Shown here piece by piece: positions 1-34,761 of a stretch of DNA of 34,761 bases. The translations under genes were made by a program, and so were the position numbers. The notes beneath the pieces were generated by a model, which saw only the letters and a program-made list of their open reading frames with translations, was not told where the DNA came from and made no database searches. The stretch's first letter is position 1; every line of letters begins with the position of its first letter. The stretch comes from Octopus sinensis (taxonomy: Eukaryota): contig NW_021831699.1 of the NCBI RefSeq assembly GCF_006345805.1, positions 1-34,761 of the forward strand, written 5' to 3'.

Positions 1-224
1 ATTCTACAGCAAAGTATCAGAAATGTAGAGCACTAAAGTAAATCTATTTCAACAATCGCTTCCACATCTTTACGTTCTGAATTCAAATCACACATCACTA
101 ATTAATGAACATTTTAATTATCTTTCATCCATAAAGTAGCAATAATATACCAATCTCTGTGAAATGTCTATATTCCTCAACCAAAATTACTCTTTGATTT
201 AATTACGAAATCAATAAATATCAT

Positions 225-385
225 AGGCATGGCAGCGTAGTTAAGAAATTCGCTTCGCAATCACATGATTTCGAGTTCAGTTCCACAGCACACCACCTAG
301 AGCAAGTGTCATATACTATAGCCATGGGACGACCAATGCCTTGTAAGTGAATTTAGTAACCAGAAACTATAAGGAAGCCCATAGT
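225..385 (+). mobile_element. tRNA-derived SINE family A, degenerate 5' half, running into (TA)n
   Basis: Matches the head of the intact copies at 16195 and 21391-21784 (gcaagtgtc..tactatagcc..cgaccaatgccttgt.agtgaattt.gta). Confidence 0.75.
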
Positions 386-387
386 AA

Positions 388-441
<54 letters not shown>

Positions 442-457
442 ATATATATATATATAT
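386..457. repeat. (TA)n microsatellite
   Basis: Direct reading. Confidence 0.95.
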
Positions 458-1398
458 CCACATAATTATAATTAGGGTTCAGTTAATTGCTTCACCTCAA
501 CGAATTTAGAAATAGGAGTTAAAAATCCTTTTCTCCATGAAAATCTCCATGACGGTAAACAAACTTTTTTACGAAGGCAAAGAGAAAAACGATGAATCAA
601 CACGACCAGGATTAATTATATAGACGTTTCGAGATTAAAGTAATTTAAATTAAACTTACTTCTCTCTTCAGTATAATATTTCCAATTTATAAAATTTGAA
701 AGTGCTAGGGCTGAATATGCACACAATCAAGCGACATCATGTAACAGATATCCAACCAACACTTCCAAAATTTACAGAGCCGAATGTGAATACACTATTC
801 AAACTCTATACCCACGTGTGTGCTATGAGCAATACCGCAGAAAACTGCAGTATTCTATCATGGAGTAAATTATAATTTTAAATTATTAATAGAAGAGTAA
901 AATTTATTAATTAAATTGATTAATTAATTAATCGATTAATTAATAATTTTACCAAGTAAATCGGTACGTTAAAATAACCGTAATAGGTAAAATTCTCCAC
1001 ATAATTATAATTAGGATTCAGCTAATTGCTTCACCACATACCGAATTTAGAATAGGAATTAAAATTCCTTTTCTGCTACTATAAGGATCTCCATGACGGT
1101 AAACATGACGGTAAGTCACTTTAATCTCGAAACGCCTATATAATTAATCCTGGTCGTGTTGATTCATTGCTTTTCCCTTTGCCTTCGTTATGGAGATTCT
1201 TATAGTAGCAGAAAAGGAATTTTAACTCCTATTTCTAAATTCGGTATGTGGTGAAACAATTAGCTGAACCCTAATTATAATTATGTGAATAATTTTACCT
1301 ATAAAGGTTATTTTAACGTACCGATCTACTTGGTAAAATTATTAATTAATTGATTAATTAATTAATTAATTTAATAAATTTTACTCTTCTATTATTAA
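458..1398 (-). mobile_element. Non-autonomous Penelope-like mini-element: inverted pLTR + pLTR + ~200 nt body + hammerhead-bearing pLTR
   Basis: 458-563 is a direct repeat of 997-1104. 885-1100 is an inverted repeat of 1190-1396. 571-647 is the reverse complement of 1118-1189. Hammerhead at 616-678. No recognisable coding sequence. Confidence 0.65.
616..678 (-). ncRNA. Type I hammerhead ribozyme, canonical core
   Basis: Minus strand reads TATA-CTGAAGA-GAGA..TCTC-GAA-ACGT-C-TATA: canonical core, G10.1-C11.1, GUC triplet, loopless palindromic stem III. Confidence 0.7.
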
Positions 1399-1417
1399 TG
1401 TATATACATGTATATAT

Positions 1418-1567
1418 AGGAGAGTTTACGAAAAAACAAAAGACGAAGACAGGTGGTGTAGAAAACAAACAGATGTATTAGTATAACGCTCAGGAATAGA
1501 AAAAGTATTTTACGTTTCGATCCTACGCTCTTCTACAAAAGGGACACAGAAAAAAAAGAGAGGAGGA

Positions 1568-1572
<5 letters not shown>
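1418..1572 (-). mobile_element. PLE-type pLTR fragment (family P2) with decayed hammerhead-like motif at 1507-1541
   Basis: Homologous to 19505-19740. Minus strand TTGTAGA-A-GAGC GTAG GATC-GAA-ACGT-A. Flanked by TA tracts. Confidence 0.55.

Positions 1573-1661
<89 letters not shown>
1573..1661. repeat. (TA)n microsatellite
   Basis: Direct reading. Confidence 0.95.
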
Positions 1662-1664
<3 letters not shown>

Positions 1665-2522
1665 TAAAAAATGGAGTAACGCAGTGTAAACAAATATTTT
1701 TACTTTCGACACATGTTTCGAAAATTCCACAGATACTATTCAAAAGAATAAAGGGTATAAACAATGCAATCTTCTCCTCGGGAAAGTGAAAAAAACGAAA
1801 CTCGTCAATAAGACATTTTAGCAAAAAATGATGGATTCGTATAGCGATAGACAGAACGCTATTAATATTGTTTAAAAAAACGTTATATGATATAACGCCA
1901 TAAGTAGCTAACAGAAAGAGTAGGGATATTAATAGTGAATGTTAAATATAAAGGAAATTAAAGTTTAAATTATATATAATGATAGAGACTACTTATATGC
2001 ACTAAATGTATGTTTTTGCCAATGCTTACATCTGTATGCTCGTTCTATAACAAAAATGAGTAAAGAGAAATAATTCTGAGTGGCCAGTGGCATTTATATG
2101 AACAACATAGGCAGACACAGGAATTTTAAGTATCATACAACATAGAACATAAATCAAAATCATCGCCGCCTCTAGAGGATGTGTCACAATTACCAAATGA
2201 CAATTGAGAACAGCTCTATATGAGAAGGGGAGGCAACCTCAAGAATCTAAAATTGGCATACCATTAAAGAAAAAAGGACAGGCTTATAAGATAAAAGTAC
2301 AATCGTAGACGCGTATGTCTCCCTCCATAGGCGTCGTCAGCATGACAATTATTTTACCCTATCACCAGTGGCCATGTGACATAGACATAAAAAATGAATA
2401 GAACACATGACCTAAGCATCTTGCATAATTTGAACAAAGAATGAGCTAATAGAAATTACTCAGTGTGGCCAGAGGCATGTCTATGGACAACATAGACAAA
2501 TACAGGTGAATCAAATACAATA

Positions 2523-2739
2523 TTCTTTTACTCTTTTATTCTTTTACTTGTTTCAGTTATTTGGCAGCGGTCATGCTGAAGCATCACTTTTAGTCGAACG
2601 AATAGACCCCAGCGCTTATTCTTTGTAAGCCTAGTACTTATTCTACCGGTATCTTTTGCCGAACCGCTAAGTAAAAAAACACACCAACACCGGTTGTCAA
2701 GCGATGGTAGGGAGACAAGCACAGACATGCAAACACACA

Positions 2740-2784
<45 letters not shown>

Positions 2785-2788
2785 TATA

Positions 2789-2837
<49 letters not shown>

Positions 2838-3103
2838 ATCCAAACATGAAAACACAAAGAGAAAAAACAACAACGCGAGGACGTGGAACAAGTATAATGT
2901 TATTGGATGCTCAGGAAAGGAAAGAAAGGCTGCGGATTTAAAGTTCGAGCGGAGCTCTTCGTCAGAAACATAAGAAAAGGAATGATCCAAGGAAGGGAAG
3001 CCGGGGGAAAAACAATCGCCAACGATACACACGCGGTCACATATTGAATATATATATATATATATATAATATATTATATATATATATATATTATATATAT
3101 ATG

Positions 3104-3153
<50 letters not shown>

Positions 3154-3176
3154 ACATATATATATATGTGTGTGTG

Positions 3177-3223
<47 letters not shown>

Positions 3224-3374
3224 CATGACGGGCTTTTTTCGGTGTCCGTCTACCAAATCCACTCAGCCCGAGGTTTTAGTAGAAGACACTTGCCCAAGGT
3301 GCCACACAGTGGGACTGAACACGGAACCATGTGGCTGGGAAGCAAGCTTCTTACTACACAGTCACGCCTGCGCC
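2523..3374 (-). mobile_element. SINE family A, full length, split by microsatellite expansion and a pLTR insertion
   Basis: 3' half at 2523-2740 and 5' half at 3225-3374 both match the intact copy at 21391-21784. Confidence 0.85.
2833..3050 (-). mobile_element. PLE-type pLTR fragment (family P1) with decayed hammerhead at 2936-2969
   Basis: Homologous to 14190-14460. Minus strand GTTT-CTGACGA-A-GAGC TCC GCTC-GAAC-TTT-AAAT. TA tracts on both sides. Confidence 0.6.
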
Positions 3375-3408
3375 AGACAACATTAATTCTTACATTATTA
3401 AAATCATG

Positions 3409-3620
3409 AAGGCGGCTATCTGGCAGAATCGTTAGCAGGCTTGAAAAATGCTTAGGGGCATTTCGTCCGTCTCTACGTTCTGAGTTCAAAATTCCACCAA
3501 GGTCGACTTTGCTTGTCATCCTTTAAGGATCGATAAAATAAGTACCAGCTGAGTACTGGGGTCGATGTAACCGACTTATTCCTACCCTGAAATTTGTGGC
3601 CTTGTGCCAAAATTTGAAAG
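3409..3620 (+). mobile_element. SINE family B
   Basis: ggcggc..ctggcagaatcgttagca...gttctgagttcaaa..ttcc (B-box-like)...gtcgactttgc...aagtaccag; homologous to 5333-5565 and 24871-25083. Confidence 0.85.
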
Positions 3621-3887
3621 CAGTTCATTATGACCACTCCGCCTCTAGAGGATTGTCACAATTTTAAAAATGGCATTTAAGACCCGCTTCATTTCCAGTA
3701 GCTTAAGCGATCTTATAGTCAAGCCCTCGCTGGTTCAGCCAGTTTTTACTTACAGTTGTAGAGATCAAGCCAGCAAGGGAATCTCTATGTTGTTGCCGCT
3801 CGATATGCTGAGAATAATTGTCTAATCATCATTTATTTCAAAAAGAAAAAAACCCTATTGCCCTTAATACGGGAAACAAAGAACCTT

Positions 3888-4085
3888 TATCTTTCATGTC
3901 TTACTGGTTTTACTGCTCTGTGGCCATGCTAGGGCACCACCTTGACGAGTTTACGCAAACAAATCGACCCCCAGTACTTATTTGTAAATCTGGTACTTAT
4001 TCTATCGGTTTCAGTTGCCGAACTGGTAATTTAAGAAGATGACCAACACCAGTTGTCAAGCGATGGTAGGGAACAAACACAACAC
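3888..4085 (-). mobile_element. SINE family A, 3' half, followed by expanded (CA)/(TA) tract to 4272
   Basis: ggccatgct.gggcacc...aaatcgacccccagtactt...ggttgtcaagcgatgg. Confidence 0.8.
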
Positions 4086-4211
4086 AAAGTACATACACAC
4101 ACATATACACACAGAGACACATACATACATAGACACACACACACACACACATACATACACACACATATACACACAGAGACACATACATACATAGACACAC
4201 ACACCACACAC

Positions 4212-4269
<58 letters not shown>

Positions 4270-4272
4270 ATA

Positions 4273-4670
4273 TACTAGCAGTATCGCCCGGCGTTGCTCG
4301 GATTTGTAAGGGAAATAACTATATAAGTTTTAGAGAGTTATAGCCAAAAAATAGCAAAAAAAATGCATAAAAAATGGAAAAAAAAATTATGGTAAATTTT
4401 TTTTTAAATCGTTGACTCATCGTAGACATTTTTAGAGAGTTACTTCCCTTATATAATAGCGAAAAACATGCATTAAAATGGAAAAAAACGATGGTAATTT
4501 TTTTTTTAAATCGTAGACTCATCGTAGACGCGCGCTAATACCCAGAAAGGCTCGATATGAATCACGACTATAAGATACCCGGTTTTGGTTAAACTGCACC
4601 GCAAAATGTGGGAGTAGTTAGGAATCTAAATCGTAGGAGACAGACACACAACTTGACTTTTATATATAAA
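4273..4670 (+). mobile_element. Helitron-like non-autonomous element inserted in (TA)n
   Basis: Starts TACTAGC with subterminal CGCCCGGCGTTGCTCGG. Internal ~102 nt tandem duplication (4328-4530). Ends ggagtagttagg..acagacacaca..tttatatata. Classification from recalled DINE-1/Lep1-like layout. Confidence 0.55.
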
Positions 4671-4776
4671 TATATATATATATACTTACACGTAAAATAT
4701 AGGGTAGTGAATTTTTTAGAAATTTCACTACCACTGGCCTAGCATGTATAAAAAGTCAATAGACAACATATTCTCA

Positions 4777-5137
4777 ATATAAAATAGTGTACATTTAAAC
4801 ACAAGAGAAAACTGCCTTCAACAGGCAGTTTTTACACGCTAGAAGTAGTCAAAACTGCTAAAACCACATTTAAGAGCAATCTTCAATAGGAATGAAGAAT
4901 ATAAACTTTTACCTTGTTATTTTAATCCAGTCAGACCTAGGTTTCTAAATTTTTTTAGCAAATAAAATAATTTGCTAAGCGAAAATTTTCATCAATGACC
5001 GCACCGTAACACTAACATATAATTAAGAGACGAATAACAGGTGTCTCATCGTTATACATTATAATTTTTCAAATTCACCGCGCAAGCGCAGTTTCAGTCG
5101 GCGGTGAATTTGTGTTTAAATGTACACTATTTTATAT
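4777..5137. mobile_element. MITE with 28-bp perfect TIRs and internal hairpins
   Basis: 4777-4804 ATATAAAATAGTGTACATTTAAACACAA is the exact reverse complement of 5110-5137. Confidence 0.75.
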
Positions 5138-5160
5138 ATACTTACATATATATATATATA

Positions 5161-5565
5161 TTTCTTTATTGCGCACAGGGGGCTAAACACAGAGAGAACA
5201 GACAAAGGGATTAAGTCGATTACATCGACTCCAGTGCGTAACTGGTACTTATTTAATCGACCCCGAAAGAATGAAAGGCAAAGTCGACCACGGCAGAATT
5301 TGAACTCAGAACGTAACGGCAGACGAAATACCTATTTCTTTACTACCCACAAGGGGCTAAACACAGAGAGGACAAACAAGAACAGACAAACGGGTTAAGT
5401 CGATTACATCGACCCCAGTGCGTAAGTGGTACTTAATTTATCGACCCCAAAAGGATGAAAGGCAAAGTCGACCTCGGCGGAATTTGAACTCAGAACATAA
5501 CGGCAGACGAAATACCGCTAAGCATTTCGCCCGACATGCTAACGATACTGCCAGCTCGCCGCCCT
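5161..5565 (-). mobile_element. SINE family B, tandem dimer (full head copy 5333-5565 plus 5'-truncated copy 5161-5332)
   Basis: Two consecutive copies of ggggctaaacacagagag...gtcgattacatcgac...gaaaggcaaagtcgac...ggcagacgaaatacc. Confidence 0.85.
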
Positions 5566-5654
5566 CTTATGCATACATATACTTACTATTATATATATAT
5601 ATGCATACTTAGATATGCGTGCGTGCAGGTGTGTGTGTGTGTGTGTGTGTGTGT

Positions 5655-5885
5655 GTAGGGTGTTGCACTCACGATCGTGGTGCGTTGGGTTCTTGAGCAA
5701 AACACTTCATTTCACTAGTTACTCTAGTCCCCACATTCGATCAGGCGGGAATGTTGATCTACTCGCCTAGCCAGCCGGGTGACGTCGTTCGAAGGCTAAA
5801 ACGATTCAAAGTGCACTGTGACCAATGATGTGTAACAACTTCTGATTACCTGAGTGGTCACGTGGTCACGTGGTCATGTGGTCAT
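5655..5885 (+). mobile_element. SINE of family C type, truncated, with (GTGGTCAC)n-like tail
   Basis: gttcttgagcaaaacacttcatttcac is shared with 10136-10392; tail shared with 8432-8553. Confidence 0.6.
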
Positions 5886-5889
5886 ATAT

Positions 5890-6004
5890 ACATACGACGG
5901 GCTTCTTTCAGTTTCCGCTCACCAAATCCATTCACAAGGTTTTGATTGGCCCAAGCCTACAGTAGAAGACACTTGCCAAGTGCAACGCAGTGAGGCAAAC
6001 CCAA
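5890..6004 (-). mobile_element. SINE family A, internal 5' fragment
   Basis: acgacgggcttctttcagtttcc...caaatcca.tcacaagg...agtagaagacacttgcc. Confidence 0.75.
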
Positions 6005-6530
6005 GATATGGAGCACTTTTGATCATGGGTTTGTTCAAATTGTGTTGCCTTAGAGCTGAGCAACAAAAAGAGTTGTAAAAGCCAGTCAGACAGATTATCT
6101 AAGATGCGGTAACTTTTATGGAATGTTTGATGTTAAATCTTCAGTGTTAGTATTTTGGTAATAATTAAGTACTTGTAACTATAATCACCGATGCAATTAA
6201 CTAATTATCAAACGTCTACACAGTAATTTTGATAATGATATTGCCTTCATCAAGGAATTAATTGAAGCCATAAATCGAAATCTTGTAAATTTTTGAACCG
6301 TGAAAAAAATGTTAAAATTTGTCAAAATACCAATACTTGACTTAATCAATAATTGCTGTTTGATCACCATTAACACACTACACCTCTTCCCTTTCATTCA
6401 GGTACACACACAGACACACACACACACACACACATTGATTGCCATTTTCACAACACACACACATACGTACATAGATACATACATACATACATACATACAT
6501 ACATACATACATACATACATACATACATAC

Positions 6531-7120
6531 AAGGTTGTGCAAAAGTAAAACTGAAGACATCAACCACATTATTACCAACAGCGAGAGAATGTGTTTTAGA
6601 TACAGTGGTTAAAACAATCTGGAATAGAACAAGAAAAATAAAGTAAGTACAAGCTGACAAAGTTGACTACATTTAACCGAGGGTTAAAAGAATATTAATT
6701 AAAATAGTTTTAATTTTTAAGTGGAACTTAAAAGTTAAAACTGCCACGAAGTTAAAACAATTGGCTAGATATCGTTGCGTGGGACCACAAAGAAACTATA
6801 TGCCTTGCTGTGGAAATCAGCTGCCTTCTGGACACCAATACGGTCATAAAAATGCAGGAGAAAGAGAACGTTTATCGACCCTCAATAAGGGGTTTGCAAA
6901 TCCAGTACCCAGGGTACGCTTTCAGATTCATATCTGCTATCATTTGAATAACTTACTACGTTCCAACCTGTCTGGAGCAATGTATGGCTGAACTTGGGTC
7001 GTTGAGGGAGGGAATGCAACTCTTCAGTTCATACTCTGCACCTAATCTCGAGATCTGGAACGAAAAAAAATCTACAATATCTAAATATTTAATAGAAGAT
7101 GAAGAAAAATGCTTTCCTTC
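6531..7120 (+). pseudogene. RLE-type (R4/Dong-like) non-LTR retrotransposon 3' fragment: decayed CCHC knuckle + restriction-like endonuclease
   Basis: Manual translation with frameshifts: RLCKSKTEDINHII..DTVVKTIWN..WNLKVKTATKL..LDIVAWDHKETICLAVEISCLLDTN..QEKENVYRP..LQIQYPGYAFRF. Confidence 0.75.
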
Positions 7121-7167
7121 ATAACCTTACTACCAAGCAGGTGGCTGGTCAGAATTAACGTTTATCT

Positions 7168-7440
7168 ATTATCTTTTACTTGTTTCAGTCACTAAGTTGC
7201 GTCCATGCTGGGGCACTGCCTTCAAGAACTTTTAATCGAATGAATCGACCGCAGTAGTTATTTATTTTAAGCGTGGTATTTATTATATCCGTCCCGTCGC
7301 CGAGTCGCTATGTTACAGGAACGTAAACACAACAGCGCACTGGTTGTCAAGTGGGGAACATCAACAGACACAAAGACACACGCACACACATATACATATT
7401 ATTCTTTTACTTATTTCAGTCATTTGATTTCACCATGCTG
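7168..7440 (-). mobile_element. SINE family A, 3' half (degenerate) plus a short second tail fragment
   Basis: cttttacttgtttcagtca...ccatgctggggcac...ggttgtcaag. Confidence 0.75.
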
Positions 7441-7457
7441 ATATATATATATATTCA

Positions 7458-8327
7458 TACAAGCTGACGTACCCGGTAATTCCCGGGAAAGCGGAGCTTA
7501 TCCCTTGGTTCCAATCTCATAATTGTTTCGCTAATCCAATAACAACAATACAACATATGTAGCCCTTAAAACGGTTTTCGTACATTTACAGAGAATACCA
7601 AAGTGTCTTACACAGGATCTTGTTTTAAGGAATTCCCAATAAGTTATGAATACCCAAATTGTAAAGTCAGTTATGTAATAACATGAAATTAGTTACCTGA
7701 TAATAAAAATTCAAATAAAGTAGCCCCGAAAAGGGCTTTAATGCGTTCTCGGGGTATATAGAACTTATGAAGAAATACTAATAAGGTATATATACTAAAA
7801 TCGTAAAGCATGTTACGTAATAACAGGCTAATCAGATAGGAGATAATATGAATTCAAAGTAAATAACTCTGAAATGGGCTTTTGTGCGTTCCCAGAGAGT
7901 ATTACCCTCAGCGGCGCAAGTGTTGGCGTATTTGTGAATATGTCACTAACCGAAATAAGTGGATCTATTGTTTAGGAAAATTCCATTTACTTGTTTAAGA
8001 GTTGTACTGGATAAATTGCGAAAATGATTCTAATAGTTCAAATACTAAGAAATAAGCATACTCAGTTTGATTTATACCGAATGATTTAGGAAAATGAATG
8101 GGTTATTTCCCTTGGCTGTTGAAATGAAATATATTAGATATATATGAGGATCCCTTCCAGGGGCCCTATTATCGATTTTTTTTTTCAACATTCTGAGTAT
8201 GCCATGAGGTTTCCAGATGTGAGTTCTACTCACGTGTCAAGTTTCATCAAAATCGATAAAATGATGTAGGAGTAGTTAGCTAACAACTCCACAAACACAC
8301 CCACAGACAGAATTTCCCTCATATGTA

Positions 8328-8333
<6 letters not shown>
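7458..8333 (+). mobile_element. Helitron-like non-autonomous element
   Basis: 5' TACAAGCTGACGTACCCGG..CCCGGG; 3' aagtttcatcaaaatcg..ggagtagttag..cacagacaga; same layout as 4273-4670; TA tracts on both sides. Confidence 0.5.
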
Positions 8334-8388
<55 letters not shown>

Positions 8389-8431
8389 TATATTATATAT
8401 ATATATATAATATATATATATATATTATATA

Positions 8432-8553
8432 TTTGCCTGCTCACTTAGCCAGCGGGCTGGTGTCATATGAAGGCAAAAACAATGCGAAGCGCATTGTGAC
8501 CAGCGATGTGTAGCAACATCTGATAGACTGTTCGGTCACGGTGATCACGGTGA
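8432..8553 (+). mobile_element. SINE 3' tail fragment
   Basis: gcattgtgaccagcgatgtgtagcaacatctgat..ggtcacggtgatcacggtgat is homologous to 5780-5885. Confidence 0.6.
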
Positions 8554-8563
8554 TATATATATA

Positions 8564-9229
8564 TATCAGAGTAATGGCGCTAAGCAGTGTTTACGTATAA
8601 TCACAATTTAGGTTAGTTGCTAAAGGCAAATACACTGCAATTACCGTGGAGCAAAAATCTCTCTTATGATAAAATAGTGAGAAAATATCCAGTTCTTTCA
8701 GTGTCGCCCTCTCTCGGGGATCTCAGTAAACTCGAAATATCGATGTCTGAGACTCCCGAGAGAGGGCAACACTGAACGAACTGGGTGTTTTCACACCTTT
8801 TAACCATGAGATATGATATTTTTTTCTCCACAGTAATTGCAATGTATTTGCCTTTAGCAGTTGAAATATGTGACAAACCTATTTCAATTAACCTAAATCG
8901 TGATTATGCGTAAACACTGCTTAGCGCCATTACTCCGATATTTTTTCTCGATCGAGCGATTTACTAGCGCAAATCAGTCAATGTGTTGTATGACTTATAT
9001 AAAGCTATAAGCTTTATTCAGCTCGTTCAGAGTTGCTTCTTTTAGGCACATCTCATCGACAAGAGTCAATAAACTCGAAACATCGATGTCTGATATTCCC
9101 GCGAGAGGGCGACACTGGACGAATTGGGTATTTTCACACCGTTTTACCATAAGAGAGATTTTTTCTCCACATTAACTGCAGTGTATTTGCCTGTAGCAGT
9201 TGAAATATGAGACAAACTTATTTCAACTA
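8564..9229 (+). mobile_element. Non-autonomous Penelope-like mini-element: inverted pLTR + pLTR + ~110 nt body + hammerhead-bearing pLTR
   Basis: 8564-8726 is an inverted repeat of 8747-8940. 8727-8888 is a direct repeat of 9070-9229 (343 nt period). Hammerhead fold at 9050-9096. TA runs at both ends. Confidence 0.7.
9050..9096 (+). ncRNA. Type I hammerhead-like ribozyme with variant core (U3, C4, A8)
   Basis: ATCTCA-TCGACAA-GAGT caataa ACTC-GAA-ACATCGATGT-C-TGATAT; sister copies give TGAGAC/TGAGAT for the 3' strand of stem I. Confidence 0.6.
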
Positions 9230-9252
9230 CCTATATTGGTAATATATATATA

Positions 9253-9468
9253 TACCACGGAGTTCTTTCGGTTTCTATATACCGACTCCATTCTCAAGGC
9301 CCGAGACTATAATGGAAAGCACTTGCTTACGGTTCCACACAGTGAGACTGAACCCGGAACCATGTGGTTGGTAAACTTCTTACCACACAGCCACGCCTAC
9401 GCTTCAAAATTAAAAGAGAAAAAGAAAATACACTTACACAGGGAAGGTAGGTTTTTCAAGCTAAGACA
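9253..9468 (-). mobile_element. SINE family A 5' half plus unique 5' flank (copy 1 of a local duplication)
   Basis: 9290-9468 aligns with 10747-10915 across the SINE/non-SINE junction. Confidence 0.75.
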
Positions 9469-10135
9469 GAGACTGGCTAACGTAAACTTTACATATGCAA
9501 TCTGTCAGTGGAACAGTAAAATATGCAAGACTTTCTTGAAGTTTGGTATGTAATAATTAAAAGTGTTGTTATGCAAACTCCAATATGAACCTCCTTTGTT
9601 TATTTGTTTGTTCTCTCCTTCAGGAAAGAATGTTAGAAAATGAAAGGACATACATACATTTATACAAGTATACAAACATATACGCTTTCTCGGCACAGTA
9701 AAATGAGATTAAAATAGCTCAAGTGAGACAATGGCGTGGATTTGATAATTAACTTAACGGCTGATGTACTGGAAGCCGTATTCAAGAACTTCTTAATGAA
9801 ATTTTCCTTTTATTTGAAGAAAGAAAACAACGCCCTTATGGTAAATATTAGCAGCTTTCAATGTAAAAGAAATTTCAATGTGAAAGAAATTTTAAGAAAT
9901 TAAGAATTAATTTCTCAAATCGATTTATATGTTTAGAAGGACAATCTGAACTTTGCATATAAGGGACAACTATGGATATACTTCGGTTTATTAGACTTCG
10001 TCGGTAATATATAGTTTAACATGTGGAAAGATTTTTATCGCAATTTTTAAAAACATATCATAATTACGTCATTAGACATTTAACAGTGTTTCTCTTAATG
10101 AAACAGCTGTTAAGCACAATTAAAGTATGAACTGT

Positions 10136-10392
10136 GGAGGCGCGTGGCTTAGTGGTTAGGGTGTCAGCATCATGATCGCAAGATTGTGGTTTCGATTCCT
10201 GGACTGGGTGACGCTTTGTGTTCTTGAGCAAAACACTTCATTTCACGTTGCTTCAGTTCACTCAGCTGGCAAAAATGAGTAACGCAGCGACGGACTGGCG
10301 TCCCGGCCAGCTAGGGAACACATACGCCATTGAAACCGGGAAACCGGACCCATGAGCCTAGCTAGGCTTTAAAAGGGCGCATTTATTTTTTT
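10136..10392 (+). mobile_element. tRNA-derived SINE family C
   Basis: A box TGGCTTAGTGG, B box GGTTTCGATTCC; homologous copy at 32184. Confidence 0.85.
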
Positions 10393-10746
10393 TAAAGTAT
10401 AAACTATATCTGAAATTTATGCTTCTTGCGTTTACTTGTGTGTGTGTGTATATATATATATACACACACACACACACATTTGTGGTGTGTGTGTGTGTGT
10501 GTGCACGCGTGTGTGTGCACGCGTGTGTGTGTGTACTGAGTAACATCAGAAGCTAAGTTAACCTATTTCTCCATAATAGAACCAAGAACACAAAGCGTCG
10601 GGTCTTATATATTAACTTATATAATACTCTAACCTCTCTTCCATCAACTGAATTAACTTAAGAAAATACGAACACTATACGTTTCTGCTTTGTGATTTCC
10701 CTCACACAACATTCAGTTTTTATATTTAGGAAAAGAATTTATAAAC

Positions 10747-10915
10747 ATTCTCAAGGCCCAAGACTATAGTGGAAGGCTCTTGCCTACGGTTCCACACAAC
10801 CCGGAACCATGTGGTTGGCAAACTCCTTACCACACAGCCACGCTTGTGCTTCAAAATTAAAAGAAAACAAGAAAATACACTTACACCGGGAAGGTAGGTT
10901 TTTCAAGCTAAGACA
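10747..10915 (-). repeat. Duplicated SINE-head + flank segment (copy 2)
   Basis: Direct repeat of 9290-9468. Confidence 0.8.
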
Positions 10916-12204
10916 CTGTTTTTCTCAGTACAAAATAATCTGTCGAAATTTATAAATTAGTAGATCGATTATTGCCCTGCTTTAAACAAATTTAAGTCTG
11001 TGTCGAGTAACGAAAACTATATTTATCGAGAGTAGAGAGTGAGATAATCCTCGACCATGGTTGAAATTTCATGCTCATCGAAATTAAGAATCGTCCGTAA
11101 AAGTTGAGAAGTCTGTATAAACCGTTATGAAAATAAACGGTTTAGCCTTAAGATCAAAACAGTACTTTAATATAAGTTAATAGCTATAAATTTGTAAAAT
11201 TAAAGATACACCATTTTTTCTCGGCCCAGATACTTCTCGCAGGCTCTAAAGCACTTACAATTCAGTCGCTACTATTTAAAATGTTGTCTCTTACTGTTTA
11301 AAGGCTGATTAAGATGTCTAACGGTGCAGCACAGAGAATTTCCATGGTCTACAGTACGTATTTTCTTGTCTCTTAATTTTGAGTTCAAACTCACGCTACA
11401 TTTTTACAGGAAAATGAAGTCTTATCTATATAGAAGCGAATGAATGTTAATTCAGAATCACCAGCAAAAAACAATGCTTCATTATTAAATTACATTAGTT
11501 TTTGTCTGCAGTTTCTTAATTCTTATACCAGTACAATCCAATGTAGCTGGAACAGAGATCTTCTTCAGCGTGTAAAGATATCTAAGATTTCCAAAATAAA
11601 TGCCAATAAAATAAAAATAAAAACAAACAGATGCACAGCTTTACTAGCAATAAGCCATGAAGAAGAAATCTAGGACAGCTCACTTTTCGGATACTTGCCT
11701 TCGTCAAGAAAAACAAAAACAAAACAAAATGTAAGCGGCATGGTGAGTAAATAAATTGGCTGACGGAAGTGGATAGAACGAATTAGCGCTTCTCAGTGGG
11801 TGATAAAGATACGACGAGTGGGCATGTCTAGTAATGAGTGCTACTACACTGCTTTTCTCAGCACAAGGGAGGTTAGTCACGGCAAACAATAGATGTGAAG
11901 ACTGATGTAGTTACGCGTTTTCTTGTGTGCGCGCATGTCTTTATAGAGAATAAGTTCTTTATGTTTCTATATATGTAGGGAAATGTCTGGGCGTATGTCA
12001 GCGTATATGTGAGTGTTAGGTGGAGTGAATGAGTGTGGTGTGTGAGACAAGTGGAGGGAGTGGGTGTGAGGGAAGAAAGGAAGAAATCTCTATAAATCCA
12101 ACTTCTGTTAAAGCTTATATACGCTTATATATACATGCATACATATATGTGCATGTATGTATATATGTGTGTAAATACAGATATATATATATATATATTA
12201 TATA

Positions 12205-12250
<46 letters not shown>

Positions 12251-12298
12251 ATATATATATATATCTTGCTGCATCTCTTATATATATATTGTTATATG

Positions 12299-12347
<49 letters not shown>

Positions 12348-12969
12348 TGTATACTATCATATGAATATATATGTATGCCTGTGTATATGTATGTGTTTGT
12401 GCGCGTGTGTGTATGACTGCATGTGTATCTACATGTGCATGTATATGTGCGTGCGTGCGTGTGTATGTATGTATGAATGAATGGATGTGTCATGTGAGAT
12501 TAGGCTCAACAATTCTTGACATTCTAACGTTTTCGGCTTTGGTAGTTTCGAGTTGTTCTTCATTCTGCCGAGTTGTGGTAAAGGTGACAAAATCCATTAT
12601 CTGCCAACACTTCTGGGTAACAGAGTAGAGGAGGGAGACGTGTACAAAACGTTTCTGAAATTTCAACGATAAGCATTAGTTGTTGTATATGATATAATGC
12701 AGAAGATAAATACGTCTGTATATCGTTTTTAGGCATCAAAGCAGCCGTTGGAAAAGAGAAGAGAATAGATTACATAAACACATATATACATACATTATAT
12801 TGATGTATGTATGTTATATATATATATATATATTATATATATATATATATTATATATATATATTCATACAGAGCTATATATAATTATATATTCAGGTGTA
12901 TGTGGTGTGCATGTGAGTGTATGTGTGAGTGCATGTGTGTATGTATATATATATATATATAATATATAT

Positions 12970-13002
<33 letters not shown>

Positions 13003-14093
13003 GCAGGCTACGATGGGTAAATTTCGCCATTTTATGTTTTTAAATTCGCGCATGCGCTTATCTTGTTTTTGATTTTGTCGATTACATATTATAGGATGGT
13101 CAGTTGGGCACCGTCTGTGAGAAAAACAGTACCATAACGCAATTCATTCTCCCAGAAATTTGAAAACGACATGCTGTACTGCTTGACATTCGCGCCGGTA
13201 GCTCCAATACGAGCATTTTAGAATATTTGGGTGTCAATTTGAGGACAGTGCAATCTGATGACATGCTCCGAGAGTGATAAAAATCAAACATCCAGTCAAC
13301 ATCCAGTGATGGCGACGTTGTGCATATTACATAAAAATATCTTGAAATACTAAAGAGTAAATTTATTCAATAAAATCGCCATTGGCTGCAACCACGGCTT
13401 CCAGACAACTTGGAATCTCCCATAACTCTTCTGGGCGGTCTCTATGTTTACGTTGGTGAATACTGCCATGATCCTCCTTGCCTTCAGTTCATCTTTGGTG
13501 TGTTGCAAGATGTTTTGTTGGCCTCTCGCTCAACTGCGCCCCACACATAATAATCAAGGGGGTTGCAGTCTGGAGAAGTAGGTGGACAGATGTTAACTGT
13601 GATGTGGTCTCAGAAATTGTCTGACAGCCATGACAAGGTTCTCTTGCTTGTGCGGCATGGTGCAGAATCGTGTTGCCAGATAGTGGATCTTCTAGCAGCC
13701 ACTCTCTTGACCCAGGCAGCACTAGCTCCTTCAGGCATTCGGCGTTGTAGGCCTCCGTATTGAGTCTGAGGCCGTGTGGGAAGATGAATGGAGGCACAAC
13801 GTCGCCATCACTGGATGCTGACTGGATGTTTGATTTTTATCACTCTCGGAGCATGTCATCAGATTGCACTGTCCTCGGATTGACACCCAAATATTCTGAA
13901 ATGTTCATAATGGAGCTTCCGGCGCGAATGCCAAGCAGTACAGGATGTGAATTGCGTCATGGTAGTTTTTCTCACAAACGGTGCCCAACTGACCCTACTA
14001 AACTGTGTAGTAGACAAAATCAAAAACAAACAATGCACGTACACGAAATTAAAAAAATAGTATGGCGACAATTTACCCATCTTAGCCTCTCTG
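13003..14093 (-). mobile_element. maT/mariner (DD37D) non-autonomous fold-back derivative with ~300-bp inverted arms
   Basis: Arms at 13005-13323 and 13794-14088 both start AGGCTA(C/A)GATGGGTAAATT; TA at 14094-14095; transposase relic between the arms. Confidence 0.85.
13363..13812 (-). pseudogene. DD37D transposase C-terminal catalytic region, with frameshifts and a stop
   Basis: SDGDVVPPFIFPHGLRLNTEAY..WQHDSAPC..WLSDNF*DHIT..SPDCNPLDYYVWGAVERE..VAANGDFIE*; 37 residues counted between the last two Asp. Confidence 0.85.
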
Positions 14094-14116
14094 TATGCGT
14101 GTGTGTATGTGTGTGT

Positions 14117-14163
<47 letters not shown>

Positions 14164-14189
14164 TGAGTGTGTGTGTTTGTGTGTGTATA

Positions 14190-14460
14190 GCAAATCCCTA
14201 AAGAGAAGAACCATAAACACAAAAAACACAACAACGCGAGGACGTGGTACATATAAAGTATTAGCAGACGCTCAGGGAAGGAAAGAAAGATGGTTTAACG
14301 TTTCGAGCAACGCCCCTTCTTCAGAAACAGGAAAGTCCAATAGAAAGGAAGACGGAGGAAGAAAATCGCCAACGATTCACATGTGATTACATTTTGAAAT
14401 GACCAGAAGGAAATGGGTGAAGAAAAAGTTCTTTCTAAGACAGGTGAGTGTAAGAAATGG
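14190..14460 (-). mobile_element. PLE-type pLTR fragment (family P1)
   Basis: Homologous to 2833-3050 (acaacaacgcgaggacgtgg...gctcagg.aaggaaagaaag...aaaatcgccaacga). Confidence 0.6.
14293..14328 (-). ncRNA. Minimal type I hammerhead motif
   Basis: GTTT-CTGAAGA-AG-GGGC GTT GCTC-GAA-ACGT-T-AAAC: 4-bp stem I, 4-bp stem II, palindromic ACGT stem III, GUU triplet. Confidence 0.55.
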
Positions 14461-15886
14461 AGGTATGTGCGTGCGCACAAGTCTGTGTGTGTTGTGTAAT
14501 ATCACGTGTGTGTGCGTATGTCTGTGTATGTGTTGTGTGTGTGGTGTGTGTGGTTTTGGCTGTTTATATGTGTGTGTAAGTGAACTTTGTGTCGCTTCAT
14601 GTTGTAAGAATCCAGTAGCCTTTTGCAGGAGTGGCGGTCTTTTGTGTAGTTGTGTGTCTCTTCACATCTGCATAGGGGAATGGCCAGTAGAAAGAAGTTT
14701 GACTGGCACTCTGGAGTATGTGTGCGTGTGTTAGTGTATGCGCGTATGTGTACGTGTGTGTGCATGTGGTTGTGTGTGTGGAGTATATGTGCGTTCCTCT
14801 GGGTGTGTGCGTACGTGTGCGTGCGCAAGTGTGTGTGCGTGTATGTGCGTCTGTGTATATGCCCTTGTATGGGTAATTGTGTGCGTATAAGTATGAGTGT
14901 GTTGTGTCTGTGGAAGGTATGCGTGCGTTCATGTGTGTGTATGTGTGTGCATGTGTATATGTGTGTGTGTGCGTGTGAGTATATGTATGCGTGTACTTGT
15001 GTGTGTATGTGTGTGCATGTGTATATGTGTGTGTGCGTGCGTATGTGTATCTGAACAAGGGGTTGTGTGTGGAGGTGTATGTGCGTTTCTGTGCGTGTAT
15101 GCGCGAGCGTGTGTGCGTGTGTGTGTGTATGTGTGTATAATTGTGTGTACGTGTGTGCGCGTATGTGTGCGTGTGTGTGTGTGTGTAGGAGTGTGTATGT
15201 GTGTGTGCTTCGGGTTGTGTGTGTTAGGTATGTGTACATTCTTGTGTGTTGCGCGCGTGCGTGTGTATACGCGTGTGTGTATGTGCGTGTGTATGTATGT
15301 GTGTGTATGTGTATGTGTGTGAGCGTGTATTTATATGTTGTGTTGCGTGTGTGTGTGTGTGTATATGTGTTTGTGTTCCTGTGTGTGTATATGTGTGTGC
15401 ATGTGCGTGTGTGTATGTGTGTGAGCGTGTATGTATACATTGTGTTGCGTGTGTGTGTGTATGTGTATATGTGTCTGTGTTCATGTGTGTGTATATGTGT
15501 GTGTATGTGTGTGTGTGTGTGTGCGTGGGGTTGTGTGTGGGATTGTGTGGGGGCTTATGTGTGTAGAAAATATGTGCGTACCTGAGTGTGCGCGTGCGTG
15601 TGTGATTGTGTGTGTATGAGCGTGTGTGTATGTGAGTGTGTGCGTTGGGTAGTGTTATGTGGAGGTGTATGTGCGTTCTTGTGTGCATGCGTGTGTGTGT
15701 GCGCGCGTGTATGCGCGCGTGTATGCGCGGTGTATGCGCGCGTGTGCGTGTGTATGTGTGTGCATGTATGTGCATTGTGTGTGGTGTGTGTGGGAGGTAT
15801 ATGTGCGTTCATGTGTGTGCGCGGGTGCATCTATTTTTTTCGTGTGTCTGTATATATCCGTGTGTATATGTATGTGTACGTGTGTA
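14461..15886. repeat. Complex (GT)/(AT)/(GC) alternating purine-pyrimidine tract with higher-order units
   Basis: Direct reading; recurring tggaggt(g/a)tatgtgcgttc anchor. Confidence 0.9.
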
Positions 15887-16194
15887 TAGAAATAAAATAA
15901 AATATATTAAAATAAGATTAATTAATAAAGGTCGGAAAAAGTGGGAAGGGTAAAAGATGTAAAAAAAAATTTACAAAATTAGCAGATGCAAGATAAAAAA
16001 TAAAATAATAAAAATTAAAGGGATGAAATAGAAATTAATACAAATATAAAAAGTAACGCAATTAAAAAGTTAAACAATACGACGGAAAGAAAATGATAAA
16101 AAATCGAGAAGGGGTAACAGTGTAAAAAAGGAAGTGGGTATAAGAGAAGATAGAATAAGATGAAATGAAATAAAATAAAATAAAATAAAATAAA

Positions 16195-16559
16195 GGCGCA
16201 GGAGTGGCTGTGTGGTAAGTAGCTTGCTAACCAACACATGGTTCCGGGTCAGTCCCACTGCGTGGCATCTTGGGCAAGTGTCTTCTGCTATAGCCCCGGG
16301 CCGACCAATGCCTTGTGAGTGGATTTGGTAGACGGAATTGAATGAAGCCTGTCATATATATGTATATATATATATATGTGGGGGGATTGTGTGTCTGTTT
16401 GTCCCCTAGTGCTTGACAACCGATGCTGGCAAAGAGACGATAGAATAAGTACTGGCTTACAAAGAATAAGTCCGGGGTCGATTTGATCGACTAAAGCGGT
16501 GCTCCAGCATGGCCGCAGTCAAATGACTGAAACAAGTAAAAGAGTAAAAGAGTAAAAGA
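16195..16559 (+). mobile_element. SINE family A, near full length with a small internal deletion
   Basis: GGCGCAGGAGTGGCTGTGTGG head (A box), internal TA/GT tract, (GTAAAAGA)n tail. Confidence 0.9.
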
Positions 16560-16899
16560 TAAAGCATTTTCAACTATTTCTCCTATATATAATAATGCCT
16601 TAAATTTTAGTGGTGTTACTAATAACATTAAGTATATACATAATACTAAATTAAAAACTAAATTGGCCAAATCATTGGTAATAGGAATCCGATCTCAGAT
16701 AGCAGGAACTCCCCAATTGATCCCCCCAAACTCAAACTAATTCGATAAATTCCGATATATGTGCTAATAAAATGCATATAAAGGGTAAAGTAGAAAAGAA
16801 AAATAATAAAAATAGTATTTATGGTAGTATCAATAATGATAAGGTTTAATAATGGTAATAATAATAATTATTACACACATGTGAGTGAGAACACTCTGA

Positions 16900-17690
16900 G
16901 ATATTTTTGGTATCTAAATATGTCAGATACTGCGAGCGCTGCTTCTGATTGGTCAATCCATAGTGATGAACCGAGGTCACGGTGACGGCACTACTTTTGT
17001 CATTCATAAGTTGCAACAAACTTCATTCATTACTTTCACGAGAAGGTAGAATGTAGCAATGTAATTAAACAAACATACTATCTTTTTTATACCAGATATC
17101 ACTTAAAGTCATACACATAAAATAAAACATTTCTGGTGGTAATTCAATTTTTTGTTGCCAAAAACAATCACAACATATTTCGTCTGCTCGTCGATACTCT
17201 TGCAGTGCGGGTAGATCTATCAACAAGAAACAGGTTTGAGTGTTATTAAAGTTATTGAAGATTCAATCTGTGTTATGTATTTCTTGAACGTGAACTTGAA
17301 TGTTAACAAAATGTTAAACAGTCATCAGTTATCAGTCATTTCACCTGAAAACTTAGCGCTATAAAGTCGGACTATCTTCCTGCGGCATGACATCTTTTAC
17401 AGTTACACATTGTGACGTCACTGACGTGAAATCAAGCTGTATTCATGCGCGCTTCAACACGATGTGAAGAATTTAGTTATTGGGTTAATAAAAAATGGTC
17501 GTTTATTCGTGTGTAATAATAAAATACAAACTCATTCCCTATGGATACCGTATTTATTACAACTCGTGGCTTGTAAACGTATCTAACGAGCGAAAGCGAG
17601 TTAGATACGTTTACAAGCCACGAGTTGTAATAAATACGGTATCCATAGGGAACTCGTTTGGTATTCTCTATTTATAATGTTACGTTAGGT
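16900..17690. mobile_element. Putative non-autonomous DNA element ending in a 53-bp perfect hairpin (boundaries uncertain)
   Basis: The hairpin at 17535-17652 is directly visible; element extent and class are inferred only. Confidence 0.35.
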
Positions 17691-17699
17691 AACGTTTCA

Positions 17700-19490
17700 A
17701 ACATAAATAAAAAATAAAACTAAAAACGGAAATGGCTTCCCATATTGCAATCATAGTCTGATAACACAACGCAATAGTTGCCTTAATGACGGTAATAATA
17801 ATAAATACGAACATAATTATAATGTTAAGATGGTTAAAGTTTCAAATTTGAATAAAAATAAAAATAAAAATAGAAATGTCTTTACATATTGCAATCATAG
17901 TCAAACAACACAGTACAAGGCAACTTTTAATACTAGATCTAGGATTCGTCAGGTTATTTAGTTTGTCCCACCCTTTTCATTAAGAGTGAAAGGTCTACCA
18001 AAATTATTCTTTAAATTATTAAAAGAAAACTGCCCAAAACATCATAAATATTACTCAATATGCAATAAATCATCTATAAAATTAGCTTATTCGGTAACTC
18101 CTAACCTCGGATCTATTATCGCTGCAGTGAATAGGAAAAAAATAAAATCGGATCTTTTCGGTTTGAACGGCAGTTTTTAACGTAATTTCTAGGTAACTAA
18201 AAAATTTTAAACTTCGTATACTGGTAGAATGTGTTTATAAAACATCTTTTTTTCTTTGCTTTATTGAGGAAATTCTATAGTTTGTAAGATATTTGTTGTT
18301 TTTTCTTCAATTTCTGCAATTTCAACCAATCAATTACGTCTATTGAGGTAAAAAAAAAAATTCTGTGCCGTATGAATCTGTCCCTCGTTTAAGAAACAGA
18401 TTGGGTTTATTTACATTTGTGAGGAAAAAAAGATACCTTTCCCCCACCCTAACCCTAACCCTAACCCTAAAACATTGAAATGCAATAGATCGATATTAGA
18501 ATCATAATTATGGGTGACAATTTCATATGACACCGCTAGAAAAAACTGCCGTTCAAACCGAAAAGATCCATAACATCTTTAAATGATAGAATTGATAATA
18601 AGAATGATGATAATAATAAAGATAACACACCTTATGAAATAAAATATGTAAAAGATATAGGATTGGCAGATAATATAAATAATAATAAAGGTAAAATAAA
18701 TCTAAAATTAACACGAATAAAAGTACAAATAGTATCATGAATTCTGGCATTGAAACGAAGGGAGTAACTGATATACATAATCATGCTATTAGTAAACCCC
18801 ATAAAAAATGTAATTGTAAATACCCTTTAATATGTCCGGTTAACGGAAACTGTTGCCAGCATAACGTCATATATAAATGTAGAATTGAAACACCAAATGG
18901 TCAAAACAAGATATATATTGGAAGTACAACGGATTTCAAACAAAGATATAGAAGCCATCTGAGCTCCTTTAATAATCCCAAATATAAGATATCAGCGGCA
19001 TTGGCAACATATATAAATGACCTTAAGGAAAAGGATATTACATATAGATTATCGTGGTCTATTCATGCGTACGCCCCCCCCCCCCCCTATATAGAAATGG
19101 ATCCACAGGGTGCAATTTATGCATCAGGGAAGCATACATTATATTAAAACTCTATAATCATTCCATATTGAATAAATTTACTGAATGCAATACCTGCATG
19201 TACACATAGAATCCACTCTACGTTCTTAAAAATATTTAAAAATAAAAATAAAAATAAGTGTAATAAGTAGGATTTGATCTCGGACATCTAATTTCATAAT
19301 AACAAAGGAATAAAAATTAACATGTAATAATGTTACAATAATACAAAATTCTCCAAGTATGATACTCTGTGATATAAATATGAAACGGGTACCAATAAAT
19401 GCTTTATTATTATCTCTCATTTTAGTTTTGGGCTGCAGGCCCATTTAGCCCTCCGCAGGAGCTAGCACCAAATCACCACGGGGTGCGGCT
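17700..19490 (+). pseudogene. Penelope-like element 3' fragment (Naiad-like linker + GIY-YIG endonuclease), interrupted by a MITE
   Basis: RQVI*FVPPFS..FKLLKENCPKHHKYYSICNKSSIKLAYSVTPNLGSII..KCNCKYPLICPVNGNCCQHNVIYKC..IYIGSTTDFKQRYRSH..(frameshift in C14 at 19074-19087) PYRNGSTGCNLCIREAYII. Confidence 0.85.
18150..18569. mobile_element. MITE, 29-bp perfect TIRs starting GG, 8-bp TSD (Merlin-like), internal (CCCTAA)4
   Basis: GGATCTTTTCGGTTTGAACGGCAGTTTTT at 18150-18178 and its reverse complement at 18541-18569; flanks ATAAAATC (18142-18149) and ATAACATC (18570-18577). Confidence 0.85.
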
Positions 19491-19504
19491 TTTAAGCTAG
19501 TATA

Positions 19505-19736
19505 TATAGTGAGAATTTACAAAAAGACGAAGACGGGTGTGTAAACAACAAACAGATGTATTAGTTAAACGCTCGGGAAGTGAGAAAGTCTTTTACGTTT
19601 CGAGCCTACGCTCTTCGACAGAAAGTTACACAGAAATAAACAGAGAGAGAAAATAGAAAAAGGTTTAGTGGTTAGCGATCTATCATAGCGCTTGCCGGAC
19701 AGAAGGGTCACACAGGAGAGCTAGGAAGAAGGGGAG

Positions 19737-19740
<4 letters not shown>
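19505..19740 (-). mobile_element. PLE-type pLTR fragment (family P2)
   Basis: Homologous to 1418-1572; TA runs on both sides. Confidence 0.6.
19590..19625 (-). ncRNA. Minimal hammerhead-like motif with A6U core
   Basis: CTTT-CTGTCGA-A-GAGC GTAG GCTC-GAA-ACGT-A-AAAG. Confidence 0.45.
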
Positions 19741-19774
<34 letters not shown>

Positions 19775-19924
19775 TAGATGTGTGTATGTATGTGTGTGTA
19801 CAAATATGTGTATATACGTATATTATACGTGTGAACAAACATGTGTATATACGTATGTATATATATACACATGCGTATACATATATACATATATAAACAC
19901 AAATACATAGAGAATAGACAGCTA

Positions 19925-20115
<191 letters not shown>

Positions 20116-20279
20116 ACAGACAGATAGATCTGTACTACGGACGTATGTATGTATGTATGTATAGCGAATTGGTAAAGTTGTTACAACGTTGAGCAAAATG
20201 TCATGCGGTATTTCTGCTAACCCTCTGTGCTTTGAACTCCAGTTTTGCTGATACCAGTTGTGTTTAATATATCAGAAGA

Positions 20280-21320
20280 CGTCGTCGAGAAATTTAAGGA
20301 GGACCTATAGAACAATTTAGCGCTAAAAATTAACACCCAAAACAATATTTATACCATTCCTTTTCTAGATATAAGCATACAGATTAAAAACAATAGATCC
20401 ATTACGTTAATTTACACAGAAGACACAAACAGATGCATGGAGTTAGTGAATACTCATATAACTACAAAATGTTAATGGTAATGTCAGAACGAGAGAAATT
20501 TTAGATTCTCTTCCGCAAATGAAACACTTAGTATTGAAATCCAAAAATTACAACAATGGATGCTTAAATGGACAATTAGGCTTAGCGACTGATTAATATA
20601 GACAGGAATACACTGCAGCAAATCTATTATACAGTACCCCGACTAACAATATGTATTTTACACATAATGTGTAAAGTGTGAATTAAATGCATACCATGTG
20701 TAGAACAGATGAACGTATAATAAAAATACCATAAAACGAAGCACAAAAGGTGTCACATCAAACCATTAGTTGAATCTAGTAATATAACAAAAACAATAAG
20801 ATGAAAACTTTCCAGATTAATAACACGCTGCAAGCATGTAAATCTGAGAAGAAATTTAGAACGACGTACGTAATTTACAAATTTTAGTGTAAAAGTGGAA
20901 GTTGAAAACTTCACAATTCCAACAGTTACACTGACCAGACAAGTAAAACACTTTCTGATAAAACCCTCTTGAATTATAAAACAAGAGCCGGTTGCAGTAC
21001 ACAACACCACATACTATAAAACAAAACTAGATAGGAAAACATTAATAGAAAATACTTCCGTACTATATAACATTCCCCTACAAAAATAGAAAAACTAATT
21101 TGAAAGCAATATTAATTATTAATTATAATTAACATACAATTTACATACGTCACAACCACAAATCCTATGACATAGAGCTTCAACGCGCTAACAGTCAATT
21201 TCTGATGGGGGAAAATTTGTATACGTATTAGGCGTCCATACAAAAAGGACATCACAGAAACCAAAACGACTCCCTATCCTGAAGATGATCCTGAGGTGGC
21301 ATGAAAACGCTAATGAAAAT
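20280..21320 (+). pseudogene. Highly decayed Penelope/Poseidon-like PLE 3' end (RT thumb, GIY-YIG, trace of pLTR)
   Basis: IPFLDISIQI..IYTEDT..RFSSANETLSIEIQKLQQ; TYVIYKF*CKSG..SYTDQTSKTLS; CTGAAGA..GAAAACG at 21279-21309. Confidence 0.6.
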
Positions 21321-21390
21321 GAATTTGGGAAATTTATTGTTCCACACGACTTATAACAATCTGGTACGCAGATACGAAATGTCATTAACA

Positions 21391-21784
21391 TACTCTTTAC
21401 TCTTTTACTTGTTTCAGTCATTTGACTGCGGCCATGCTGGAGCACCCCTTTTAGTCGAGCAAATCGACCCCAGGACTTATTCTTTGTAAGCCTAGTACAT
21501 ATTCTATCGGTCTCTTTTGCCGAACCGCTAAGTTACGGGGACATGAACACACCAGCATCGGTTGTCAAGCGATGTTGGGAGGACAAACACAGACACACAA
21601 ACACACACATATACATATACACGACAGGCTTCTTTCAGTTTCCATCTACCAAATCCACTCACAAGGCTTTGGTCGGCCCGAGGCTATAGTAGAAGACACT
21701 TGCTCAAAGTGCCACGCAGTGGGACTGAACCCAGAACCATGTGGTTGGTAAGCAAGCTACTTACCACACAGCCACTCCTGCGCC
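21391..21784 (-). mobile_element. SINE family A, intact full-length copy
   Basis: Complete head (A and B boxes), short internal microsatellite, (AAGAGTAA)-type tail. Confidence 0.9.
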
Positions 21785-22358
21785 TATAAAAACAATAGGA
21801 TGAAAGATTTATTTAGAAGATAGTCGGGGTTTTTTTTTTATATATAACATGTTACGAAGCAAAGCTTTACTCCTTACCTGCAAAGATAAATATTAATTAG
21901 ATTAAATGTACTCTAAGCAACGATGATCAAAATAAGGCTGTGCACCTTTATAGTTAATACTTTCGTGTAAACGTAAACGTGGCAAGACCTTTCCTGCGAT
22001 GTGGCTCCCGAAAGAGAAATTCTTAAAGACAATGTGTGTGAGCACACACCGAGCTGGACTATGAATGACATCATCGAACTGAAGGGCGCGTGTTTCTACG
22101 TGGGGTTTTTTCAACACCGAATCCGCGCGTGTTTATATATTACACCAAGCACACAGACGCACGTACGCGCACACACGCGCGCGCGCGTACACACACGTTA
22201 GAAGTGAGATCGACATTCCAGCAACAGCAGATGCATTAAAGAGGAATTTCTTGGACTGCGTGGCTGGATGGGAAGCTGGTGGCGCCTTACTGTCTAACCG
22301 GTCTTTGAAGGTACTTGCAGGCGAGGATGTGTATGTTATGTATGTATGTATGTGTGTA

Positions 22359-22400
<42 letters not shown>

Positions 22401-22404
<4 letters not shown>

Positions 22405-23250
22405 GGTATGTAGAAAAATACAACATGGACAAGAACGTATAACTCTAGAAGACGATACAATAAACATGGACAGGACATTCGAACCCCTCAGTCTTCAGTC
22501 AAGAACCGGATCATCGTAGTAATTTCGGCTGATTAATCTTGAGATTACTAGATCACGGCCAGCCCTCCAAGAAAAACTAAGCTGGAAGCGTAGATTTCCT
22601 GGAAGAAGGATCGAATGCATACGAACACCAGGACAGCAAAAGGGACAGATATATAAAAAAAAAACAAAAAACAATAATGGAATACAGAAACATGAAATAC
22701 AGAAGCATTAACGGTGAAAACAACAAGTGTCTTACGACTGATAACAAGCAAACAAATTTTTTCTCTGGCGCATTGGAAAAAGCCTTTATAGCGGCGGACG
22801 AAGAACAACGATGTTAACACGACGAGGGTCAGGAGCTGAAAGGCAGATTTCGGCCAACAGTCACGTGACAGAGAAGAGGGAAAAGAAAAGAAAGAGAAGC
22901 AAAGGAAGAGAGAGAGAGAAAAGGGGGACAAAACGCAACAAAGAGAGAGAAAGAAGGAATCAGAGAGGAGAAGGGATGGGTGTCGAAGAATGACCTGTGA
23001 GTGCAGAGCGAGACAAAGAAATAGGAGGGTAGTGGAAGACTAGACCAAAGGATCAGAGGAAAGAGAAGATGAATAGAGAGAAAGTAAAAATGAGAGAGAG
23101 AGAGAGACAAACAGAGAGTCGTACCAATTATTAAGAATATGTGTTCACATTAATGATAAAGGGGGTACGGGGCGCCTGGAATATATGTTAAGGTATGTAG
23201 AAAAATACAACATGGACAAGAACGTATAACTCATAGAAGACGATACAATA

Positions 23251-23255
<5 letters not shown>
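22401..23255 (-). mobile_element. Direct-repeat-bounded non-coding element (787-nt unit), possibly PLE-type
   Basis: 22401-22467 is repeated at 23188-23255 with one indel; long TA tracts on both sides; purine-rich body on the plus strand. Confidence 0.5.
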
Positions 23256-23302
<47 letters not shown>

Positions 23303-23494
23303 ATTATATATATATATATAATATATGTATGTATGAATGGCGGTGCCCCAGCATGGCCACAGCTCGTGAGCTGAAACTAGGTAAAATATAAAAAAATATG
23401 TATGTATGTATGTGTATGTATGTATGTATATGTATGTATGTGTGTGTATATATGTATGTGTGTGTATATATATATATGTATGTATGTGTGTGTT

Positions 23495-23536
<42 letters not shown>

Positions 23537-23559
23537 ATGTGTATATATATATATATATA

Positions 23560-23600
<41 letters not shown>

Positions 23601-23603
<3 letters not shown>

Positions 23604-24365
23604 CCAGATGTATGAGTTTTTCCAGATTCTTTTGAAAATGGCCGGTTGCAAGTACCCGGTGATTCTTGAGGGACGCCCCCACCCCCAAGTGTCACCTGTG
23701 CCTGGAACCAGACCACATCAAAAAGAACTGTTCCCAGGACCAGAGTAAGCTCCTGGAACAGTTGGTTGTAGAAGAGACCCCCTCCTCCGGAGGAGGGAGA
23801 GATGGAGGTAGTCGAGGAAGTAGAGACCTCCCCGAAAAAGAGGGGGAAAAAGGAAGAAGGTAGGCAACAATGGTTGCTCACCGAAGGACCCTAAAGCTGC
23901 GGGAGGGAGGGATGATCCTCCGGTTAAAGCAAAGGAACCACCCCCTCTCGTATCAAAGACAAGAAAAAAGAAGAAAAAGATTGGGACAGTGCCGGCGGTG
24001 GGAATTGTGTCACCGACGGAGGAAGCTGTGGCCCCTGTCAGTATAATAAATGAGGAATTTGTGATCTTCTTTCTTAAGCGGGGTCGTAGAGAAATTTATG
24101 AGGAATCTGGAAGATTGGGAACAGGCGGTCCTGACCTGCACTGAAAGCCCTGACTGGCCTCAATGGTCATGGAGGAAAATTATTTCTACAGGGTGATAGA
24201 TTCCTTTACCAATGTTGAATACAATTATCTCTTATGGGGCACCGTCTTGCGACTGCAGGCGGCAAGAGATTTAATCGGGGGAGGTAGAGTAAGAGATCTT
24301 AATACCTCGATTCGAACATGGATATTGTTAAGAGGCTTAGCGCCTCAAGTTGGATATACTTTGCT
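23601..24365 (+). pseudogene. LINE ORF1 (gag-like) fragment with CCHC zinc knuckle
   Basis: AGCKYPVILEGRP (frameshift) PKCHLCLEPDHIKKNC: C-X2-C-X4-H-X4-C at 23690-23731, followed by a low-complexity K/E/P/G linker. Confidence 0.6.
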
Positions 24366-24605
24366 GGACTTTTTTTTTATTGGTAATAGGATCAGTGCCT
24401 CAATTTGTAACTGTTGTAAGCGGTTCAACATCTCATTTGTGTTTTTAAAGAAAGAACAATGTTGTCGGGAAGTAACAATCGACGGACGTTGGCTGCTTCC
24501 CCCACCAACCACCTCTTTTTTCATTCCATCATCATCATTTGTGTCTGTGTCCAACCCGCAAGCTTCCATCTGTATTATGCCTTTAAGGCAAATGTAATGA
24601 AATAA

Positions 24606-25210
24606 AGAAGCTTGCTTCACAATCACATGGTTCTGGGTTCAGTCCCACTGCATGGCACCTTGGGCAAGTGTCTTCTACAATAACCTCGGGCCAATTAAAA
24701 ACTTGTGAGTGAATTTAGTAGACGGAAACCTAAAGAAGCCCGTCGTATATATATATATTTGTTATTTGTGTCTGTGTTTGCCCCACTACCACCACCACCA
24801 TCGCTTGACAACCGATATTGATGTATTTACGTCCTCGCAACTTAGTGGTTCGGGACAAAGAAACCGATCGCAAGGCAAAATGCCGGGCGAAATGCGTAGC
24901 CGTATTTCGTCTGCCGTTACGTTCTGAGTTCAAATTCCGCCGAGGTCGACTTTGCCTTTCATCCTTTCGGGGTCGATAAATTAAGTACCAGTTACGCACT
25001 AGGGTCGATATAATCGACTTAATCCGTTTGTCTGTCTTTGTTTGTCCCCTCTGTATGTAGCCCCTTGTGGGTAGTAAAGAAATAAGAAACCGATCGAATA
25101 AGTACTATGCTTACAAAGAATAAGTCCCGAGTCGATTTGTTCGACTTAATGTGGTGTTCCAGCATGGCCGCAGTCAAATGATTGAAACAACTAAAAGAAT
25201 AAAAGAATAA
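24606..25210 (+). mobile_element. SINE family A interrupted by a SINE family B insertion
   Basis: A-family sequence resumes exactly after the duplicated AAGAAACCGATCG. Confidence 0.85.
24871..25083 (+). mobile_element. SINE family B, 5'-truncated, 13-bp TSD
   Basis: AAGAAACCGATCG at 24858-24870 and 25084-25096. Confidence 0.9.
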
Positions 25211-26694
25211 TCAATGCACATAAGCTGTGTCTGTGTGATCGATAACATCTACAGCACTAGAGGTGCTTCTAATTCGTAATTTAATGTGTGTGTGTGTGCA
25301 TTTTTATGTACTCATTCATTTATTCAACAGCTGGAAGAACACTTCCGTTTACTTCTCTTCCTCCCAGCACCATCGATTTGATGCTGACTATTTTGAGGTC
25401 TTCTCTGTATTCGCAAAGCCTGCAAACTGGAGATGGTGCTTTTTTTAGCTACTCCATCAATATTTGACTCGGAACACTGAAGGGCGAAACAAATACCACA
25501 TGGTATCTGGTTCCACCCTCTTATGGTTCCACTGCCTTAGATTGGCATTTTTATCGAATCCGAAAGGCTGAAAAGCAAACATGACATATAGGTATTTCTT
25601 TTTCTTCACAACCACTTTTTCGTCTGCCTCACACCTCTTTTATTTTTCCTTTATACGTTTCCGTTGGTAAAAAAAGCGTTAAACTATTACAATATCTGTT
25701 TAAACTTATCTCTCCTATGTTTATTTTCCTTTCTGTTTTTGTTCATTGCTTTCATTACACACATTCACATACGCACACACGTATGTGTGCGTGTGTAAGT
25801 GTATTTTTCTGAAGTTCGGCAAACATACATATATACAAACATACATATATACATATACACACGTGTGTGCTGGATATGACAGGAGTGAGAAAGAAAAAAA
25901 TTCTAATCGATTATTTCATTTATATACATATATATATATACTATCAGCTAGGTTTAATATATTTGCATATTTTCGCTTTGCAGTTACTATCATCATCATT
26001 ATTATTACTACTTGCATATAATTTTTTTTTATTTTTAAGTCAAACATTCTAGTTCCAATGCTAACAACAGAAGCTGTTTGGAGATATTTTATTAATGCCC
26101 ACGCATACGTATTCGTATAATTACAATGTAAATGAAATAGCACATATAACTTTGTAAAAGTATTTATGTACATTCCTGTCTGATTCACATACAGAACTGT
26201 TAAATCATATGTAAAATTAAATTTTAAAAAAAATTCCAATAAAAATAACCACGCTGAAACGTTTCATTATTCAAATATATGTAAATGCCATTCTATTTAA
26301 TAGTATATAATAAAACGTTTATATCAATACAGCATAAAGAGGCTATAATTACATACCTGTTTAGTTATTATAGTATCTGTTTTATGCAGAATTGTTCTCA
26401 CTGCTAGAAATTTTTACCAAGCGCATATAAAAAGCATTTTTTTTCCTTGTGCAATTTCTTTATCTACAGATATATTCGTATGAATTGTGTATTTTCATAA
26501 ATAGCCATCTAAGTAAATGTTATCTTTATATTCTGTTATCTAGATTTAACTGTATACAGTTCTTTTATGTACTGTTACAGCTATAAAATATCGTATTTTT
26601 CTAGAGGCGTGACTTAGTTTCAGAATATAACCTATACTCAGGTATGAGCATTGTCACAAGATATCGTATATATATGCTTATAGTATATATATAT

Positions 26695-26729
<35 letters not shown>

Positions 26730-26755
26730 GCATATGTATGTGTGTATACACACAC

Positions 26756-26786
<31 letters not shown>

Positions 26787-27254
26787 TGTATGTATGTATG
26801 TATGTATGTATGTATGTATTAGTTGATTTACCACACGTGATAAATTACAGGACTCAATATAAATGTAAAGTATTCTTTAATACATTATAACTGAAACGCT
26901 CCAATTTCCAGCATTCAGACTACACACATGCAAAATGAACACGCACGTATACCCTCAGTGGTTTTAAAGACATTAATTTAAAATGTTACATGAAAGTATT
27001 ACTTTAAAACATTACTCAGACAATATAACTTTGTTCGTGTGGAATTTAAGATGTTTATAATATTACTACGATAACCAGAATCGAAATTTTTAAAAAAAAC
27101 GTGAGTTTGAAGCAACTGCTTTTGCACGTGTCGTTCACAAAGGTTTTTAAACAACAGAACATAAGGATAAGCGTCTTCTTTAAACTAGTCGCAGCAGCTG
27201 ATGATCGGGAACGAGTAACTCTGAGTACTGGAAATTGGAGCCTTTCAGTTATAA

Positions 27255-28500
27255 TATGTGTTTGCCAACCTAGTCATAGGATATCTAGAAATTAGTCGTA
27301 AGGTACTAGAAAAATACGGCAACCCATTCTCCCTCTACATAGAAAATAACTAGAAGAGATACTTGGATGACAGTTTCATTCTTTGCCATGAAAGTATAGA
27401 GAAACTTAAAGAATTTGAAGCACTTATAAATGGACTTGATGTAAACATTCAATTCACGATGGAATCTTGCCATCAACAACTTCCCTTCCTCAACATCCTC
27501 ATTAAGAAATCTAACAACGTAAGTGAAACATATATAAACCCTCGGACTCCAAGCAATATCTACTGTTCAACTCATGCCACCCAAACACACTAGAATGAAT
27601 ATCCCCTTCAACCTAGCAAAAAGGATTTGTACTATAGTTTCTAATGCAAGCACCAGGGACACACGACTACATGAACTAAAGGATACACTCATCACCAGGA
27701 ACTATCCACCATCACTAATTGACATATGCTTTCAACGTGCCCTACAACTCAACATCCACGAACTCAGACATCCCAAATTAAAGAAGGATTTACAACCAAA
27801 AGCCCAACCATAAATCTCCACACACAACCCTCTTAACAATGAAGCCTTCGACACTATCCTTCAAAACATTCCCCTGCTAAAAAAGGACTACAGAATGAAC
27901 TTAATCCTCCAAACATACACCATCATAAAAAGCAAGAGACAGCCCAAATCTATGAAAAGTCTCCTAACACAAGCCCGAATAAAATGTGGAAGACACAACT
28001 GTGGGATATGCGTCAATTTAATTGAGGGATCAGAGTTCTCCTTCAAACAGGGACTACGTTTCATAGTGAAAAACAGCTTTACATGTGCTTCGGAGAACCT
28101 GATATATGCACTAATCTGCTCTGGGCGTCAAGAGCAATACATAAAACAAAAACTAATCTACGTCAAAGGATGGCTCTTCTCAGACCCCAGATCAAAATTC
28201 CGAAAAACAGAAAAATGGCATTCAGCCAACACATCGACATTTGCGCCAGTAACAAAAATCGCAGCTTCAGAATTTTTCCCCTCTATCATTTCAGGGACGA
28301 TACAACCTGTGGCCAACGAATTAGTAAAGAGTCGTTCTTTATTACAAAATACAGACCCCTTTTGAATGCATCTGCAACAAATGACATATCCAACACGACC
28401 TTAGAATAACACACACGCAAATATTAAAAACGATACATTCTTCGTCTTCTTCTTCTCCGCCACCTCCTTCCTTACTTTATTACTACTGAAGCTGCTTAGA
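27255..28500 (+). pseudogene. 5'-truncated Neptune-like PLE: RT C-terminal half + Cys linker + GIY-YIG
   Basis: FANLVIGYLE..KRYLDDSFIL..IQFTMESCHQQLPFLNILI..NIPFNLAKRICTIVS..KCGRHNCGIC..FTCASENLIYALIC..NLRQRM..ESFFITKYRPLLN; several frameshifts. Confidence 0.9.
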
Positions 28501-28988
28501 ATAGTTATGGATTCTTGTCTATGATTGTTTAAGCAGCAGTAGTAGTAAAGGAAGTGGGTGGCCGAGAATAATAATAAGAAGAAGAATTATAAAAGAATGC
28601 TGGAGTGGTTTGATAGTAGTAGGATGTTAAATGGTCAAGTGCCCTGAAAGTGACCTGTTGTGGATGATAGTAGTGATTGGGACTGTTTTTAATTAATTCT
28701 TGGGGTATCTCTTTTGAATGTATCATTTTTAATATTTTAATATATCCACGCAAATATTAAAAATGATACATTCAAAAGAGATACCTCAAGAATTAATTAA
28801 AAACAGTCCCAATCACTACTATCATCCACAACAGGTCACTTTCAGGGCACTTTACCATTTAACATCCTACTACTATCATACCACTCCAGCATTCTTTTAT
28901 AATTCTTCTTATTACTATTATTCTCGGCCACCCACTTCCTTTACTACTACTGCTGCTTAAACAATCATAGACAAGAATCCATAACTAT
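28501..28988. repeat. 237-bp-arm inverted repeat, 14-nt spacer (probable inverted pLTR pair)
   Basis: 28501-28737 versus 28752-28988, about six mismatches by eye; the start of the right arm also occurs at 28414-28440, just after the PLE ORF. Confidence 0.85.
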
Positions 28989-29494
28989 CTCGAACACACA
29001 AGAGTAAAAGAAAGGAGAGATAGAGACAGACAGAAGCAAGGAAAATGTCCCTTGTATTTGAATACTATGGAAATATTTTTTTTAACTTTTCGTTTAATTT
29101 TTCCACAATTTAATTGCTTTCCATACTTAGAACTGTATGTATGTTTGTACGATTTTTGCCTGCTCGCCGCCTTACAGCACGTGAATAATTACTGCATGTG
29201 CCACAGTAAGACGGAAAACCGGACTCAGCTATTGCAGGTCACGGAACTATCAAGAGAATTGAGTTGAATGAAGACCTGTAAAGATTATACAAAAAGCTAT
29301 GGAAGATCTCTTTGTTTGTTACATGAAGAGGATGAAAAGCAGTCGGAATGAAAAATATCCTAGCTGTTCACATCTCAGTGAGAAACAATTGAGCCAGCAA
29401 GCCACATTCATTTAGAGAAATATGTTGCTCTTCCTAACAAAATCAATCACCAAAAATGCACATCAAATAAAAGAACTAATAGTGATTTCTTTAT

Positions 29495-29896
29495 AAGGTG
29501 ACGAGCTGGCAAAAACGTTAGCACGCGTGGCAAAATGCTTAGCGGTATTTTGTTTGTCTTTATGTTCTGAGTTCAAATTCCGCCGAGATTGACTTTGCCT
29601 TTCATCCTTTCGGAGTCGATAAATTAAGTACCAGCTGCGTACTGGGATTGATCTAATAGACTAGGCCTCCTCCCCAAAATCTTTGGGCTTTGTGCCTAGA
29701 GTAGAAAAAAATATTGATTTCAAATTTTGGCACAAGTCCAACAATTTCTGAACAGGAATAAGTCGATTACTTATTTTATCAACCCAGAAAGGTAAAGTCG
29801 ACCCCGGGGGAATTTGAAGTCAGATCGTAAAAACGGACGAAATGCCATTAAGCATTTTGCCTGGCCTGATAACAATTCTATCAGCTCGCCGCCTTA
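29495..29896. mobile_element. Two SINE family B copies, tail-to-tail (plus 29495-29715, minus 29716-29896)
   Basis: Heads aaggtgacgagctggc at the left end and gctcgccgcctta at the right end. Confidence 0.8.
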
Positions 29897-30269
29897 AATA
29901 CAAAAAATTTATATTACAATAAATTATTCGTCGATAAAATTACGAAAAACTTAAAACAACATTAATAATACTGAGAATAGAATGCTGCTATTATTACGGC
30001 AGGTCTTTAAGCAGAACTCCACCATTTACATCGAACAACCACTGCATGAAAGAACCATTATGACACAAAACGATAGGAAACACACTGGTCAGATGTTATC
30101 CACAATCGGTCATGTCGCTAGAGAACACCTTGCATAAATAGAAGGTCCCAGCTTTTGGACATTGGATGTCCTGCTATACCTGCAGTTACTTTTTCCCAAC
30201 AGATATACAGCGAAATAAGAACATACGCTCAAAATGGATTGCTTCTCTCCCGAGCACAACAAAAAATAT

Positions 30270-32067
30270 CTATTGGTCGATGAAAAATATCAGACAAAAT
30301 ACAATCTTTTTACCCGTAACACTGTGTGATACTTTTATAGATTTACTTAATTTTGGCTTACCTATATACTTCCAAGTTTCTTCACTCACAGTGGTAATAC
30401 CACTTCCAGTGTCTAACTACATTTTTACACTTCTATTTTCAATTTTTACATTTACAAATTTCCTCTTTGTCACATTACCATTTTCTTTCCATGACATCTT
30501 GCTTATTCTTTTTCCTTTGTTCCAACGTTTTGTCATCTTGGCTTTACAGTGCGCTGTTACGTGTCCAATTTCTCCACAACGGAAGCATTCCGTTTTCTTA
30601 AGTGGACAGTTTTTTTCTCAGATGTAGACCTCTACATGCCAAACATGGGTTTGTTTCCTGATTTTTGTCCTGTTTGTATTGTATTTTAGTACATACTTGA
30701 TTTCTTTTCTGCGTATCTCGCACTTTCGCACGCACTTGTTTCACTTGGGAGCAATCTTTATGTTCAATTTTCTCTGTGTCGTGTCTTAAATTTACTATTC
30801 TTCCACACTCTTCTGATACTTATTGTAAGGTTACAGCTTAGTTTTGTTCCAGCTTAGCGAGAATTCTTGTTCTTGCTTCTGCGTCTTTTTCTGCAGTTAG
30901 TCCCTGAGTAAATACCAGGCACTTGAACATATCTAGCGCTAATTCGTCCAGTTTGAGCTTTTCACATTCTCTCTTAACTCTGCCAGCACATGTGATGCAG
31001 TCCTCCTTGTTGTCCTTTTCTTGGTTCAAACATTTCCAGCGTGTATTGAACAACGAGCTTTTCTCGCTACAAATTTTACACAATATGTCTATTGTATTTT
31101 TAAAGTTTATGTCAAGAGGTTTTTTCGGGAGTATGTAATTTCTGTAGCGCTCATGTTCCCCTGCTGCCAGTTTCCTTATTATTAGGTGCGTTTTCATATC
31201 GTCTTCCCAATCTTTGCGCTCTTTATTGAAGTTCTGTTCGTATCTTTTAAAGTACGCCTCGAAGGTAACTCCTTCGACAGGTTCATACTTAAATTTTGTT
31301 ATCGAGTTCGCAATATAATCTGGCCGGAACATCTTTTCGGCATTTTCTGACGATTTACTATTCATTAATTACAGAATTTATTGCTGTAATAGTGATTGTT
31401 ATTGTTGTTGCTTCTGCTGTTGTCTTCTTCTTCTTCTTCTACTTCTTCTTCTTCTTCTTCTTTTTCTTCTAATCAGGACTCACGCAATTAGCCACAAAGA
31501 ATAATCTCTAATTCGAGCCAACTCTAAGTTACAAAGAATGCGTGTGGCAACTTGAAGATCCACCCACCACACGCGATAGACTGGCAGTTGCACGGGCGCT
31601 AAAGCTACGTTGTTATCCTCATTCTGTAAACGGTGGCTTTTAACGGGTGGAGAGTTAAATCATCCTGGGGTACTGAGGATTCGCAATCTAGACTAGGGTC
31701 TGAAAGTTTACCACACCATAGTGATTACACCATGGTTCCTCTGCTTGGTAGCAGAAGTAGGAAAAAAAAGTGAGAAAAGGTTGTGGTGAAAGAGCACAGC
31801 GGGCTTCACACACACACATACACACACACACGGAGCCTCGTGATTTTGTTAATTCCTCGATGCCACTATTTTAATCCTTTGTTGGACTGTTATCACGTCC
31901 ATTCCGGTATAGCAGTATAGTTAGTTGGATAAGCTAGACCACGACTGTCTATGACCGTCTACTTCGTACTTTCTCCTTATACTGGCAGTATTTATAATGA
32001 TTATCACATACCACTCATCACGTGGGAGGGGTGTACCATTACTACTATTATACCCATAAGAGAAACA
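30270..32067 (-). mobile_element. Ty3/gypsy LTR retrotransposon 5' remnant: putative LTR, PBS, gag with two Zn knuckles, aspartic protease
   Basis: gag-like ORF 31365-30838; CLACRGLH..CP and CFRCGEIGHVTAHC at 30644-30546; LDTGSGITTVSEETWKYIGKP from 30416; PBS-like TGGCATCGAGG at 31865-31855. The LTR limit is tentative. Confidence 0.8.
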
Positions 32068-32183
32068 CAAAATGTATACCACCAAACTATTTTCATCGAT
32101 GATCTGAGGATAAGTTTGGCATGGAAAATATTCAAATTTTCTCCAGACGACAAATATGGACATCAACGACCACTCTCCTCTGT

Positions 32184-32438
32184 GGAGGCACGTGACTTAG
32201 TGGTTAGCGTATTGGATTCATGATCGTAAGATTGTGGTTTCAATTCCTAGACCGGGCGTCGGTTTGAGTTCTTGAGCTTTAATTCACGTTGCTCCAGTCC
32301 ACTCAGCTGGCAAAAATGAGTAACGCTACGATGGACTAGCGACCCGTCCAGGTGGGGAATTTATACGCCATAGAACCGGAAAACCGACCCTTGTGAGTCG
32401 GCATGACTCGAAAAGGTAACTTTACTTATTTTACTTAC
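32184..32438 (+). mobile_element. SINE family C
   Basis: Homologous to 10136-10392. Confidence 0.85.
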
Positions 32439-32454
32439 TCTATCTCTTCTGCTT

Positions 32455-32690
32455 GTAATGATGAATACGTACAAGTATTTCGGAATTAATAAACATTATG
32501 AATATGATGGTTTTGTGTGTGAAGCACAGGACTTCACAAGGAGTAAATCGGAGCCATACGCATTCAGTAAGACTATATCTTTCCCACTGCCGATGCTGGT
32601 GCCAACATTTGGGATTCTAAAAGACATTCACAACTTGGACATCAGGACTAGAAAAATACTAACAACTACTGGTAACATACATGCACAACT
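32455..32690 (+). pseudogene. RLE-type LINE reverse-transcriptase/thumb fragment
   Basis: TYKYFGIN (RT domain 7 YKYLG-like)..FPLPMLVPTFGIL..LDIRTRKILTTTGNIH. Confidence 0.65.
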
Positions 32691-32861
32691 AACCTATTAA
32701 TGTTGTTGAAATTCCAATGAAGGAGCACTGGGTCTAGGTTAGAAACCAGATCGTTTTCCATTGACAAGAAATTTAGAAATAAGACTAAAGAATAACATAC
32801 ACACATGCATACATACATACATACATGTACGCACACTACATACACACACACATACATACGT

Positions 32862-32903
<42 letters not shown>

Positions 32904-33240
32904 TCACAGACAGACAGACAAACAAGAGATAGTGAAGCACTTTAACTTCCAAGACGCGACTGAAAATATCGATTTTGTAATATTTTTGAGAAAAATATTA
33001 CACATGTGACCAACAACTAGCCTAAAATCTGAAGTTACTACCTTCCAATGAAGTATAATGTTTTTTGTTGCTCATACAATATCAGTCGTAGGAAAGACTG
33101 GTCTATAACAAATATAAAAATGTTTCTTCTGTTGAAAACATATATTTCAATAAAAGCAATATTAGAGAAATATTCACATGCTAACTTCGTCATATGCACC
33201 ATAAGAAGTTTGAAATGGTTGTTTTGGACAGGAAAATAAC

Positions 33241-33412
33241 GATTTCTAGTTTTGGCACAAAGCCAGTATTTAACTGGTACTAACATTATCGACTCCGAAA
33301 GAGGGAAAGGAAAAGTCGACCAGGGCAAAATTTGAACTCACAACTTGAAGACGGATGAAATGCCGCTCAGCAATTCGCCCAGGGTGGTAACGATTCTGCC
33401 AGCTCGCCGCCT
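33241..33412 (-). mobile_element. SINE family B
   Basis: gaaaagtcgacc..aatttgaactca..cgattctgccagctcgccgcc. Confidence 0.8.
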
Positions 33413-33764
33413 TTTTATTATTTATTTTTTCAGTATTTTCATTTTTTTTTTTTTTTTGGACAGAAAATAATTACAGTTGTAAAGGCTGGCTACTCAAGCG
33501 AAACGAACATATTTTTGGCATTTATTCAAAAATAACTGACAAGAATATCTATGGCTAACTATTTTGAAAGCTTCAGTTTGTGTACCAGATTTACTTTTAT
33601 ATCAATAATAATAATAGTTACACTTTTTTTTTTTTTTTTTTTTTTTTTGCTATTGCATTTCCTAGAAGTCGACTCGAAAAGCTGGGCTTTTCAGGTAAAG
33701 AATATGTTCACCTACAATTTCACTCTGAAAATTTATTATATAAGTCAAACAATGAATATACCTT

Positions 33765-33950
33765 CTTACTTTTTTAACTTGTTCAGTCATTGAACCGTAG
33801 GCCATGCTCGAGCACTGCCTTCATAGACTTTAGGCAAACAGATCGACCCCCAGTGCCCATTTTTGAAGTCTGGCACTCACTCTATCGCTCTCCTCCGCCA
33901 GACCATCGAGCCACAGGAGCGTAAACAAACCAACTCCTGTTGCCATAACA
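33765..33950 (-). mobile_element. SINE family A, 3' half, degenerate
   Basis: ttgttcagtcattga..ggccatgct.gagcactgcc..gatcgacccccag. Confidence 0.7.
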
Positions 33951-34068
33951 CAAATTCACTCATTCACTCATAGATACATACGTACACAAACACACATACA
34001 CACAGGATTAAATGAAAAGACAACAAACGGAAAATATGACATACCTGTGTGCGTGTGTGTGTATGCGA

Positions 34069-34191
34069 GATTCCTGGACCGGGCTGCGTATTATGTTCTT
34101 GAGCAGAGCATAATACGCAGCCCGGTCCGGGAATCGAACACGCAGCCTCACGATCGTAAGCTCGGTGCTCTAACCACTGAGCCATGCACCT
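34069..34191 (-). mobile_element. SINE family C head folded back on itself (31-bp hairpin at 34069-34135)
   Basis: Minus strand A box TGGCTCAGTGG and B box GTTCGATTCC; inverted copy of the post-B-box segment. Confidence 0.75.
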
Positions 34192-34210
34192 TGACATACG
34201 TAAATATATA

Positions 34211-34254
<44 letters not shown>

Positions 34255-34270
34255 CTATATTAATATATAG

Positions 34271-34318
<48 letters not shown>

Positions 34319-34335
34319 TATATTATATAATATAA

Positions 34336-34389
<54 letters not shown>

Positions 34390-34419
34390 TATATATTATA
34401 ATATAATATATAAGTATAT

Positions 34420-34520
34420 GCATTCCCCCCACCAACATCACTTGACAACCGATGGTGGTGTGTTTACGTCCCCATAACTTAGCAGTTCGGCAAAAGAGTC
34501 CGATAGAATAAGTACTAGAG
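34420..34520 (+). mobile_element. SINE family A, 3' fragment after a large TA tract
   Basis: cttgacaaccgatggtggtgtgtttacgtccc..gttcggcaaaagag.ccgatagaataagtact. Confidence 0.8.
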
Positions 34521-34761
34521 CTAATTTCATTGGTATGTGGAGACTTTCTACATTCCAAGACAGTCATCCGCACATACTACAAGCGACAGCGTGAACATGA
34601 TAAGGGAAATAACTCAGGTTTCATTATTAAGAGTATCGTTTCTTTAGGACATGAAGCTATTATAGAGAACTTCAGAGTTGCGTAGATATTTGACTATCTT
34701 CTACGCTACTATGAAACTAAAGCACATAAATCTATGTAATATATATATATATACATAGGCG

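What the first reader, a model, noticed from the sequence alone, without database searches (positions are those of the whole stretch)
9050..9096. Variant hammerhead: U3-A8 compensatory swap, C4, 10-nt palindromic stem III and a possible off-switch
Seen: every helix and G5, A6, A9, G10.1-C11.1, G12-A13-A14, A15.1-U16.1 and GUC are in register, but the core reads UCGACAA instead of CUGANGA. Known: positions 3 and 8 form a tertiary pair, so C3U with G8A is compensatory; U4C is an additional deviation. Stem III ACAUCGAUGU is a perfect palindrome. CATCGA (9054-9059) can alternatively pair with TCGATG (9083-9088), sequestering the core in the monomer; dimerisation through the palindrome would free it (inference). 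Canonical motif scans would miss this. I cannot tell whether this exact variant has been reported.
Basis: partly seen in the sequence, partly recalled or inferred. Interest (0 to 1): 0.85.

Follow-up and report, generated by a model that had tools for sequence, protein, structure and literature searches.

The report
Hammerhead-like ribozyme relic in octopus repeat
The 47-base motif is real and is most likely the self-cleaving (hammerhead) end of a small 343-base mobile repeat fossilised in an octopus genome, but its odd catalytic core is seen in one decayed copy only, and two of its three claimed novelties are already published.

Summary
The context is more informative than the motif. The site is the 3' end of a 343-nt, 38% GC repeat unit (8748-9090). 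That unit lies in one complex insertion (about 8567-9237): an inverted partial unit, the last 21 nt of a unit, a full unit and a partial unit. The insertion sits in the (TA)n tail of a SINE and has an ~18-bp target duplication. Helix I (6 bp against the three-copy consensus UGAGAU), helix II (4 bp) and a short palindromic helix III match the canonical metazoan type I hammerhead of non-LTR retrozymes. With the consensus helix I, the predicted dimer minimum-energy fold is exactly the double hammerhead.

U3-A8 covariation and dimer activation through a palindromic helix III are published. Only C4 is unusual. The UCGACAA box exists once here, in a copy about 8% diverged, and the only other copy is cut off inside loop 2. 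No other family copies could be fetched, so conservation is untested. I read it as a fossil retrozyme-like hammerhead of the U3-A8 class (confidence 0.55). An active, family-wide C4 variant remains possible (about 0.2).

The parts
8549..8566 (.). Left copy of the putative target-site duplication GGTRAT(AT)6. It lies in the (TA)n tail of a pre-existing SINE-type repeat.
   Evidence: Direct repeat with 9238-9257 (D3). The joined flanks align colinearly with the uninterrupted paralogue at 5800-6010.
8563..8726 (-). L0: an inverted partial copy of the repeat unit, covering unit positions 0/1 to about 196. Its inner end lies within 1 nt of the predicted cleavage site.
   Evidence: Inverted repeats I1-I4. 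Alignment to the unit, 87% identity to R1.
8727..8747 (+). The last 21 nt of a unit (TAAACTCGAAATATCGATGTC): the 3' part of loop 2, the helix II 3' strand, GAA, helix III and C17. The 5' box is missing because the inverted copy starts here.
   Evidence: 20 of 21 bases identical to 9070-9090. The single difference, C15.2 to U, keeps the pair as U-G.
8748..9090 (+). One complete repeat unit of 343 nt, GC 0.38, running from one predicted cleavage site to the next.
   Evidence: Spacing of 339-343 between direct repeats D1 and D2. Alignments. Folding z-score -3.0 to -3.5.
9019..9036 (+). Strand of a closing stem that pairs with unit positions 19-36 (8766-8783), beyond helix I and an internal loop.
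   Evidence: I12, 18 nt, 89% complementary. Alignment z-score 4.4, while the rest of 8942-9015 shows no similarity to the arms. Present in the minimum-energy fold.
9050..9055 (+). Helix I, 5' strand: AUCUCA.
   Evidence: Pairs 6 of 6 with UGAGAU, the consensus of the three copies of the unit start (TGAGAC, TGAGAT, TGATAT). Pairs 5 of 6 with this copy's own UGAUAU.
9056..9062 (+). The 5' catalytic box UCGACAA (U3 C4 G5 A6 C7 A8 A9). This is the only copy in the window.
   Evidence: (unique at up to 3 mismatches).
9063..9076 (+). Helix II (GAGU/ACUC, 4 bp, G10.1-C11.1) with the 6-nt loop 2, CAAUAA.
9077..9090 (+). G12-A13-A14, then helix III (ACAUCGAUGU, a 10-nt palindrome; 3 bp plus a UCGA loop in the monomer), then C17. 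The predicted cleavage site is between 9090 and 9091.
   Evidence: The intermolecular 10-bp helix III is part of the dimer minimum-energy fold.
9091..9237 (+). R2: a partial next unit (positions 1 to about 150). Its first 6 nt, UGAUAU, are the helix I 3' strand.
   Evidence: 83% identical to R1. It ends at the right-hand target duplication.
9238..9255 (.). Right copy of the putative target-site duplication. The SINE body continues from about 9258.
   Evidence: SINE homology for 9296-9407 (D18). The same SINE is 90% identical to O. bimaculoides locus L001.

Best explanation
The motif is the ribozyme domain at the 3' end of a 343-nt retrozyme-like repeat: a non-autonomous element with a type I hammerhead, of the kind thought to be mobilised by Penelope-like elements, in an octopod genome. 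Shown: the locus is one old, complex retro-insertion into the (TA)n tail of a SINE. It consists of an inverted partial unit, 21 nt of a unit's end, a full unit and a partial unit. Inferred mechanism for the family: tandem units are transcribed. In a single unit, CAUCGA pairs with UCGAUG and locks the core. Two units pair through the palindromic helix III into a double hammerhead and cut after GUC (equivalent to 9090/9091). The released 343-nt RNA can be circularised and reverse-transcribed into AT-rich microsatellites. The core belongs to the known U3-A8 covariation class. C4 is either a change private to this roughly 8% decayed copy or was already in the source RNA, and the window cannot decide between these. 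This genomic copy is a fossil and is probably weak or inactive: it has C4, and its own helix I has a mismatch.
For: All helices and 11 of 14 conserved positions are in register, against a chance expectation of 0.03 per window. It is the only hit in the window and in 20.6 kb of O. bimaculoides DNA. Helix I of 6 bp, helix II of 4 bp and a short helix III with a palindromic loop are the published canonical metazoan type I architecture (PMC4209133). The unit size (343 bp), GC (0.38) and tandem layout match non-LTR retrozymes: 150-450 bp, low GC, and 350-390 bp in mussels (PMC7229834). AUCUCA pairs 6 of 6 with the three-copy consensus UGAGAU. With that consensus, the RNAcofold minimum-energy dimer is exactly the double hammerhead: -26.7 kcal/mol against 2 x -9.8. 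The inverted copy L0 ends within 1 nt of the predicted cleavage site. The locus is an insertion into (TA)n with a target duplication, which fits the AT-rich cleavage and extension of both strands reported for a PLE protein (PMC11167929) and the inverted/tandem PLE arrangements (PMC8557442). PLE remnants and two canonical-core PLE min-hammerheads lie in the same window. The copies are 7-10% diverged. My own estimates from that divergence: three specific transitions from CUGANGA have a probability of about 1e-4, while a single U4-to-C change from UUGACAA is about 0.03-0.04.
Against: The 5' box occurs once and deviates at 3 of 6 invariant positions. U4C is reported to lower activity considerably in vitro (PMC3088659). 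No Rfam hammerhead hit. The monomer fold favours the non-hammerhead hairpin by about 7 kcal/mol. The minus strand of the unit folds at least as well as the plus strand (z -4.9 against -3.5), so there is no strand-specific structural signal. The L0 boundary can also be explained by fold-back priming on a 4-nt complementarity (TCAA/TCAG), which needs no RNA cleavage. No other family copy could be retrieved, so there is no covariation evidence and no expression evidence.
Confidence: 0.55

Rival explanations
1. One reading: UCGACAA (U3-C4-A8) is the family consensus and is an active natural hammerhead core variant, held off in monomers by the CAUCGA/UCGAUG helix and switched on by dimerisation.
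For: With 7-10% decay per copy, an unchanged box is about 20 times more likely than a specific U4-to-C hit (my estimate). The CpG at C4-G5 has survived. C4 turns a U-G pair into a C-G pair in the alternative helix (base-pairing rules applied to the sequence; the alternative helix itself is shown). The double hammerhead is the dimer minimum-energy fold. A natural U4C viroid variant stays infectious (PMC3088659).
Against: There is a single copy and no conservation data. U4 is otherwise invariant, and U4C lowers activity considerably in vitro (PMC3088659). In vitro insertion by one PLE protein (from the green anole) did not need hammerhead activity (PMC11167929). If that holds for retrozyme-like repeats, a dead core could still be copied.
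Confidence: 0.2
2. There is no ribozyme. The resemblance is a by-product of an imperfect hairpin or palindrome (CATCGA..GAGT / ACTC..TCGATG) of the kind made at retro-insertion junctions, lying inside a self-complementary repeat.
For: The minimum-energy fold is that hairpin. A similar hairpin apex sits at the L0/R1 junction (third fold). Three core positions deviate, and Rfam finds nothing. At 0.03 chance hits per 35 kb, a genome of gigabase size (my assumption for an octopus) would hold thousands of chance hits.
Against: A hairpin does not explain several features: GAA, A15.1-U16.1 and C17 in register, the box of exactly 7 nt, the 10-nt palindrome shared by both copies, the 6/6 helix I against the consensus, the 6-bp and 4-bp helix sizes, the position at the unit boundary, or the double-hammerhead dimer fold. 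The sequence upstream (8942-9015) is not an inverted copy of the arms.
Confidence: 0.2
3. It is a canonical CUGANGA hammerhead that decayed after insertion.
For: The locus is old, with 13-17% pairwise divergence between copies.
Against: This needs three specific transitions within 6 positions, two of which happen to restore a 3-8 pair, while the 10 flanking helix bases stay intact. My estimate of the probability is about 1e-4 at the measured divergence.
Confidence: 0.03

Closest known systems
Metazoan non-LTR retrozymes and satellite-type repeats with type I hammerheads (newt satellite 2, Mytilus, Acropora and axolotl retrozymes; PMC7229834)
   Same: A short tandem unit (343 bp), low GC and a self-paired unit RNA. 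Type I topology, with helix I leading into a closing stem. Helix I of 6 bp, helix II of 4 bp and a short helix III with a palindromic tetraloop. Predicted activity as a dimer.
   Different: The 5' box is UCGACAA, not CUGANGA. Only 1.5 units plus an inverted copy are present, not a long array. There is no evidence of expression or circular RNA. I found no report of a cephalopod family in the papers searched.
PLE min-hammerheads with U3-A8 covariation (Schistosoma Cercyon and about 1,300 related motifs; PMC4209133). Natural U3-A8 examples are also reported in PMC3088659.
   Same: U3 paired with A8. Association with PLE-rich genomes. The insertion style: AT-rich microsatellite targets and inverted plus tandem copies.
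   Different: Those motifs lack helix III or have 1-2 bp. They have a long helix II (6-8 bp) with a bulged base after A9, they keep U4, and they sit in the pseudo-LTRs of elements that encode reverse transcriptase and endonuclease.
Natural U4C viroid hammerhead variant (cited in PMC3088659)
   Same: C at position 4 in a natural hammerhead that is still biologically tolerated.
   Different: It is a single change; I recall it as a viroid hammerhead with a C3-G8 core and type III topology, which I did not check. It is reported to have considerably reduced in vitro activity.
Double-hammerhead mechanism (Forster et al. 1988, as described in PMC4209133, PMC7229834 and PMC6765202)
   Same: A weak or palindromic helix III makes monomers inactive. 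Two copies form an extended helix III and cut.
   Different: Here the monomer is additionally locked by a 6-bp helix between bases 2.2 to A6 and the 3' half of helix III. The lock is predicted by folding only.

Membership tests
Hammerhead ribozyme, type I | Three helices around the core, with helix I open | tested here: met
   The descriptor scan finds helices I, II and III in register. The helix sizes of 6 bp, 4 bp and 3 bp plus tetraloop match the canonical metazoan type I motif (PMC4209133).
Hammerhead ribozyme, type I | Invariant core: C3 U4 G5 A6 G8 A9 / G12 A13 A14 / A15.1-U16.1 / H17 | tested here: not met
   G5, A6, A9, G12-A14, A15.1-U16.1 and C17 are present. U3, C4 and A8 deviate. 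U3-A8 is a documented covariation (PMC3088659, PMC4209133). C4 is not part of any accepted consensus.
Hammerhead ribozyme, type I | Match to the curated covariance models (Rfam hammerhead families) | tested here: not met
   No hit at the gathering threshold or at E<=10. Caveat: a canonical-core PLE min-hammerhead in the same window is missed as well.
Hammerhead ribozyme, type I | Conservation and covariation across family copies | tested here: inconclusive
   There is one copy of the 5' box, two of the 3' half (20 of 21 identical, with C-G changed to U-G in helix III) and three of the helix I 3' strand. No external copies were retrievable.
Hammerhead ribozyme, type I | Self-cleavage 3' of position 17 | not testable with these tools
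   Indirect evidence only: the inverted copy ends within 1 nt of the predicted site, and fold-back priming could also explain that.
Non-LTR retrozyme (metazoan) | Short tandem repeat of 150-450 bp with low GC | tested here: met
   343-bp unit, GC 0.38, one full and two partial units. The array is minimal.
Non-LTR retrozyme (metazoan) | Each unit carries a type I hammerhead, and the unit RNA is highly self-paired | tested here: inconclusive
   There is one hammerhead-like motif with a deviant core. The unit fold has z -3.0 to -3.5, but the minus strand has z -4.9.
Non-LTR retrozyme (metazoan) | Expressed as linear and circular unit-length RNAs | not testable with these tools
   No transcriptome data are available here.
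PLE pseudo-LTR min-hammerhead | Located in the pseudo-LTR of an element encoding reverse transcriptase and GIY-YIG endonuclease; little or no helix III; long helix II with a bulge after A9 | tested here: not met
   No PLE reading frame is adjacent. The nearest GIY-YIG remnant is at 18737-19147. Helix II is 4 bp with no bulge, and helix III is present.

The most novel reading that the evidence does not exclude
UCGACAA is the consensus of a cephalopod retrozyme family, and that family self-cleaves as a double hammerhead. This would be a natural hammerhead core with C4 in a U3-A8 background, in which C4 also strengthens a 6-bp helix that locks the monomer, so one base tunes both catalysis and the monomer/dimer switch.
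Probability: 0.2. Interest if true: 0.55.

Novelty: new member of a known kind. Interest (0 to 1): 0.35.

Why it matters
If the family exists genome-wide, it would add cephalopods to the animals that carry retrozyme-type circular-RNA elements. It would also give a natural test of how much variation the hammerhead uridine turn (position 4) tolerates when positions 3 and 8 covary. As it stands, the locus is a well-preserved example of a complex retro-insertion (inverted plus tandem copies) into a microsatellite, of the kind reported for PLEs. Its ribozyme end is visible, but the locus alone does not establish a new catalytic variant.

Tried and rejected
1. Rfam scans of the window, of 2.5 kb and of 76 nt found no hammerhead. 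The control on the canonical-core min-hammerhead was also negative, so these results are uninformative.

2. External copies by DNA pattern: viral, metagenome and GTDB contig scans with three patterns all returned zero. These collections hold no cephalopod genomes.

3. External copies through protein space, using reading frames across the element: the search for homologous proteins found nothing. The full HMMER search returned four hits that are leucine-rich-repeat or other repeat proteins matching 'PLAGISD..SSLL' by composition, not homologues.

4. The PLE GIY-YIG reading frame as bait gave no hits. The DUF7083 reading frame identified the lineage (75% identity to an O. bimaculoides protein). 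The two loci fetched from it (L001, L002) hold no copy of the unit. The window's own gene is not on record.

5. A model of tandem fold-back or MITE units in which the left arm L1 is homologous to L0: rejected. Region 8942-9015 has no similarity to L0 or to the reverse complement of R (z about 0).

6. A decayed canonical core: rejected on the measured divergence.

7. A ribozyme on the minus strand: the relaxed scan finds none.

8. Plus-strand-specific structure, judged by a G-U asymmetry proxy: not seen, as the minus strand folds better.

9. Pfam scan of six-frame translations around the GIY-YIG remnant: the tool refuses translations with stop codons. The translations look non-coding by eye, and I did not pursue this.

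Full report
OBSERVATION. They read AUCUCA (helix I, 5' strand, 9050-9055), UCGACAA (9056-9062) and GAGU-CAAUAA-ACUC (helix II and loop 2, 9063-9076). Then come GAA (9077-9079), ACAUCGAUGU (a 10-nt perfect palindrome, 9080-9089), C17 (9090) and UGAUAU (9091-9096). Helix I has one C/U mismatch. I wrote a type I descriptor that fixes only G5, A6 and A9 in the 5' box. It also requires helix I of at least 4 of 5 pairs, helix II of at least 4 bp, GAA, helix III of at least 3 bp closed by A15.1-U16.1, and H17. It finds exactly this site on both strands of the window. Its mean over 100 dinucleotide shuffles is 0.03 hits. It finds nothing in 20.6 kb of Octopus bimaculoides DNA. Rfam gives no hammerhead hit at any threshold. 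It also misses a canonical-core PLE min-hammerhead in this window, so I give that negative little weight. The alternative pairing of 9054-9059 with 9083-9088 is the monomer minimum-energy fold: -9.4 kcal/mol, against -2.2 for the hammerhead fold.

WHOSE DNA. The window is eukaryotic, with many microsatellites and SINE copies. A DUF7083 reading frame (30838-31365, minus strand) is 75% identical to an O. bimaculoides protein. The window's SINE is 90% identical to copies in the fetched O. bimaculoides locus L001. The source is therefore an octopod close to Octopus.

ANATOMY OF THE LOCUS. The motif is not isolated.
- Direct repeats 8723-8811/9066-9154 (87%) and 8820-8890/9159-9229 (90%) are spaced 339-343 nt apart. 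Inverted repeats link 8563-8726 to 8747-8941 and to 9090-9198.
- Alignments resolve the layout as follows:
  - L0 (8563-8726) is an inverted copy of unit positions 0/1 to about 196.
  - 8727-8747 is the last 21 nt of a unit.
  - 8748-9090 is one full unit of 343 nt with GC 0.38.
  - R2 (9091-9237) is a partial unit covering positions 1 to about 150.
- The 3' third of the unit (8942-9015) has no similarity to the arms (z about 0). Only 9015-9036 is complementary to unit positions 19-36 (z 4.4). This rules out a simple tandem of fold-back units and looks like a closing stem beyond helix I.
- Joining the flanks (8480-8566 plus 9256-9420) gives a sequence colinear with an uninterrupted paralogue at 5800-6010. 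So about 8567-9237 is an insertion into the (TA)n tail of a SINE-type repeat, with a duplicated GGTRAT(AT)6 on each side.
- A mix of inverted and partial-tandem copies at a microsatellite is the published signature of Penelope-like element (PLE) insertions (PMC8557442). It also fits the cleavage of AT-rich DNA and the extension of both strands shown for a purified PLE protein (PMC11167929).
- The window also holds a GIY-YIG endonuclease remnant (18737-19147) and two canonical-core PLE-type min-hammerheads on the minus strand. Those two belong to a different repeat family.

WHY I THINK IT DERIVES FROM A HAMMERHEAD.
1. Helix I of 6 bp, helix II of 4 bp and a short helix III capped by a palindromic loop are the described canonical metazoan type I architecture (PMC4209133).
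2. The unit matches non-LTR retrozymes in size, GC content and tandem layout: 150-450 bp and low GC in general, and 350-390 bp in mussels (PMC7229834).
3. The unit start occurs three times, as TGAGAC, TGAGAT and TGATAT. Its consensus, UGAGAU, pairs 6 of 6 with AUCUCA, so the mismatch is private to R2.
4. With that consensus, the RNAcofold minimum-energy structure of two 47-mers is exactly the double hammerhead: -26.7 kcal/mol against 2 x -9.8 for monomers.
5. The predicted cleavage site coincides with the unit boundary. The inner end of L0 lies within 1 nt of it, as expected if a cDNA ran to the 5' end of a self-cleaved RNA. This last point is an inference. Fold-back priming on the 4-nt complementarity TCAA/TCAG would give the same junction without cleavage.

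A plain hairpin (CAUCGA..GAGU / ACUC..UCGAUG) explains helix II and the monomer fold. It does not explain GAA, A15.1-U16.1 and C17 in register, the 7-nt box, the shared 10-nt palindrome, the 6/6 helix I, or the position at the unit boundary.

THE CORE.
- U3-A8 is a known natural covariation (PMC3088659). About 1,300 such motifs were found in Schistosoma PLE-type hammerheads (PMC4209133).
- Dimer-only activity through a short palindromic helix III is long established (Forster 1988, as described in PMC4209133, PMC7229834 and PMC6765202).
- That leaves C4. U4C is described as considerably lowering in vitro activity while still permitting viroid infectivity (PMC3088659).
- The window holds only one 5' box, because the other copy of the motif is cut in loop 2 by the junction with L0.
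- The three copies differ by 13-17% pairwise, with 7-10% private changes each in a star-like pattern.
- My estimates at that divergence are as follows. Decay from CUGANGA needs three specific transitions, with probability about 1e-4, and is effectively excluded. Decay from UUGACAA needs one, about 0.03-0.04. No change at all is about 0.65.
- Weighing those figures against the rarity of C4 in functional hammerheads, I cannot separate 'U3-A8 class with a private U4C hit' from 'C4 already in the source RNA'.
- One PLE protein inserted RNA in vitro without hammerhead activity (PMC11167929). If that holds here, a C4 in the source would not by itself prove function.

WHAT FAILED. No further copy of the unit could be retrieved. 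DNA pattern scans of the viral, metagenome and prokaryote collections returned nothing. Searches in protein space with reading frames across the element returned nothing or spurious repeat proteins. The two fetched loci lack the unit. The unit's minus strand folds at least as well as the plus strand, so there is no strand-specific structural signal.

VERDICT.
- Best reading (0.55): a fossil copy of a retrozyme-like, type I hammerhead repeat of the U3-A8 class, in which the monomer is locked and the dimer is active, as in known families.
- A non-ribozyme hairpin: about 0.2.
- A decayed canonical core: about 0.03.

Novelty is modest. This is probably a new (cephalopod) member of a known kind, with a possible new core variant that a genome-wide alignment would settle quickly.

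Noticed in passing
window 14293-14328 (-): A PLE-type min-hammerhead with a canonical core: GUUU|CUGAAGA|A(G)|GGGC-GUU-GCUC|GAAAC-GUU|AAAC. It has no helix III and a bulged base after A9. It lies in a short repeat flanked by (GT)n/(CA)n microsatellites. Rfam does not detect it.
   Followed up: partly
window 2936-2969 (-): A second copy of the same min-hammerhead repeat family, with an intact CUGACGA box and a decayed 3' box (GAAC-UUU). The flanks of the two copies align at 77% mean column identity. The copy sits between (CA)n and (TA)n tracts.
   Followed up: partly
window 18737-19147 (+), and 18446-18470: A 136-aa reading frame with a Cys-rich stretch and a GIY-YIG domain (Pfam E=4.7e-5), which I read as a Penelope-like element endonuclease remnant. 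No reverse-transcriptase reading frame is recognisable on either side. (ACCCTA)4, a reverse-complement telomere-type repeat, lies about 270 bp upstream.
   Followed up: partly
window 30838-31365 (-): A DUF7083 reading frame, 75% identical to O. bimaculoides LOC106879270. In O. bimaculoides the homologue sits next to an RVT_1 reading frame, so it is probably the gag-like part of a retrotransposon.
   Followed up: partly
window 28501-28988: A near-perfect palindrome: 237-nt arms, 98% complementary, 14-nt spacer. Its nature is unknown (a young fold-back or an inverted duplication).
   Followed up: no
window 13019-14073: Nested long inverted repeats (13169-13323/13794-13948 at 94%; 13019-13127/13965-14073 at 80%) bounded by (TA)n and (GT)n tracts, next to the min-hammerhead at 14293-14328. 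This may be another head-to-head retro-insertion.
   Followed up: no
window 274-365, 16246-16337, 24636-24727; 3263-3374, 9296-9407, 21673-21784: Many copies, in both orientations, of one or two SINE-type repeats (the two coordinate groups were not linked to each other). Copies of the second group have (TA)n/GTGGTCAY tails. A copy of that group is 90% identical to copies in O. bimaculoides.
   Followed up: partly
window 14932-15792: About 860 bp of degenerate (TG)n-rich sequence with strong GC skew (+0.64) and 104-bp higher-order repeats.
   Followed up: no
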